Source of the DNA: Bacteriovoracia bacterium
Lineage (GTDB): Bacteria; Bdellovibrionota; UBA1018; CAIPTA01
Assembly (NCBI GenBank): GCA_050246755.1
Contig: JBFWVL010000007.1
Location: forward strand, 1-64,000
Reading direction: 5' to 3'
DNA: 64,000 nucleotides
Shown piece after piece: positions 1 through 64,000 of this stretch. Position numbers and translations under genes: made by a program. How positions within the stretch are numbered: position 1 is the first letter of the stretch; each line of letters starts with the position of its first letter. The notes below the pieces were generated by a model. The model made no database searches, was not told the origin of the DNA, and was given only the letters and a program-made list of their open reading frames with translations.

Positions 1-239
1 AGTTCTTCCCTAAAGCCCGGCATGTGACGTTTAAGGGAAAGCGAGGGGCCAATACCGGACAGGGGGAGTTAAAGAAGGTGGTCTTTGATCCGCTCTTTAG
101 CCTTAACCATACCTGCGCGATGTTTCGGGCCAATGTGAATCGCTTAATCCGCAAAACCTGGTGCACAACCAAGCAAGCCGACCGCCTTTATGCGCATCTC
201 GTGATCTACGCGCATTTTCATAACGAAAACTTGGTTTAA
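1..239 (+). CDS. 3' end of an IS1-like transposase-related protein (5' truncated by window edge)
   Basis: Frame is open from base 3. The C-terminus NHTCAMFRANVNRLIRKTWCTTK...HLVIYAHFHN resembles the IS1-family InsB tail (N.TLR..L.RL.RKT.CFSK...Y...HN). Element ends not visible. Confidence 0.45.
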   Translation, partial: FFPKARHVTFKGKRGANTGQGELKKVVFDPLFSLNHTCAMFRANVNRLIRKTWCTTKQADRLYAHLVIYAHFHNENLV

Positions 240-271
240 GGGCGGCAACTTCCTAAACAACCGCCCCTAAA
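235..271. terminator. Hairpin between convergent genes
   Basis: TTTAAGGGCGG (235-245) and CCGCCCCTAAA (261-271) are near-perfect inverted repeats with a 15-nt loop. Confidence 0.35.
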
Positions 272-279
272 AACAACAA

Positions 280-687
280 TCATGTAGGCCAGTTTGAGAA
301 TAGCGCCAGCACGAGCAGCAGTATCCCCCCCGTAGCCACGATCCAAACCAAAGTGCGCACGTAGTTGATGCCGAACGCATAGACGGGTAAGTAAGCCACG
401 CGTCCCCAGAAATAAAGATGCACGCCGAGGACGGTGAGCATGCTCCAGCGCTGGCTGGCTTGCACGGCGAGCACGGCCGCCGCGAAGAAGGGAAACGTCT
501 CCTTAAAATTTTCAAAGGCTTGGTCGAGGCGGAACGCGGTGCCGGTGAGTGGCGCCGTAGGACCTTCGCGCGTACCGATATTCCAAGCCTTGCCGCGTTG
601 TTTCGTGGCGGCCGTAGCCGCCAAAAATAAGTGAACAAAACCTAATAGGATGCTGGCGCCTAGCATTTGGATTTCGATGGTGGTCAT
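280..687 (-). CDS. MAPEG family membrane protein
   Basis: 135 aa, 3-4 hydrophobic helices, RLDQAFENFKETFPFF and GRVAYLPVY motifs; SD AGGAG upstream. Confidence 0.85.
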   Translation of the reverse strand: MTTIEIQMLGASILLGFVHLFLAATAATKQRGKAWNIGTREGPTAPLTGTAFRLDQAFENFKETFPFFAAAVLAVQASQRWSMLTVLGVHLYFWGRVAYLPVYAFGINYVRTLVWIVATGGILLLVLALFSNWPT

Positions 688-764
688 GGATGCTCCTTTT
701 AGGCACTATGCCCCGGCCGCGGTGCAAAATCAAAGTCACATCTGCTCCATGCTATACTCTGGCC

Positions 765-1877
765 ATGGCCGAAATCACCCAGCGTATTCCTTCGCGGAAA
801 ATTATCCATCTTGATATGGATTGTTTCTATGCGGCCGTAGAGGTGAAGCATCGCCCCGAGCTAAAGGGCAAGGCGATTGGAATCGGCGGCCCGCCGGACT
901 CCCGATCGGTTCTTTGTACGGCTAGCTACGAGGCGCGGAAGTTTAAGGTTCGTTCCGCGATGCCTTCTTCGCAGGCGGTGCGGCTTTGCCCGCATTTGAT
1001 CTTGATCCCTCCTAATTTTGAGCTCTACAAAAAAGAGAGCCAGGCGGTGCAGGAAGTTTTTTATCACTATACTAATTTAGTAGAGCCTTTATCGCTCGAC
1101 GAAGCGTACCTCGACGTTACGAATTCTTCGCATTGCAACGGGAGCGCCACGCTGATCGCGAAAGAAATTCGCGGGATCATCGAGCACGATTTGAAGTTAA
1201 CGGCGTCGGCCGGAATTGCGCCTAATAAATTTCTAGCAAAAGTGGCGAGTGACTGGAACAAACCGAATGGGCAGTTCGTGATTCGTCCCCGGGATGTGGC
1301 GGCATTCGTGAAGACGCTCGAGGTGGAAAAAATCCATGGCGTAGGAAAGGTGACGAGCAAGCGGATGCATGAGCTTGGCCTTCATACCTGTGCCGATATC
1401 CAGGCCCAGCCTTTGGCGAAGCTCAAGGAATGGTTCGGCTCGAGGGGAGAATATCTAGCGGAGGTGGCGCACGGAATCGACGACCGGGCGGTGGAGCCGC
1501 ATTCGGAGCGGAAGTCCCTCACTGTGGAGGAAACGTTTAACCGCGATATCGCCACGTTGGAGGGGTGCCTGGCGGCGTTGCCGGGGCTTTACCGTGATTG
1601 GCAGCGTAGGATGGCGTCTGGGGATTACCGCGATCGTATCCGGGGATTCGTGGTGAAAATTAAATTCTCCGATTTTAAGGGTACTACACACGAGCTTTCC
1701 TCGCGGCGCTGGCCCACCGAGCAGGATTTTAACGAATTGCTTCGGAAGGCATGGGAGCGGGGCGCGCGGCCGGTACGGTTGGTGGGCATCGGGGTGCGTT
1801 TAGCGGGGGAATTGAGTCCGGTGCGGGAGATTCCCGAAGAAGAGAAGCGCCCCTACCAGCTGAAGTTGAAAATTTAA
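765..1877 (+). CDS. dinB: DNA polymerase IV (Y family)
   Basis: IIHLDMDCFYAAVE, SYEARKFKV, SLDEAYLDVT, GIAPNKFLAKVASDWNKPNG. Start moved to ATG 765. Confidence 0.95.
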   Translation: MAEITQRIPSRKIIHLDMDCFYAAVEVKHRPELKGKAIGIGGPPDSRSVLCTASYEARKFKVRSAMPSSQAVRLCPHLILIPPNFELYKKESQAVQEVFYHYTNLVEPLSLDEAYLDVTNSSHCNGSATLIAKEIRGIIEHDLKLTASAGIAPNKFLAKVASDWNKPNGQFVIRPRDVAAFVKTLEVEKIHGVGKVTSKRMHELGLHTCADIQAQPLAKLKEWFGSRGEYLAEVAHGIDDRAVEPHSERKSLTVEETFNRDIATLEGCLAALPGLYRDWQRRMASGDYRDRIRGFVVKIKFSDFKGTTHELSSRRWPTEQDFNELLRKAWERGARPVRLVGIGVRLAGELSPVREIPEEEKRPYQLKLKI

Positions 1878-2479
1878 CCGGCTTTCTTTTCGAAATACTG
1901 AAGGTCTACGAAAACGCTCGCGACGAGCACGAGCCATCGTTCGTTGGTTTGCAGGAGCGGAGAGAATTTTACGAAAAAATTATCGCCGTCGGTGAATACT
2001 TCGGTTAAAAATCCCGACCAGCGCTTCTGGATCGCGGCCACTTCCTGATGGCCTCGGAAGATGGGGAAAGTCCAGAAAGAGAAAAAACCCGATTCCATAT
2101 GCAGAATCACTTGGCCGGATTCGTTTTCCAGATCGAAGCGCTTGCGGAAAATCCCGAACTTTTGCTGAATGGCTCCAAGGTATTGGCCGTCGGGCAGACA
2201 AACTTCGAGGCGTTGAAAGAAAATGCGGAACGGATGCTTCGCTTGCAGCATGAGCTGGCGACGGGCGTCGAAAAAATGCAATTCGAAGCTGCGCCAATGG
2301 CCGAGAAAATAGCGCATTAGAGCCCCAAAGAGCCCGGCGCGCTGTTCGGCGCAGAATCCGATCGAGCGGCCTTCGGGATCTCGTATCTCGTATTTGTTGC
2401 GAGTTTCAAAGCCGATGAGTTCGGCCAGCTCTCTGCGTTGCGTGAGAATCACAGAAGCAAGGCCTTCGAGCGGGTTCAT
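1874..2479 (-). CDS. Phospholipid scramblase / LURP-one-related protein
   Basis: ELAELIGFETRNKYEI, IQKRWSG..TE.FTDGDNF.V.F pattern. The start overlaps the kinase stop (ATGA). Confidence 0.8.
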   Translation of the reverse strand: MNPLEGLASVILTQRRELAELIGFETRNKYEIRDPEGRSIGFCAEQRAGLFGALMRYFLGHWRSFELHFFDARRQLMLQAKHPFRIFFQRLEVCLPDGQYLGAIQQKFGIFRKRFDLENESGQVILHMESGFFSFWTFPIFRGHQEVAAIQKRWSGFLTEVFTDGDNFFVKFSPLLQTNERWLVLVASVFVDLQYFEKKAG

Positions 2480-3933
2480 TGCGTTGTCTCTTCCCATGCG
2501 TTGCCTTTTAAGGTGAGTCCTGCCTTCCTTTCCTTCATTACGGAGGCCGCCGGTAAAACTTCTTCCGCGGAATCTTCGGCTGGATCAGGGAAGCGCAGAT
2601 AAATCTCGGTGCCTTGGGCGCTAGAGGAGATATCAATTTTCCAGGCATAAAGCTTACAGACTGAGTGAACGTAGGCCAGCCCCAGGCCATGGCCTTTGGT
2701 ACGAGTGCTGCGCACGGAATCATCGCGGTTGAAAGGTTCTCCGATTCGTTCCAAAACCTGACGGGGCATTCCCGGCCCGCGATCGGCGATGCGGATCATT
2801 TGGGGCGCGGGGGAACTTATCTCCACCGGTGTTCCTAAGGGGGAATAGAGGAGCGCATTGGTAACCAGATTCATGAGCAAGTGTTCGAAGTGCTGAAGGT
2901 TACTAAGCACGTAGAAATCATTTTCCACGTTCACGACTAAGCGGCCGTTGAACTTATTGGCAAGGCGGCGCTGGATATCGCACAGGATAGTTCTGGCAGA
3001 AACGGCGTAGAGGTTTTTTTGTGTCGAAGCGCCCTCGAGCTCAGCCCAGGTGAGAAACTCGGTCACGGTTTCGGAAGCTTCCATCAATTCCTTGAGTAAG
3101 GCCTGCGCCAACTCCGGCTTGATCTCGCCAGTTTTGCGGGCGTTCGCGATTTCTCCTTCCATAATGGCCAGCGGAGTCTTCAGTTCATGGGCCATTTGAT
3201 AAGACCAGACGCGGGAGAGCTTATATCCGCGATTTACTTTTTCCATCAGCGAGGAAAAGCTGTCCACGAGCCGGCGTAGCTCGTCGCGCTTTTTGGGAAC
3301 GTGCTTGAACCGGGCCAGTTCTTTCGGGAGGGGGGGCAAGGCAAGGGCCGACTCGGGGGATATACTCGAGATAAAATTCACGAGCTGCGAGATCGGGCGC
3401 AGGAGAGTGGAAGTAAGGGCCCAGGCGGTGATCCATCCCAGCAAAAAAATACTGCCCACGAAAAATAAGTTTCCGGGCGAGAAATACGCCGGAGAAATCA
3501 GGGAATTATCCACCACGAGTCCCACCTGCAGGGTGCGGTCGGGGATATTGGGCAAAGGGATATTCAGCACGCGGATCAATTTTTCGCGGTTATAGAGCGT
3601 GATCCACTCGGAGTCGTAGGGGATGTTCTTGATCGGCAGGAGCTTTGCGCCCACGCTCTGAAAGATTATTTTTCCCGATAGGTCGCGAATCACGAAGAGC
3701 TTACCGATGCGCGATTCCCCGAGCTCGTCGGAGAGAATCTTATCCACTTTTTCGAACTCCACCTCCCGGTAGCGGTTGAGGTCGGAGGCGAGAAGGATAT
3801 TCGCGGCTTCGCGAACCTGGTTATCGACGCGCGCCAGGCGATCATTGCGGAGCAGGCGGCCGTGCAGGAGCGTGGCGAATAGGGCCACTATGGTGAGAAC
3901 CGAGAAGATGATCCAGAAAAATCTAGCCCTCAA
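2476..3933 (-). CDS. Membrane sensor histidine kinase (HAMP-HisKA-HATPase)
   Basis: Two TM helices, H-box AHELKTPL, N-box NLVTNA, G1 DRGPG, G2 GHGLGL. Confidence 0.92.
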   Translation of the reverse strand: MRARFFWIIFSVLTIVALFATLLHGRLLRNDRLARVDNQVREAANILLASDLNRYREVEFEKVDKILSDELGESRIGKLFVIRDLSGKIIFQSVGAKLLPIKNIPYDSEWITLYNREKLIRVLNIPLPNIPDRTLQVGLVVDNSLISPAYFSPGNLFFVGSIFLLGWITAWALTSTLLRPISQLVNFISSISPESALALPPLPKELARFKHVPKKRDELRRLVDSFSSLMEKVNRGYKLSRVWSYQMAHELKTPLAIMEGEIANARKTGEIKPELAQALLKELMEASETVTEFLTWAELEGASTQKNLYAVSARTILCDIQRRLANKFNGRLVVNVENDFYVLSNLQHFEHLLMNLVTNALLYSPLGTPVEISSPAPQMIRIADRGPGMPRQVLERIGEPFNRDDSVRSTRTKGHGLGLAYVHSVCKLYAWKIDISSSAQGTEIYLRFPDPAEDSAEEVLPAASVMKERKAGLTLKGNAWEETTQ

Positions 3934-4594
3934 TCCAGTAACCGATGTTGCGCTGATTTTTAATCTCGAACCCGCAATCCAGGGCCGCGATTCGTTTTCG
4001 TAAATTCGTTACGGTAGCTTCCACGAGATTCGTTTCCGAGTGGTTGATGTTTCCCCAAACGGATTCCAGCAGTTCTGGGCGACTCAGGACTTTGCCTTGC
4101 TCGTTGGAAAGCGCATTCAAAACCATGAACTCTCTCGCGGGCAGATTTTCAAATTTCGCGCCTTTGGAGATCCGGCGGTTGGTGAGGTCGAGCAGGGCCC
4201 CGCCAATTTTGCGGGTATCGCCCTGGGTGCTTGATCCGCGGCGGCTGAGGGAGCGAACGCGCGCGATCAGCTCCTCGGTCAAGAAGGGCTTTCCTAAATA
4301 ATCGTCGGCCCCTTGATTGATCAGATCGGCGCGCTCGAGGGGTGTGCTGATAGTGGAAATAATTAGGATGGGGGTCTGTGGCCAGTGCGCACGTAACTCG
4401 GAAAGCTTGTCCTTGGAATCCGTCGCTCCCAGTAGCCGGTCCAAAATCACCAGTCCGAATTTTTTAGTTTGAAGAAATTGGTACAGTTCCTCGGTGGTGG
4501 CGGCGCATTCCACCATAAATCCTTCGCCTTCGAGGGAGCGGGCGATTAGGGAGGAAAGTTTCAAATCGTCTTCGACGAGTAGGACACGCTTCAT
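3923..4594 (-). CDS. OmpR-family response regulator
   Basis: LLVEDD, ILD, GADDYLGKPF receiver, then winged helix (NLVEATVTNLRKRI...RNIGY). Start moved to MKRVLL. Confidence 0.92.
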   Translation of the reverse strand: MKRVLLVEDDLKLSSLIARSLEGEGFMVECAATTEELYQFLQTKKFGLVILDRLLGATDSKDKLSELRAHWPQTPILIISTISTPLERADLINQGADDYLGKPFLTEELIARVRSLSRRGSSTQGDTRKIGGALLDLTNRRISKGAKFENLPAREFMVLNALSNEQGKVLSRPELLESVWGNINHSETNLVEATVTNLRKRIAALDCGFEIKNQRNIGYWIEG

Positions 4595-4774
4595 TTTGGG
4601 CAGCATAGCAAACTGCACAGAGTACGGAAATTATTGGTTTCCCCAAAATGAGAGATTTTTTAGTGATTTATGACCCAACGCCGCTTCACGATCCATTAAG
4701 ATGAAATCTGGGCCAATTATGGCTGGAAAAGGCATTCTAGGAAGGGATGCGGCGCGGCGCGCTCTATCAAAATT

Positions 4775-5632
4775 ATGCAAAATCATCAGCTCTTGGCCTC
4801 TTTCTACTCCCCAGAATTTCTGGGCAGTCCCGATTTCTCGCTCGTTATTCCCTGTTATTGCGAGGCCCCATTTTTGCGCGCTAGTGTTTTGCGCCTGGTA
4901 GATCTTCTTTCCGTGGGAAAATTCCAGTACGAAATGGTGTTCGTGGAGGACAATTCCCCGGATCAAACCCTCAGTATTCTATCCGATCTCGTCGTGGAGT
5001 TGAGAAATCGCGGGGTATCCCACTCTATTATCGCGCACAAAAAGAACATGGGCCGCGGAGCCGCGGTGAAGACCGGCATCCACGCGGCTAAGGGGAAGAT
5101 CGCGGGTTTCATTGATATCGATCTTGAAAACTCCCCCGACGCTATTTTTCCGATGTACGCGTTGATCGATAGCCAGGAATTAGACTTAGTGGTGGGCGCG
5201 CGGGTGCAGTTCGGTGCCGAGTTACGTCCCATCCGCCGTCTTACGCATTTAATATATAAATGGCTGGTTCATTCTTTGGTTTCGTTGCCTGTGTCCGATA
5301 CGGAAACCGGCCTAAAATTATTCCGCCGCGAAGCGATTGCCGCCCTGCTGGAGCTTACCGAAAATAATCATTGGTTTTGGGATACCGAAGTGGTGCTCGT
5401 GGCGCACGCTTGTGGGCTAAAAGTAGGTCAGCACCCCGTGCTCTTTTACCGCGACGCCACCAAGCAAAGCACGGTACGTATCGTAAGGGATTCCTTCCTC
5501 TATCTCAAGGCACTCGTGGAGTATCGTCGCTGGCCGATCAAAACGCGGGTTTTGCTGGAAGCCAATCGCAAAGAAACGGCCGAAGAATCATTAGGCTATT
5601 CTTCTGCCCGTCCGGAAGTTCCCGACGCTTGA
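4775..5632 (+). CDS. Glycosyltransferase family 2 (dolichyl-phosphate glycosyltransferase-like)
   Basis: SLVIPCY, VEDNSPDQT, NMGRGAAV, FIDID, DTETGLKLF, WFWDTE. Confidence 0.88.
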   Translation: MQNHQLLASFYSPEFLGSPDFSLVIPCYCEAPFLRASVLRLVDLLSVGKFQYEMVFVEDNSPDQTLSILSDLVVELRNRGVSHSIIAHKKNMGRGAAVKTGIHAAKGKIAGFIDIDLENSPDAIFPMYALIDSQELDLVVGARVQFGAELRPIRRLTHLIYKWLVHSLVSLPVSDTETGLKLFRREAIAALLELTENNHWFWDTEVVLVAHACGLKVGQHPVLFYRDATKQSTVRIVRDSFLYLKALVEYRRWPIKTRVLLEANRKETAEESLGYSSARPEVPDA

Positions 5633-5653
5633 GATTTGTGATAATCGTGGGCA

Positions 5654-6016
5654 ATGAAGCTCATTCGATTTCTGCTCGGAAAGATCATCCTTTTACTCAA
5701 CGCGCTCTTTCCGCCAAAAGCCGTGGTGCGCACGTTAGCGGAACAAGAGCGCATTAATGCGGGACTCGCTAGCCTCTCGCTCTACCAGTACGAGGCCTGC
5801 CCTTTTTGCGTGAAGGTGAGAAGGTTTTTACGCGCGCAGGCGATCACTATAGAATTGCGTGACGCAAAGAAGGATCCGGCGCGGCAGGAGTTGCTCGAGG
5901 GTGGCGGTAAGCTGCAGGTGCCCTGCCTGAGAATTCCTCAGGGAAATGGCCGAGACCACTGGCTCTATGAGTCGAGCGACATTATTTCTTACCTAAAAAC
6001 GGAGCTGAAACTCTGA
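5654..6016 (+). CDS. Glutaredoxin / GST N-terminal-like protein
   Basis: CPFC active site, GGGKLQVPCL, WLYESSDII. Confidence 0.88.
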   Translation: MKLIRFLLGKIILLLNALFPPKAVVRTLAEQERINAGLASLSLYQYEACPFCVKVRRFLRAQAITIELRDAKKDPARQELLEGGGKLQVPCLRIPQGNGRDHWLYESSDIISYLKTELKL

Positions 6017-6026
6017 GTCTCCAGAA

Positions 6027-6830
6027 TTAGCCGGTTCTTCTTGGGGGCAGGGGCAGGAATATCGATACCCTTTTTTTATATTCGCCCCATCCGGTTCGTT
6101 TCTCCATGATTTCTTCCAGCATCGGCACCCCGGATACTTTCAGCAGCAGGAAAGTGATCATCAGCGGGGAAATCACCGTGATCCAGCCAAATGGCAAAGG
6201 CAAAGCAAACAGAAAGAGTCCCCACCACTGCGTGGCCTCGCCGAAATAATTAGGGTGCCGGGTCCAGCTCCAGAGGCCGGTGGTCATCAGCTTTCCCTGA
6301 TTCGCCGGCTGCCGCATAAAATTTTTCAGCTGTTGATCGCCCACGGCTTCGAAGAAAAATCCCAACAGCCAAAGCGCCAGGCCCGCGTAGGCGCAGGCTT
6401 CCATGCCTTCGGAGGAGTAAGCGATCACCCACACGATCGGCGCGCCGATAACCAGCATGACGACGCTTTGGAGCAGGTACACTTTCAGGTACGACCATAG
6501 TATTTGGTGCTTACCCCAATTTTTGCGCCATCCGTTATAGCGAGGGTCTTCCCGGAGCGGCATTTTCAGGTTGCGCTTGCCCACGTGGTAGGCGAGGCGT
6601 ATGGCCCACGTAGATACGAGCAGGAATACCAACAGTGAGCGAGCATCGAAGGGGCTGGCCCCCGTGAGATGGCTTTTCCAGGAAAGCGCGGCGGCGGCGG
6701 AAAGAGGAAAGACGGGTCCCCAAAGAACATCCGCGAAATCGTTTTTTTTAAAAATGGCGGCGGGAATAAAGACCAGGTGAAAGAGACTGACGCCGGCGAA
6801 GGTGAACGCGAACCAGGCTTGCGCGAACAT
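6027..6830 (-). CDS. DUF1295 / steroid 5-alpha-reductase-like membrane protein
   Basis: EDPRY, GLWSWTRHPNYFGE, multiple TM helices. Confidence 0.9.
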   Translation of the reverse strand: MFAQAWFAFTFAGVSLFHLVFIPAAIFKKNDFADVLWGPVFPLSAAAALSWKSHLTGASPFDARSLLVFLLVSTWAIRLAYHVGKRNLKMPLREDPRYNGWRKNWGKHQILWSYLKVYLLQSVVMLVIGAPIVWVIAYSSEGMEACAYAGLALWLLGFFFEAVGDQQLKNFMRQPANQGKLMTTGLWSWTRHPNYFGEATQWWGLFLFALPLPFGWITVISPLMITFLLLKVSGVPMLEEIMEKRTGWGEYKKRVSIFLPLPPRRTG

Positions 6831-6890
6831 AGAAGTCTCCAGGAAAGCTTCATAGTAGCGTGAATGGGTAAAAAGAAGGTGAACCGAGGC

Positions 6891-6925
6891 AAAAAAAAAC
6901 CCAGGCGGTTAAGCCCGGGTTTTTT
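6891..6925 (-). terminator. Rho-independent terminator of the RRM gene
   Basis: A9-CCCAGGC ... GCCCGGG-T6: GC stem with A/T tracts on both sides. Confidence 0.75.
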
Positions 6926-6942
6926 CTGTGGGTCCCTAAGGA

Positions 6943-7248
6943 CTACCAGCGATTTCCGCCGCCGCCACCGCCGCCGCCGAAGCCACGGTTCTCACGGGGA
7001 GCCATTGGCTTAGCTTCGTTAACGGTAAGGGCACGGCCTTCCCAGTCAGTGCCGTTCAGTTTGCTGATAGCAGTTTGAGCTTCTGCTTCCGTGGACATTT
7101 CCACGAAGCCGAAACCTTTGCTGCGACCAGTGTCACGGTCGGTGATGATTTTCGAGCTCTCCACGGTGCCGCATTGTGCGAATGCGTCCGAAAGAGAAGC
7201 GTCAGTTGCAGAATAGGGCAGGTTGCCCACGTATAGTTTCTTTCCCAT
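6943..7248 (-). CDS. RRM (RNP-1) RNA-binding protein with Gly-rich tail
   Basis: RNP2 LYVGNL, RNP1 KGFGFVEM, poly-Gly C-terminus; SD GGAGG. Confidence 0.95.
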   Translation of the reverse strand: MGKKLYVGNLPYSATDASLSDAFAQCGTVESSKIITDRDTGRSKGFGFVEMSTEAEAQTAISKLNGTDWEGRALTVNEAKPMAPRENRGFGGGGGGGGNRW

Positions 7249-7481
7249 ATAACCTCCAAAAGGCCGGGTGCCACTAAGAGGATATGGACACTATGTCCGC
7301 AGACTCACTAGAAGGCGAATGATGAGGCCGCAAAGTAGCATAGGGTTTTTAGGGGAGCAATGGCTCATTCAGTCAAAGTGGCTCCTTTTTCAAAGATTTC
7401 GGCCAAGTAAGGGCCTTCCCGAAACGGCCTTTAGGGTTGGGTTTTATTTACGGGCCGAGAAAACTAACCTAGAATTCGGCT

Positions 7482-8174
7482 ATGGATATCAATTTAGTCG
7501 CCACCTTTTTCGTACTCGTGGGCCTTGAGATCGTACTTGGGATCGACAATATATTGCTCATCGCCATCCTGACCGACCGTTTGCCGCCCGAGAAGCGGAG
7601 TATGGCCCGTTTCGTGGGATTGAGCCTGGCCTTGGTCGCCCGTTGCGTCCTCCTCCTCGGAGCCGCCTATGTAGTGAAGCTGAGCGAACCCGTTTTCCTG
7701 AACCTGAGCTGGAAGAGCGTTATTTTGGTCGGCGGAGGGGGCTTTCTTCTCTTTAAGGCGGTGAAGGAAATCCATCATGTGGTGGAGAAACGCCACGATC
7801 ACGATCAGGTGGGGGCGGCATACTCCACTTTTAGCGCCGTGATTGGGCAAATGATTGCGCTCGATCTGGTGTTCTCGATCGATTCCGTGATCACGGCGGT
7901 AGGGCTAACGGATCACTTGGGAGTGATCTACGCCGCCGTGGTGGCTTCTTTCGTGTTGGTACTGCTCTTTTCGGGCGCCATTGCGAGCTTCGTGCAGCGA
8001 AACGTAACGCTGAAGATCCTCGCGCTTTCTTTCCTCGTCACCATCGGAGTCACCCTGGTAATCGAGGGCCTTGGAGGACACGTGCCCAAGGGCTATATTT
8101 ATTTGCCGATGGCGTTCGCCTTAGGGGTGGAGCTTTTGCAGATGCGCTTTCTGAGCAATCAAGGCAGGAAATGA
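7482..8174 (+). CDS. terC: TerC family integral membrane protein
   Basis: LEIVLGIDN and DLVFSIDSVITAVG motifs. Confidence 0.9.
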   Translation: MDINLVATFFVLVGLEIVLGIDNILLIAILTDRLPPEKRSMARFVGLSLALVARCVLLLGAAYVVKLSEPVFLNLSWKSVILVGGGGFLLFKAVKEIHHVVEKRHDHDQVGAAYSTFSAVIGQMIALDLVFSIDSVITAVGLTDHLGVIYAAVVASFVLVLLFSGAIASFVQRNVTLKILALSFLVTIGVTLVIEGLGGHVPKGYIYLPMAFALGVELLQMRFLSNQGRK

Positions 8175-8181
8175 ATTCTAG

Positions 8182-8326
8182 CTGGTCTACTTGATTGTTG
8201 TTTTTACGGCGATTCGCGCGTGCATTCGCGAACCTACGTCCACCCGGTATAATTCAGAAACCATTTTAAAAATTGTCGAATGACTGCGTGTGGTTAGCGG
8301 CTTCCATCAACAATTAAGTAGACCAG
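8182..8326. mobile_element. MITE-like element with 19-bp terminal inverted repeats
   Basis: CTGGTCTACTTGATTGTTG (8182-8200) and CAACAATTAAGTAGACCAG (8308-8326) are reverse complements at 18/19 positions. Non-coding interior; no clear target-site duplication. Confidence 0.5.
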
Positions 8327-8329
8327 GTC

Positions 8330-9112
8330 TTAATGTATTTGCGCTCGGATCCAATTGCGCGCAGGCCATACCAGTTCGGAGGAGGCACCGGTGCTGGGAC
8401 CGGAGCCGCAGCCGTTTCCTAGGCTATGTATGGCCACGAGAGCCCTTGAGCTTTCACTGCCCAGCAGCACAGCGCCGCCCGAGTCGCCGGGACATACGTT
8501 TTGTTGGTGGGAATTTTTTTGTTCGAGGCCTACGCGGCCGTCAAATTGTTCGATCGCCTGTAGCTGTCCCAGCATTTTTCCCCAGCGCAGGGTCATGCCT
8601 CCCGTGTGTCCGTTATGGAAACCGTAGCCTACGTCGGTCACGGGGATCCACTTCCCGGAATCCAACTGGGGAAAGGCCGAGAGAGCTACCGGCCGCACCG
8701 GTGCGGGAAAGGGGGTGCTGAGCTGAATGATGGCCAGATCGTTGCGGATGATGGTGATCCCATATTGATCACGGCGGTTTGAATATTCGGGGTGCACGGC
8801 GAGGCTTACTGCCTTGGCTTTATAATAGCCTCCGCGTGGGTTCATCACGCTCACGGTCATGCTGCCGGGGCGCACGCCTGCCGCGCAGTGGCCGGCGGTG
8901 ATCAGGGTCTGTGGCGAGAGAAAGCTCGCCGAGCAAAAGCTGCCGTTACCATAGGTAAGCATAGCTACCGTGGAAGCGAGCGCGCCGCCGCGGGGCACGC
9001 CATTCCCATTCTCGATTAGGGACCGAAAATCGCTGGCGTCGGCGCTGGCGGCGGAGATGAATAAAAAAAGGCAAAGGAGCTGGGAGAGCGCAAAGCGCAG
9101 GAAGTGGGGCAT
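8330..9112 (-). CDS. Secreted trypsin-like (S1) serine protease
   Basis: Signal peptide; catalytic TAGHC, NDLAII, GDSGG; SD GGAGG before ATG 9112. Confidence 0.92.
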   Translation of the reverse strand: MPHFLRFALSQLLCLFLFISAASADASDFRSLIENGNGVPRGGALASTVAMLTYGNGSFCSASFLSPQTLITAGHCAAGVRPGSMTVSVMNPRGGYYKAKAVSLAVHPEYSNRRDQYGITIIRNDLAIIQLSTPFPAPVRPVALSAFPQLDSGKWIPVTDVGYGFHNGHTGGMTLRWGKMLGQLQAIEQFDGRVGLEQKNSHQQNVCPGDSGGAVLLGSESSRALVAIHSLGNGCGSGPSTGASSELVWPARNWIRAQIH

Positions 9113-9312
9113 TCGTCCTCCATGGCGAATTAGGGGCATGTCGATTATTTTCTAACCGCGGCGTAAATTCATTATTGCGAAGCGCCAAGCGGATTTCAAG
9201 CGAAGAGCGGCGAGAAGAGAAATTTTTAGACGAGTAAAATCCTCGAGTCCAAAAATACCCCACGGCAAATAAACAATAAATATTTTCACATGAACGCGCA
9301 GAGAATTACGCG

Positions 9313-9343
9313 AAAAAAAGAGCGGCTTGGGGGCCGCCCTTTT
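9313..9343 (-). terminator. Terminator of the YtxH operon
   Basis: A7-G-AGCGGC/GCCGCC-CTTTT hairpin. Confidence 0.6.
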
Positions 9344-9364
9344 AAGATCGACGATTTCCCCTGG

Positions 9365-9724
9365 CTAATGCAGGTAAGCGGAATTTTCCGCTTTTGCTTC
9401 CAGGCTTTCCGGTTCTTCTTTCCAGCCGGGAATGGCTTCGGAAATTTTCGCGATCAAGCCCTGGGTGCTTTCCTTCCAGCCACGAGCGGTTTGTTCCGCG
9501 AGGCGGGAAGCATCGTTCTTCCACGCTATCCCGCGCTGGCGGATTTGCGTCCGCCGCTTTTTCCCCTCGGAGGGATCCAAGAGGTACATTGCGGCCGAGC
9601 CCACCACGGCACCAGCCACAAACCACCCGAGCAGAGCTAGTCCGCTTTTGCGGCGCCCAAGCTGGGGAAGACTATCTATTGCGTCCGCTACCAGCGAACG
9701 CGTATCGCGGAAAGATTTGTTCAT
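9365..9724 (-). CDS. YtxH domain-containing protein
   Basis: GWFVAGAVVGSAAMYLLDPSEGKKRRTQIR signature. Confidence 0.8.
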   Translation of the reverse strand: MNKSFRDTRSLVADAIDSLPQLGRRKSGLALLGWFVAGAVVGSAAMYLLDPSEGKKRRTQIRQRGIAWKNDASRLAEQTARGWKESTQGLIAKISEAIPGWKEEPESLEAKAENSAYLH

Positions 9725-9747
9725 GGTTCCACTCCTTTGCGGGTTGG

Positions 9748-10002
9748 TTAAGCGGACTTGCGATTTTGCTGTTCGCTCTGGCGGCTGTTGCTACGAGTGT
9801 CTCCTAGGTCCGCCTCCATATCTTCTGATTTGATGGAAGATCGAGACGTGTCGCGGTCCGAGTTCATCGACGGCTTTTGCTGACGGAACTGTTGAGTCTT
9901 CGCCGAGTCCGAGCTTGTGCCCGATTGCGACTTGCTGGTTTGGCTATTGGGCATTTGGTTTTGCGAGTTATTCTGATTATTTTGATTTTTATTGTTTTGC
10001 AT
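9748..10002 (-). CDS. Small N/Q/S-rich hydrophilic, probably disordered protein (84 aa)
   Basis: Strong SD GGAGG before ATG 10002; MQNNKNQNNQNNSQNQ...; sigma54 promoter directly upstream. Confidence 0.7.
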   Translation of the reverse strand: MQNNKNQNNQNNSQNQMPNSQTSKSQSGTSSDSAKTQQFRQQKPSMNSDRDTSRSSIKSEDMEADLGDTRSNSRQSEQQNRKSA

Positions 10003-10035
10003 TTTTCCTCCTATTGGAAATGGCGCAAACAATAT

Positions 10036-10051
10036 TGCAAGAGGGGTACCT
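10036..10051 (-). promoter_or_regulatory. sigma54 -24/-12 promoter
   Basis: Minus strand AGGTACCCCTCTTGCA (GG-N10-GC), about 35 nt before ATG 10002. Confidence 0.6.
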
Positions 10052-10105
10052 AAAGCCGAAATTACGCGAAATCGCCGCGATGAGAAAGGAAAGCGATTTA
10101 GTACT

Positions 10106-10230
10106 AAAAGAAAGAGGCGGCCACAGGGATGCGCACCGCCTCTCACACACATCTCTAATTGGCAGGCTTCTTATTGCGAGAAGCCTGTGGGGAAAACAGC
10201 ATTGCCTCCATAGGGGTCAGGAATCTTCTA
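10106..10230 (-). ncRNA. Candidate Fur-regulated small RNA
   Basis: TTGACA at 10265-10260 next to a Fur-like box; internal 9-bp hairpin CAGGCTTCT/AGAAGCCTG; terminator AGAGGCGG/CCGCCTCT plus U tract at 10144-10106. The 5' end is estimated. Confidence 0.5.
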
Positions 10231-10270
10231 TGGATTAGTAAAAGCGAAAAGAAAAGATCTGTCAAGAAAA

Positions 10271-10285
10271 TGAGAATCATTCTCA
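10271..10285. promoter_or_regulatory. Fur-family box (7-1-7 palindrome)
   Basis: TGAGAAT-C-ATTCTCA, a perfect inverted repeat close to the Fur consensus TGATAAT-N-ATTATCA. Confidence 0.65.
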
Positions 10286-10437
10286 ATTTAGGATAGCCGC
10301 GCAGGGCCAAAGTGGGCTTCGTACCTATGTGGGCCATTAAAACTAGGCAAAAATTATCCGATTCGGGCGAGGTCCATCTAAGGCGGGAAAATACTAACGT
10401 AGCGAAACTCCTGCGCTTCTTTGTGTGGCGCGACATA

Positions 10438-10453
10438 TGGCACGCGTTCTGCT
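10438..10453 (+). promoter_or_regulatory. sigma54 -24/-12 promoter of the subtilase operon
   Basis: TGGCACGCGTTCTGCT (GG-N10-GC). Confidence 0.7.
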
Positions 10454-10513
10454 TTGGAGGTGGGGTCTGGCCCCACTGCCCGACGCATCTTAATGGATTT
10501 AGATGGAGGGGAT

Positions 10514-11557
10514 ATGGAATTCGCTTTCAGCTCCGTACGCGGAGCGCTTCTCGCTTTTTCTCTCTCGGCCCCGGCATTCGGAGCCGCCACCTACGACAGC
10601 CAATGGGCGCTCGCTAATACCGGGCAAAGAGTTTGCCGCTTCGATGGCAAGAATTGCCTCGACGGAAAAGAGGGGGCCGACACCAAGGCCCAGGAAGCTT
10701 GGAAGTGGAATCGGGACTGCTCTGCCATTGTGGTGGCGGTTTTAGATTCAGGCGTGGACCAGCGCCACCCCGACCTCGAGCAAAATCTCATTCCCGGAAA
10801 AAGCTTCGTGGATGATGTAGTGAGCAGCGACCCCCAAGACGACAATCTCCACGGAACCCACGTTTCGGGAATCATCGCCGGAGCCGGCAGCGAAAGCCAG
10901 GGCGTGGTGGGCGTATGCCGGAAGGCACGCTTGCTTCCCGTGAAAGTGGGAGACAAAGAAGGATTCCTTACCGACGCCGATATTCTCGAGGGAATCGCGT
11001 TCGCCGTTTCCAAGCGTGCGAAGGTGATCAACGCTTCGTTCGGAGGAAATACTCCCAATCAATTGGTGAAGGATGCTATGGCCAAAGCGAACGGCACCTT
11101 ATTCGTGGTGGCCGCGGGGAACGGGGATATGTTCGGGCGCGGCTTTAGCATCGACGCGAAGCCTGTGTACCCCGCCGCCTACGATCTTCCCAATATGGTG
11201 GTGGTGGCGGCCACGAATAGCCGGGACGAGCTCGGAACGTTTTCTAACTTCGGCGCGGGCCGCGTGCAGATCGCAGCGCCGGGCGTGAATATCGTGAGTG
11301 CTTTCCCGATGCGTACTACCGAGGAGATGGCGGCGAACGGAATTCCTGTCGAATCGGGAGCGCTCGACGGCACGTCTATGGCCACACCCTACGTGGCCGG
11401 CGCAGCCGCGCTTTTATGGTCTACGATTCCGGGCACCGCTGCGCTGGAGATCAAGCGCCGTCTTTTGCTATCGGTGGATAAGATCCCCGCGCTTGAAGGG
11501 AAAGTGCAAAGCGGGGGCCGGTTGAATATGGCCAAGCTATTCGTTCACGGGATTTGA
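10514..11557 (+). CDS. Secreted subtilisin-like S8 protease without an N-terminal prodomain
   Basis: Triad VAVLDSG, HGTHVSG, GTSMATP. The signal peptide is followed directly by YDSQWALANTGQ; SD GGAGGGG. Confidence 0.93.
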   Translation: MEFAFSSVRGALLAFSLSAPAFGAATYDSQWALANTGQRVCRFDGKNCLDGKEGADTKAQEAWKWNRDCSAIVVAVLDSGVDQRHPDLEQNLIPGKSFVDDVVSSDPQDDNLHGTHVSGIIAGAGSESQGVVGVCRKARLLPVKVGDKEGFLTDADILEGIAFAVSKRAKVINASFGGNTPNQLVKDAMAKANGTLFVVAAGNGDMFGRGFSIDAKPVYPAAYDLPNMVVVAATNSRDELGTFSNFGAGRVQIAAPGVNIVSAFPMRTTEEMAANGIPVESGALDGTSMATPYVAGAAALLWSTIPGTAALEIKRRLLLSVDKIPALEGKVQSGGRLNMAKLFVHGI

Positions 11558-11583
11558 TCCCGGTTTCCAGGAGGGAGAAAAAC

Positions 11584-12201
11584 ATGAAGAGAAAAATTAT
11601 CTTGCTGGCCATGGCGCTGGCCCTTGGATTGGTGTTTTGGGATATGCCCCGGGAGCGTCAGCTCGCCTCCGGGCCCAAGGTGGAGGCGCAGGACCAAATC
11701 ACTAGCGTGGCTCATGGCCCTAAGGCGGAACCGGTGGAGGCCGCGGTGGCCGAGGCGGAGGAGCACGGAGCTCTACCGGCGATTGCTCCCCGGCTTTTAT
11801 TTCCCGCGGCTAGGGTGCTTTCGCGCTTGGAATCCGCGGCCGATTCGGCGGGCAGAGTGCGGGTGATCAAAACCGTAGAGACCGCCATGAGGCAGAAATT
11901 CGTGCGCGTGGAGGAAGTTTACGTAGAGGGGAAAGCCGAAAGTGCCAACCTGGTAGAACAGAATGCCATGGTAGCCAATCAGCTGCTGGCCCAGAAGCCC
12001 GCGGCGATGGACGAAGAGCGTTTTCGCCGAATTCTCGAAGGCACCGGAGCTTCCGAGATCAAAAAAGTGGGGGAGGGCTTCCTGGTAACCTTTCAGGCTG
12101 AACCCGAAAATCCTTTGGCCCTCGATTCTTTCCTATCCCGCGTAAAGTCCGCGGTGGCCGGGCTTGTAGTGGAACCCAATTATATTCGCCGCTTGTTTTG
12201 A
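11584..12201 (+). CDS. Exported protein resembling a stand-alone S8 prodomain (I9/fervidolysin-like)
   Basis: N-terminal signal/anchor; ends ...MVANQLL...FLVTF...VVEPNYIRRLF, the usual prodomain ending; SD AGGAGG. Confidence 0.65.
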   Translation: MKRKIILLAMALALGLVFWDMPRERQLASGPKVEAQDQITSVAHGPKAEPVEAAVAEAEEHGALPAIAPRLLFPAARVLSRLESAADSAGRVRVIKTVETAMRQKFVRVEEVYVEGKAESANLVEQNAMVANQLLAQKPAAMDEERFRRILEGTGASEIKKVGEGFLVTFQAEPENPLALDSFLSRVKSAVAGLVVEPNYIRRLF

Positions 12202-12252
12202 CGCCCGTTGCTAGGCGATCCTAGAGGCCAGACCAATTTCCGGAGTGGGCCT

Positions 12253-12759
12253 TTGGCGCTTAGAAATAATAAATATTTACCTTTTATCGCCGCGTTGCTG
12301 TTGTCGGTGCTCGCTGGCTCCGTGGCCGGTGGGCTCTATTTTTTCCGCGAACAGTATTTCGATACCGGAAAAAGCAGGGCGCACGGTAAGTTCGAACCCC
12401 TCGTGGAAGAGAAGCTCCTCGGAGCCGCTACGGCCTACGCGGAGAAAAAACTTCGGCAGCCCGAACAAGTCTGCGTCACCCGCTCCTTGGGAAGAGACGA
12501 GCGTTACGTCTACCTCGCTTTTGGCTGCGCCAAGTTTGCTATGCAGTACGGAGAACCCCGCGCTTATGGAGACCAGGGTTTCCGCGCCTTGCGTCTGCGT
12601 TACTGGGGTAATTGGATAGTGGCCATGGACCAAGGCAATCCCGAGCGGCTCCCGGAAACCCTGCGTCGGCTCTACCCGCCCGAGCTCCAGGATCTTTGGT
12701 GGAAGAAAACCTCGGTGTTGGAATTTATCCGCGAGGGCGCCAAAGGCTCAGCCCCCTAA
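12253..12759 (+). CDS. Hypothetical membrane-anchored protein
   Basis: TTG start after GGAG; one N-terminal TM helix; two Cys. Confidence 0.6.
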   Translation: MALRNNKYLPFIAALLLSVLAGSVAGGLYFFREQYFDTGKSRAHGKFEPLVEEKLLGAATAYAEKKLRQPEQVCVTRSLGRDERYVYLAFGCAKFAMQYGEPRAYGDQGFRALRLRYWGNWIVAMDQGNPERLPETLRRLYPPELQDLWWKKTSVLEFIREGAKGSAP

Positions 12760-12867
12760 CATCGCATTGCGTTGATGGCCGAATCGCCACGTCTGCTCGC
12801 GGAGGCTTGGGATTTTGCCGATTTGGGGTATAGTTCTGGCACGCATATTTCTACAGGAGGAAATCCC

Positions 12868-13482
12868 ATGGCGTTCGCACTTCCCAAATTACCTTACGAG
12901 CAAAGCAGTCTGGCCCCGAATCTCTCCAAGGAAACTTTCGAGTTCCATTACGGCAAACACCACAAAGCCTATATCGACAATATGAACAAGCTTCTCGACG
13001 ACTCTCCGTTCAAGGATGCTTCGCTCGAAGAGATCGTGCGCAAATCCTCCGGTGGCATGTTCAATAATTCCGCCCAGGCCTGGAACCATACCTTTTATTG
13101 GTACTGCATGAGCCCTAACGCCGGCGCACCTGGTGCCGGCTTAGCGAAAGCCGTGGACACCGCGTTCGGTTCGAAAGAGAAAATGATCGAGCAGTTCATC
13201 GCCCAAGGCCTCGCGAACTTCGGTTCAGGCTGGACTTGGCTGGTGAAAGATAAGGCCGGTAAGGTTTCCATCGTAAACACCTCCAACGCCGACACGCCGA
13301 TCACCAAGGACCTCGTGCCCCTCTTCGTGGCCGACGTTTGGGAGCATGCGTATTATATCGACTATCGTAACGCGCGGAAATCCTACCTCGAGAACTTCCC
13401 CAAGATCCTCAACTGGAAATTCGCTTCCGAGCAGTTTGATAGCAGTGAAGTATTCAACGCCACCAAGCTGATGCGCGCGTAA
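12868..13482 (+). CDS. sodB: Fe superoxide dismutase
   Basis: HYGKHHKAY, FNNSAQAWNH, FGSGWTWL, DVWEHAYY; SD AGGAGG. Confidence 0.95.
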   Translation: MAFALPKLPYEQSSLAPNLSKETFEFHYGKHHKAYIDNMNKLLDDSPFKDASLEEIVRKSSGGMFNNSAQAWNHTFYWYCMSPNAGAPGAGLAKAVDTAFGSKEKMIEQFIAQGLANFGSGWTWLVKDKAGKVSIVNTSNADTPITKDLVPLFVADVWEHAYYIDYRNARKSYLENFPKILNWKFASEQFDSSEVFNATKLMRA

Positions 13483-13496
13483 GTTCGAGATTTTGG

Positions 13497-13544
13497 AAAA
13501 ACAAAAAGAGCGGTTTCCGGAAGGAGATCACTCTTTTTGTTTTT
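13497..13544. terminator. Bidirectional terminator between sodB and msrA
   Basis: AAAAACAAAAAGAG...CTCTTTTTGTTTTT long inverted repeat. Confidence 0.75.
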
Positions 13545-13554
13545 GCGGACGAGC

Positions 13555-14048
13555 TTAGAACTTCATCGGCCTCACGAAGTGGCAGGTATAGCCGTTCGGA
13601 TGCTTCTGTAAATAATCCTGGTGATAATCCTCGGCCGAGTAAAACGGAGTGGCCGCCGTAATCTCGGTAACGATGGGTTTTTTCCAGGCCCCACTGGCTT
13701 CCACGAGGGCCTTCACTTTTTCAGCTACGCGCCGCTGTTCTTCGTCGTGCACGAAGATGGCGGAACGATAGGAGTCGCCCACGTCATTTCCCTGGCGGTC
13801 CACGGTGGTAGGATCATGGGCCTTAAAGAAAAACTTCAGGATTTCTTCGTACGAAGTTTGGGCCGGATCGAAGGTGATATCGATGGCCTCGGCGTGGCGG
13901 GTATCTCCCTGTTTTACGTGCTCATACGTGGGGTTCACCATTTTCCCGCCGGTATAGCCTACTTGCGTGTCGAGCACGCCGGGTAGCTGGCGGAATAATT
14001 CTTCCATTCCCCAGAAGCAGCCGCCGGCGAGCGTGGCGTGTTCTTTTT

Positions 14049-14052
<4 letters not shown>
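13555..14052 (-). CDS. msrA: Peptide-methionine (S)-S-oxide reductase
   Basis: [20 protein letters not shown]. Confidence 0.96.
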
Positions 14053-14507
<455 letters not shown>

Positions 14508-14646
14508 GGCTACCTCGCTTGCTATTGGTTCTTCCACGCGCTAACGCAACTCGCGCTCTTTCCTGTTTACCACACTGCAAATCCCCTGCCTATGTGGCCA
14601 AATGGGGCAGTGGAAAAATGCAGCCGCCGGGGATAGAATTTAGCCC

Positions 14647-15171
14647 ATGAGCGCTCCGAAAAAGAAGCCGGCGAAAAAAGCCGCAAAGGCGAAATCTTGG
14701 GCTTTTCAGTACAAGAGTTTTACGCTGCCCACTTTCCGCTCCCCGCTGGAAGGAGAGCAAGAAATCCGGTTTAAGGATGAAGTGGACCACGCCTTCTTCC
14801 TGCGTTGCTGTGAGCTGTACCGCGTGCTGGATCTGGTGGAGAGAACCACCGAGAAGCTGGTGGAAGTGTATTCGAAGTACCGCAATCGCGACCCTTTCAA
14901 AGAAGCCCTTACCTTCCGCTATTTCGATTCAGAAGAAGCCTTGGTGGCTAAATTCGATCCTCGGCTAGCGGCGAATATGTTCGCGCTGTTCAATCTTCTG
15001 TATGAACTCAGAATTTCCCTGACCTATACCGATCTCCTGCCCCTTACGGTGAAGAAGGAAATCGACGATTCCATGCTCACGCTCCGAGAATCCTGGAACG
15101 ACCTTCGCGATGGCGTGGAAGAGCGCTACGGTTGGCAGTTCAAAAAAATGGTATTGCCCGAAGGGCTCTAG
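14647..15171 (+). CDS. Hypothetical cytoplasmic protein
   Basis: 174-aa ORF with genome-typical codon use, Lys/Ala-rich N-terminus and helical body; no family recognised. Confidence 0.7.
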   Translation: MSAPKKKPAKKAAKAKSWAFQYKSFTLPTFRSPLEGEQEIRFKDEVDHAFFLRCCELYRVLDLVERTTEKLVEVYSKYRNRDPFKEALTFRYFDSEEALVAKFDPRLAANMFALFNLLYELRISLTYTDLLPLTVKKEIDDSMLTLRESWNDLRDGVEERYGWQFKKMVLPEGL

Positions 15172-16232
15172 GCGGCCTTGAGAAAATCGGCCTCGAGGTA
15201 TTCGATCAATTGATCCCAGTTTTGATCCCGGCTGCGCAGGCTGAGGCCTGCGATTTGGCTTTGCTTGTCGATCCAGATGGTGGAAGCGATCACCTCGGAC
15301 TGTTTGGTTACGCCCACCGAAACGGTGAGGGCGTATACTTTCCCATTCTCCAGCGGCTCTTCCGCCCGTATTTTCAGGCCTTCCCGGGAAACATCGAGCA
15401 CGAGCAAGTGGATGCGTTCGCCCTTGCCGTCGCAAAGGTAGCCGTCGCAATTCATCGGGAAGCGGCGGAAGCGCGGGAATTTTTCAAAGGGCAGGTTTAG
15501 GGCGCGTTCCGGGAGGGCTTTGGCGTATTCACCGTAGTCGTAGATGCTTTTTAGCACGCGCAGTTCTAGATCGCTCAGCTCGCGGAACAGTTTCGTGCGT
15601 TCGGTAAATAGGTAGCGCAGGACTTCCGCCGACATATTTTGGTGCGCCACCAGGAAGAATTTTTGTTCCGGAAAGTTATAGCTCACCTCGATGCCCTCGG
15701 GCACGGATTTACGGTGGTCGGGGGAGAGGCGCGCATCGAGCCAGAGGGCAACGCTATCCTCGCGGCTATCGAGTTTGCGGTAGCCGAGCTTTCCGGCTTC
15801 GGCGCTCCAGCTTTCCGAGCTCTCGGTAACGAAAGCATCGTAGTGGCAATAGCTGGCGCCGAAGCAGATGGCGAAATGGTAGAGGGCCGGCTGCAATTCG
15901 GCATGACTTCTCCAATTGGGGTGAAGGCCCACGGCGGAAACTTCCGCCACGCGTCCTTCAAGATCGGTTCGCAGCTCCTCGAGACTGAAGCGCTCTTCGA
16001 TCGGCAGCCGGAATGGATTTTCTCCAAATAGAGTGAGTGCGCCCACCACGCGGCCCTCATTTAAGGCCACGATCATATTCGTAGAAGGCAGGGCGTGCTG
16101 CTTCAGGAGCCAGAGGCCGTCGGTGCCCGTGGTAGGTTTTCCTCCGCGGGCCAAATGAGCCTGTTCCAGTAGTGCGAACGCCTCTGCAAATTCTTCTTTT
16201 GTGCGCGCGAGCTGAATTCGAATGCTAGACAC
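15168..16232 (-). CDS. FeeM-like N-acyl amino acid synthase (GNAT fold) fused to a C-terminal PilZ domain
   Basis: N-terminal IQLART.EE..EAF.L...VVGALTLF...LPIE...RVAEVSA; C-terminal RFRR and DVSREG PilZ motifs. Confidence 0.7.
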   Translation of the reverse strand: MSSIRIQLARTKEEFAEAFALLEQAHLARGGKPTTGTDGLWLLKQHALPSTNMIVALNEGRVVGALTLFGENPFRLPIEERFSLEELRTDLEGRVAEVSAVGLHPNWRSHAELQPALYHFAICFGASYCHYDAFVTESSESWSAEAGKLGYRKLDSREDSVALWLDARLSPDHRKSVPEGIEVSYNFPEQKFFLVAHQNMSAEVLRYLFTERTKLFRELSDLELRVLKSIYDYGEYAKALPERALNLPFEKFPRFRRFPMNCDGYLCDGKGERIHLLVLDVSREGLKIRAEEPLENGKVYALTVSVGVTKQSEVIASTIWIDKQSQIAGLSLRSRDQNWDQLIEYLEADFLKAA

Positions 16233-16286
16233 GGCTCACCCCCAGCTATCTTTCAGTATAGCGTGTTTTATGCGGTGCGTCTATTT

Positions 16287-16309
16287 AATTGTTAATAATA
16301 TTAACAATT
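16287..16309. promoter_or_regulatory. Perfect 10-3-10 AT-rich palindrome (possible operator)
   Basis: AATTGTTAAT-AAT-ATTAACAATT upstream of the GNAT-PilZ gene's -10 (TATACT). Confidence 0.45.
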
Positions 16310-16343
16310 GGGCCAGCATGGTTAAAATTACTAGCTATTTTTT

Positions 16344-17144
16344 CTAAGAGACGCAGCCATCGTTAGCCTCAGGAGGTTCTTCCTGGGGACTGCAATTGGG
16401 GCTCTTTAGGGGGCAGGTGAGGCGGATATGAAAGTGGTCCATATGGCCTTCATAGGAGCGGAGGCGAAACAGAACTTCACGGGCAGATTCCGTTTCCCCA
16501 GTCAGTCTCGCATACCGGCAAAACTCTTGCTTGATCACATCATTCACGAACACGCGCTGCACGCGCCCCGAGTTCACGAAAAGTTTTGCAAGTTCCCAGT
16601 TTCGGCTGACGTCGAAATTAGCGGTAACTCTTCCATCCTTCACGAAAGATTCACTATAGCCGTCCGTAGAATTAGGGTCTTGCTCCGTTTGGTTTAAGCG
16701 GAGGAAAGCGATGTCGGCATCAAGGCCGTTCTGATGGCTTGCGTGGCCGTCCGCAGTTCCGCCGCCTTTCTTCGACATATCACCCACCTGGATGCGATCC
16801 CGGCTAGGCCGCAGCCGTTTCAGGCTCTTCGCGGATTCGGTGATCACGTAGAGCAGATCTTTGCTGCCATAGCGGCGGTTCCGTGGCCTCAAAATCTTGG
16901 TAAACCCCGTGCCGCTCCAGGCGAGGTGGCTATCATGCAGGATTTTTCCGTTCGAATAGAATCCCCTGGCTTGCTCTTTCGTGCCCTGGGAGGGATGGCC
17001 GGCGTGATCGCCAGGAAGGGAGGGGAGCACGATGGGCTGTTCACCTCCACCTATACCGGTATTTCCCCCGGAGATTTCGTCTTTGTTATCTTTCGCGCAA
17101 GCCGCCAATAGAATACAGAAAATCAGCAGGTAACGAGATTTCAT
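16344..17144 (-). CDS. mepA: Penicillin-insensitive murein endopeptidase (M74), lipoprotein
   Basis: Lipobox LAAC; GDMS..GG, HASHQNGLDADI, HMDHFHIRL.CP. Confidence 0.88.
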   Translation of the reverse strand: MKSRYLLIFCILLAACAKDNKDEISGGNTGIGGGEQPIVLPSLPGDHAGHPSQGTKEQARGFYSNGKILHDSHLAWSGTGFTKILRPRNRRYGSKDLLYVITESAKSLKRLRPSRDRIQVGDMSKKGGGTADGHASHQNGLDADIAFLRLNQTEQDPNSTDGYSESFVKDGRVTANFDVSRNWELAKLFVNSGRVQRVFVNDVIKQEFCRYARLTGETESAREVLFRLRSYEGHMDHFHIRLTCPLKSPNCSPQEEPPEANDGCVS

Positions 17145-17288
17145 CCGTGAATCCTCTTTAACCGGAACAAGGCGTGTGTCTATTTAGGATATCGCGGAAA
17201 AGAAAATAGGCCAGCGGCAACGCCACACGGAAAGAGAATATCACGGCATAAACGGAAACACTTTGATCAAAATTCTACCGGTAAACGG

Positions 17289-17330
17289 AAAAAAAAGGCC
17301 CCCAGCTGTTCTTTGCTGAGTGCCTCTTTT
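17289..17330 (-). terminator. Terminator of the sigma54 activator gene
   Basis: Minus strand AGGCACTCAGC-loop-GCTGGGGGCC followed by a T run. Confidence 0.6.
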
Positions 17331-17350
17331 ATGTAGCAATGAGCTGGGTT

Positions 17351-18997
17351 TTAACCGGCTTTTTCGTCGGATCCGGAATCGTCGTAGTAATCCTCTTCCA
17401 CTTCTTCGGCACGTCCACCATTGGCGGCGGCGGCTTGGGCGGCGTAGATCTTACGTTTATCGAGGCCGTATTTCTCCACTTTCATGATCAGCCCCGCCCG
17501 CGAGATACCGAGCTCTTTAGCGAGGCGGCTCTTGTTCCAGTTGGTGCGTTTGAGGCCTTCTTTAATCATGGTGCGCTCGAGCTCTTCGAGGGCGTCCTTC
17601 AGCTTGCCGGCCACGCGCACGCCTTGCACTTTGGTGTGCTCGCCGAACTCGCGGATGCGGGGGGAAAGGATTTCCACCGGGATTATTTGTTCATCGCCGG
17701 TGAGCACGAGCAGGCGCTCCATTTCGTTCTGGAGCTCGCGCACGTTTCCTGGCCAAGCGTAGTCGAATACTTTTTCCATGGCGCGTTTGGCTAGGCGTTT
17801 AAGGGGGATGCCTTTTTCTTCGCAGCCTTTAGCGATGAAGTGCTCGATCAGAACCGGGATATCTTCCTTGCGGTCGCGAAGCGCGGGCACGTGCACGTTG
17901 ATCACGTTGATGCGGTAGTAAAGATCTTCCCGGAACTCGCCGCTTTCCACCATGGCCTTGAGGTCCTTGTTGGTGGCGGTGAGCACTCGCACGTCTACTT
18001 TGCGGGCTTCGGTGGCGCCCACGGGCAGGATCGTGCCTTCCTGGAGAACGCGGAGAAGCTTCACCTGCATGGTGCCGGTCATGTCCCCGATTTCGTCGAG
18101 GAAGATGGTGCCTTTATCGGAAGCCTCGAACACGCCTTTTTTATCTTTCACGGCGCCGGTGAAGGCACCTTTCACGTGGCCGAAGAGCTCGCTGTCGAGA
18201 AGGTTCTCGTTGAAAGCAGCGCAGTTGATGGTGAGAAATACTTTATCTTTGCGCGGGCTATTGTAGTGAACGGCGCGAGCGATCAATTCTTTACCGGTTC
18301 CGTTCTCGCCTGAGATCATCACGGTGGAATCGGAGTTCTTGATCTTATCGAGCAGGGTGTAAACGTCCTGCATCGGTTTCGACTTACCGATGATATTGTC
18401 GTAGCGGTAACGCACGCCCAGCTCTTTGTTCAGGGCATTGATGCGTTCTTCGCGGCTCGAGATCTCTTGGTGGAGGGTTTCGATCTCTTGGGCCACGAGC
18501 TGCACGAGCTCTTGCATATAGTGAAGATTGGAATCGGTTACGGCTTTGAGGCCTTCCACGGCTTTTTCCACGTCGTTGGCGTTGAGGCCGAAGGCGATCG
18601 CGGCTTTTTTGAGGGAATCTTTATCGGCGCTGGTGAGCTCGGCCGGGAGGAAGGGCCAGGCGAATACGGTGCCGAGGAATTCATTGTCGATCTTCACCTT
18701 GGTGAACATTGCTTTCGTATTTGGGAAAGGGCCATCTACGATTTCGAACGGTTTTTCGGAGCTAGCGAGTTTCGCGCAAATTTTAGTAGAGTAGGCTTCG
18801 AGGAACTCTTGTCCGTTAGGTGCCTGCAGGATCAGCTGCACGAGCATGTTATTGCAGCTCGGCTTTTCGCCCCGCATGTGGTTGTGAATCGTGCCTTGTC
18901 CGTCGGCGATGAGAATGGCGGTATTGAACCAAGAGCTCAAAATTTCGTCGAGTTTCTTGATCACGTGAATGTGTTTTAGTTCTTCCCAATTAATCAT
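17351..18997 (-). CDS. sigma54-dependent activator with a PocR-like N-terminal sensory domain
   Basis: Walker A GENGTGKE, GAFTGA loop, FLDEIG, WPGNVREL, Fis-type HTH; non-receiver N-terminus plus coiled coil. Confidence 0.9.
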   Translation of the reverse strand: MINWEELKHIHVIKKLDEILSSWFNTAILIADGQGTIHNHMRGEKPSCNNMLVQLILQAPNGQEFLEAYSTKICAKLASSEKPFEIVDGPFPNTKAMFTKVKIDNEFLGTVFAWPFLPAELTSADKDSLKKAAIAFGLNANDVEKAVEGLKAVTDSNLHYMQELVQLVAQEIETLHQEISSREERINALNKELGVRYRYDNIIGKSKPMQDVYTLLDKIKNSDSTVMISGENGTGKELIARAVHYNSPRKDKVFLTINCAAFNENLLDSELFGHVKGAFTGAVKDKKGVFEASDKGTIFLDEIGDMTGTMQVKLLRVLQEGTILPVGATEARKVDVRVLTATNKDLKAMVESGEFREDLYYRINVINVHVPALRDRKEDIPVLIEHFIAKGCEEKGIPLKRLAKRAMEKVFDYAWPGNVRELQNEMERLLVLTGDEQIIPVEILSPRIREFGEHTKVQGVRVAGKLKDALEELERTMIKEGLKRTNWNKSRLAKELGISRAGLIMKVEKYGLDKRKIYAAQAAAANGGRAEEVEEDYYDDSGSDEKAG

Positions 18998-19039
18998 AGT
19001 GCCCCTCACGTTTTGAATGTCCGAAAGCTTACGTCTAAC

Positions 19040-19067
19040 TATTCGACACTTGTGCTGAGGAACTTGA
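19040..19067 (-). promoter_or_regulatory. FliA (sigma28)-like promoter
   Basis: Minus strand TCAA-N16-GTCGAATA, upstream of the activator gene. Confidence 0.5.
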
Positions 19068-19125
19068 CGATTTTTTTAAATGAGCTGGAAATACCGTTAG
19101 TTAAACACCACCGGAAAGCGGTTAA

Positions 19126-19857
19126 TTAGAGCTTAGGCGGAACCGGCGTGTTCTCGAGTGGCTCGAATTTCAGCCACAGTTCCTGCATGCCGGGCTTCTG
19201 GGTTTGGGTGAGCACTTTAATTTCTTTATGGCCCCGACGCACGAAGCGGAGATCGAATTCTTGGTTCAGCGGCAGAGAAATTTTTCCGCTGATTACGGGC
19301 ATATCCTTGCCGTTCACCAGCACGCTGAAATTGTCGGAATCGGATTTCAGCACAAAGATCGCCATGGTGCTTTCCTCGGCTACCTCCGGTTTCACGGGCA
19401 CCATAAATGAGCTCACCGGAGATTTATGCACGCCGGGATCGGTTAGCGGCTCCGGAGCTGGAATTATGGTGAGTGAAGCCGGTGCGCGCTCGGCCGCCGG
19501 AACGGCGGTACGCTTGTGGTAGAAATAGAGTCCGGCGCCCACGGCTAATGCCATGAGGCCCACCGGCCAAAAAGGTTTACGCTCCGGAGTGGGAGGCATG
19601 GCGGCGGCTAGGGTGCGATTGAAGGCGGGAGTGACCGGAGCTTCGATTTCGGGCGCAGCAAGTACCGGCGCGCTTTCACTTTTTTTCGGGGCCAGGCTCC
19701 CGGTGTCCAGCTGTAGGTGGATGGTCTTTTCCTTGGTGGCGAATTCTTTTTCGTTATACGAAGTGGGGGCGTCGATGCTCACGCAAGTTTGTAGTTCGGG
19801 CTCTACCGCTGCTTCCACCGACGCCTTATCGATCTGCTTTTTCTTTACGTTTGCCAT
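19126..19857 (-). CDS. Hypothetical single-pass membrane protein with a PEGA-like C-terminal beta domain
   Basis: Low-complexity N-terminus, TM FWPVGLMALAVGAGLYF, C-terminal ..FSVLVNG..LRFVRRGH. Confidence 0.65.
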   Translation of the reverse strand: MANVKKKQIDKASVEAAVEPELQTCVSIDAPTSYNEKEFATKEKTIHLQLDTGSLAPKKSESAPVLAAPEIEAPVTPAFNRTLAAAMPPTPERKPFWPVGLMALAVGAGLYFYHKRTAVPAAERAPASLTIIPAPEPLTDPGVHKSPVSSFMVPVKPEVAEESTMAIFVLKSDSDNFSVLVNGKDMPVISGKISLPLNQEFDLRFVRRGHKEIKVLTQTQKPGMQELWLKFEPLENTPVPPKL

Positions 19858-19913
19858 CAGCACTCCCGGCCCGCATGGGGGCTACCGCTTTTCGGCAGAA
19901 GGAGTGACTTAGC

Positions 19914-20588
19914 TTAACGGCCTTTTTCTTTTTTCTCGGCTTCGCGTACCGCTTGGCGGTAGCGAGAATCCAGCTTCTGGTAGGTGGTTTCTTGGGTATC
20001 GAGGGCTTTTCGCCATTTATTGAGAGCTTGCTGGTTTTCAAGCCGAAGCTTCTCTTGGCTTTCCTTTTGGCGCTCTACATCCATGATGTCTTTGTCTAGG
20101 CCGGTAAGCTCGGACTGCAAGTGATCTCGGTTTTTCTGCCAACTGCCGGAGCGATCGTTCATCTTCGAGAGATTGTCTTCGGAAATGTCGATGCTCTCTT
20201 GGAGAGCCTTACGGGCTTCTTTCAAAGACTCAAGCTTGCGCTCCACCAGCTTGATATCTCTCACCACGAGCTCCAGCTCTTGGCGGTCTTTCAGTAGGCC
20301 CCGGTCGAACTCTTTGCGGGCCGAGCCCGTGGCGGCGAGCTTTTGGCTATAATCGTTGAAGGTTTCCTTGGCCTGCTTTTGCTCTTCGAGTTTTTTATTG
20401 AGAGCGCTTTCAAGTGCCCCGATATTCTTCTTCAGTTTACCGTCGTTTTCTTCGAGTTCGCCGATTTGCTTCTTCGCCTGCTCCACCTTCTTTTGCGCGT
20501 CGTCTAGGTTGGTTTTAATTTCCTCTAAAAGAACGTCGGCCGAGTGGGCGGTGAGGGCTGCTACTAGAACTAGGATTTTGAATATCAT
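19914..20588 (-). CDS. Secreted coiled-coil protein
   Basis: Signal peptide ..LTAHSA; heptad-rich E/K/L/Q body. Confidence 0.75.
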   Translation of the reverse strand: MIFKILVLVAALTAHSADVLLEEIKTNLDDAQKKVEQAKKQIGELEENDGKLKKNIGALESALNKKLEEQKQAKETFNDYSQKLAATGSARKEFDRGLLKDRQELELVVRDIKLVERKLESLKEARKALQESIDISEDNLSKMNDRSGSWQKNRDHLQSELTGLDKDIMDVERQKESQEKLRLENQQALNKWRKALDTQETTYQKLDSRYRQAVREAEKKEKGR

Positions 20589-21208
20589 TTGGATTCCTCA
20601 CTTCGGTTTGCCGAGCCGCGCAAATTCTCTAGGTAAGGCAACATACGAGGGTCGCTCCAGGGCTGCGCGCCGATAAACTTATTATCTATCACCATCTCTC
20701 GGTTGATAAGAAAAGTTTCGGGAAATCGGCTTGAACCGAAGGAATTCGCGATCTTAGAGTCGGGGTCGAGCACTAAAATCATCCGGTCCCGGATAGAGCC
20801 AAGCGTGGGATTGCGCAAAAAAAACTCTTCTATCACGGCCCAGTCTTGGTCGATGGCCACGGCCACAAAGCTATAACCTTGGGGGCGTAGCTGATCGGAG
20901 AGCTTCAATATTTCCGGAAGTTCCTGGAGGCAGGGGCCGCACCACGTGGCCCAAAAGTGAACAATCACGGGGTAGCCTTTGAGTTGGTGTAGGTGAAATT
21001 TCTTATTCGAGGCAATGAGTTCGGCGGGCACCGAGAAGTCCGGGGCATGAGTACCTAACCGAATTGCCTCTATATTGGAGGGGGGGTGAACAGCGTTCGT
21101 GATTGCTTCCGGACCTAAATAATTGAATCCGAAATAGACTAAACCCACCACCGCTACGAACCCAGCAAGTTTAAGCCATTGAAATAAAGCGCGATTTTCT
21201 GTTTTCAT
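20585..21208 (-). CDS. TlpA/ResA-family membrane-anchored thiol-disulfide oxidoreductase
   Basis: HFWATWCGPC, FPETFLI, N-terminal TM helix. Confidence 0.92.
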   Translation of the reverse strand: MKTENRALFQWLKLAGFVAVVGLVYFGFNYLGPEAITNAVHPPSNIEAIRLGTHAPDFSVPAELIASNKKFHLHQLKGYPVIVHFWATWCGPCLQELPEILKLSDQLRPQGYSFVAVAIDQDWAVIEEFFLRNPTLGSIRDRMILVLDPDSKIANSFGSSRFPETFLINREMVIDNKFIGAQPWSDPRMLPYLENLRGSANRSEESK

Positions 21209-21369
21209 AAAGTGCGGAGAACCCTACCTACGTGCTTCCTGTTTTGTCCGTTATGGTATACTTTTTAAGTACGGACGAGGATGTTTTTGCACCGAACGCA
21301 AACGGTTGCCTATGTCTGTCTCTAGGTGAGCTCAGCTTTCGCCGAAGAGTAGTAACAGGATGGAAGCGA

Positions 21370-22662
21370 ATGGTGGAGAAGCTTAGAAATGCCGTAGGCG
21401 GCCGGGTTCAAAAGAACCGGGAAGCCTTGTTGCAGCGCCTCGAAGGCGAGCTCGATGGCGTTTACGATTTCATCTATCAGGTATTTGCCGAAGAAGAGAC
21501 GGCCGTAAAGATACTTCGTAACACGTTGCGCAGTGCCGTTCGCCGCGCCAAGAACGAACAGTACGAGCGTTACCTGCGTCTCTGGGCCTTCCGTATTGCT
21601 GTGGAAAATATTCGTCCTGCTTATCGTCGTTTTCTTTCGGAACGTCTCCCCAACCAAAAGGTTCCTCTCGAATGCTTAGCCCTGGAAGAGAAGCTTGCGC
21701 TTTTCTTGCACGATCGTGCCGGACTCACCGGGGAAGAGATTTCGGGAGTGCTGCAAGTTCAGGTAGGAAAAGTAGGACGCCTTCTCACCTACGCTCGAGA
21801 GAAGGCCGCCCGTGAGCTTCTCGGGATTGCTTGGCCAGCCAGTGAAATTTTAGCTCTGCGTGAACGCGTGGCTTTGAACCAGGCCCTAGATTTAGGCGCC
21901 GAGAAAGGCACGCCCAAAACCTATTTCTCCGTGATGCGCCAAGTGCAGGAGATGGTACGCGGCCTTCCAGCCCGTCGTTTTGCCGAAATCGAAAGCTCGG
22001 TTCGTAGCCAGCAATTAAATCCAATTTTGGGCCGCAGTGCTGGCGTGCGCTGGCAAGATCTTTCTTGGCAGTACAAACTAGGCCTCGAGGCCTCTTTTCT
22101 TGGCTTCGTGGGCCTCTTCGCCGTGGTGGTTTTACCCTGGGCGCTGAGCCGGGTGAATGTGAATGCTTTCGTGGAAGGCCGCTTTGCCCAAGTGCTCGAG
22201 GTGGAATCCCAGGCCCGGAACGGCCCGGACCTCCGCGGCATCACCACCGATCGTTTGCTGGCTTCCGAGGGAGAGAATGATTCTTCGGCCGCCACGGAAA
22301 AAGACGAATTCGCCGAAATGGATTTTCCTTCGGGCGACGGGTACGAGGCTGGAGCCTCGCCGGTGGCTCCTTCGAAACAGAATGCGGCTGTTTATCGCTT
22401 GATCGTGCAGAGCCCAAGCCCGCAGGATTTGATCCCGCACGTGCGCAGCGTGTTCGCTCAGAAGAACGTGAGAGAGCGTGATAACTCCGGCCGCAGCATG
22501 CCAGGTGGCGTTTACTTCGACGGTATCACGAGCGTGGGGGCCTATCCCCAAATCTTGCAGCAGATCCAAGGCATGGGGCAGACGAAGACCTATTCCAATC
22601 CCGGCGCCAGCCGCAACCCGAACGAGCGCGCGCGCGTGATCGTTTGGGTACAGCAGATCTAA
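21370..22662 (+). CDS. ECF sigma-like protein (degenerate regions 2 and 4) fused to a TM helix and an extracytoplasmic domain
   Basis: Region 2-like VYDFIYQV...LWAFRIAVENIR; region 4-like LALEEKLALFLHDRAGLTGEEISGVLQVQVGKVGRLLTYARE; TM FLGFVGLFAVVVLPWAL. Confidence 0.6.
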   Translation: MVEKLRNAVGGRVQKNREALLQRLEGELDGVYDFIYQVFAEEETAVKILRNTLRSAVRRAKNEQYERYLRLWAFRIAVENIRPAYRRFLSERLPNQKVPLECLALEEKLALFLHDRAGLTGEEISGVLQVQVGKVGRLLTYAREKAARELLGIAWPASEILALRERVALNQALDLGAEKGTPKTYFSVMRQVQEMVRGLPARRFAEIESSVRSQQLNPILGRSAGVRWQDLSWQYKLGLEASFLGFVGLFAVVVLPWALSRVNVNAFVEGRFAQVLEVESQARNGPDLRGITTDRLLASEGENDSSAATEKDEFAEMDFPSGDGYEAGASPVAPSKQNAAVYRLIVQSPSPQDLIPHVRSVFAQKNVRERDNSGRSMPGGVYFDGITSVGAYPQILQQIQGMGQTKTYSNPGASRNPNERARVIVWVQQI

Positions 22663-22663
22663 T

Positions 22664-23944
22664 CTACTTCTCTCTCGATTGTATTTTGTATTTGTAGCCG
22701 GTTTCCGGCCAGATCTTATCTAGGTATTTATCGAAATCATCAATATTGATCTGCACGCTGGGCACCTTTTTAGGGCCCGCGCTCGCTAGCTCCCGTTTGG
22801 AAGCCTGGTCGATCTGCTTGTTGATATTGCTCGCGATGCCCGCAGCGATTTTCTCCGGGTCGTAGGTTTTCTTCCCATTTTCTTCAAATACGCCCACGGT
22901 GGGCATCCCGAGCCCCACGGCCGCAAATTGTAGGTCTTCGCGGAGGTCGGTTTTAGAAACGAGTTTCGTTGAATTGTCCTGGCCGGCCTTCACCGGAGTT
23001 TTATCGTTCTTGCCCGGTTCCTGCACTTCGAAAGTGGGATCGCTGAGTTTTGCCTTATAGGCGGCTACTTGTTTCTTCACCACGTCCTGGTTTTGGCTGA
23101 GCTCGTCGGCGAGGAAGCGCTCTTTTTTTAATCGCGGCGCCTTGGTTTCGGGGTCTAACTCCCAAACCATATGCTGCGTTCCTGGGCCGGTCCTGGAGCC
23201 GCGATGGGCAAAGTTCCAGCGCTTCTTCTCTTCGTTCGTGCTGGAGTACATGTCGATGAAATCTTCGTATTTCTTTTTGAAGTCTTGGCCGAGCTTGTCT
23301 CGTTCCGAAGCTGTTTTCGCGTCGATCTGGTAGCTCACCCCTTCGGCGAGATCCCGCCCCGTAAGCTTGAAGCTGTCGGTATAGGAAAAGCCGGTTTGCC
23401 GGGCCAACTGTTTTTTCCCGCTGAGCAGCTGCCGATTGTCCATCGACTTCATGTTCAGCTGCGCGGTATTACTTTGCAGAATCATGGATTTCACGCCCTT
23501 GCCCAAGTTGTACTGGATCAGGGCCTGCATCATGCGGGATTTATCGTGATCGTCGCACTTCTTGCCCTGCAGGCAGTTCACCACGGATTCCTGCATCTGC
23601 TGCAATTTATCGGGATCACCCATTCTTGCCCTGGCAAATAAACTTTGTGTGCGCATGTAGTGGGCGAGGTAACTGTAACCCTGGGCCGCGCGGCCGAACG
23701 CATCTTTTTGCGCTACGCAGGTGGCGGCATCGTCTCTCCCGCCGGTGCAGCGGACCTGGGTGCGCTTGTATTCATTGTTAGCCACGTTATTGGGGGCGTC
23801 GAAGGTTTCTTCGGGAGTGCGCTCCACTTCCATCTTCTTGGGCGGAGCGCGGCTCGTGGCGGGCGCGGCGAGGCTGGCGCTGGTTAGCGAGAGAGCCGTT
23901 CCGGCGAAGAGAAAAATCTTAAAAATGTGGGCCTTTGGCGCCAT
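22664..23944 (-). CDS. Hypothetical secreted protein
   Basis: Signal peptide ..SLTSASLA; Cys pairs; no family recognised. Confidence 0.75.
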   Translation of the reverse strand: MAPKAHIFKIFLFAGTALSLTSASLAAPATSRAPPKKMEVERTPEETFDAPNNVANNEYKRTQVRCTGGRDDAATCVAQKDAFGRAAQGYSYLAHYMRTQSLFARARMGDPDKLQQMQESVVNCLQGKKCDDHDKSRMMQALIQYNLGKGVKSMILQSNTAQLNMKSMDNRQLLSGKKQLARQTGFSYTDSFKLTGRDLAEGVSYQIDAKTASERDKLGQDFKKKYEDFIDMYSSTNEEKKRWNFAHRGSRTGPGTQHMVWELDPETKAPRLKKERFLADELSQNQDVVKKQVAAYKAKLSDPTFEVQEPGKNDKTPVKAGQDNSTKLVSKTDLREDLQFAAVGLGMPTVGVFEENGKKTYDPEKIAAGIASNINKQIDQASKRELASAGPKKVPSVQINIDDFDKYLDKIWPETGYKYKIQSREK

Positions 23945-23972
23945 TTTTCTATTGTACCTCGCGGAAAAGAGA

Positions 23973-23988
23973 AGCAAAACCGGCGCCA
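23973..23988 (-). promoter_or_regulatory. sigma54 -24/-12 promoter
   Basis: Minus strand TGGCGCCGGTTTTGCT; tandem imperfect palindromes upstream at 24038-24074. Confidence 0.65.
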
Positions 23989-24076
23989 GCGCCAAATCGC
24001 TCCTAAGGCGAAATAGGCTGTTTTAACGGTGGGATAGCTGTCTAAGGGATAGTCATAGCCTGGTGGTTAGGCAGGG

Positions 24077-24886
24077 CTAAAGCGCCTTGGGATCGAGCTT
24101 GCGCCGGAGGCCTTCGCCGAGGAGGTGGAATCCCAGTACGGTGGCCATAATGGCAAGCCCGGGAAAGGTGGAAACGTGGGGCGCTTCGAGGAGAACGTCG
24201 CGGCCGAAATTCAGGAGAGATCCCCAGCTGGGGGTACCGGGAGGAACACCGATACCGAGAAATGAGAGTCCGGCTTCGGCGAGAATGGTGCCGGCGATCC
24301 CGAAGGTAGCGGTTACTACGAGGGGAGAAAATATATTCGGCCAGAGATGAAATAGAAAGATCCGCGTATTCCCGAGGCCAAGCGCGCGGGCGGCTTCCAC
24401 GTATTCGAGATCCCGGATCGCGCGCACTTCCCCGCGCACGAGGCGGGCGTAACCGGCCCAGCTCGTGAGGCTAAGGCACAAAATGAGATTTCCTTTGCTC
24501 GGGCCGAGCATGCTGGCGAGGGCGATCGCGAGGATGGTGCCGGGAAAGGCGAAGATCACGTCGAGGAAGCGCATCAACAGAGTATCGCGCCAGCCGCCGA
24601 AATAACCGGCGAGGCTGCCGAGAATAAGTCCTACCAGCACGGAGATAAACGTAACGATGAATCCCACTTCGATCGAGATGCGCGCGCCGTGAATGAGAAT
24701 GGATAAAATATCGGTGCCGTTGGAATCGCAGCCGAGGAGATGGTGGCGCCCCGGCTGACAGAGCTCTTCCGTGAGGGAGATCTGCAGGGGATCGTAGGGC
24801 GAAAGCAACGGCGCCAGAATCCCCAGGAGAGAAACGAGGCCCACGATCGCTGCGCCGAAATAAAGATTCCAGTTGCGCGATTTCAT
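24077..24886 (-). CDS. Peptide/nickel ABC transporter permease (DppC/OppC-like)
   Basis: HLLGCDSNG.D, EYVEAARALG EAA loop, AEAGLSFLGIG...PSWG. Confidence 0.93.
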   Translation of the reverse strand: MKSRNWNLYFGAAIVGLVSLLGILAPLLSPYDPLQISLTEELCQPGRHHLLGCDSNGTDILSILIHGARISIEVGFIVTFISVLVGLILGSLAGYFGGWRDTLLMRFLDVIFAFPGTILAIALASMLGPSKGNLILCLSLTSWAGYARLVRGEVRAIRDLEYVEAARALGLGNTRIFLFHLWPNIFSPLVVTATFGIAGTILAEAGLSFLGIGVPPGTPSWGSLLNFGRDVLLEAPHVSTFPGLAIMATVLGFHLLGEGLRRKLDPKAL

Positions 24887-25803
24887 TTGAGCTCGATTCT
24901 GGGATTAGCCAGCGAGTAGGCGAGATCGGCGAGCGTGTTGGCAAATACGTAGGTGGCCGCGATCACGAGCACGCTCCCTTGCACCAAAGGAAAATCCCGC
25001 GATTGGATCGCGCGGTACACGAGTTCTCCCAGGCCGGGCCAATCGAAAATGGTTTCGGTGATCACGGCGCCGGCAAGCAGCGCGCCGAGCTGGAGACCAA
25101 GCAGGGTGATCACCGGGATAAGTGCATTTTTCAACGCGTGTTTGAAATAGACTTTCGGCCAGGAAAGGCCCTTCGATTTCGCGGTGGTGATATATTCCTG
25201 GCTCAATACCTCGGCCATCGTGGCACGGGTCATGCGCGTGAGTACCGCAGAGAGGCCGAAACCGAGAGTGAGCGAAGGCAATACGTAGCTAGCCCAGCCT
25301 TCCCTTTCCGAAACTGGAAACCAACCCAGCTTTACGGCGAAAAAAAGCATCAAAAGGGGCCCGAACCAGAAGCTCGGCATCGAAACTCCGAGGATGGAAT
25401 AAAAAAGCACGAGCCGGTCAAAGATGGATTTTTTGAACATTGCGCCAAGCACGCCGAGCGGGATGGCGATCAGCACCGCCCAGGCCATCGCGGCGAGAGC
25501 CAGCGAAAGGGTGGCGGGAAAGCGCTCGGCAATCAGGGTGAAAACCGGTTTTTTCGAGAGAAAAGATTCGCCCAGGTCGCCCTTGAGTGCGGATCGCCAA
25601 AAAATCCCGTATTGCTCGAGGAGGGGGCGATCCAAGTGAAGGCTCGCGCGCAGTGCTTCTTTACTGGAGGCCTGGGCGTTTTCCCCGAGCATGATTTCTA
25701 CGGGATCGCCTGGCACGAGGTGGAGCAGCAAAAAAACCAGCGTGCCCACGCCCCAGAGCACCGGGATGAGCTGTAGGAGTCTTTTGCCGAAAAATAGCAG
25801 CAT
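24883..25803 (-). CDS. Peptide/nickel ABC transporter permease (DppB/OppB-like)
   Basis: PGDPV, GDLGESF, EYITTAKSKG, TETIFDWPGLG, NPRI. Confidence 0.93.
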   Translation of the reverse strand: MLLFFGKRLLQLIPVLWGVGTLVFLLLHLVPGDPVEIMLGENAQASSKEALRASLHLDRPLLEQYGIFWRSALKGDLGESFLSKKPVFTLIAERFPATLSLALAAMAWAVLIAIPLGVLGAMFKKSIFDRLVLFYSILGVSMPSFWFGPLLMLFFAVKLGWFPVSEREGWASYVLPSLTLGFGLSAVLTRMTRATMAEVLSQEYITTAKSKGLSWPKVYFKHALKNALIPVITLLGLQLGALLAGAVITETIFDWPGLGELVYRAIQSRDFPLVQGSVLVIAATYVFANTLADLAYSLANPRIELK

Positions 25804-25804
25804 C

Positions 25805-26536
25805 CTATTTTAGCCCTAGCGCCTTCTTGGCATCTTTCTCGGTGCTGAGCGCAATCTTAGTCCCATTCGCGGGCGCCGAGATCTCACAGACTTTTCCGCT
25901 CGGCGCGATCCACCACTCGGCCTGGCCGTTGAATTCCACCGTCACTTTGCGGCAATCGAGGCCGTTTATTTTTTTGGTGGCTTCCGAAATGAGGGCCGCG
26001 CCTTCCATGGGATCGTAGTTTCCGTCGCGCACGTCTTCCACGATGGCCTGAAAAGTGAATGGCTCTTTGCCTGGTTTCTTCGAAGCGAGCACGAGCGAAA
26101 GCAAGTTGGAAAGGTACATGCCCGGCTTCATCAGCACCGATTTTCGCTCTTTCCCGCCGTTAGCGGCCTTCACGGTGATCTCGAGCGACTTGCCCTTCAC
26201 ACGGCCGTCCACCTTGTTCGTTTTTCCGCCCTGTTTTCGTTCACGGAAAAAGGCCACGGGAGTGAAATTTCCATCATCGGCGGCTACCGCGCCGATGTAG
26301 GTTTCGGTGAGCGCGCCTTCGCGTTCCACCCAGCGCTGGGTAACGGCGATTTGTTTGTCGCCTGCGCGTTTTTCGGCGGTTTCCTCGAAGAATCCGGCGG
26401 CGCGGCCGTTCGCGGTGTAAAGGTACCATTCTTTCCACAGGGTTTCGGTCTTGGCGAATGCGTTGGCATGGGCGGCCAAAAACACGAAGAGCGCGAGAGC
26501 GCTAGGCGGGCAGTTTGCTTTTTTCTTCTTTCTCAT
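25805..26536 (-). CDS. Hypothetical secreted beta-rich protein
   Basis: Basic N-terminus, signal ..HANAFA; lies in the yihY-dppBC run. Confidence 0.7.
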   Translation of the reverse strand: MRKKKKANCPPSALALFVFLAAHANAFAKTETLWKEWYLYTANGRAAGFFEETAEKRAGDKQIAVTQRWVEREGALTETYIGAVAADDGNFTPVAFFRERKQGGKTNKVDGRVKGKSLEITVKAANGGKERKSVLMKPGMYLSNLLSLVLASKKPGKEPFTFQAIVEDVRDGNYDPMEGAALISEATKKINGLDCRKVTVEFNGQAEWWIAPSGKVCEISAPANGTKIALSTEKDAKKALGLK

Positions 26537-27371
26537 CGTGAGATCCTTTTCGCAGCAGGCTTTTGTAATGTTGTAGCATGAAACAAAACAGGGCACCGGC
26601 GAGAAAAATCGTCCAGTTCACGTAGATCCAAACGAGGAATAGCGGGAGCACCGCCAAGCCGCCATAAACTTTATTGTAGAAGAGCGCCTTCGTGTTGTAG
26701 GAGGCGTAGAGAAACTTCGCTAGTTCCAGCATCAACGCTACGAGCGTGCCCGAAATAATCGCGGCCCGCCAATGAACTTTCTTATTGGGGAAAATTTTGT
26801 AGGTGAGCGTCACGCAAACGGCACTGAGAGCCATGGCTCCGAGATTCGCGCGCAGCAGAAATTGGGGGAAGTATTTGCTCACCACGGTGGTGGTGGCGAT
26901 CGAAAGCGACACGGAAACGGGTCCCAAGAACAAAATTAAATTGTAAGTAAGAAATCTTTTCCAAAGTTTTTTCTTTTTCCGGATCGACCAAATCCGGTTG
27001 ATCGACTCCTCGATGCTCGAAAGCATGAGCAGCGCCGTGAGTAGAACGGCGGCCACGCCGATGTAGCCGATGGTCTTGAATTGCACTTTTGCCAGTAAGG
27101 TATCGATCAAATTGGCTACCTGGTTTCCGGCGCTCGGGAGCAAATATTTCAGCAGGAAGGCCTTAAACCCCACGCTGAGCTGCTGAATGCCTACCACTAG
27201 GGACAAAGCCGAAAGGCAAACCGCAAGCAAGGGAATGAGCCCGAGAATGAGAGTGTAGGTTAGAGCGGCGGCGCGCACCGGGATTTGGTGATGCTGCCAG
27301 AGGCGAAAGTAGAGTCGGAGAAACTTGAGCAAAGAGACCTTCCCGGGGCGATTACACGATTTGCTGTTCAA
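26502..27371 (-). CDS. YihY/virulence factor BrkB family membrane protein
   Basis: AAALTYT, IEESINRIW, YGGLAVLPLFLVWIY..W.IFL.GA. Start uncertain. Confidence 0.9.
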   Translation of the reverse strand: MNSKSCNRPGKVSLLKFLRLYFRLWQHHQIPVRAAALTYTLILGLIPLLAVCLSALSLVVGIQQLSVGFKAFLLKYLLPSAGNQVANLIDTLLAKVQFKTIGYIGVAAVLLTALLMLSSIEESINRIWSIRKKKKLWKRFLTYNLILFLGPVSVSLSIATTTVVSKYFPQFLLRANLGAMALSAVCVTLTYKIFPNKKVHWRAAIISGTLVALMLELAKFLYASYNTKALFYNKVYGGLAVLPLFLVWIYVNWTIFLAGALFCFMLQHYKSLLRKGSHDEKEEKSKLPA

Positions 27372-27424
27372 GGTAATGCGATTGCCAGATTGAATCCATT
27401 GTAGCCTCGAATTAAAATTATTCT

Positions 27425-28327
27425 ATGATAAATTTCGCCTACATAGCGCTCGGTTTTGCCATCTACTTTCTGGTGCGCACGGTTTTCAGCGACGAAGAAA
27501 AACGCAGCGCCGGAAAAGCGCTCGGCAACTACCGCGACAATGCGCCCGACGCGGGAAATATAATTTTACGATATTCGCGGCCGTTCTTTTCGCGCTACCT
27601 CGTGCCCATCGTGGAAGATCTGAAAATCGAGGACCAGCGGAAAATTCTGAAAAAAAAACTGGCTTCCGCCGGCCTCAGCGAGGCGCTCACACCCAATGAG
27701 CTTTATAGTTTTAAACTATTTTTAATTATCGGATTCCCGTTTCTGTTGGGCTTCATGAAGCTGGCCTGGGAAGTGGAAGTTCCCTTCTACGCTTTCCCGA
27801 TCTCGATGGTGATCGGCTACTACTATCCCGATAAGATCTGGCTCAGCTCCGTGATCAAAAACCGTCAGCAGGAAGTGCGGCGGGCCATGCCCTTCGTGGT
27901 CGATCTTCTGGCGCTTTCCACCGAGGCCGGCCTCGATTTCATGGGCGCCATCGGCAAAGTGGTGCAGAAGGCCAAGCCGAGCCCGCTCATCCAGGAGCTG
28001 GATACGATGCTTAAGGAAATCAAGGTGGGATCCTCGCGGGCCGAGGCCATGCGCAATTTCGCTTGGCGGATCGACATGATGGAAATTAATTCTTTCGTGG
28101 CCGTGCTCGTGAGCGCCGATGAAATGGGCGCCAGCATCGGTAAGATTCTGCGCCAGCAGAGCGAGCAGGTTCGCCTCGACCGCTTCATCCGGGCGGAAAA
28201 GGCCGGGGCGGGGGCCACGCAGGCGATCCTGCTGCCGATGATCATGTTCATCATCCCGGCGGTATTCATCATCATCTTCGGTCCGTTCATTTTGGGTATG
28301 AAAAATTCCGGAGCCGGCGATCTCTAA
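27425..28327 (+). CDS. tadC: Tad pilus inner-membrane platform protein TadC
   Basis: T2SSF domain: MPFVVDLLALSTEAGLDF, GSSRAEAM, EMGASI..ILRQQS, AEKAG. Confidence 0.9.
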   Translation: MINFAYIALGFAIYFLVRTVFSDEEKRSAGKALGNYRDNAPDAGNIILRYSRPFFSRYLVPIVEDLKIEDQRKILKKKLASAGLSEALTPNELYSFKLFLIIGFPFLLGFMKLAWEVEVPFYAFPISMVIGYYYPDKIWLSSVIKNRQQEVRRAMPFVVDLLALSTEAGLDFMGAIGKVVQKAKPSPLIQELDTMLKEIKVGSSRAEAMRNFAWRIDMMEINSFVAVLVSADEMGASIGKILRQQSEQVRLDRFIRAEKAGAGATQAILLPMIMFIIPAVFIIIFGPFILGMKNSGAGDL

Positions 28328-28358
28328 GTTTGGCCGATACGGTTAGTAGGGGGCTTTT

Positions 28359-28709
28359 ACGAAAAAGATAAGGATTCAGCGTGAAGACGGTTCGGTTCTG
28401 TTGGCGAACTGCCGCGAGACCGAGAGCGCCTGGGAGCGGATGTGCGGCTTATTGCCGAAAAGTTCGCTCGGCCCCGGCGAAGGGCTTTGGCTGAGTCCCT
28501 GCACTTCGGTGCATACGTTTTTTATGCGCTTCGCGATCGACGTAGCTTTTCTCGATCGCGAGCTCCGGGTGATTAAAATCTATTCGGCCATGAAGCCCTG
28601 GCGCCTCAGTTTCATTCACCTGACGGCGGCTGGAGCGCTCGAGGCTTCGGCGGGCGCCCTGGCGGGAGTGCGGAAAGGCGAGGTATTAGAAGTATGCCAT
28701 TCTTCCTGA
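28359..28709 (+). CDS. DUF192 domain-containing protein (start uncertain: ACG 28359 or TTG 28401)
   Basis: ERMCGLL, GLWLSPCTSVHTFFMRFAIDVAFLD, MKPWR. Confidence 0.85.
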   Translation, partial: TKKIRIQREDGSVLLANCRETESAWERMCGLLPKSSLGPGEGLWLSPCTSVHTFFMRFAIDVAFLDRELRVIKIYSAMKPWRLSFIHLTAAGALEASAGALAGVRKGEVLEVCHSS

Positions 28710-28996
28710 AAATATTAGCCGGCCCCACCGAGGAAAAAGTGGGGATCAAGATTCCGCTGGCCGAGGGAGAGCATTTGGTTGGCCGCGCCTCGCCTCCCTG
28801 CGAAATTCACTTTGAGGGCAGCAAAGTTTCCAAGAAGCACTGCGTGTTCCGCGTGAACGGTAGCCAGCTCACAGTGGAAGATTTAAACAGCGCGAACGGG
28901 TTGTTCGTGAACGGAAAAAGGGCCGACAAGGTGACTCTCCAGGAAAAGGACCGCATGGTAATCGGCGATTTTGTTTTAGAAGTGACGGTGAAATAA
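28694..28996 (+). CDS. Stand-alone FHA domain protein
   Basis: VGR...VSKKH...DLNSANG. Confidence 0.92.
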   Translation: MPFFLKILAGPTEEKVGIKIPLAEGEHLVGRASPPCEIHFEGSKVSKKHCVFRVNGSQLTVEDLNSANGLFVNGKRADKVTLQEKDRMVIGDFVLEVTVK

Positions 28997-30610
28997 ATGA
29001 ACGTAAAACTACTCGTAATTGCCGGCCCCAACCGCGGCGCCACTTATTTTCTGCACGACGGGGAAAACGTGCTCGGCCGCGGCACCGAGGCCAGCATCGT
29101 GCTGGCCAGCACGCAAGTTTCAAAAAAGCATTGCGCCATCGTGTGCAACGGGGCCCGGGCGGAGATCGCCGACGTGGGTTCCAGCAACGGCACTTTCGTG
29201 AACGGCGTGCAGGTGAAGAAGCGTTTGCTGGCGAATCACGACCGCATTTCCGTGGGCCCGTTTGTGCTCGAAGCACTTTTGCCCGAGATGCCCGTGCGTG
29301 CGGGGGCAGGGGGCTTGGACGCATTTTCGGCCGGGGCAACCCCGGGGATCGGAGTAGTGCCGCCGGTTACGATCGACGCCGGGCACTTCAAGATGGAGGA
29401 GGAGCAGCCTACCAGCCTCATCGGAAAATATAAGAAGAAGTTCGATGATGTGTTCCTGCCCGTGATCTACGATTTTTATGAGCGCACGGATTACGCCACG
29501 ATGCTCGTGGTGATGTTCGCCATCTACGCGATTCTTTCGCTGGGATTCTCTGTATACCCCGTGCTGCAGCGTAGCCGGGAGGAAGTGCTGCGCCAGGCGG
29601 AGCATCAGGCCAAGTATATCGCCGATCAGGTGGCTTACCTGAACCGGCAGGCGATTCTCGAGGGCCGGGAGAGCGCGCTCGTGACCGATTTCGCGGAAGC
29701 CGAGCAGTACGTGCAGGAAGTGGTGGTGGCGAACCTCGAGGGGCGTATCATGGCTCCTGGATCTCGCCTGAACGAGATTTTTCAGAACCCGTTCTTTCTC
29801 AAGTATCGGGATAAGCTGCAAAAGCAGCAGAGTCTGTGGGGGAAGTCGGGAGTGATCCGGATTCCCGACCAGGATTTACTGATTGCGTTCACGCCGATCA
29901 TGGTGCTCTCGAAAACCAAAGGCATCAACGTGCCCGGGGCGATCGCCACGGTTATCTATTCTACCGCTTCGATCGCCCTCGATTCGGGAACCATCGGCAC
30001 CGTCTATCTTGAAGCGCTTTTTTGGTCCATCATCCTCGGAGTGGTATTTCTTTACCTCGTGTATCATATGACCTACCGGCCCATTCACGAGCTCATGGAC
30101 AACATGAACAACGTGCTGAAGGGTGAAGGCACTTCGGTGGAAAAGAAATACAAAAACGAGATCATCGATCAATTGGTGGACATCATCAATTCGGCTCTCG
30201 GCCGAATTCCGCGGGCCGATGGATCAAAGGAAGACGTAGCCGCCGGCGACCAGGAGCAGCTTATCATCACGAATATGATGCGCTCGGTGGAATTCCTGGC
30301 CCAGCGGGCGAGAGGGGGGATGCTGCTCCTTGATCTCGAGATGCGTATCCAGGCGGTGAATCCCGGATTTGAGGAGCTCACCGGGATTCGCGATGCGCAA
30401 GGAGAGCTGATCGATACGGCCTGCCGGGATGAATCGCTGCCGAGTATGCTGAAGGAGATGGCGGGCAAGGCGGCGGAAGCCGGTAACGAGGGCGTGCAGG
30501 AGGAATACGATTTTTCCAGCGGCACCAATAAAATAACCGCTCTGGCGATATCGAGCATCCCGGGCAAGGTAGAATCCTACCTATTTCTTTTCGAATTGCA
30601 GGGGGGGTAG
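28997..30610 (+). CDS. FHA + 2TM periplasmic sensor + HAMP-like + PAS-like protein
   Basis: LGR...VSKKH...SSNG; two TM helices; RPIHEL HAMP-like segment; GMLLLD..MRIQAVNPGFEELTG PAS-like end. Confidence 0.85.
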   Translation: MNVKLLVIAGPNRGATYFLHDGENVLGRGTEASIVLASTQVSKKHCAIVCNGARAEIADVGSSNGTFVNGVQVKKRLLANHDRISVGPFVLEALLPEMPVRAGAGGLDAFSAGATPGIGVVPPVTIDAGHFKMEEEQPTSLIGKYKKKFDDVFLPVIYDFYERTDYATMLVVMFAIYAILSLGFSVYPVLQRSREEVLRQAEHQAKYIADQVAYLNRQAILEGRESALVTDFAEAEQYVQEVVVANLEGRIMAPGSRLNEIFQNPFFLKYRDKLQKQQSLWGKSGVIRIPDQDLLIAFTPIMVLSKTKGINVPGAIATVIYSTASIALDSGTIGTVYLEALFWSIILGVVFLYLVYHMTYRPIHELMDNMNNVLKGEGTSVEKKYKNEIIDQLVDIINSALGRIPRADGSKEDVAAGDQEQLIITNMMRSVEFLAQRARGGMLLLDLEMRIQAVNPGFEELTGIRDAQGELIDTACRDESLPSMLKEMAGKAAEAGNEGVQEEYDFSSGTNKITALAISSIPGKVESYLFLFELQGG

Positions 30611-31666
30611 ATGGCCGGTAGCCCAGCCGTATTGAAATTTCCTCGAGGTTTGCCTCCGACGAAACAATTCGGTGAACGGCTGCGTCTGCTCGTGGTGCAA
30701 GGGAACGATTCGGGGACCTGCTTTTCTGTGCTGGGCGATCTTGTTTTTATCGGCCGCGAAGATTGCCAGATCCTGATCAACGACGACAATCTCTCGCGCA
30801 AGCACGCCGAGATTGGCTGGCAGGGAGACCATTACCTCATCCGTGATCTCGGGAGCTCGAACGGAATCGTGCACAACGGCCAGAAGGTTTCGGAAGCCAA
30901 GCTCGCGCCGGGCGATCTGGTGATGATCGGCCTCACCGTGCTCGAAGTATATCCCGCTGGGCAAAATCGTAAGCGCGAGAAGCCGATGCTCTTGCCGGGC
31001 ACCGCGGGGAAGCTACGGGCCGTGCCCACGCCCGACGTGGTGGTCACCAAGCCGGGAATCGATCCTAAGAAAAAAGCAGTGCAGAGCAAGCGTACGCTGA
31101 TCCTCGCCGCCGTGGGCTTGCTGATCGTGATCGCTTACCTTACCGACGACAATAAGACAATCCGGCAGAACGCGCATTTGCCCATCGACGAGCCGGAAAC
31201 CAACGTGCCTAAAAAGAAGCTCAAGAAAGACGAGCTCGCTCAGGCCCTCGCCGAGTACGTGCCCAACTATGCGCTCGATACGCAGCAGCGCCGCGATTCC
31301 CAGGTTTTTTTCCGTAACGGCGTGCGTGAGCTGCAGAATAAAAATTACCGCCGGGCCTTCACGGCCTTCGATACCGCCCTCACCGTGGATCCTTCCCATG
31401 AGCTGGCGAAAATTTACCTAAAAACGGCGAAGAAAGAGCTACTGGCGGAGCTAAAGAACACCACCACGGCCGGAATCATCGCGCGCAAATCGCTTCGCAA
31501 TAAAGAAGCGCGTATGCATTTCGCTAACGTGATCCGCTACCTCGAGGGAGAGACGGGCGATACGCGCGCGATGGAAAATGAACAGAATAAAGAGATGCGT
31601 GAGCTTTACGATAAAGCCAAAGACGCATTGAAAGAGCTCGATAAGGAAGAGAGCGGTGCCCGATGA
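30611..31666 (+). CDS. FHA + TM + TPR-like protein
   Basis: IGR...LSRKH...DLGSSNG; TM helix; F.NG..E....NYRRA...F..AL.VDP TPR. Confidence 0.88.
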   Translation: MAGSPAVLKFPRGLPPTKQFGERLRLLVVQGNDSGTCFSVLGDLVFIGREDCQILINDDNLSRKHAEIGWQGDHYLIRDLGSSNGIVHNGQKVSEAKLAPGDLVMIGLTVLEVYPAGQNRKREKPMLLPGTAGKLRAVPTPDVVVTKPGIDPKKKAVQSKRTLILAAVGLLIVIAYLTDDNKTIRQNAHLPIDEPETNVPKKKLKKDELAQALAEYVPNYALDTQQRRDSQVFFRNGVRELQNKNYRRAFTAFDTALTVDPSHELAKIYLKTAKKELLAELKNTTTAGIIARKSLRNKEARMHFANVIRYLEGETGDTRAMENEQNKEMRELYDKAKDALKELDKEESGAR

Positions 31667-33654
31667 TTAAAGTATCGGTCTACCGCAACGACGAGCTAGT
31701 CACCGAGTTCGAGCAACCTGGCCACGACAAGGAAATTACCATCGGCCGAGCGGCGGGCTGCTCCATCCAGCTCGACGAGCCAAGCGTGAGCCGCCTCCAC
31801 GCCCTCCTGCAATTCACCGGTAATTCCTGGGTGGTGGTGAGAAAGGCCAATTTCGGCGCAGTGCTCCTGAATGGGCAGGAAATCGAGAATGCCCCTATCG
31901 AAGGCGGCGAAGAGCTGATCATCGGCGCCTTCAGTCTGCGGGTTAATATCGAGGAGCGTTCATCGCGCACTGGATCTGCATCCCGGCCGATGTCTTCGAT
32001 GAGTCATAACGACGACGACGAGGGCGGCGGCACCAAGATCATGACCACCGGGGTAAACGGGCTCTTCCGGTTCGAACCTGGCACCGCCAATCTTTCCGAG
32101 TTTCTGATGCAAAATGACCTGGCCGTATTCGGCCGGGGCAGCAATTGCGACGTGGTGCTCACCGAGAAAAAAGCTTCGCGCAAGCACCTGGAAATTCGCA
32201 AGCAGGGCCTTTCCTTCATCCTCAAGGATCTCAACAGCGCAAACGGAACCTTGGTGAACGGGAAGACGATCACCGAAACGGAGCTGGTTTCGGGGGATTT
32301 GATCGAGATCGGCGAAGCCAAGATCCAGTTCAGCGTAGAAAATAAGAATTTCTTTTCGCAGCAAGATCAGTTTTTGCCGGTGCCGGCGCATTTAGAGCAG
32401 GCCATGATGGCGGGCGACGTTTCCGCCCAAGGAGGAATTCCCGACTACGGTGGCGCGGACCCAGGGCTGGGCATACCGGGAATCGACGCTGCTGCGCCCG
32501 CGCAGGAAGCACCCAAGAGCTTGGTGGGCAAGGTAAAGCTTTGGTATTCCTCCATGCCCAAAGAGCGGAGGATGCGGATCATCGGCTTGCTCACCGCGAT
32601 TGCTTTGCTGGGCGCGATTTTCGGGAGCGGTGAAGACGCGCCGAAAAGACCTACCGGGAAAGCTGGTCCGGGCGGACGTACCTACGAGCGTTTGACGGCG
32701 GAGAAGAAAAAATACGTGCGCGACAACTACGCCGAGCTACTCAAATCCCACGAGAAGCGCGATTACCAGAAGGTAACCGATTACGCGCGCAATATTCTTA
32801 CTTACGTGGACGACTATAACGATACTAAATCCTACGAGATGCTTGCTAAGAAGGGGATCGAGCAGGCCGAAGAGGAAAAGCGGCGGAAAATACTCGAAGA
32901 GAAACAGGCCGCGGTGAGGAAAGAGGTGGCGGCGCTGGAAGAAAAAGGGCGCGCCCTGCTGGCCAAAGCCCTCGACGACCCTAAGTTTCGCCCGGAGCTC
33001 GAGACCTTGATCCAGGAAATCTATTCGAAAGATCCCAATAACCGGGCCGCGGTAGATTGGAAGAATCAAATCAAGGCGAAGGACGATGAAGAGAAGCGTC
33101 TTGCCGAAGAGGCAAAGCAGAAAGAAGAAATTAAGGCTCAGGCCGAAGTTGCTTTCGGAGAAGTGGAAAAAATGTTCAAGGAGGAGAAGTATATCCCTGC
33201 GCTCGCGCAGGCCGAGACGCTCTACGATCTACGATATAAGGAGCAGGCTTTTCTCGATAGAATCGAAAAGCTTAAGGACGAGATCCGCACCAAGCTATCG
33301 ACGATTATTTCGCCTTATATGCGTGAAGCCGAGACTCAGCGCCAGGAAGGCGGCGATCTAGTGAAGGCGAAGGAAGCTTACCTCCAGGTGCTGAAGGTGG
33401 ACGCCACGAATAAGGAAGCCAAGAAAGGCCTCGAAGATATTCGCGATACGCTGCATTTGCGCGCAAAACGTCTCTATACCGAAGCGATTCTGGCCGATTC
33501 GATGAGCGATCTGGTGGAGGCCCGTGAAAAGTACGAAAAATGCTTGCGCGTGGCGCCCGACGAAAAAGACATCTATCGCCAGCGCTGCCGCTCTAAACTT
33601 TCGCGATTTGAGGCCTTTACTCCCGAATCGTCTTCTACCGGGAGCGGGCAATGA
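31663..33654 (+). CDS. Double FHA + TM + TPR/coiled-coil protein
   Basis: FHA1 IGR..VSRLH; FHA2 FGR..ASRKH..NSANG; TM helix; C-terminal TPRs (AKEAYLQVLKVD, AREKYEKCLRVAP). Confidence 0.88.
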   Translation: MIKVSVYRNDELVTEFEQPGHDKEITIGRAAGCSIQLDEPSVSRLHALLQFTGNSWVVVRKANFGAVLLNGQEIENAPIEGGEELIIGAFSLRVNIEERSSRTGSASRPMSSMSHNDDDEGGGTKIMTTGVNGLFRFEPGTANLSEFLMQNDLAVFGRGSNCDVVLTEKKASRKHLEIRKQGLSFILKDLNSANGTLVNGKTITETELVSGDLIEIGEAKIQFSVENKNFFSQQDQFLPVPAHLEQAMMAGDVSAQGGIPDYGGADPGLGIPGIDAAAPAQEAPKSLVGKVKLWYSSMPKERRMRIIGLLTAIALLGAIFGSGEDAPKRPTGKAGPGGRTYERLTAEKKKYVRDNYAELLKSHEKRDYQKVTDYARNILTYVDDYNDTKSYEMLAKKGIEQAEEEKRRKILEEKQAAVRKEVAALEEKGRALLAKALDDPKFRPELETLIQEIYSKDPNNRAAVDWKNQIKAKDDEEKRLAEEAKQKEEIKAQAEVAFGEVEKMFKEEKYIPALAQAETLYDLRYKEQAFLDRIEKLKDEIRTKLSTIISPYMREAETQRQEGGDLVKAKEAYLQVLKVDATNKEAKKGLEDIRDTLHLRAKRLYTEAILADSMSDLVEAREKYEKCLRVAPDEKDIYRQRCRSKLSRFEAFTPESSSTGSGQ

Positions 33655-34346
33655 AACAAACCATCGCATTCGGCGTGGCCGCGCAGCAGGGAAATTGGCC
33701 GGTGCAAGAGGATGGGTATTTCGTGGATCCCCAGGAGAGAATCTTCGCCTTGGCCGATGGATTCGGTGGGCGGGGCAACGGGGATATTGCGGCCAAAATG
33801 GCATTGCGTGAGCTGCGTGCACGTCTGCCTCGCGGCGAGGCCTCTAAACCGGCCTCGGTGGCCTCGCAGCGGCAGCTATTTTTAGATATAAATAAAATTA
33901 TTTTAGAATGGAATGCCAAACGCCCGGCGGCGGGCCGGGGGGGCTGCTCCCTCGCCCTCGTGCAGGTAGGCCTTACGGGTCTGGTCACGGTCACGAACTG
34001 CGGTGGCTCCGTGGTGGGCCTCGTGCGAAATGGAGCCTGCCAGGCCCTGCTTTCTCCCCAGGCGGCCCCGCGGGCCCGTCCGGGGGGGGCGATTTTACCT
34101 GAGCAGGCCCTCGGGCTCGGTGCGGATATTTCTCCCGAGACGCGCGTATTTCCTTCGCTCCGGGGCGATTTAGTTTTTCTCGCGTCGAGTGGGTTCGAAT
34201 GGGAAAGCGCCGCCTTCCAGGGAGAGTTGCTGGCCCAGTGGGGGATTCACCTTCCGGGCAGCGGAATGGCTCCTTTGGCTGAAAATTTGGTGCGGGTAGT
34301 GTCTCCCGAATGGAACGCTACTTTCCTAGGTCTCGAAATCCCTTAG
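33651..34346 (+). CDS. PP2C/PPM-like phosphatase, degenerate
   Basis: QEDG and ALADGFGG retained; C-terminal DG and DN motifs appear as SSG and WN. Confidence 0.75.
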   Translation: MKQTIAFGVAAQQGNWPVQEDGYFVDPQERIFALADGFGGRGNGDIAAKMALRELRARLPRGEASKPASVASQRQLFLDINKIILEWNAKRPAAGRGGCSLALVQVGLTGLVTVTNCGGSVVGLVRNGACQALLSPQAAPRARPGGAILPEQALGLGADISPETRVFPSLRGDLVFLASSGFEWESAAFQGELLAQWGIHLPGSGMAPLAENLVRVVSPEWNATFLGLEIP

Positions 34347-34396
34347 CCTATAAGCGATTTAATGCTGGGCTCCTTAACAATAGTTATGCTTAATGA

Positions 34397-34513
34397 AATC
34401 AGCTATTTAGGGTCAAATTTCCCTTTAGCTATTCTTGACAATATTTGTCAAGAGATTATACTTATAAGTAGGACAAAAAAAGGGTTAAAGCACCCCGGAT
34501 TTTGTACCGAAGG
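34397..34513 (+). promoter_or_regulatory. flp control region: IHF-like site, 9-3-9 palindrome over a sigma70 -35, and a FliA-like promoter
   Basis: AATCAG-CTAT-TTA 34397-34409; TCTTGACAA-TAT-TTGTCAAGA 34433-34453; TTGACA-16-TATACT; TAAA-N16-ACCGAAGG 34486-34513. Confidence 0.55.
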
Positions 34514-34548
34514 GAATGTAAGGCTTTTGAACAGGTTCTAGAAAAAAT

Positions 34549-34746
34549 ATGATGGTCACTAAGTTTAAAAACTTTCTGCAGGATGAATCGGGTCAAACGA
34601 CTACCGAGTACATTCTCATTCTCGCCGTGATCGTTACGATCTTCATGCAATTCCGTAAGAAGCTTCTCACTATCATCAATAAGCTCTTTGCGGGTCTCGA
34701 CCAGGCTTCCGACGATGCCCTCAGCGGCATCAACGGCGGCGAGTAA
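34549..34746 (+). CDS. flp: Flp family major pilin
   Basis: FLQDESG|QTTTEYILILAVIV: Flp cleavage site and EY motif. Confidence 0.9.
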   Translation: MMVTKFKNFLQDESGQTTTEYILILAVIVTIFMQFRKKLLTIINKLFAGLDQASDDALSGINGGE

Positions 34747-34855
34747 CCGAATAAACCACGCACGCGTGTAATCCTCCCAAACGAATTTCCTCGTTCCGCG
34801 CTTCGCTCGTAAAATGGGTCATTTTCCCTTATCCTGAGAGGGAAAGTGGTGCCTC

Positions 34856-35167
34856 ATGGATGAAGCCTCTTCCACGTGTCAGCGTGGCCGTACCGGCCTA
34901 TTACAACGAATACGCAATGCCCGCCCCCGCCTGGGCTCTCAGGGCGGCCAGGCGATCATCGAATATATTCTGGTGATCTTGATATCGCTCACGTTCACCC
35001 GCTTTGTTTTTTTTAATAAAGAATTCGGGTTCAAGTCGGCGATCGATAAGACGATGCTGCGGCTGGGATCTTTTCTCGAGCAGAATCTAAAGACCGGCAC
35101 CAAGCCAGGCGAAGACGGCGTGAAATCCCTGGAAGCGTTCGGAGGCACGAGCCGATGGACCAACTAG
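34856..35167 (+). CDS. Minor pilin-like protein
   Basis: GG|QAIIEYILVILI prepilin motif. Confidence 0.8.
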   Translation: MDEASSTCQRGRTGLLQRIRNARPRLGSQGGQAIIEYILVILISLTFTRFVFFNKEFGFKSAIDKTMLRLGSFLEQNLKTGTKPGEDGVKSLEAFGGTSRWTN

Positions 35168-35676
35168 GAGCCTTCGCGTTCGCGGTGAGCTTAGTGGGTG
35201 GAGTGCATGATCTCCTCACCCGGCGTATTCCTAATTGGCTCACTTTCCCGGCGCTCCTACTCGGCGTGGCCGCGCAATGCTGGCTGTTCGGTTGGGCGGG
35301 CGGGGCCGATGCGCTGCTCGGCGCGCTGCTGGCATTTGCGCTGTACTTTCCCATTCACTTCTTCGGTTACATGGGCGCGGGCGACGTAAAGCTCCTGATG
35401 GCCATCGGTGCTTGCCTCGGCTGGCGTCTTTGTCTGGAGGTGGCGGTGGTGGCCGTGGCCTGCGGTGCCGTCTATGCCTTCTTCGAAATTCTGTACCGTG
35501 GCCGCCTCAAGGCGGTGGCGCTGAGTACGTATTCTTTTCTGCGCGCGCTTCTGGTGCCGGGCCTCGTGGCCGAGCCGCTGAAACTGGATAAAGAGCGGCA
35601 TTTCGCATTCGGCATTTGTCTCACGCTCGCGGTGGGCGGCGTGATCTACCTTCATCATCGCGGGATGCTGGGATGA
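35155..35676 (+). CDS. tadV: Prepilin peptidase A24 (TadV/CpaA)
   Basis: HDLLTRRIPNWLT, MGAGDVKLL. Confidence 0.92.
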   Translation: MDQLGAFAFAVSLVGGVHDLLTRRIPNWLTFPALLLGVAAQCWLFGWAGGADALLGALLAFALYFPIHFFGYMGAGDVKLLMAIGACLGWRLCLEVAVVAVACGAVYAFFEILYRGRLKAVALSTYSFLRALLVPGLVAEPLKLDKERHFAFGICLTLAVGGVIYLHHRGMLG

Positions 35677-36008
35677 GGTTTAATTTTCTTCAAAAAATTG
35701 AAAAACATCTTTCGGTCGGCACGAAGCTGCCGCTGATCCGCAACCAGCGCGGACAGTCGATCATGGAATATATCCTCGTGATGTTCCTCGTGGTGAGCAT
35801 CGTCATGTTCCTCTTCGGCTCAATGAAGAAGAGCAATTTCTTTTTCAACCGCTTCACCAAGCCGCTCGTGCAGCACATCGTTTACAACTACAAATATGGA
35901 GACCCCGCCGCGCAGGGCTGGGATGAGGGTAGCCCGCGCCTGCATATCCAGATTTCTCAGCCCAACGCGAATGCCACCTTCCGCTTATTCCAGCCGGAGA
36001 AGAAATGA
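35673..36008 (+). CDS. Minor pilin-like protein
   Basis: NQRG|QSIMEYILVMFLV; ATGA overlap with tadV. Confidence 0.8.
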   Translation: MRFNFLQKIEKHLSVGTKLPLIRNQRGQSIMEYILVMFLVVSIVMFLFGSMKKSNFFFNRFTKPLVQHIVYNYKYGDPAAQGWDEGSPRLHIQISQPNANATFRLFQPEKK

Positions 36009-36676
36009 AACCTCGCGCACGCCGCAAAATTAAAGATGAGTCCGGGCAAGCCATCGTAGAATTTCTCGTGGTCTGCGCCGTAATTTTCACCATGATGTTT
36101 CTTTTCGTGCAGATTGCATGGGGGATCGCTTACGGGCACTACGTGCAGTACGCGACGTTCATGGCTTCGCGGGCCTATCTCTCGGCCGGTATCGTAAAGG
36201 AAGCGCAAACCAGTGCGGCCGGCGACGTGCTTTCCCAGATGCTCAAGGGAGGAGTGGGCAAAGATATTCTCCCGTTCGTGGGTAAGGCGCGCGAAGGGGG
36301 CGATCGCGACACGCAGGGCCCAGAACCCGTGGCCGGCGCCATGGTGGGCACGCATCCCGAGGCCCAGGCGCGCGAGCATTCCCGCGCTTATTCCTGGGCC
36401 GAGGGCGTGCAGTATAACTACGAGCTCAATCTCTTCTTGTTGCCGATTGCTTCCTTCATGAGCAAGGATGGGGAAGGAAAAACAATTGAGGGCGGCCCCT
36501 CGGATAATCCCACTAAGGGAATAACGTGGAAGGGAAAAATCCCGATGGCCAGCGATTCTTTCCTCGGCCGCGAGCCCACCACCGACGAATGCTTCCAGGA
36601 AATGACCCTGATGAGCACGCGCAATGGGATCGGCCGGCAAGACGGCAACGATTTCATCGAGGACAACGGATGCTGA
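36005..36676 (+). CDS. TadE-like pseudopilin
   Basis: DESG|QAIVEFLVV...YATFMASR. Confidence 0.82.
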   Translation: MKPRARRKIKDESGQAIVEFLVVCAVIFTMMFLFVQIAWGIAYGHYVQYATFMASRAYLSAGIVKEAQTSAAGDVLSQMLKGGVGKDILPFVGKAREGGDRDTQGPEPVAGAMVGTHPEAQAREHSRAYSWAEGVQYNYELNLFLLPIASFMSKDGEGKTIEGGPSDNPTKGITWKGKIPMASDSFLGREPTTDECFQEMTLMSTRNGIGRQDGNDFIEDNGC

Positions 36677-37194
36677 TGCACCGTCGGAAAAAAACGCGCG
36701 AGGGCGGGCAGGCCCTTATCGAGTTCATCATGATCATTCCCATCGTGATGACTTTCGTTTGGTATCTGCTCCACGTGGGAGTGGTGATCAATAAATCGAT
36801 CGTGGGCCAGAAGGCGGCGCGTAGCCAGCTCTTCCTCAAGCTTTATAATCATCGCTCGGGCCCGGTGAAAAGCGAGTTCGGCTACGCCGAGCGCTCCCAC
36901 TTTTATATCGGAGTTTCTTCCGAGGTCACGAGGGGCGTCACTAAGCCCAAAGCTCCCACCGAGATGCTCGGCGTGGGCTCAAGTCCGAAATTATTGCCCG
37001 AGGCGAACGACGAGCCGGGAGAACCAGAATCAAATGCCATGCGCCAGCGAATACGCGTGCGTACTATTTTCGGAATCTGCACCCACCGCAAGAAAAACAA
37101 GGACGGGGTGGGGCTAACCGACTTTTGCGGTGCCGATCCTAGTAACGACGGTACCGCCGGTACGCCGCCGCCGGCCCCTCCCGGAACTCCTTGA
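36676..37194 (+). CDS. TadE/F-like pseudopilin
   Basis: EGG|QALIEFIMIIP...KAAR. Confidence 0.82.
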   Translation: MHRRKKTREGGQALIEFIMIIPIVMTFVWYLLHVGVVINKSIVGQKAARSQLFLKLYNHRSGPVKSEFGYAERSHFYIGVSSEVTRGVTKPKAPTEMLGVGSSPKLLPEANDEPGEPESNAMRQRIRVRTIFGICTHRKKNKDGVGLTDFCGADPSNDGTAGTPPPAPPGTP

Positions 37195-37278
37195 GGGCTA
37201 CACTGTGGAGTGTGGGCAGCGGTTTTTCGTCGCTTTGCACTGCAGGATCAAACGGTTCGCGCCGATAAGAACACTAGG

Positions 37279-38079
37279 ATGAATAATCGCGCGTTTACAA
37301 TTTCCTTCATCGTGGCCGTACTGGCGGTGTCCATGGTGTATTCCTACGTGAGCTCCACGGAGGAGTCCTATAAGCAGCTCTATGGAACGGAACGTTCGGT
37401 GGTGGTGGCCAAGCGCGATATTAAAGAGCTCGATATTCTCGACGAGACGAACCTCTCCACGATTTCTTTGCCGGCGAAATTCGTGCAGCCGGGAACCAGC
37501 CCCAATCCCAAGGAGTTCGCTGGTGCCCTCGCGATTGCCCCCATCATGAAAGACGAGCAAGTTACGCGCTCGAAAGTGACGCAGCTGGGATCCCGCACCG
37601 GCCTTGCGCGCCAAGTGGCGGTGGGTAAGCGTGCCGTTACGATTCGTGTAAGCGACGAGCAAGCCGTAGCGAAATTACTTAAGCCCGGCGACCGCGTGGA
37701 CATCATCGCCCAAGTGGATCCAACCGGATCAGGCAATAAGCTGCTCGTGGAAACCCGCACGATCCTGCAAGACGTGCTCGTGCTCGCCACGGGAAAATAT
37801 GTAACCAACACGCTACCGGGAATTATGGAAACCGATCCTTACCGCGCCGGCGATAAATCTAAGGTGAGATTGTCGGAATATACCGCGTTTCCCAACGTTA
37901 CCCTGGAAGTGGATCCTTTCCAGGCTCAGGTGTTGATTTTTGCCGAGAAGAACCTCAACGGAGTCTATCTTTCTCTGCGCAATAACGACGATAATATGAA
38001 AGACGATCTGCCCAAAATCCGCATGCAAGATCTTATGGGCAAAGATGGCGCAGCCGCCGGCGCCACCCCCAAGCGCTAA
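37279..38079 (+). CDS. cpaB: Flp pilus assembly protein CpaB/RcpC
   Basis: SAF domain VVVAKRDI; GKRAVTIRV, LLKPGDRVDII, ILQDVLVLA, VTLEV.P.QA. Confidence 0.93.
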   Translation: MNNRAFTISFIVAVLAVSMVYSYVSSTEESYKQLYGTERSVVVAKRDIKELDILDETNLSTISLPAKFVQPGTSPNPKEFAGALAIAPIMKDEQVTRSKVTQLGSRTGLARQVAVGKRAVTIRVSDEQAVAKLLKPGDRVDIIAQVDPTGSGNKLLVETRTILQDVLVLATGKYVTNTLPGIMETDPYRAGDKSKVRLSEYTAFPNVTLEVDPFQAQVLIFAEKNLNGVYLSLRNNDDNMKDDLPKIRMQDLMGKDGAAAGATPKR

Positions 38080-38134
38080 GAAAACGCCTACTGCCCCTAC
38101 CAAATCCTACGCGTTTTCTGGTACTCTCTATCCA

Positions 38135-39670
38135 ATGGAACTTTGGCTGAGAAGGATCTCTCCAATTTGGCTAGCGCTCACGCTGGCAATTTCTCCGCTC
38201 GCGCGTGCCGAGGAGCTGAGCGATTCCGTGGAAGAGTCTCGCACCTTGGCCGTGGGCGGAATTGATTCCATTGATTTTCCCTTCACGCCTAGAACTCCCG
38301 CCATCGGAAATCCCAGCCTCGTGAAAGTGGAGCAAGGCTCCACGGAGCGGCAAGTGCGCGTGGTGCCGCAGAAAAAAGGCACCACCACGATCCAGTTCGA
38401 TGGGCCCGACGGCAAAGTTTTCAAAAAGATCAACTACAGCTTCATCCCCAATAGCCTCTCCGACAAAGTAAACGTGATCCGCAAACTGCTCCAGGATGTG
38501 GAAGGCATCACGATCGAATCCGTCGACGATAAAATCGTGATCGACGGTGAGCTCATCGTGCCGAAAGATTTCGATCGTATCCTGCAAGTACAGGAAGCCT
38601 ATAAAGACGTAGTGTTTAATCTCGTGAGCCTCAGCAAGATTTCCCGTGACGCGATTGCCCGCCGGATGCAGAAGGAAATCAACGATGATCCGGGTGGCGT
38701 GAACGTGCAGGTGGCAATCAAGAACGACACCTTCTTCCTCACCGGCAAGGTAGACAATGCCGGCGATAAGGACCGGGCCGATTGGATCGCGCAAACCTTC
38801 ATGCCTGAATACCAGGGCAGCCTCTCGATCAATAACCAAGTGCTCAAGGACACGGTAAAGCGATTTTCCATTCGCAACATGATCGTGGTGGAAGAGGCCC
38901 CGCCCGCGCCACCGAAAAAAATGGTGCGCATTACCTATCACTTCGTGGAGATCGGCAAAGAATTCCTCAAGGCTTCGTTCTTCAAGTGGGTGCCCTTCCT
39001 TCAGGAGGGAGCTGGTCTCACGATTGGCCAGTCCACCACGGGCGGCACCGCGGCCACCGGCGGCGGCTCTTTCGTGGGCACGATCACGAACCTGATTCCG
39101 CGCCTGCAGTCGGGAGCCAGCGGAGGATTTGCGCGCATTCTATTCTCCACGGTTGGCTTGGGCGAAGATGGAACTACGATCGATATGGTTCGCCAGGAGC
39201 AAATTCCCTTCGTGGAAGCGGTGGTGAACGGAGTGCCGGTGCCAGGTAACGCATCGGTGGGCGTGAAGGTGAAAGTGACTCCTACCATTTCTGGCGACCA
39301 GCGTCTGAACCTCAATACGGATCTCTCCTTCGAAGTTCCCACGGGCAATGGCGCCGGCGGCAAGCCGCGCACCGTGCGCACGGCTATTACGAATACCGTG
39401 GGCCTTAAATCGGGTGACAGCTGCGCCCTCGGCGGATTAATTCAGAGCAGTACTTCGAAAGATATCGATAAGGATCCGGAAACTTCATCCGGCGCCGCCG
39501 GTAGCGCACTTTTCACACTGCTCCGGTCGAAATCCTTCCGTAATAGCAAGACTCAGTTCGTGGTTTTCGTGACGCCGAAAATAGTTGATGATGCAGCGGA
39601 AGGAACCGCTGACATTAAGGCGAAAATCCTCAATAATAGTCAGAAGAAACGCCGTCGCATCGTTAACTAA
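38135..39670 (+). CDS. cpaC: Tad secretin (CpaC/RcpA) with BON-like domains
   Basis: Signal peptide, IGNP pilus-formation N-domain, C-terminal secretin (VKVTPTI, LGGLI, LLRSKSFRNSKTQFVVFVTPKIV). Confidence 0.88.
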   Translation: MELWLRRISPIWLALTLAISPLARAEELSDSVEESRTLAVGGIDSIDFPFTPRTPAIGNPSLVKVEQGSTERQVRVVPQKKGTTTIQFDGPDGKVFKKINYSFIPNSLSDKVNVIRKLLQDVEGITIESVDDKIVIDGELIVPKDFDRILQVQEAYKDVVFNLVSLSKISRDAIARRMQKEINDDPGGVNVQVAIKNDTFFLTGKVDNAGDKDRADWIAQTFMPEYQGSLSINNQVLKDTVKRFSIRNMIVVEEAPPAPPKKMVRITYHFVEIGKEFLKASFFKWVPFLQEGAGLTIGQSTTGGTAATGGGSFVGTITNLIPRLQSGASGGFARILFSTVGLGEDGTTIDMVRQEQIPFVEAVVNGVPVPGNASVGVKVKVTPTISGDQRLNLNTDLSFEVPTGNGAGGKPRTVRTAITNTVGLKSGDSCALGGLIQSSTSKDIDKDPETSSGAAGSALFTLLRSKSFRNSKTQFVVFVTPKIVDDAAEGTADIKAKILNNSQKKRRRIVN

Positions 39671-39694
39671 AAAAGCGGCGGCTGGGAGCCAAGG

Positions 39695-41863
39695 ATGGCA
39701 GGACACGTCATTTCGGTTATTGGGGGCAAGGGCGGGGTGGGCAAAAGCGTATTTGCCTCCAACCTCGCGCTCGCATTTCTGAAAGAATTTAATATGAAGC
39801 CGCTCCTAGTAGACCAGGACTTTGCGGCCTGCGGCGATCAAAACCTGATTCTCGGCATTCGTCCGCCCAAGGGTTTGTTCGAGGCTTTACAAAATCCCGG
39901 CGCCTTCGATCAGGCCGCGATGATCAAGCTAGTGGCCCAGCATCCGAGCGGGCTGCATTATCTTTCCGCGCCCGCCACCACCGCGCAAGCGCGTTCGATG
40001 AATCCAGATTTGCTGGGTAAGCTCTATAAGGCGATGCCCAATGTGTATCCCCTCACCGTGATCGACTGCGGCTCCACGATGGATGCCTTTACGATTAAGG
40101 CGATGGAATTTTCCACGCTGATCCTGCTCGTAACGAACCCCGATATCCTCGTGATGCACCAAACCCGGCGCATGCTCACCGAGATCGTGGAGTCTCTTTT
40201 TCCCCTGGATATGATCGAGATCGTGCTCAATCGCTATACGCAGAATGCAGCCGTGCTTCCCGCCACGATCCAAAAAAATCTCGGCAAAGCGGTATACGCC
40301 GCGATTCCCGAAGACGCCGCCTCGCATGCGGCCGCGCTTTCTTCGGGGAAGCCGCTGATTCTCGCTGCGCCGAACGCGCCTAGCACGCGCGCCATCCACG
40401 AAATGGTGCGCAAGATGCAGCAGACGCAGCTGCTGCAGAAGCTTTCCGGTCTCAAGAAGCCTTCGCGCGCCCAAATTGCGGCCGCCAACAAGCCCATCGC
40501 GGGCACGAGCGCCGCCGCGAGCGCCAATGCGAAGAAAGCGGAAGAATCTTCCGCTCCGAGAATTCCCGGCCAGCACGTGCAGGCCACTGATCCTTGGAGC
40601 TCGCTGAAGCTCCGCGTGCACAAAGAGCTCGTGGAGAAGATTGATTTCAAGAAGGAAGGGAATAATCCCGGCAACCTAAAGGCTCTTCGGGAAAAATGCC
40701 GGGCGGCGGTGGTGGAGATCCTCAATACCGAAGATACGAACTCGGTAGCGCCCACGCGGGAAGACCTCCAGCAGCTCGTGAAGGAAATCCTCGACGAAGC
40801 GCTCGGGTTCGGCCCGCTCGAAGATCTCCTTGCCGACGATGCCGTGACCGAGATCATGGTGAACTCGGCCAGCCAGATCTACATGGAGAAGGCGGGTAAG
40901 CCCGCGCTCTCCAAAGTTACTTTTTCTTCGAACCAGCAGCTCATGAATGTGATCGAGCGGATCGTGATGCCCCTCGGCCGCCGCATCGACGAGAAAAGCC
41001 CTTACGTGGACGCTCGCTTGCCCGATGGCTCCCGGGTGCACGCGATCATCCCTCCGCTCGCGATCCGCGGCCCCACCGTAACGATCCGGAAGTTTCCTAA
41101 GAAACGCTTTATCTGGCAGGATCTCGTGAACTACGGATCGATCACCGCCGAGATCGCGGATTTTTTACGGCTATGCGTGGAGAGCCGGCTGAACATTGTG
41201 GTGTCCGGGGGCACGGGCTCCGGAAAGACTACGCTGCTGAACGTGCTCTCCAGCTTCATTCCCGCCACCGAGCGGATCATCACGGTGGAGGATTCCGCCG
41301 AGCTTTCCCTCGCGCAGGAGCACGTGGTTCGTCTCGAGACCCGCCCCGCGAATATCGAGGGGGAAGGGGAAGTTTCCATCCGCGATCTCGTGAAGCAAAC
41401 GCTGCGGATGCGGCCCGATCGGATCATCGTAGGGGAGTGCCGCGCAGGGGAAGCCCTCGACATGCTCCAGGCCATGAATACCGGGCACGACGGCTCGCTC
41501 ACTACGATTCACTCCAATACCCCGCGCGATTGTATCGCGCGTCTCGAAACTCTCGTGATGATGGCCGGCATGAGCTTGCCGGCTAAAGCGATTCGCGAGC
41601 AAGTGGCGGCGGCGGTGCACTTGATTGTGCAGCAGAGCCGGATGTCGGATGGTTCGAGGAAAATTACCTATATAACCGAGGTAGTGGGAATTCAGGGTGA
41701 TACCGTGAGCTTGCAGGATATTTTCACCTACAAACAGGAAGGGCTCGATAAGCGCCGCAAAGTGCAAGGCCGCTTTGTGGCTTCCGGTTTCATTCCTAAG
41801 TTCGTCGAGCAGATCGAAGCGAAGGGGCTGAAAATCCCCCGTTCGCTCTTCACCACGAAGTAA
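39695..41863 (+). CDS. tadA: Fused TadZ/CpaE (MinD-like) and TadA/CpaF pilus ATPase
   Basis: N-terminal GGKGGVGKS deviant Walker A; C-terminal GGTGSGKTT, LRMRPDRIIVGECR, MNTGHDG. Confidence 0.93.
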   Translation: MAGHVISVIGGKGGVGKSVFASNLALAFLKEFNMKPLLVDQDFAACGDQNLILGIRPPKGLFEALQNPGAFDQAAMIKLVAQHPSGLHYLSAPATTAQARSMNPDLLGKLYKAMPNVYPLTVIDCGSTMDAFTIKAMEFSTLILLVTNPDILVMHQTRRMLTEIVESLFPLDMIEIVLNRYTQNAAVLPATIQKNLGKAVYAAIPEDAASHAAALSSGKPLILAAPNAPSTRAIHEMVRKMQQTQLLQKLSGLKKPSRAQIAAANKPIAGTSAAASANAKKAEESSAPRIPGQHVQATDPWSSLKLRVHKELVEKIDFKKEGNNPGNLKALREKCRAAVVEILNTEDTNSVAPTREDLQQLVKEILDEALGFGPLEDLLADDAVTEIMVNSASQIYMEKAGKPALSKVTFSSNQQLMNVIERIVMPLGRRIDEKSPYVDARLPDGSRVHAIIPPLAIRGPTVTIRKFPKKRFIWQDLVNYGSITAEIADFLRLCVESRLNIVVSGGTGSGKTTLLNVLSSFIPATERIITVEDSAELSLAQEHVVRLETRPANIEGEGEVSIRDLVKQTLRMRPDRIIVGECRAGEALDMLQAMNTGHDGSLTTIHSNTPRDCIARLETLVMMAGMSLPAKAIREQVAAAVHLIVQQSRMSDGSRKITYITEVVGIQGDTVSLQDIFTYKQEGLDKRRKVQGRFVASGFIPKFVEQIEAKGLKIPRSLFTTK

Positions 41864-41877
41864 AAGGAGGCGGATCT

Positions 41878-42753
41878 GTGAAGGAGATATTTAATTCGCT
41901 AACCATTTCTCTTTTCGTGGGCGCGATGGTTTTTTTCGTGGCCTACTCGAACGCGGCGCGTTTCCTCGAATGGATGCGCTGGCAGTCCATCGGCACCCGC
42001 GACTATATCGTAGAAAAATTAGCGATGATGTTCATCGACGTGACTCCCAATCAGGTGCTGGGCGGAATGATCGCCACCTCCGTGATTCCCGCGCTAATCG
42101 TTTTTATCGTGATCTTGCCCCAGCTCATTCCGGCCACGCTCCTCGCTTTTCTGGTTGGCGTAGGGTTATGGTTCGTGCCCCGAATGGTAGTGGATTCGAT
42201 GTTCAATAAACGCGTAGAAACCTTCAACTACCAGATGATCGACGGCCTCGGCCTCATGGCGAACGGGATGAAATCGGGGCTTTCGATCGTGCAGGCGCTC
42301 GGCATGGTGAAGAATGAAATGCCCAACCCTCTCGGGCAGGAATTCGACTACGTGCTCAAGCAGCAGCTGCTAGGGGTTTCGGTGGAAGACGCATTTCAAA
42401 ACTTGGCCAAACGAATTCCGTCGGAAGACGTGAACATGTTTGTTACCTCGGTGGTGATCCTGAAGGAAACCGGCGGTAACTTGGCCGAAACCTTCGAGAC
42501 CATCGTGATGGTGATCCGGGAGCGGGTAAAGATTGAAAAGAAAATTTCCGCGATGATGCGGCAAAACTTGGCCCAGGGGGCGATCGTATTCATGATGCCC
42601 TACGCAATGGTGGCGATGTTCTATTTTTCCGATCCTGATTTTTTAACGCCGATGTTCCAGGAGCCGATCGGATGGGCGATGCTTTTCGTCGCCACGGCGC
42701 TTCAGTGGACGGGTGGTTTTATGATTTATAAGCTAGTGCAAATTAAGGTATGA
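41878..42753 (+). CDS. tadB: Tad platform protein TadB
   Basis: DGLGLMANGMKSGLS, PNPLGQEF, ETGGNLAE. Confidence 0.9.
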   Translation: MKEIFNSLTISLFVGAMVFFVAYSNAARFLEWMRWQSIGTRDYIVEKLAMMFIDVTPNQVLGGMIATSVIPALIVFIVILPQLIPATLLAFLVGVGLWFVPRMVVDSMFNKRVETFNYQMIDGLGLMANGMKSGLSIVQALGMVKNEMPNPLGQEFDYVLKQQLLGVSVEDAFQNLAKRIPSEDVNMFVTSVVILKETGGNLAETFETIVMVIRERVKIEKKISAMMRQNLAQGAIVFMMPYAMVAMFYFSDPDFLTPMFQEPIGWAMLFVATALQWTGGFMIYKLVQIKV

Positions 42754-42782
42754 TTTTGGGTAATTCTTTTAGGAGTAAGCAA

Positions 42783-44579
42783 ATGATGAAACGGCAAAAA
42801 TATTTTTTCTCGGGTTTGGCTGCGGCCGCCGTTTTAGGTTTTTCCGCTCCTGCCGAAGCGATGGTGGCCATTGGTAACGGAAACTACTTCATCGGCTTCA
42901 CCGACCTCGAGCACGAAGCGCCGGTAAATTCTTTTCAGCTGAAGATCCAGCGCACGAATAACTCCCGCTCCCAGTTCGATGGCCTTTTCGGCTACGGTTG
43001 GGGCTCCGACTACGAAGCTTTTCTTCTTCCTTCTTCCGACGGCAGTGTGGTGATTCAAGAAAGCGGCGGTGGAGATAAGACGCGCTTTTCCCCGAAAGAG
43101 TTTTCCAAGGCCGCGCTCGAGAAGCAGGTGGACCGCCTGCTGGAGGCTTACGGGAAAAAAAATAGGGCTACCGGCACCGTCCTTAAAGCCAAGCGTGAGA
43201 AATGGATCGGCGATGCGAATGAGCGCGACGAAGAGAGCCGCAACTTAGGTATTTTTCCGGAATTGCCCGTGGGCACGAAGCTCTATAGTACGCAACGCGG
43301 CGACAAGCAGACCCTTACCGTGATCAAGGGCGGCTACGTGCGTGAATACGGCGACGGAAAACAAGAGTTATTTAACGTGAAGGTGGATGTGGCCGATCAG
43401 GGCGTGGATCCAGCCAAGCGCCGTGTCCTTAAGGGCGTGCTGAAAGTAAGCCGTCTCGTGGACCCCGTGCGCAAAGCCCAGGTTTTTTATGAGTACGACC
43501 CTAGCGGTCGCCTCACCACCGTTACCGACAAGAAAACCCAGACCGTGCGTGTTCGCTACGGCGTTAACGGCAAGATCTCGGAAGTAGCCGATTCCCGCGG
43601 AAATAAAGCCACCTATGAGTATTGCGACTCTGCCGCGGCCTATAATACCGCCAAGAAATGCGGCAAAGGCGATCTTGTGCGCTCTAAGGATACGTCGGGT
43701 TCCGTCTATAGCTACCAATACGATGCTTTGCATAACCTGATCCGCGTGGGCTATCCACGTGATGGCAAACCCGATCAGGAATTCGAGGAGATCGCTTATT
43801 GGCCGATGGGGGGCGATGGGCAGGGTGGAGTGAAGTCCGTGAAAAACCAGAACGGCGCCCTTTCGGAATACAGCTACTGGCAAGACCCTAAAGACAAAGA
43901 AGGCCACTATAAGACCGAGGTGAAGACCACGTACCAGAGCGGTAAGTCTTCCACTTCGTCCTACGAATACTACGAGAAAAAACGGGCCGACGGCTCGCGC
44001 TATCGATATAAGTTAGTGGCTGTCACCGACGGTGATAAAACGGAAACTATCTATAACGAATGTTGCGGCCAGCCCCTGCAGATCGTAAACGGTGGCGGTA
44101 CCACCAAGTTCGAATACTATGCTGGCACCGGCCTTCCCCGCGAGAAGGATACTCCTTCCGAAAATATCCAATGGCAGTACCATCCGAAATTTCACGGCAA
44201 GATCACCAAAGTGACCGTAAGCGATAAGGCCGCCAAATCGGCGAAGAGCAGCGAGTTCCAGTACGACGACAAGAACGGCCAGCTCACGAAAGCACGTACT
44301 TCGGATGGTAAGGGAATCGTGTTGATGTACGACGGACAGGGCCGCATCGCCCAAATGATCGATCAGGATAAGCGTAAAATCGTGTTCAAGTACACGAGCT
44401 CCTCTAAGCCCGCCGAAATCATGCAGGACGGCGTGGGCTCGATTCAGGTGAGCTACGACAAAGGCGGCAATATTAAGGACGTAAAATCCAAGGGCGGCCG
44501 CCAAATCGCCATCTCCGTGGCGGCGGCTTTTCAAAATTTGCTGGAAATCATTAAGCCGGCGGGAATTCAGCCGATATAG
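42783..44579 (+). CDS. Secreted DUF6531/YD-RHS repeat protein, Bd0109-like
   Basis: Signal peptide; GNYF, RTNNSRS...GLFGYGWGS.YE; YEYDPSGRL, YQYDALHNL, YDGQGRI repeats; directly after tadB; no toxin tip. Confidence 0.85.
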   Translation: MMKRQKYFFSGLAAAAVLGFSAPAEAMVAIGNGNYFIGFTDLEHEAPVNSFQLKIQRTNNSRSQFDGLFGYGWGSDYEAFLLPSSDGSVVIQESGGGDKTRFSPKEFSKAALEKQVDRLLEAYGKKNRATGTVLKAKREKWIGDANERDEESRNLGIFPELPVGTKLYSTQRGDKQTLTVIKGGYVREYGDGKQELFNVKVDVADQGVDPAKRRVLKGVLKVSRLVDPVRKAQVFYEYDPSGRLTTVTDKKTQTVRVRYGVNGKISEVADSRGNKATYEYCDSAAAYNTAKKCGKGDLVRSKDTSGSVYSYQYDALHNLIRVGYPRDGKPDQEFEEIAYWPMGGDGQGGVKSVKNQNGALSEYSYWQDPKDKEGHYKTEVKTTYQSGKSSTSSYEYYEKKRADGSRYRYKLVAVTDGDKTETIYNECCGQPLQIVNGGGTTKFEYYAGTGLPREKDTPSENIQWQYHPKFHGKITKVTVSDKAAKSAKSSEFQYDDKNGQLTKARTSDGKGIVLMYDGQGRIAQMIDQDKRKIVFKYTSSSKPAEIMQDGVGSIQVSYDKGGNIKDVKSKGGRQIAISVAAAFQNLLEIIKPAGIQPI

Positions 44580-44611
44580 CTAAGGTAGGGGCTTAGTTTT
44601 CGAGCGCTGCA

Positions 44612-44726
44612 CTGTTGAAAGTTTAGGCAGGCTGTCTAAACTTTAGGCAGGGGCTAGGGGAAAACTGAAAAAAACCTACGGGATATCAAGGGTTAGGTCC
44701 CCCGTCTTCGTGGCATGGCCCTTGCT
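44612..44726 (+). promoter_or_regulatory. sigma54 promoter with tandem upstream activator palindromes
   Basis: CTGTTGAAA-G-TTTAGGCAG 44612-44630; CTGTCTAAA-C-TTTAGGCAG 44632-44650; TGGCATGGCCCTTGCT 44711-44726. Confidence 0.72.
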
Positions 44727-44764
44727 CTGTCGGTAGTAGGTAGTTTTTAAAGGAGAGAGAATTT

Positions 44765-44962
44765 ATGAAAAAGATTTTGATGTTAGTGATCGCGTCTTCT
44801 TTGGTTGGCGCATCCGCTATGGCAGTAGGTCCCAATAAGGAAATCAACTGCAAAGACGTAGTGAAAAAAGTTAAGGAAATGCAGGACAAAAAGGCTGCCG
44901 CCAACGGCCAAGCCGACGAGTCCGCACCCGCCGCTAAAGGCAACAGCAAAGACGCTAACTAA
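44765..44962 (+). CDS. Small secreted protein (65 aa), positional analogue of hit/Bd0108
   Basis: SD AAGGAG, Sec signal ending SAMA, one Cys, low-complexity tail; own promoter and terminator. Confidence 0.8.
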   Translation: MKKILMLVIASSLVGASAMAVGPNKEINCKDVVKKVKEMQDKKAAANGQADESAPAAKGNSKDAN

Positions 44963-44989
44963 TTTTCAGTTAGTTTAGTTTCTCGAATC

Positions 44990-45025
44990 GGCCAGGCCCT
45001 CACGGGTGCTGGCCTTTTCTTTTTT
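44990..45025 (+). terminator. Rho-independent terminator
   Basis: GGCCAG-GCCC-TCAC-GGGT-GCTGGCC followed by TTTTCTTTTTT. Confidence 0.75.
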
Positions 45026-45420
45026 CCGTTTCCAAAATCCCCTTCGGGCTCCTCCCATTTCCGGTGTTACAGCCCCGATTCCCTCGGCCTCTAAGGCCTC
45101 CAGGCGGCCCCCAGCGCCCTTCCATACCCCCGCCTGGTCTTCTCTTCCTCTTCCTCTTTTTGCCCCTATGCCCCTTATCCTTTCCCAGTTGCCGTTCTTT
45201 CGTTCTCCATCGTCTAGTTTCTAGGCGCCTATTCCGACCGTGCCCAAGTCCTGGAATTGAGCTGGGTTTACGTTTCATGTTCGCGCGGAGACGGGGTGTA
45301 CTACGCGCATACTAGTGTAAAAAAACTAGACGCTCTCGTGGCCTAAATGAGGCGGGTCGGAATGGAGTCATAAACGATATCTCTTTGATTCTACTTGGTA
45401 AAAGTAAGTTTTGAGCAGGT

Positions 45421-45436
45421 TGGCAAGCTGGTTGCA
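45421..45436 (+). promoter_or_regulatory. sigma54 -24/-12 promoter
   Basis: TGGCAAGCTGGTTGCA (GG-N10-GC). Confidence 0.68.
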
Positions 45437-45531
45437 ATACCTGTTCGCGTAGGAATAGTTTTCCATTTGCACCTCTGGTTCCCAGGAGCCGGCGGCCGCA
45501 ACTGGTGATGTTGTGTAGAGAGGTATAAAAG

Positions 45532-45753
45532 ATGAAGTCGTTAAAAGTTGTATTCGTAGCCGCTGCGCTCTTAGTTTCTGGTTCTGCCATGGCGTCCGTA
45601 GGTGACTTCCGTAGCACCGGAGAAGAACTCCGCAATGGCCAATTGATTTGCCCTAAACTGGCTGATTCCGCTTACAAAAAAGCGAATATCAATGCCCAGT
45701 CTTCCGGCGAAGTAGCCCGCGACGTTGCTAGCAGCTCGCACAGCGCGAACTAA
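45532..45753 (+). CDS. Small secreted protein (73 aa)
   Basis: SD GAGG, Sec signal ending SAMA, one Cys, Ser-rich tail. Confidence 0.8.
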   Translation: MKSLKVVFVAAALLVSGSAMASVGDFRSTGEELRNGQLICPKLADSAYKKANINAQSSGEVARDVASSSHSAN

Positions 45754-45774
45754 GTAGCTTACGGCACCACTGCT

Positions 45775-46161
45775 TTACGGCATGGTGCCTGGCTTAACCA
45801 TTAGTTCGAGCCGGTGAGCCAGCGTTTGGCGCAGTGAATCCGTGGTAAAGGGGTAGACCAAGACGTCTTGTGCCCCGAAGCGGAACGCTTTGTCGATCGC
45901 GGATCGCGTGCTCAGGCGCGTGATCAGCAGGAAAGTCGCGCTCTCATTCACCTTCTTCAGTATTTTCATGATCTCGAGCCCGTTGGTTCCGGGAATGAAC
46001 AAGTCTACTATCACCAGCGGAGCGGCGCTTTCCATCATCGCTTCAGTCACACCCTTGGCTCCGAATACTTCCTTCGTGATTTTTAGCGGCAATTCATCTA
46101 CCGCCGCGCGTATCACTTTCCGCAGCTCCGCATCGTTGCAGACTACTAGCAGATTCGTCAT
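45775..46161 (-). CDS. Single-domain, atypical response regulator receiver
   Basis: VIVDLFIPGTNGLEI, GAQDVLVYPF; acidic pocket (CND) and conserved Lys degenerate. Confidence 0.8.
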   Translation of the reverse strand: MTNLLVVCNDAELRKVIRAAVDELPLKITKEVFGAKGVTEAMMESAAPLVIVDLFIPGTNGLEIMKILKKVNESATFLLITRLSTRSAIDKAFRFGAQDVLVYPFTTDSLRQTLAHRLELMVKPGTMP

Positions 46162-47444
46162 TCACCGCCTCCTGCTTCGTCTTCGTCGGTTCGGTGTACC
46201 GTTACGATAACGGTCTCGATGGCTTTCTCCGAAGCGCGGTGTACCCGAATCTTGAAGTTGGCGAAGTAGAGTTCGTCTCCTACCGAAGGAATTCGATTAA
46301 ATTGCTGGAGTAAAAAACCAGAAAGGGTTTCGTATTCTCCCTTGGGCACGTGAATCTTCAGACGTTCATTGAGCTCATTTACGGGCATATTCACCTGCAC
46401 TAGGTAGGAATTGGTGCCGATCTCCATGATGCCGAGGTTGTTTTCATCCCATTCGTCGGAGATATCTCCCACGATTTCCTCGAGTACGTCTTCCTTGGTC
46501 ACGATGCCCACGGCGCCACCGTATTCGTCTACCACCACCGCCAGCTCCGCTTCTTGCAGTTCTTTCGTGAGGGTTTCCAGCTGCTGCACCTCGGGCACAA
46601 AGAGCGCGGGGCGCATAAAGCGGCTGACTTTTTCCTGATCGGGATCGCGGCAGCCGAATACATCGGGGAAGTAGAGGATGCCCACGATATTATCGATCCT
46701 TTCCTCGTATACCGGGAGCCGCGAATGGCGCAGGGTCTCGAACATGTCGATCGCTTCCTGAACGGTGGAGTCTCTCTCGATTGCATCTACGTTCACGAAC
46801 GGCAGCATCACCTTTTTCACGTTTTGCTGGGAGAACTCGAGAATCCTGCGGATCATCCGCTTGTGTCCGAGTTGAATTTCGCTTTCTTCGTCGGATTCGG
46901 ACAGCAGGGCCTGAAGCTCTTCCCGGGTGCGCTTGCGCCGGCTAAGGGCATCTTGGCCGCCTAGGCCCACCATTCGCGTAAGACGAACCGTATAAAGGGA
47001 GATCAGAAACAACGCGGGACTAGCCATCTTGGAGAAGAAAAATAGGGGAGCGGCGAACCAAAGACTGATGCGCTCCGGGAAGGTGCGGGCGATCACTTTC
47101 GGCATGCTATCGGAGAATATGAGAATAAGAGGGGCGCAGATCGCAAACATGAGCCATTCCCGCTCCACGCCGATCCGGTGCATGAGCAGAGTGGCTAAGG
47201 TGGTAGCGGCCGCGATGCCAAGGTTGGCGCCGAATTGCGTGGTGGAAAGCAGGTAGTCGAGATTTTCGAGTTGTTTGAGCGCCAATGCCGCATTGCGGTT
47301 GCCTTCTTTTTTCCTTTTATTCAGAAAAATGCGGTCCGCGCTGATCAACGCGGTTTCGGCCCCCGTAAAAAAAGCGGTAGCGAATACGCCTAGCACCACG
47401 CCGATACCGAGGAAAACTACGCCGGTCATCGCTTCTGCTCCCAT
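46158..47444 (-). CDS. CNNM/CorC hemolysin-family protein (DUF21-CBS-CorC)
   Basis: [44 protein letters not shown]. Start may be 47429. Confidence 0.9.
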
Positions 47445-48433
47445 AGCTCGCCGAACATTTGCTCGAGAATATCCTCCATCGTGATCACCGCGATGGAGAT
47501 GCCGGCTTTATTTTCAATCACGGCGATGTGGCGTTTTAACTGGCGAAAACGGCGGAAAAGCGTTTCTGCCTTCATCTGCGGCTCCACCGTGAGCGGCTCC
47601 TTCATCAGATCGCGCACGGTCATTTCCTGTTCGTCGCGGCTGATATAGTTCAGCAAGTCTTTGGCGTAGAGGATTCCCACCACTTTCGATTTTTCTTCGC
47701 CGATCACGGGTATGCGCGCGTAGAAATTCTTCCCGAGCTTGTCGATCACCCGTTTGGGGCTATCGTCCTGGAGCACGGTAAAGCACTCCTGCAGGGGAGT
47801 GGCAAGGTCGATCACCTTATCGTCGTCGATCTCGAAGAGGTTTTCGATGATGTCCTGCTCCACGCTGTGGATGGCGCCTTTTCGTTTTCCATCTTCGAGC
47901 AGGGTCCGGATATCGTCTTCATTTATGGGCTCATCGTTCTTAGGGTGACGTTTACGCAGCCGCCGGGTAAGAAACTCTACGGCGTGCTCGAGGAAAAAGC
48001 GCACGGGAAAAGCCGCGCGGTAGAACCACCAGAAAGGGGTGATGAAGAGAGTGGCAACGGTGGTATTGGCTTTGGCCCCGATCACCTTTGGGGTGATTTC
48101 GCCGAAGATCAAGATGATCGGCATGACGGTGACCAGGTTCACTACCGTGATCCAAAAGGGAGTGAATTGCTGTCGCTGGTAAAAGGAGGCGAGCAAATTG
48201 GAAATGAAAACGTTGGTGAGTTCATTGCCGAGCAGCACGGTGGCCACGAACGCGCTCGGATGGTCGAGGAGGTGGCGAATCCGGGAAAAAACGTCGGGAT
48301 TTTTTTGCTTTAGCTGACGAAGCTGAAAGCGCGAAAGGCTGAAGAACGCCGTTTCCGACGCGGAAAAAAATGCACAAAGAGTGATAAGGAAAACAGCTGG
48401 AAGTAGAGGAAAACTGTCAGGGAGCGCGTTCAC
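47426..48433 (-). CDS. CNNM family protein (DUF21-CBS, no CorC domain)
   Basis: FFSASETAFFSL, FGEITPK, ARIPV, ITMEDILEQMFGE. Confidence 0.9.
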   Translation of the reverse strand: MNALPDSFPLLPAVFLITLCAFFSASETAFFSLSRFQLRQLKQKNPDVFSRIRHLLDHPSAFVATVLLGNELTNVFISNLLASFYQRQQFTPFWITVVNLVTVMPIILIFGEITPKVIGAKANTTVATLFITPFWWFYRAAFPVRFFLEHAVEFLTRRLRKRHPKNDEPINEDDIRTLLEDGKRKGAIHSVEQDIIENLFEIDDDKVIDLATPLQECFTVLQDDSPKRVIDKLGKNFYARIPVIGEEKSKVVGILYAKDLLNYISRDEQEMTVRDLMKEPLTVEPQMKAETLFRRFRQLKRHIAVIENKAGISIAVITMEDILEQMFGELWEQKR

Positions 48434-48501
48434 GGTGCCTTAACTATAGCATTAGCCTCGAGGGCAAGCTATCCGGCACCGTGTTCAGGCCCATTACTAG
48501 A

Positions 48502-50940
48502 CTAGGCTACGCGGTCGGAAGCAGAGAGGCGTTCACGCGAGCGGCCACCGCCGCCCGAGCTCTTCTTCTCTTTTTTCACCGCCGCCGTAGGCGATTTCGC
48601 CAGGGCGAACTGTAAAGCTTCGTCTACGTGCTTCACCGGGAGGAACTCGATCTTCTCGCGGTACTCTTCCGGGATCTCTTCCACGTCTTTGAGGTTCTTG
48701 TACGGGATGATGATCTTGGTAATGCCGTGGCGCATTGCTGCAAGGGCCTTCTCCTTGAGACCGCCGATCGGCAGAGCCTTTCCAGTGAGAGAGATCTCGC
48801 CCGTCATTGCCACGTCTTTCCGAACTTGGATGCCGGTAAGGCGGGAAACAATTGCGGTTGCCATCGCTAGGCCGGCCGAGGGGCCGTCCTTCGGGATCGC
48901 TCCGGCGGGGATGTGAATATGCACATCGTGCTCGCCGTACGTTTTCTCGTCGATGCCGTAGCGATCCGCGTTGCCGCGGATATAGCTCATGGCGGTCGAA
49001 GCGCTTTCTTTCATCACGTCGCCCATCTGGCCGGTGAGCATTACGCCACCCTTGCCGCGATTCATCGAAGTTTCGATATAGAGAATTTCTCCTCCGGCTT
49101 GGGTCCAGGCGAGGCCGGTGGAAATTCCCACTTCGTCGCGGTCTTGGCGTTCTTCGCGGGAGTACACGGGAGCACCCAAGAACTTGCAAACCATGTCGGG
49201 AGTAACTTTTACGCGTTCCTTCTCGCCTTCGGCAACCTTGCGGGCCACTTTACGGCAGAGGGTACCTACTAAGCGCTCAAGATTACGGAGACCGGCTTCG
49301 CGGGTATAGTTCTCGATCGTGAATTTCAGGGCGTCGTCGCCGAGATCGATGAACTTATCGGTGATGCCGTTCTCTTTGATCTGCTTGGGCACTAGATACT
49401 GCTTCGCGATCTTAAGCTTCTCGTCTTCGGTATAGCCGGAGAGCTGAATGATCTCCATGCGGTCGCGGAGGGCGGCCGGAATGGTCTCGAGCACGTTGGC
49501 GGTGGCCAAGAACATCACGTTCGAGAGATCGAACGGGATATTGAGGTAGTGGTCGCGGAAAGTATTATTCTGTTCCGGATCCAAAACTTCGAGCAGGGCG
49601 GAGGCGGGATCGCCGCGGAAATCGTTACCAAGCTTATCGATCTCATCGAGCATAATGATCGGGTTTTTGCTCTTCACTTGCTTAAGGCCCTGGATAATTT
49701 TTCCCGGCATCGCACCCACGTAGGTGCGGCGGTGGCCGCGGATTTCGGCTTCATCTTTCACGCCGCCGAGGGAAATCCGGAGAAATTCGCGCCCTAGGGC
49801 TCTAGCCACCGAGCGGCCGAGCGAGGTTTTTCCTACGCCGGGAGGTCCCGAGAAGCAAAGGATAGGGCCTTTCATGGACTTATTCAGCTTTTTTACGGCC
49901 AGATATTCGAGGCAGCGCTCTTTGATCTTCTGGAGATCGAAGTGATCTTCATCGAGAACTTTTTTCGCGTGCTTGATGTCCAAATTGTCTTCGGTTTGCT
50001 TCGCCCAGGGGAGATCCACCACGAGCTCCAGGTAGGAGCGGAGGATAGAGGCTTCCGAGGAGTCGGGATGCATACGCTCGAGGCGGCCAAGCTGCTTGAG
50101 CACTTCGGATTCCGCTTCTTCGCCCATCTTCGCTTCGAGAACTTTTTGGCGCAGGTCGGCGATTTCTTCGCCTTTATTGTCGCCGTCGCCGAGCTCATTC
50201 TTAATGGCGCGGATTTGCTCACGGAGGAAGTATTCTTTTTGACTCTTGGTCATCTCATCTTTAGCTTGCGAGCGGATCTTCGCCTGCATGGTGAGCACTT
50301 CGAGTTCGCGGATCAAGATTTCGTTTACGGTCTTGATGCGCACGAGGGAATCGTTCATCTCGAGGAGAGACTGGGCTTCCGCCATTTTGAGACCGAGGTT
50401 AGAGGCCACGAGATCGGCGAGGCGCCCTGGATCGGCCACGTCGTCGAGAACCATCAGAATGTCGGGGGAAAGCACTTTACCCAGGGAGATTACCTTTTCC
50501 AGATTCTCCCGAACATTTCTCATGAGGGCTTCGGCTTCCACGGTGTCTTTTTCGTCGAGCTGGCGCTCTTCTACTTTTTCGATGCTTACGCGGTAGAAGG
50601 GTTCGCTCTGGGTGAATTCTAAAGTTTTGGCTTTGGTGAGGCCCTGGGCCAGGATCTTGATGCGGCCGTCGGGCAGCTTGCGCATGCGCATGATCATGGC
50701 GATCGTCCCTACGGGATAAATTCCGTCCGGCTGGGGGAATTCGTCGGCGGTATTCTTCTGCGAAGAGAGAAAGATAAGGCGATCGTTACGGGCGAGAGCT
50801 TCCTCCACCGCTTTGATCGAGCTATCTCGACCCACAAACAAAGGAAGGATCATGAAGGGGAAGATGACAATATCGCGAACCGGAAGCATCGGAAGATTTT
50901 CCGGGATCTGGATTTGTTCGCCTTCGTAATTCGTTACCAT
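48502..50940 (-). CDS. lon: ATP-dependent Lon protease
   Basis: LPMLPVRD N-domain, GPPGVGKT, GHRRTYVGAMPG, PKDGPSAG. Confidence 0.97.
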   Translation of the reverse strand: MVTNYEGEQIQIPENLPMLPVRDIVIFPFMILPLFVGRDSSIKAVEEALARNDRLIFLSSQKNTADEFPQPDGIYPVGTIAMIMRMRKLPDGRIKILAQGLTKAKTLEFTQSEPFYRVSIEKVEERQLDEKDTVEAEALMRNVRENLEKVISLGKVLSPDILMVLDDVADPGRLADLVASNLGLKMAEAQSLLEMNDSLVRIKTVNEILIRELEVLTMQAKIRSQAKDEMTKSQKEYFLREQIRAIKNELGDGDNKGEEIADLRQKVLEAKMGEEAESEVLKQLGRLERMHPDSSEASILRSYLELVVDLPWAKQTEDNLDIKHAKKVLDEDHFDLQKIKERCLEYLAVKKLNKSMKGPILCFSGPPGVGKTSLGRSVARALGREFLRISLGGVKDEAEIRGHRRTYVGAMPGKIIQGLKQVKSKNPIIMLDEIDKLGNDFRGDPASALLEVLDPEQNNTFRDHYLNIPFDLSNVMFLATANVLETIPAALRDRMEIIQLSGYTEDEKLKIAKQYLVPKQIKENGITDKFIDLGDDALKFTIENYTREAGLRNLERLVGTLCRKVARKVAEGEKERVKVTPDMVCKFLGAPVYSREERQDRDEVGISTGLAWTQAGGEILYIETSMNRGKGGVMLTGQMGDVMKESASTAMSYIRGNADRYGIDEKTYGEHDVHIHIPAGAIPKDGPSAGLAMATAIVSRLTGIQVRKDVAMTGEISLTGKALPIGGLKEKALAAMRHGITKIIIPYKNLKDVEEIPEEYREKIEFLPVKHVDEALQFALAKSPTAAVKKEKKSSGGGGRSRERLSASDRVA

Positions 50941-50994
50941 ATTCTCTCCAACAGGTTTCAGAAACTAAATTTATGCCGCTACAACTGGTTGCTA

Positions 50995-51363
50995 CTAAGC
51001 TACGTAGAACTTCTTCTGCTTCTCTTCTTGTTCTTCCTGATGCGTTATGCAGAGACGAGCGGTAGGATAGATCTCCAACCGTTTGGCCCCGATTTCATCT
51101 TCACAGTCTTCACAGAGCCCGTAAGTGCCTTCTTCCATTCTCTGGAGAGCAGCGTCGATCGCGGCGAGGGTACGTTGCTCTTTCTCGCGGAGGGTGAATA
51201 CCACGCCCTGAGAAAGCTCTACGCTCGTTAGATCGGTTTCGTCCGCCAGGTCATCGGTGGCGATCGTAAACTCTGCTTTGCGGGAAATCGCGGCGCTAGC
51301 TAGCAACCGTTCTTTTTCCGCTAACATTTTTTTCTTCAGCTTCGCCAAATCTTTGCTATTCAT
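50995..51363 (-). CDS. dksA: DksA/TraR family RNA polymerase-binding protein
   Basis: DETD coiled-coil tip; GTYGLCEDC...RL..P.ARLCITH zinc finger. Confidence 0.85.
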   Translation of the reverse strand: MNSKDLAKLKKKMLAEKERLLASAAISRKAEFTIATDDLADETDLTSVELSQGVVFTLREKEQRTLAAIDAALQRMEEGTYGLCEDCEDEIGAKRLEIYPTARLCITHQEEQEEKQKKFYVA

Positions 51364-51476
51364 TTTCTGCTCCTACAAGCTCGTGTGCTTGAGAACTCTT
51401 CGGAGCTGAATGCAAGAGGCTTGAGAACTAATTACTTGAGCGGGATCGCGAGCTTAACCATCGCTCTTACCTGCCA

Positions 51477-52109
51477 CTAGTTAGACGAACACACCTGTTC
51501 CCGACACCCCGTTCGCCACATGTAGGCGTGTGTGTTCACTTCGTTCTGCGAGCGGTTTATTTCGCCGGAAATGAAATCGTTCAAGCGGGAGAGTGAGCTG
51601 ATTTCACTTTCTATTTCGCTTTGCTGGAGAGTAAACTTCTGGCTAGAAATCGTTAGCGCAGATTCTTGAGTTTTTAGTTTTTGTCGCCGCTCCACCAGGT
51701 AGCGCTCGTCCCATTCCGTACTAAGTTGGTCGAGTAGAAAAATATTTTCCAGCGAGGGAGAACCCACAAAAAGTTCGGGAGAATTTTCTTTTTTTTGCCC
51801 GAGATCGTCGAGAAAACGCATTTCGGCGCGCGCGGATGCCAGCTGCGCCTCAACTCCGGCAAGCGCGGTGGAAACGGTCACGTTCTGCTGCCGGCGCGCC
51901 GCGAGATCTTTTGCGGCCTCCGCTCCCTGATGCTTATATTCGTTCGTTTTCCCCTGGCAAATTGCTTCGGCAGCGCGAGCGTTTTGCAGGCAGGCGCTTA
52001 GAGCAGCGCTATTGCAGGGGCGGCTGCCGGGGCCAGGCTCTCCGCCGTTTTCGGCTCGCCCGGAGAATGCGCTTACGCTCACCATAATCTGTAATAAAAT
52101 AATAATCAT
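51477..52109 (-). CDS. Hypothetical secreted Cys-flanked coiled-coil protein
   Basis: Short signal peptide, Cys clusters at both ends, heptad core. Confidence 0.65.
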   Translation of the reverse strand: MIIILLQIMVSVSAFSGRAENGGEPGPGSRPCNSAALSACLQNARAAEAICQGKTNEYKHQGAEAAKDLAARRQQNVTVSTALAGVEAQLASARAEMRFLDDLGQKKENSPELFVGSPSLENIFLLDQLSTEWDERYLVERRQKLKTQESALTISSQKFTLQQSEIESEISSLSRLNDFISGEINRSQNEVNTHAYMWRTGCREQVCSSN

Positions 52110-52146
52110 TTATTTTTCCTAGTTGGTTTTTAAGTTTGGCGGTCTT

Positions 52147-52968
52147 CTAGTTTGCGTAACGGGTGAGCAGCCGGGCACGTGCGGGCAGCGCAACGCGCAT
52201 AAGCTGCCAGGCCCTTTCGCCGCTGGGAAGCCAGGGATCAAATTCGGCCGGTAGTTCTGCGCCGGAAGTCGGATCCGCGAAGGCGGAGAGAAAACGCCAG
52301 CAGCGAAGGCGGAGATCATCGGTCACGAGTGGATTGCAGTGATCCATCAGCAGCGCGGCGGCGGCACTGGGATCCATGGTTCGGAGCGCAAGGTAGGTGA
52401 AGCGGTAGTCGGCGGGTGACCGAGCGCCACCGCCCTGCAGGAGCTGGCCGATCTCTTCTGCGTCCAGCAGGCCTATGCTAGGGTGAGAGCGCTCCCATAT
52501 AAGTACGGCCTTGGCACGCAACCACACGGGATCGTGCTTCAGCAGCTTTAATATTTCCTTCAGCGCTCCTGTATTCAGCCGATCCAGCGCATTTTCGCTG
52601 CGAATCGCCGCGATTGCGAAGCTGCGGTTATAAGTTGCCTGGTGTACCGCGGTGTCTTCCAGCACCGCCGAGCGTTCTTTTCCCATGCTCCAGGCGAGCA
52701 GGCACGCCGGCCCAAGGTCCGGCCGCGCCGTTTCTATTTTTAGGCAGCGCTCGGCGTCCGCGGAGCTAAGGGGAAGGCCGGCTCTCATGGTGGCGGCCAG
52801 CGCGGCTAGTACGGATTCGGAATCGAAGCGTTCGGTGCTTTCGAGGATTAGCTTTATTTGACGGCTGATTCCTATGCCTTTTGCCGCTGGCATGGCCGTT
52901 TGAGAATTTTCTTTGCTACAGCCCAAGAGAGCGGTGAGAAGAACTAGGCTAAAGATGGTTTTATTCAT
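52147..52968 (-). CDS. Hypothetical lipoprotein (helical)
   Basis: Lipobox LLGC; ATGA overlap with the upstream activator gene. Confidence 0.75.
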   Translation of the reverse strand: MNKTIFSLVLLTALLGCSKENSQTAMPAAKGIGISRQIKLILESTERFDSESVLAALAATMRAGLPLSSADAERCLKIETARPDLGPACLLAWSMGKERSAVLEDTAVHQATYNRSFAIAAIRSENALDRLNTGALKEILKLLKHDPVWLRAKAVLIWERSHPSIGLLDAEEIGQLLQGGGARSPADYRFTYLALRTMDPSAAAALLMDHCNPLVTDDLRLRCWRFLSAFADPTSGAELPAEFDPWLPSGERAWQLMRVALPARARLLTRYAN

Positions 52969-53936
52969 ACGGCCTCCGCACGTGAGTTGGAGCGTAGGTG
53001 AGCCTGGTATTTGATCTTGGGAATATCAATTTCGTAGCGGCGGATTTTTTCAATCAGCGTAACCTTGGAAAGGCCCGTGCGTTTTGCCGTAAGATTTATC
53101 CTCCCCTCGAAACGTAGTAAAATTTCTGACAGGTAAGTCTTCTCGAAAAGCGATTTCGCTTCACGGTAATCAGCCGGGAGATTTTCGCAGGGAATAGATC
53201 CGGCGGTGGATTTGGTTTTTTCTCTTACCTGGGGAGGCAAGTTTTCCGGCAAGAGCACTTCTCCAGCGCACATCGCCACCGCGTAGTCCACGCAGTTCTT
53301 GAGCTCGCGCACATTTCCCGGCCAGGAATGAGATTCGAGGGCCGCGATAAATTCAGGCGCGACAAGCGGCACCTCGCGGTTCGACTTTTCGGCCGAATTC
53401 GCCACGAATCCCACTGTGAGGGCACGGATGCGCTCCGGCTCGGAGGCCAGGCAGGCGAGGCGCACTTCAAAAGTATTGAGGCGGAAGTAGAGATCTTCGC
53501 GGAATTGCCCGGATTGGACGAGGGTGGGCAGGTCGCGGTTAGTGGCCGCCACGATGCGGATATCGAGCCGAATTTCCCGGTTCGATCCTACCGGAGAAAT
53601 TGTCTGGCTATTGAGGGCCTCCAGCAATTTAGTTTGCAGGCGGGGAGGGAGCTCCCCGATCTCGTCGAGAAATATGGTTCCGCCGTTTCCGCTCTCTAGT
53701 TTACCCACCCGCTTACAATCGGCTCCCGAGAACGCTCCCTTTTCATGACCGAAAAGCTCGCTTTCGATCAGGTTTTCACTGAGCGTAGCGAGATTCACCG
53801 CCACGAAGCGGGCCGTGCTCCGGTTGCTCCACTCGTGAATTTTTTTTGCTAAGTGTGATTTTCCGGTGCCGGTGCGGCCCGTAATCAATACCGTGTGCGC
53901 CGTGGCGGCGATTTTTTTTAATTGAGCGGGATTCAC
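52965..53936 (-). CDS. sigma54-dependent activator without an N-terminal regulatory domain
   Basis: GRTGTGKS within the first 30 aa, GAFSGA, FLDEIG, WPGNVREL, C-terminal HTH. Confidence 0.9.
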   Translation of the reverse strand: MNPAQLKKIAATAHTVLITGRTGTGKSHLAKKIHEWSNRSTARFVAVNLATLSENLIESELFGHEKGAFSGADCKRVGKLESGNGGTIFLDEIGELPPRLQTKLLEALNSQTISPVGSNREIRLDIRIVAATNRDLPTLVQSGQFREDLYFRLNTFEVRLACLASEPERIRALTVGFVANSAEKSNREVPLVAPEFIAALESHSWPGNVRELKNCVDYAVAMCAGEVLLPENLPPQVREKTKSTAGSIPCENLPADYREAKSLFEKTYLSEILLRFEGRINLTAKRTGLSKVTLIEKIRRYEIDIPKIKYQAHLRSNSRAEAV

Positions 53937-54076
53937 GCTTGGCCGCCTTCCCAGTCGCCGAGCCAGCTATCCACGCCTTGCCACAAATATTCTCCGGCGG
54001 GAGCTACTTCGTTGATCTCGACGTATTCGTTCAGTGCCTCGGCGGTAAAGTCATCTTCAAATAGTTTGCTTATCAT
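53933..54076 (-). CDS. Unannotated 47-aa acidic, Trp-rich peptide
   Basis: SD AGGAG, ATG 54076, MISKLFEDDFTAEALNEYVEINEVAPAGEYLWQGVDSWLGDWEGGQA; the TGA overlaps the activator's GTG start. Confidence 0.7.
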   Translation of the reverse strand: MISKLFEDDFTAEALNEYVEINEVAPAGEYLWQGVDSWLGDWEGGQA

Positions 54077-54106
54077 TGGGTATTCTCCTGAATTGCGAAC
54101 CGCTAG

Positions 54107-54122
54107 AGCAAATGCCGTACCA
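54107..54122 (-). promoter_or_regulatory. sigma54 -24/-12 promoter
   Basis: Minus strand TGGTACGGCATTTGCT, about 30 nt before ATG 54076. Confidence 0.7.
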
Positions 54123-54242
54123 GGTAAAAATTTGCACTAGATCATCCGGAAAGGGGTGATTACGCGTTTCTGCCGTATGGGCGTTGTGGGGAGCACCCAA
54201 CAATTGTAGGAATTTACCTTAGGCCCGGAGTAAAATCTCACC

Positions 54243-55603
54243 ATGCGGATCTCTCTTTTACTCGCGGAAGACGAAGCGGCTACGCGCTCCCTAATGACCG
54301 AGCTCCTGCGGGATTGGCCCGGAGGGGAGTTGAGCCTAGTGGCGGCGGCGAGCCCTGAGGAAGCCCTGGCGGCCGCTGAGGAGCGCGCCTTTACGATCGC
54401 CCTCGTAGATCTTCATTACGAAACCAGCAAAAGTGACGGTTTCGCGCTGCTAGAGGCACTCAGGAAAAAAGATTCTAGGATGGAGCTGATAGTACTCAGC
54501 AGCGCAAATACTTTCGCGGCGGTTCAGCAGGCGCTCCGCGCAGGCGCCAACGATTATTTAGCCAAAGGGTTCGGGCGAGGAGAGCTCTACCATGTGCTGG
54601 ATCGCGCCCTGGAGCGCCGCCGCTGGCGGCAAATGGAAGGCCGGCTGAAACAGGAGAATGGACCGGTGCTAGCGATGGCCGGCACCTCTTCCGCCATGAA
54701 ATCAATGGCCGTAAATCTCCGTAAATTCGGCCCGAGCGCGGCCCCCGTGCTTATTTTCGGAGAAACGGGCACCGGTAAAGAGCTCGCCGCCCGCGGGCTT
54801 CACGCATATGGCGCCGACCCCGCTGCTTCTTTCGTGGCGGTGAATTGCGCGGCTATCCCGGCCTCCACCGTAGACTCTTTTTTCTTCGGGCACGAGCGAG
54901 GAGCCTTTACCGGCGCTGATCGCGCCCGCGCCGGAGTCTTCGAAGAGGCGGAAGGTGGAACGCTTTTTCTCGACGAGGTAAATAGCCTTCCACCCGAAAT
55001 GCAAGGGCGGCTTCTGCGCGTGCTCGAACAAAAAGAGATCCGCCGCCTCGGCGGAAGCCGGGTAGTACCCGTGCATTTTCGCCTGCTGGCGGCCACGAAC
55101 GGAGACCTCGATGAGCTCGTGAAAAGCGGAAGCTTCCGGGAGGATTTGCTGTATCGCCTGAACACGCTTCAGCTCAAATTGCCTCCTCTGAGGGAAAGGC
55201 TCGAGGATCTTCCCGATCTGGCTAAACTCTTTCAGCCGGACAGAAAAATTTCGCGGGAGCTTTGGGATCTCTGGAATTCCTATGCCTGGCCGGGAAATGT
55301 TCGTGAGTTCCGCAATTTGCTCCTCGCCATGGACGCAATGGCCGAGCCTGGCGAGATGCTGAGCGCCGAGCATATTCCTGAGCACTTACTACGCAAATTT
55401 TCGGATCCCCCTAACGACCAAAGCGAGATTCCGGATGATCTTTCCAGCTTCGCGGGCGCGCAGGCGGAGAGGGAGACGGATTCCTACGGCGGGCCTACCG
55501 GAGCGCAGGTGGAAATATAAGCCGTATGGCGAGGGTACTAGGAGCGGACCGCTCGCACCTGCACCAAAAGCTCGTGAAGCTCCATATTCATCGTGCGAAG
55601 TAG
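54243..55603 (+). pseudogene. NtrC-family response regulator (REC-AAA-HTH), frameshifted near 55480 (possibly an assembly error)
   Basis: REC, GETGTGKE and GAFTGA lie in ORF 54243-55520; the Fis HTH FLRRAYRSAGGNISRMARVLGADRSHLHQKL continues in the -1 frame at 55481-55603. Confidence 0.85.
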
Positions 55604-55619
55604 GCTTTTTTAGCCAAGC

Positions 55620-56621
55620 TTAAGGCTTCAAGAACGAAGCGCTCCACATGGCGAATTCTTTGGCAAAGGCGCCGGGGTTCGCGCCCAGAAGTCCCAGTTT
55701 TACGGCTTCCTGCACGCCTTTGCCATCGATACCTTGCCAGGTAACGAAGTTTGGTAGGCGATTGAAGGTGCGGTTCGCGGCTAGTCGTTTAAAGAAAATG
55801 GCATCCTGGAGCGCGAAGGGAGTTTTTACTTCCTTCAGATCGATCCCCACCGCGGCGAGGCCGGGGGTTTCGATGAGGTCGAGAATATTATCGGGATTCT
55901 GGGCTACCAGCACCTTCACGTAACGGGAATTGAGCTGGGTCTGCATTTTTTCCACCAGGGCCTTGTCCCAGCTATGCAGCAATACCACCTTGGGGGTAAT
56001 TCCCTCGAGGGCGATCTCTAGGTTCAGCATCGTTTCGTAGAGGGAGCGGGGGAGCAGGAGGGTGAGTTTCTGGGTGCCGTAGCTGGGGACGGTAACGGGG
56101 CAAAGCAGAACCACGTATTCTTCCCGGTTAATGAAGCTCGAGATATGGATCGATTCGTCGGGATAAACTTTTTTATTAAAATCCATCCGCAGGTGAATGT
56201 CCTTCGCCGTGAGGGTACGGAAGGCACGGTCGAGTATTCCGCAAAGCTGGTTGCCTACTTCGCCGAAGCTGTCTTGATCGGTAGCGTCGAACAACTCGTC
56301 CTTAAGCTTCTGTTCGAACGCGGACGGAGCCATCATGCGCATCAGCGCGCCCAGCACGATCGCGGTACGCAGCTCGAAGAACCAGTAGAGCTCGCCCACA
56401 AAATCCTTTTCGGCGTGAATCTTCACGAGCACGGATTTTTTTTTGTAAGCGGATATATAAGTTTCTACGGGCATCAAAAAAGGCTCGAAATTTCCGATTT
56501 GGATCTTGTTTTCACCTTCGGCGGCCAGCATGAAATTCAGGGCGTGCTCGAGCCCGTTCCTCACCTTGTCGTTGAAGGTGCGGATTTTTTCGTTGGTGAT
56601 GATGCGAACCGGTTTTTCCAT
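55620..56621 (-). CDS. CheC/CheX-like protein with a degenerate receiver-like C-terminus
   Basis: DQDSFGEVGNQLCG (D-x3-E-x2-N phosphatase motif); downstream of cheY. Confidence 0.6.
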   Translation of the reverse strand: MEKPVRIITNEKIRTFNDKVRNGLEHALNFMLAAEGENKIQIGNFEPFLMPVETYISAYKKKSVLVKIHAEKDFVGELYWFFELRTAIVLGALMRMMAPSAFEQKLKDELFDATDQDSFGEVGNQLCGILDRAFRTLTAKDIHLRMDFNKKVYPDESIHISSFINREEYVVLLCPVTVPSYGTQKLTLLLPRSLYETMLNLEIALEGITPKVVLLHSWDKALVEKMQTQLNSRYVKVLVAQNPDNILDLIETPGLAAVGIDLKEVKTPFALQDAIFFKRLAANRTFNRLPNFVTWQGIDGKGVQEAVKLGLLGANPGAFAKEFAMWSASFLKP

Positions 56622-56625
56622 CTGG

Positions 56626-56991
56626 TTATTTCTTAATGAGGGGGCCTAAAACTTTTTTCAGTTCTTCGGGAGGAAATGGTTTGGTGATGATTCCATTCGC
56701 GCCGGCCGCGAGCATCTGTTGCTTCAGATCCGGACTGGATTCCGTGGTTACCATCACCACCGGCAGGTTAGGCATTTTTAGCTTCACTACTTTTACCATC
56801 TCGATTCCCGTAATGTCTGGCATATTCACGTCGGACAAAACGAGATCGATTCCGCCGGCGGCGAGCTTTTGCAGGGCTTCTTTGGCTCCGCTGGCCTCAA
56901 TCACGGTAGCGGCTTCGAATCCGGCTTGCCGGAGCGATTTAATCACGATCATGCGCATGGTAGCAGAATCGTCTACAACCAGAATGTTCAT
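56626..56991 (-). CDS. cheY: CheY-like response regulator
   Basis: ILVVDDS, LSDVNMP, VMVTTES, ITKPF. Confidence 0.9.
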   Translation of the reverse strand: MNILVVDDSATMRMIVIKSLRQAGFEAATVIEASGAKEALQKLAAGGIDLVLSDVNMPDITGIEMVKVVKLKMPNLPVVMVTTESSPDLKQQMLAAGANGIITKPFPPEELKKVLGPLIKK

Positions 56992-57044
56992 AAAATTCAA
57001 CCTCGTGGCCAGATTTAACCTAATCAGAGAACACTGCATCAGGC

Positions 57045-57113
57045 GTATCGGGACGCTCAATTCTTAACTTTAGCATTAGAATCTTTAAACTTTGTTCCTA
57101 TTCGTGCCGAAAT
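57045..57113. promoter_or_regulatory. Back-to-back FliA (sigma28)-like promoters
   Basis: Minus strand TAAA-N16-CCCGATAC (57072-57045); plus strand TAAA-N16-GCCGAAAT (57086-57113). Confidence 0.62.
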
Positions 57114-57130
57114 ATCGTGTGGAGGAACAA

Positions 57131-58972
57131 GTGCAACCAAACGGCGAACTACCCCATTTGAAGATCTACTTCTGGGAAAAAATCGCGTTTCGTATTTCGA
57201 TCGGTTTTCTTTTGCCGATCGCGGTGAGTGCTTATGCCCTCTATTCTGTATCCACGGTTTTTACCGAGCTTTCCGAGCATCGCGAGCGGGTACAAAGGGT
57301 TTGGAATTCCATCCATCTCACCGAAAGCAAAGCGGTGCTCGCCATCACCAAGCTGCGCATGAGGGCCCAGAGCTTTTTGATCGAACCAAATCCCAATTTC
57401 ATGCTCCAGGGCCAGAATGAGGCTCGCAGTTTCCGTTTGGACATGGATCAGGCAAAGAAGCAGACCCAGCGGCTAGCGGCGGAAAGCGCCATTTCCATGG
57501 ACCTGCAAATTGAAAAGTTCTACGGACAGCTCTTTGATCTGCAAAAAGAGTTTACCATCGAGATGGAACGGCTTGGTTCTATCCCTAGGGGTAGCGCAGA
57601 CGCTTTCGCTTCGCGCCGCCGCATTGACGCCGCCGCTGAAAATATCGAGATGGTGCTAGGTAAGCTTCGGGCCGCCAATGAATTGCTCGAGCTGAAGATT
57701 TTAGAAAAACTTCAGGAGCAGGAAGAGCAATCGGGCCGAACGCTCGCTTTTTTTCTCCTTGCGGTAGCGGTGTTCGGGGTTGGTGCCGCTGCCGTAGTTA
57801 CCGTGAGCATTACCGGCCCGGTGAAACGGGTCTTGTTCCGTATCGTGGATATCGCTACCGGCGACGGAGATCTCACCAAGCGGATCACCACGCGTGGCGG
57901 GGGCGAGATGGGCGAGCTCGCCGCCTGGGTAAATAATTTTCTGGAAAAAACGCATACCATCATCGCCACTATCTCGAATGGCAGCCAGACGGTGCGGCAT
58001 ACCACCGATCAAGTGAGCATTCATATCCGTAAGACTACCTTGGCGGCGGCGGGCATTACCCGCACTACCATGGAGCAGTCGATGAACATCGATGAGTGCA
58101 CGAACTCTCTGGGCAGCATCGATGATTTGATCCAGACCGCCGGCGAAAGCACGCGCCAAGCCGCCAGTTTATCAAAAGTGGCGATGGATCGTGCGCTGCA
58201 GGGGGGGGCTTCGGTGCATGAGACGATCGAAGCGATGGAGAAGATCGAAGAATCCTCCCGTAAGATCGATGAGCTCGTGAGCTCTATCAACGAAATCGCT
58301 TCGCAGACCAACCTTTTGGCCATCAACGCCGCGATCGAGGCTACTAAGGCCGGTGAGCATGGTAAGGGTTTCGCGGTGGTAGCCGAAGAAGTGCGTAAGC
58401 TCGCCGAGCGCGCCCGCAAGCTTACGGGCGAAGTGACTTCTTTGATGTCGGAATCGGGTTCCCGCGTGAAGGCCGGGGTTACCCTGGCGAAGAACGCCGG
58501 TGTTTCCTTGGACGGAATTATTAAAGACGTAGAAGCCGTTTCCTCCCTCATCCAGCGCATCGCGGCCTCCTCGGTGAAGCAAACCGAAAGCTCCGCTTTG
58601 GTACTCGAGTTCATGCAAAAAGTTTCCGATTCCGTGCGCTCCAACCTTCGGGAGATGAAGGAAGTTTCTAGAGCTACGGAGCTCACTTCGATGGAAGTGC
58701 AGAAGCTGGATAGTCTCGTGGGGCAGCTCAATCAGATCGTGGGCCAATTCCGCCTGGACCCTGATGCCGTGAACGCCGTGGACCATTTCCGTGAAAGCAA
58801 AGCGGCCGAGCACGAAGATTCTTCTCTGCCTCGCGGTTTGCTGCCGATGCCGGAGGCGGCCCTCAGCGCACACCATGCCGAAGAAAGCGGACAGCCTGAG
58901 TCGCCTAAATTCCCGCCATTGCCGCCGAAGATTTCCGGAACCGAGGGCGGAGGGGAAGAGGACGCCGCATGA
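57131..58972 (+). CDS. Methyl-accepting chemotaxis protein
   Basis: Two TM helices, HAMP ([15 protein letters not shown]), [38 protein letters not shown]; GTG after GGAGG. Confidence 0.95.
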
Positions 58973-59457
58973 ACACCCAGGAGCTCTTGGTGTTTGAGCT
59001 GGCCGGCGCCGAATTCGCGGTTTCCCTCTCGCTGGTGGAAGAAGTGATTCCCGCCAGCCAGATCACGCCCATTCCCAATTCTCCCAATTTTTTGCTAGGC
59101 CTCGCCGCCGTGCGCGGCCGCGCCATGGGCGTGATCGATGCCGCCAAACGATACGGTATTGGGCCGGCCTTCAACGCCTATTTCTTGGTTTGCCAGGTAC
59201 GCGGAAATTCCACGGCCGTGGCCATCGACCGTCCGGTGGTGGCCGGCGCGGTGCCCACCCGAGTTTTATCACCGGAGCAGGTGGCGGAATTGATCAAGCG
59301 TGCTCGCATCGATCAAAAATTCGTAAAGGGTGGCTACGAGCTTTTCGAAGCCGGTGCCGATGGAGCGCCCGCCACTTCCACCGGGGTGCATTTCCTCGAG
59401 GTAGACGCGGATTTATTCGTGAGCAACGAAATGGCCAGCCGTCTGGGAGAAAATTAA
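58969..59457 (+). CDS. cheW: Chemotaxis coupling protein CheW
   Basis: [21 protein letters not shown]...VRG. Confidence 0.88.
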
Positions 59458-61193
59458 TGAGCTCCGTGGATGATATCGAGCTGAGAAAGGCGTTTTTCGG
59501 CGAAGCCGTGGACATTCTCGATCGCCTGGATACCGATATCGCTGCACTCGACGGAAATCTTACCGACAAGAACATCATCAACGCCATTTTCCGCGGTCTC
59601 CACACCATCAAAGGAAATTCCAGCTTTTTGAATCTCGAGAAAATTACCCGCCTGGGGCACGTCGCCGAGACCGTCCTCGATAAGGTGCGTAACGGCGAAG
59701 TTTCCATTTCGCTGGAACTGGTAGAGCTGGTACGCCAGGTTTCCGCGAGTTTACGCGTAATGATCGAGCAGCAGGATTTCAGCGCCGATACTTCCAGGCT
59801 GACCATTGCCCTCGAGGAAATTTCTTCGGGCCAGAAAGTAAAAGCGACCACCAAACCGGTTTCCGCGGCCAGCCCGGAGAAAGCTAGCCTGGCCGCATCC
59901 GAGAAGAAGGTTCTTCTCGCCGGCGTGGTGCGCGTGGACGAGGCGAAGATCAACCGTATCCTCGGCCTCGTGAGCGAACTGGAGCTCCTTCGTTATTCTC
60001 TTGAGCAGATGCCAGAAAAGATGGATCTCCTCGGCGCTCCCGCCGAAGACCTGCGTTTCGAGCTCGACCTTCAGCTTTCCAAACTTTCCCGCCTCACGCG
60101 TTCTCTGAGCGGGATCGTGTTCGGGGTGCGCCTTCTTCCCGTGAACCAAGTTTTCCAGCGCTTTCCCCGCGTGGTGCAAGATTTGGCCAAGAAGTTGGGA
60201 AAAGAAATCAACCTCCAGGTGGTGCGCGGCGATGCCGAGCTCGATAAAACCATCGTGGAGGCGATTGCCGATCCCATGACCCATTTGATCCGCAATTCCT
60301 GCGATCACGGGATCGAGCCTTCGGAAGAGCGCAAGAATAAAGGCAAGCGGCCCGGCGGTACGATCCGCCTAAACAGCTACGTGAAGGGCAATTTCGTGTA
60401 CATTGAGATCGCCGACGACGGGCGCGGCATCGACGGGGACAAAGTTTTAAAGAAGGCCGTGGAAAAGGGAATCGTGCCCGCCGAGCGCGCCGCCTCTTTC
60501 ACCGAACAGCAGAAGCTGGGTTTGATCTTCGCTCCGGGATTTTCTATGGCCGCCGCCGTTACCGATATCTCGGGTCGTGGAGTGGGCATGGACGTGGTGA
60601 AAAGTAATATCAACCGCCTCAAGGGAACGGTGATCATCGATTCCAAGGTGGGGCGCGGCACCGTGATTCAGCTGCGCTTTCCGATGAGCATGGCCGTTCT
60701 CTTCTCGCTCTTCTTTGACGTGGAACAGACCGGTTGCGCCATTCCCGTTTCCGAAATCGAGGAATCCATCAACTACCGCCCCGCCGAGCTTTTCGAGAGA
60801 ATTCCGGAAGGAGAGGATCCCGCCAATTTTCACGCGCTCTATTCTTTGCGATCTTTGCTCTGGGGGCGGCCCGAAATGAGCGGCCATAAACCTGTGTATC
60901 ATGTGCTTCGTTTCCGCGAGAAGAGCGGGCGGCATATGGCTTTCATCGTGGACGACTTCTCTTCGATCGAAGAGGCCATCGTACAGTCGGTGGATTCCTA
61001 TATCGCGGCGCTGCCCGGGTTACAGGGCGCGACCGTAAGAAAAGACGGTAGCGTGGCGCTAGTCTTGAATCCCCAGAGCATCATCGCCCGCGCTTTGAAG
61101 GCGCCGCCCTTCGCCTACGCGCGCATTCAAATCAAAGAAAAGTCGGATGCTTCCACGCTTTCGGATTTCCTAGGGGTAACGGGAGCGGCTTAG
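59457..61193 (+). CDS. cheA: Chemotaxis histidine kinase CheA (no P2 domain)
   Basis: Hpt FRGLHTIKG, DPMTHLIRNSCDHGIE, DDGRGID, SGRGVGMDVV, C-terminal CheW-like domain. Confidence 0.95.
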   Translation: MSSVDDIELRKAFFGEAVDILDRLDTDIAALDGNLTDKNIINAIFRGLHTIKGNSSFLNLEKITRLGHVAETVLDKVRNGEVSISLELVELVRQVSASLRVMIEQQDFSADTSRLTIALEEISSGQKVKATTKPVSAASPEKASLAASEKKVLLAGVVRVDEAKINRILGLVSELELLRYSLEQMPEKMDLLGAPAEDLRFELDLQLSKLSRLTRSLSGIVFGVRLLPVNQVFQRFPRVVQDLAKKLGKEINLQVVRGDAELDKTIVEAIADPMTHLIRNSCDHGIEPSEERKNKGKRPGGTIRLNSYVKGNFVYIEIADDGRGIDGDKVLKKAVEKGIVPAERAASFTEQQKLGLIFAPGFSMAAAVTDISGRGVGMDVVKSNINRLKGTVIIDSKVGRGTVIQLRFPMSMAVLFSLFFDVEQTGCAIPVSEIEESINYRPAELFERIPEGEDPANFHALYSLRSLLWGRPEMSGHKPVYHVLRFREKSGRHMAFIVDDFSSIEEAIVQSVDSYIAALPGLQGATVRKDGSVALVLNPQSIIARALKAPPFAYARIQIKEKSDASTLSDFLGVTGAA

Positions 61194-61194
61194 G

Positions 61195-61346
61195 AATCAG
61201 AAAGCGGACTGGGATCGGATGCTGCAATCCGCCTTCCGAATGGAAATCAGAAGACTGATTCAGATCCGAGACGGAATCAGGTCAGAGCCAGAGATCCGAT
61301 ATCTATTCCGATTACTGAAGACCGAATCCGATCCGCTTTCCGAATT
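61195..61346. repeat. Degenerate (A/G)ATC(C/A)G-rich intergenic repeat with inverted ends
   Basis: Many AATCAG/GATCCG units; AATCAGAAAGCGGA at the left pairs with TCCGCTTTCCGAAT at the right; internal hairpin AATCAG-AAGA-CTGATT. Confidence 0.45.
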
Positions 61347-62382
61347 ACTTCTCGAACTTGCTCGTGCTATGCCCCGGGAACGCCTTCGCGGTGGGGTCGA
61401 TCCTTACTTTCGCGAAATTGGCGGCGATGGCGGCTTCGCCCACGCCGGTAGCGATGAGCTTTAATTTTCCGCCGTGGGTGGCCACGTCGCCGACCGCGAA
61501 AATTCCGGGAATATTCGTTTCCATCTTATCGTTCACCTTGATGGAATTGCCCTGCATCTCGAGGCCGGATTCTTTCACGAAATCGAGCTTCGCGATGTAG
61601 CCCGCACACACGATGATATCGTCCACGATCCGCGTATGGGTTTCCTTGGTGAGATTCTGGATCAGCGTCACGCTCAGGCGCTGGCGGCCCTGGTGTTCCA
61701 CGTCGGCAATGCCCTGAAGTTCCATATGCGTCTGAACTTTGCCGTGGGAAAGATTCTTGATGAGGTCGATGGTGGCTTCATGGGCCGAGAATTTATCCGT
61801 GCGGTGGATCATGGTCACCGAATTCGAAAGGGGCTTGCCGTGGGCGTCGGGGGCGGCGAGGGCGAGGGTCCAGTCCGCGGCGGAATCTCCGCCGCCGATC
61901 ACCAGCACATCTTTGTCTTTATAATGGCTCAGCGTTTTCACTACGTAGTGAATGGATTTTCCTTCGCGTTCTTCGAGGCCGGCGAGTTCTAATTTGCGGG
62001 GCTTGAATGCGCCCATGCCGAGGGCGAGCACCACCGTTTTGGTGTGAAAGTTTTCGCCGCTCTCGCAATGCAGAACGAAGTGGCGATTGTCTTTTTCTTC
62101 GACCGTTACGATCCGGGTGATTTTCCGGCCGAAATGCACATCGGGCTTGCCGAGCTGGGCTTGTTCCCAGAGTTGGCGCACTAAGTCTTTGGCCATCACC
62201 TTCGGGAAGCCGGGCATATCGTAGATATATTTTTCGGGATAGAGCGCGTTAAGCTGGCCGCCCGCCATCTCGAGGCTATCGATGAGGTTGATCGACATTT
62301 GCCTCATACCGGCATAAAAAACGCCGAATAAGCCAACGGGCCCAGCGCCAACCACGGTGATATCGTAGAGCTTCTTTTCCAT
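61345..62382 (-). CDS. Ferredoxin--NADP(+) reductase, thioredoxin-reductase type
   Basis: GAGPVG, GGQL..LYPEKYIYDMPG, GGGDSAADW, PGHST tail; no CxxC. Confidence 0.9.
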   Translation of the reverse strand: MEKKLYDITVVGAGPVGLFGVFYAGMRQMSINLIDSLEMAGGQLNALYPEKYIYDMPGFPKVMAKDLVRQLWEQAQLGKPDVHFGRKITRIVTVEEKDNRHFVLHCESGENFHTKTVVLALGMGAFKPRKLELAGLEEREGKSIHYVVKTLSHYKDKDVLVIGGGDSAADWTLALAAPDAHGKPLSNSVTMIHRTDKFSAHEATIDLIKNLSHGKVQTHMELQGIADVEHQGRQRLSVTLIQNLTKETHTRIVDDIIVCAGYIAKLDFVKESGLEMQGNSIKVNDKMETNIPGIFAVGDVATHGGKLKLIATGVGEAAIAANFAKVRIDPTAKAFPGHSTSKFEK

Positions 62383-62416
62383 TTTCCTCGTATAGCATTT
62401 GGGCTAGAGTTTGCCC

Positions 62417-63097
62417 ATGAAAAGCCGGATTCAACGCAAAGCGAAAAAAACTTCCACCAAAGAAAAATCAAAGAAATCCAGAGGAATCTTCCTCACTTTC
62501 GAAGGGGGAGAAGGCGTGGGCAAAACCACCCAGATCGCCAAGCTCGCGCATGCTTTTGAGGCGGCGGGGCATCGCGTGGTGGTAACGAGGGAGCCGGGGG
62601 GAACAAAGATCGCTAACCGCATTCGTTCGCTGCTGTTGGATCCCGAAATGAAGGGCCTTATTCCTCTTGCTGAACTTTTGCTCTATGAAGCTAGCCGTGC
62701 TCAACATGTGGCCGAAGTAATTAAGCCCGCGCTCGCCGCCGGAAAAGTAGTGATCTGCGATCGCTTCGCGGACTCTTCGCTAGTATACCAAGGTGCGGCC
62801 CGTGGGGTGGCGGGGGCTTTAGTGAAGCAGCTCAACGAGGTAGCTACCGGCGGCCTCAAACCGAAGCTTACCTTTATTTTTGACCTCGATCCCCGGATCG
62901 GGCTCGCCCGCGTGGGTGCCAGAGGAATTTTAGACAGAGTGGAAAAGGAAGCCCTTTCCTTTCATAAAGCCGTGCGCCGCGGGTACTTGAACTTAGTGAA
63001 ATCCGATCCGCGCCGCTGCCGGCGCATCGATGCGAGTCAGAGCCGCGATGCGATCCACGAACAGCTGCTCGAGGAGTTAGCCGCTTGGTTGCGTTAA
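62417..63097 (+). CDS. tmk: Thymidylate kinase
   Basis: FEGGEGVGKTTQ, TREPGGT, CDRFADSS..YQG. Confidence 0.96.
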   Translation: MKSRIQRKAKKTSTKEKSKKSRGIFLTFEGGEGVGKTTQIAKLAHAFEAAGHRVVVTREPGGTKIANRIRSLLLDPEMKGLIPLAELLLYEASRAQHVAEVIKPALAAGKVVICDRFADSSLVYQGAARGVAGALVKQLNEVATGGLKPKLTFIFDLDPRIGLARVGARGILDRVEKEALSFHKAVRRGYLNLVKSDPRRCRRIDASQSRDAIHEQLLEELAAWLR

Positions 63098-64000
63098 GCC
63101 GAAATACCGCTATTTTGGAAGGGCTACGCCGCTCGCGTGCGGAGAACCGCTTGCACCACGCCTATATCCTGAGCGGCCCCGAAGGCGGCGCTAAGCTCGA
63201 TTGCGTGGAGAGGTTTGCTGCCGAAATTTTTGCCGAAGGCAGCGGTGGCGGATTATTTGGCGGATCGGCGCCCGCCGGGGATCTCTCTCAAAGCTTCCGC
63301 CGGATCCAGCAGCGCAACCATCCGGACTTCACCGTGCTGCAGCCGGTGAACGAAGTCTTGGGCGTGAATGAAGTGAGAGAACTCCCGCGGCTACTTGCCT
63401 TTCCGCCCCTGGAATCCACGCAGCGAGTGGTGCTGATCGCGGGGGCCGGGTGCATGAACAATCAGGCTGCCAACGCGCTCCTGAAAATATTGGAGGAGCC
63501 GCCGGGGCATACGATGTTTTTCCTCCTTTGCCGCGATCCGTCCGAGCTCTTGCCCACGATCATTTCGCGTTGCCAGGTACTGCGTTTCGCGCCCATGGCG
63601 GAGCCGGAGCTGATGCGGTCGATTGGGGAAAGCGCGGCCGATCCGGCGGCGCTTTCTTCGGTAGTGGCGTTTGCCGAAGGCTCGCTTGATCGGGCGAAAA
63701 TTTTACTGGCCCAGGAAGATGGCCTGGAGCTCCGGCGGGCTGCCGGTGAAAACTTGCTGGCGCTTTGGGAGGCTTCACCGCGTGTTCCTTCCGCGGTAGC
63801 CCACTGGGCGGAGACCTTGCAAGACGAGGAAAGCTGCCGCGTGGCCATCGACTCTTGGACCCAGCTGCTGCGCGATCTCCTTTTCACGCTATCAGGTGCG
63901 CAGGCTAAGGATCTTTTGTTTAAGGACCTGTACCCTCGACTGCAGGCACTAGGAAAAGCCCCCAACGACAAATTGTGGGAGGAAGCGGCCTCTAAATCCT
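63085..64000 (+). CDS. holB: DNA polymerase III delta-prime subunit (runs off the window; absent from the ORF track)
   Basis: TTG after GAGGAG; LHHAYILSGPEG, NHPDF, AANALLKILEEPP, LLPTIISRCQ; follows tmk. Confidence 0.92.
   Translation, partial: MVALSRNTAILEGLRRSRAENRLHHAYILSGPEGGAKLDCVERFAAEIFAEGSGGGLFGGSAPAGDLSQSFRRIQQRNHPDFTVLQPVNEVLGVNEVRELPRLLAFPPLESTQRVVLIAGAGCMNNQAANALLKILEEPPGHTMFFLLCRDPSELLPTIISRCQVLRFAPMAEPELMRSIGESAADPAALSSVVAFAEGSLDRAKILLAQEDGLELRRAAGENLLALWEASPRVPSAVAHWAETLQDEESCRVAIDSWTQLLRDLLFTLSGAQAKDLLFKDLYPRLQALGKAPNDKLWEEAASKS

Follow-up and report, generated by a model that had tools for sequence, protein, structure and literature searches.

How does a secreted subtilase fold when its own gene lacks a prodomain? 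Subtilases that fold with the help of a covalently attached prodomain are the textbook example of intramolecular chaperoning. An exception is ASP of Aeromonas sobria, which was reportedly described together with its external chaperone ORF2 by Kobayashi et al. 2015 (J Biol Chem 290:11130; PDB 3WQB). [quoted passage not shown] A 2022 survey still names ASP as the exception to the attached prodomain (PMC9549277).

We analysed a second candidate for such an arrangement, located in a window of 64,000 nucleotides (the whole stretch of DNA that was analysed; Table 1). We consider it likely that this locus is a two-gene subtilase system derived from the fission of a membrane-anchored pro-subtilase, in which the partner gene encodes a tethered trans prodomain that serves as both chaperone and inhibitor.

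Table 1 Features of the protease and partner locus, in window coordinates
Feature	Position	Strand	Basis
GGAGGGG, Shine-Dalgarno-like, 5' of the protease start	10505..10511	+	Read from sequence
S8A subtilase ORF, 347 aa	10514-11557	+	ORF and translation
Protease signal peptide, residues 1-23, hydrophobic leader with C-terminal end AFG	10514..10582	+	Small-x-small end
Mature S8A subtilase, residues 24-347 and stop	10583..11557	+	Pfam PF00082
Shine-Dalgarno AGGAGGGAG of the partner gene, in the 26-nt gap	11569-11577	+	Six nt 5' of ATG
Partner ORF (P0002), 205 aa	11584-12201	+	26 nt 3' of the protease gene
Partner residues 1-20, KRK then hydrophobic helix	11584..11643	+	AlphaFold helix 2-19
Partner residues 21-67, disordered tether, poorly conserved	11644..11784	+	pLDDT, alignment A1
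Partner residues 68-205, folded two-part putative prodomain	11785..12198	+	AlphaFold, homology
Partner C-terminal tail EPNYIRRLF, residues 197-205, and stop	12172..12201	+	Conservation and complex model
Third gene, small membrane-anchored protein, frame open from 12208	12253..12759	+	

The protease gene encodes a catalytically complete S8A subtilase without a prodomain

The protease start at 10514 agrees with the MDF/MEF starts of its orthologues. Peptidase_S8 (PF00082) matched residues 71-321 with an E value of 6e-52 and 177 bits, against a curated cut-off of 21.8, and Pfam found no other domain in the 347 aa. The catalytic triad D78, H113 and S288, which lies within the DSG, HGTH and GTSMA motifs in an alignment with thermitase, and the oxyanion residue N203 were invariant in 50 orthologues, and four cysteines (C41, C48, C69 and C135) were conserved. 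At E<=1e-5 the protease matched 176 PDB subtilases, and its best solved relatives were the S8A enzymes deseasin MCP-01, AK.1 protease, thermitase and the subtilisins. An assignment as mycosin (TIGR03921) was rejected, with 166 bits below the NCBIfam equivalog cut-off of 278.75 and only general S8 similarity. A secreted trypsin-like protease, identified by Pfam, is likewise encoded in the window, at 8330-9139.

Directly after the AFG end of the leader, where the cleavage site was read by eye, the translation continues with the mature N-terminus AATYDSQWALANTGQ. Neither the I9 nor the PF22148 propeptide family matched the protease in Pfam. Mature residues ~18-21 of thermitase, AK.1 protease and deseasin MCP-01 align with protease residues 49-58, and because these mature PDB chains align so near to its N-terminus, the protease leaves no room for a prodomain. 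Upstream of 10514 the reading frame is open for 31 codons only. A six-frame HMM scan of the whole window detected one S8 frame and one partner-like frame, and nothing prodomain-like upstream of the protease.

The same organisation was observed in the orthologous proteases. Among 61 orthologue rows, three were N-terminally truncated and excluded; in all of the remaining 58 the position of the leader was kept and the leader was followed by the QW motif with no prodomain between them. PF22148 was found in 0 of the 60 closest relatives of the protease (47-77% identity), compared with 28 of the next 59. In a tree sampling 20 of these 60 closest relatives and 42 fused relatives, the split proteases formed one clade (SH-aLRT 100). 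The absence of I9 and PF22148 matches, the PDB alignments and the uniformity of the orthologues together support the first-pass annotation, made from the sequence alone, which had proposed that the signal peptide leads straight into the mature N-terminus. The open reading frames and translations given there were also confirmed.

The partner is probably membrane-anchored and ends like a prodomain

The partner had been described in the first-pass annotation as having its own Shine-Dalgarno site and export signal, as possibly membrane-anchored, and as ending exactly in the manner of such prodomains. All three points were supported. The Shine-Dalgarno site is placed six nt from the ATG (Table 1), and the protein begins with MKRKIILLAMALALGLVFW, which contains the hydrophobic N-terminal helix. 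A basic start and an uncharged stretch, directly followed by charged residues, were found in the 36 partner-family members listed, and the same anchor occurs in fused relatives. From visual inspection and the helix in the AlphaFold model, this segment is a probable uncleaved signal anchor, with a presumed N-in/C-out orientation.

The anchor is followed by a stretch whose residues 25-66 have a pLDDT below 50 in the AlphaFold model, and the tether columns are variable and gappy in the family alignment. The folded region, residues 68-205, reached a pLDDT of 96.7 and a pTM of 0.87 when modelled alone, and consists of a beta-meander and then a beta-alpha-beta-beta-alpha-beta unit. The partner C-terminus is VVEPNYIRRLF-stop. 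Its EPNY motif is present in 34 of the 36 family members listed, 30 of which have F, L, I or Y as their last residue, and 27 of the 36 stop exactly 5 residues past the motif. The related E-P-N/D-aromatic motif also closes the prodomains of fused relatives.

The partner is homologous to the prodomains of fused subtilases

Known family models do not reach the partner. In Pfam the partner itself had no match to PF22148 or PF05922 (Inhibitor_I9) at E<=1, and among 45 partner-family members PF22148 was detected in two, below the cut-off (best E 0.0029), and PF05922 in none. Sub-threshold Pfam matches to Guanylate_cyc, RNB and Bclt were dismissed as chance. The partner profile had no match among PDB sequences at E<=10, 3WQB chain B included. 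A word-index search for longer or fused relatives of the partner returned none among 8000 candidates, which reflects a sensitivity limit, because an exhaustive HMM search later found fused relatives.

This exhaustive search covered 1.84 billion representatives and retrieved 167 proteins at E<=1e-3. Of the best 150, 55 are at least 300 aa long; among these listed long matches, 54 contain an S8 domain, which in 53 begins no more than 120 aa after the end of the partner-like stretch. Pfam scans of 20 fused proteins identified S8 in every one, and PF22148 inside the matched stretch in seven. The search for fused homologues that had been suggested as a check on the trans-prodomain reading therefore found them. 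In one fused protein, P0064, both halves of the locus are represented in a single chain: partner residues 1-201 align with its residues 1-206 (E 9e-12), and protease residues 26-342 with its residues 218-541 (41% identity).

An independent set of 43 PF22148-type prodomains, excised from the nearest fused relatives of the protease, aligned by hhalign with partner residues 127-205 (E 6e-5, probability 65%). BLASTP between the partner and P0222, the nearest fused relative of the protease, which has a short prodomain, gave nothing; this type of prodomain was reached from the partner by profile comparison only. These sequence relationships identify the partner as a subtilase prodomain that has become detached.

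Structure comparison, and a complex model with the partner tail in the active site

Foldseek searches with the full-length and the domain-only partner models gave no PDB match at E<=1e-3. The top rows were YebC/TACO1, RRM, HMA and ACT-like ferredoxin folds, which we read as generic likeness, and no solved subtilase propeptide or fervidolysin was among the ~50 matches listed per search. The sole subtilase-related fold among the matches listed was ORF2 (chain 3wqb_B), with E 0.038, a probability of 0.99 and a TM of 0.51 by target. In searches of the Atlas structures, the N-terminus of a 908-aa S8 cluster matched partner residues 70-205 (TM 0.76), and a cluster in which PF22148 is present in 100% matched the partner with a TM of 0.49. 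In the Atlas feature search the partner adjoins, with a score of 0.91, a cluster in which 37% of members carry ORF_2_N (PF18492) and 24% carry PF22148.

The complex of protease and partner was modelled with a score of 0.94 in three runs, versus 0.44 for the best of 3 controls, and passed a mark that 58 of 80 solved complexes and 2 of 110 mismatched pairs also attain, a pass that may reflect likeness to solved pro-subtilase complexes. Contacts agreed between runs to at least 99%, and the pLDDT of the partner was at least 91. In the model, partner residues 199-204 pair with protease residues 150-157 and 176-177, and the interface takes in D78, H113, N203 and S288 together with the partner tail 197-205. 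Complex modelling had been proposed as a check on whether the tail enters the active site, and the modelled tail indeed lies against the substrate-binding strands and the catalytic residues. The partner tail is thus predicted to occupy the substrate cleft of the protease as a product-like peptide.

Such a model could also be read as describing an inhibitor only, a tethered partner for self-protection, with a protease that folds alone and, until it is exported, is kept silent in the periplasm or at the inner membrane. Some subtilases fold and mature without a classical prodomain, so that a chaperone requirement is not guaranteed, and a conserved product-like tail in the modelled active-site cleft fits inhibition as much as folding. 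ORF2 likewise inhibits ASP (PMC5638518). However, the partner has retained the entire two-part prodomain and not merely an inhibitory tail, and its modelled contacts reach well past the tail (residues 101-104, 123-137 and 160-167). One module does both jobs in characterised subtilisins and in ASP/ORF2 (PMC9549277, PMC5638518). We consider a purely inhibitory partner rather improbable and prefer a partner that is both chaperone and inhibitor.

Gene order is conserved in a second locus

A scan of genome contigs identified one further locus with the pair, L001 (Bdellovibrionales), in which the genes have the same order and overlap by 4 bp, and the partner is 36% identical. Besides the window, L001 alone provides direct synteny; in addition, in six partner/protease pairs the two members have longest contigs of identical length, an indirect sign of linkage. 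What L001 and the window share is the pair and not the wider neighbourhood. A promoter/terminator scan found no terminator-like site between the protease and partner genes and no promoter-like site 5' of the protease, and says little, because the hairpins found lie within coding sequence. The two genes are probably co-transcribed.

These observations also bear on whether the split is a sequencing, assembly or gene-calling artefact of an ordinary pro-subtilase gene, in favour of which nothing was found. Because the catalytic gene precedes the partner, no frameshift could rejoin them, as had been argued from the reversed order at the outset, and this order is kept in L001. Both genes possess a start, a Shine-Dalgarno site and an export signal of their own, the arrangement is repeated in the independent assembly that contains L001, and matching lengths and ends recur in dozens of independent database proteins. 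Since the arrangement is conserved, we regard an artefact as already refuted, its remaining probability being negligible.

A third gene downstream of the pair encodes a protein that is 30% identical (E 2e-23) to an L001 ORF at 5019-5618, located 3' of the L001 pair. It matched no known family in Pfam or NCBIfam, and it possibly belongs to the same unit as the protease and the partner.

The presence of a third conserved membrane protein nearby would also suit a partner that has been repurposed, for example as a surface membrane dock for the active protease or to act on another protease, with the adjacency of the genes as a relic. The conservation of the membrane anchor and long tether, and the trypsin-like protease at 8330-9139, can be read in the same way. 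An active docked enzyme is, however, incompatible with a modelled tail in the S8 active site; the window contains a single S8 gene and a single partner gene, and the pair is what L001 has in common with it. We therefore give a repurposed partner very little probability, and retain the reading of the partner as the prodomain of the adjacent protease.

Comparison with known systems

As in ASP/ORF2, a propeptide-less subtilase is encoded here with a partner gene immediately downstream, separated by 26 nt in the window and overlapping in L001. ASP is a kexin-like S8B enzyme (PMC9549277), whereas the protease here is a single-domain S8A enzyme of 347 aa, nearest to deseasin and thermitase. Further differences from ORF2 are the probable uncleaved membrane anchor of the partner, its long tether, an additional beta subdomain at its N-terminus and the existence of clear fused homologues. 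No sequence similarity was found between the partner and ORF2, and PF18492 was detected in 0 of 45 family members.

In the AlphaFold model, the beta-alpha-beta-beta-alpha-beta order of the C-terminal partner half fits cis prodomains of the PF22148 and Inhibitor_I9 types. With PF22148-type prodomains it can also be aligned by profile, and it has the terminal motif of their fused relatives; the modelled tail lies in the cleft as in cleaved prodomains. Unlike cis prodomains it has a gene of its own, 3' of the catalytic gene, and lies beyond the reach of the Pfam models; it needs no autoprocessing, because its C-terminus is made by a stop codon.

Membrane-anchored pro-subtilases (~430 to 4541 aa; for example P0064, P0053 and P0056) share with the partner a basic start, a hydrophobic helix, a low-complexity linker and a two-part prodomain, which is followed by an S8 domain, 41% identical to the protease here in P0064. 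Unlike the pair here, they are single-chain proteins that usually carry long adhesion or repeat domains at the C-terminal end, and their catalytic domain has an extra loop that is absent from the protease here.

The Lif/LipB lipase-specific foldases of Pseudomonas and Burkholderia are inner-membrane-anchored periplasmic steric chaperones, encoded after the gene of the secreted hydrolase. They follow the same logic of a dedicated chaperone, but their fold and enzyme class are unrelated, and the likeness is an analogy only.

The principle of a prodomain encoded by a separate gene is thus already known from ASP/ORF2, and has been described so far mainly for that Aeromonas protease. The locus here is apparently an independent, new membrane-tethered variant of it. 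No paper on a split S8A subtilase or a Bdellovibrio prodomain gene was found in the literature searched, which included few subscription journals. The locus would represent a second route to the same solution as ASP, with a traceable origin: because the trans partner has clear fused homologues, comparison can address the fission, how a stop codon became fixed at the processing site and how the catalytic half gained a signal peptide.

A proposed mechanism and its wider occurrence

Beyond what was observed, namely a conserved gene arrangement, a partner homologous to cis prodomains, intact catalytic residues and a confidently predicted interface, we infer a membrane topology, a chaperone requirement, inhibition and a release step as follows. 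An ancestral gene for a membrane-anchored pro-subtilase would have been split in two. The product of the first gene would be a Sec-exported, catalytically complete S8A protease without a prodomain, and the partner would be tethered to the inner membrane by its N-terminal signal anchor and a flexible linker of ~45 residues, with its prodomain in the periplasm. Leaving Sec unfolded beside this tethered prodomain, the protease may use it as a steric folding template, that is, as an intermolecular chaperone. The free C-terminus of the partner would correspond to the position at which autoprocessing would cleave a fused precursor, and may remain bound in the S1-S4 cleft as a cleaved product would, so that the enzyme would be inhibited near its own envelope. 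Dissociation of the complex or degradation of the partner would then free the protease.

A tethered prodomain that is not consumed in cis could serve many protease molecules in turn, and the locus offers a natural two-piece system in which to ask whether such a prodomain can act catalytically. For annotation, 'hypothetical proteins' of ~200 aa beside short S8 genes become nameable in Bdellovibrionota and probably elsewhere, and expression of such proteases would probably need the neighbouring gene.

More tentatively, and with clear doubt as to its generality, we suggest that detached prodomains tethered to the inner membrane may form a class of dedicated subtilase foldase-inhibitors that is widespread but unannotated and derives from the fission of membrane-anchored pro-subtilases. 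The stop codon of such a gene would be fixed at the old autoprocessing site, the C-terminus would mimic a cleaved product, and the last residue would track the P1 preference of the cognate protease. Among the 150 partner-profile matches listed, 95 are shorter than 300 aa. Only two of these 95 run on into a mature N-terminus; 54 end 4-6 residues past an E-[PV]-[DN]-x motif, and if the motif is relaxed a further 14 end in this way. The last residues of the short matches fall in groups, with F in 17, N in 11, R in 10 and L in 8.

The subtilase lacks a prodomain in its own chain

Gene 1, which encodes an S8 subtilase, was described in the first-pass annotation as running from its leader straight into the mature N-terminus, and translation, Pfam and structure alignments all bore this out. 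Residues 1-23 form a hydrophobic leader with an AFG end, directly followed by AATYDSQWALANTGQ. Pfam placed Peptidase_S8 (PF00082) on residues 71-321 (E 6e-52) and found no propeptide family in the product, and the S8 matches in NCBIfam were all sub-threshold (top match mycosin, 166 bits against a cut-off of 279). The closest solved structures were S8A enzymes (deseasin MCP-01, AK.1 protease, thermitase and subtilisins), whose mature chains, from about residue 18-21, aligned to protease residues 49-58; the start of the protease thus coincides with that of mature subtilases. The open frame upstream of 10514 comprises only 31 codons, and an HMM scan in all six frames across the whole window gave exactly one S8 frame and one partner-like frame.

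Genes and sites of the protease-partner locus and of L001, a Bdellovibrionales MAG locus with the same gene pair
Feature	Locus	Position	Strand	Remarks
Trypsin-family serine protease gene	window	8330-9139	-	PF00089, E 6e-22; secreted; 1.4 kb upstream of the subtilase
YtxH-like gene	window	9365-9724	-	PF12732; adjoins the 134-aa ORF
134-aa ORF	window	9748-10152	-	long Asn/Gln/Ser-rich low-complexity stretch; no Pfam match
Gene 1, S8 subtilase, 347 aa	window	10514-11557	+	ORF translation
Cys-x6-Cys insertion	window	10634-10657		protease residues 41-48
Gene 2, partner, 205 aa	window	11584-12201	+	26 nt past the gene 1 stop; AGGAGGGAG six nt ahead of start
Small protein without known family	window	12253-12759	+	frame open from 12208; N-terminal hydrophobic helix
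Sigma-70-like promoter match	window	12807-12834		sole match of the region; ahead of the SOD gene
Fe/Mn superoxide dismutase (SOD)	window	12865-13482	+	Pfam
MsrA	window	13555-14052	-	Pfam
MsrB	window	14049-14537	-	Pfam
S8 gene	L001	2850-3929		product runs from leader to QW motif
Partner homologue, next gene	L001	3926-4564		36% identical; 4-bp overlap with the S8 gene
Small membrane protein counterpart	L001	5019-5618		30% identity, E 2e-23

Loss of the prodomain is common to the protease clade. The 60 nearest relatives (47-77% identity, 203-388 aa) carried PF00082 alone, and the prodomain family PF22148 (Fervidolysin_NPro-like) accompanied it in 28/59 of the next relatives (at most 46% identity). 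After three N-terminally truncated rows of 61 were set aside, all 58 orthologues with an N-terminus showed a hydrophobic leader and then the QW motif, leaving no room for a prodomain; in the four with 65-69 residues ahead of this motif, the usual MDF or MEF start sits internally. D78, H113, N203 and S288 were invariant across 50 orthologues, as were C69 and C135. Just behind the mature N-terminal motif, the split-clade proteases contain a Cys-x6-Cys insertion (C41 and C48, at least 90% conserved) that is missing from fused relatives, those with prodomain and S8 domain in one chain; it may form a disulfide loop stabilising an N-terminus that the prodomain no longer holds.

In a quick-method tree (LG+G4) of 62 catalytic domains (20 split, 27 near fused and 15 long fused, with every second row of the relative lists sampled), all 20 split proteases fell in a single clade (SH-aLRT 100). 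The weakly supported sister (SH-aLRT 85) was P0226, a 451-aa protein in which Pfam names the S8 domain alone. In P0226, P0233, P0237, P0243, P0247 and P0253, S8 proteins of 403-487 aa (one labelled Oligoflexia), the region ahead of the catalytic domain resembles a beta-sandwich, not a prodomain, and such proteins may be another prodomain-less lineage.

The downstream gene encodes a detached prodomain

The product of gene 2, the partner, starts with MKRK and a hydrophobic stretch, continues through a poorly conserved linker and closes with a conserved domain ending in VVEPNYIRRLF-stop; the export signal and prodomain-like end first read from the DNA, together with the gene's own SD, were thus confirmed. 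Neither Pfam nor NCBIfam assigned it to a family. A word-index search, an insensitive method, returned 13 stand-alone relatives (114-219 aa, 36-61% identity, one labelled Bdellovibrionota) with common invariant AM-AN-Q-L and EPNY-R motifs, and no longer ones.

A profile search run exhaustively over 1.84 billion representatives recovered 167 proteins with E<=1e-3, of which the 150 listed were analysed by length (55 of at least 300 aa, 95 shorter). An HMM built from protease orthologues detected an S8 catalytic domain in 54 of the 55 long matches listed, and in 53 no more than 120 aa separate the end of the partner-like stretch from that domain, so the fused homologues that the annotation had proposed to search for do exist. 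Pfam on 20 of these 55 gave Peptidase_S8 in all 20 and PF22148 within the matched stretch in seven. The fused protein P0064 (1677 aa) aligned to the partner over its own residues 1-206, a span that includes the membrane anchor (E 9e-12), and to the protease from its residue 218 on (41% identity, E 4e-68); therefore, taken in reverse order, the two window genes match a single fused precursor divided at the boundary between prodomain and mature enzyme. Prodomains cut from the 43 nearest fused protease relatives, found via the catalytic domain only, gave a profile that matched partner residues 127-205 (E 6e-5, probability 65%) with the E-P-N motifs superposed. Other comparisons speak against this reading: PF22148 appeared in 2/45 partner-family members, below cut-off; the partner profile had no match to PDB sequences at E<=10; and BLASTP found no match between the partner and the nearest short-prodomain protease relative.

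The full-length AlphaFold model (pLDDT 80) has a helix at residues 2-19 and a disordered segment at 25-66, with the fold predicted confidently from around residue 77 on, and residues 68-205 alone (45-row alignment; pLDDT 96.7, pTM 0.87) form a beta-meander followed by a beta-alpha-beta-beta-alpha-beta unit. Against the PDB, and so against the prodomain reading, Foldseek gave no match at E<=1e-3 for either model; the hits were generic ferredoxin-like domains, with one subtilase-related match, 3wqb_B, the chaperone ORF2 of Aeromonas sobria serine protease (ASP) (E 0.038, TM 0.51 by target). In the Atlas, residues 70-205 matched the N-terminus of a 908-aa S8 cluster with TM 0.76. Taken together, the partner is a detached subtilase prodomain.

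The N-termini of the 36 partner-family members compared have a basic start and an uncharged stretch with charged residues directly after, no conserved small-x-small site was found among them, and fused relatives share this layout. From these sequence features, the N-terminus would be an uncleaved signal anchor holding the domain in the periplasm. Among the fused relatives are very large membrane-anchored pro-subtilases of up to 4541 aa (P0053, P0056, P0062, P0105, P0125 and others), with RCC1, fibronectin-III, cadherin-like, PKD and laminin-G domains in their C-terminal regions.

Stand-alone prodomains whose stop keeps a constant position seem to occur well outside the split clade. Among the 95 short matches listed (<300 aa), 54 end 4-6 residues past an E-[PV]-[DN]-x motif, 14 further ones end likewise with a looser motif, and only two continue into a mature N-terminus. 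Of the 44 full-length strict-motif cases, 34 carry an N-terminal run of 15 or more uncharged residues, and the 54 strict cases terminate in F (17), N (11), R (10), L (8), I (4), Y (2), H (1) or K (1). Many distant stand-alone proteins (within P0044-P0161, about 200-250 aa) have an E-P-D-aromatic motif and end 4-6 residues on. They finish in Asn or Arg, not Phe or Leu, which points to distinct sub-families suited to proteases with different specificities.

The partner tail is predicted to enter the active site

In models combining protease residues 24-347 (50-row alignment) and partner residues 68-205 (36 rows), the partner tail entered the active site, the outcome that the annotation had asked of a complex prediction. 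The complex scored 0.94 in all three runs, against 0.44 for the best of three controls, with at least 99% of contacts agreeing and partner pLDDT of at least 91. The mark it passed was reached by 58/80 solved complexes and 2/110 mismatched pairs, counts that hold only roughly for the custom alignments used here. Since the two proteins amount to one gene split in half, and structures of pro-subtilase complexes exist, the pass may come from likeness to those structures; it shows this likeness, not binding of the two proteins. On the protease side the predicted interface comprises D78-S79, N111, H113-G114, G202-N203 and G286-S288; residues 199-204 of the partner pair with 150-157 and 176-177 of the protease, which correspond to the two substrate-binding strands, and partner residues 101-104, 123-137 and 160-167 make further contacts.

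EPNY occurs in 34/36 partner-family members, and the stop lies exactly five residues past it in 27/36; the final residue among the 34 is most often F (17), then L (6), I (5) and Y (2). In fused relatives an EPNY-type motif sits a few residues ahead of the mature N-terminus, and the partner stop would therefore approximate the autoprocessing cut point. The free C-terminus would thus mimic a cleaved product.

The gene arrangement, its conservation, the homology to cis prodomains, the intact catalytic residues and the confident predicted interface support, as far as computation reaches, the proposal of a two-gene protease with a dedicated chaperone/inhibitor; the membrane topology, chaperone requirement, inhibition and release are inferred. 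Both proteins would be exported by Sec, the tethered prodomain would template protease folding in the periplasm, and the partner would then keep the enzyme inhibited via its product-like tail until dissociation of the complex or degradation of the partner freed it. The principal competing reading gives the partner no role beyond that of inhibitor or self-protection factor; the tail in the active site would suit this role too, but the partner retains the complete two-part prodomain. The lipase/Lif foldase pair is a functional analogue, not a relative.

Comparison with the ASP/ORF2 system

The principle of an external-chaperone subtilase is already published for ASP/ORF2. ASP is described as lacking a propeptide and needing ORF2, encoded just downstream, whose C-terminal region binds around the catalytic site and is inhibitory (IC50 84 nM), with homologous operons reported in Vibrio, Shewanella, Chromobacterium and Pseudoalteromonas (PMC5638518); a 2022 survey still names ASP as the exception to the cis-propeptide rule (PMC9549277). 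The present protease is a small S8A enzyme, whereas ASP is kexin-like (S8B). Unlike ORF2, to which it has no detectable sequence relation, the partner has a putative membrane anchor, a long tether, an extra beta subdomain and demonstrable fused homologues. The pair is probably a new, membrane-tethered variant of the ASP/ORF2-type system, of independent origin, and no paper on a split prodomain in S8A enzymes or in Bdellovibrionota was found in the literature searched. An Atlas feature search placed the partner beside a cluster with ORF_2_N (PF18492) in 37% and PF22148 in 24% of members (score 0.91), which hints, as a lead only, that the ORF2 proteins, too, are detached prodomains of a distant kind. 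The ASP/ORF2 precedent makes the pair less surprising, but it merits experimental work because its fission can be traced, it has a tether and its family is apparently broad.

Gene linkage and neighbourhood

A single scan of genome contigs found one locus with the same pair, L001. Identical longest-contig sizes (6877, 11037, 2549, 4175, 4162 and 7253) in the two match lists for six partner/protease pairs are indirect evidence that the genes are co-located. The flanks of the window and L001 pairs differ overall, save for one small membrane protein downstream of both, in L001 behind an inserted GNAT acetyltransferase gene. This protein had no family match in Pfam or NCBIfam and only weak, unnamed Atlas neighbours with NTF2/SnoaL-like folds (TM ~0.5); possibly it belongs to the unit as a third component.

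Upstream of the subtilase, the YtxH-like gene and the 134-aa ORF lie between it and the trypsin-like gene, and a second exported protease nearby fits a predatory or proteolytic lifestyle. Directly downstream is an oxidative-stress cluster of SOD, MsrA and MsrB genes.
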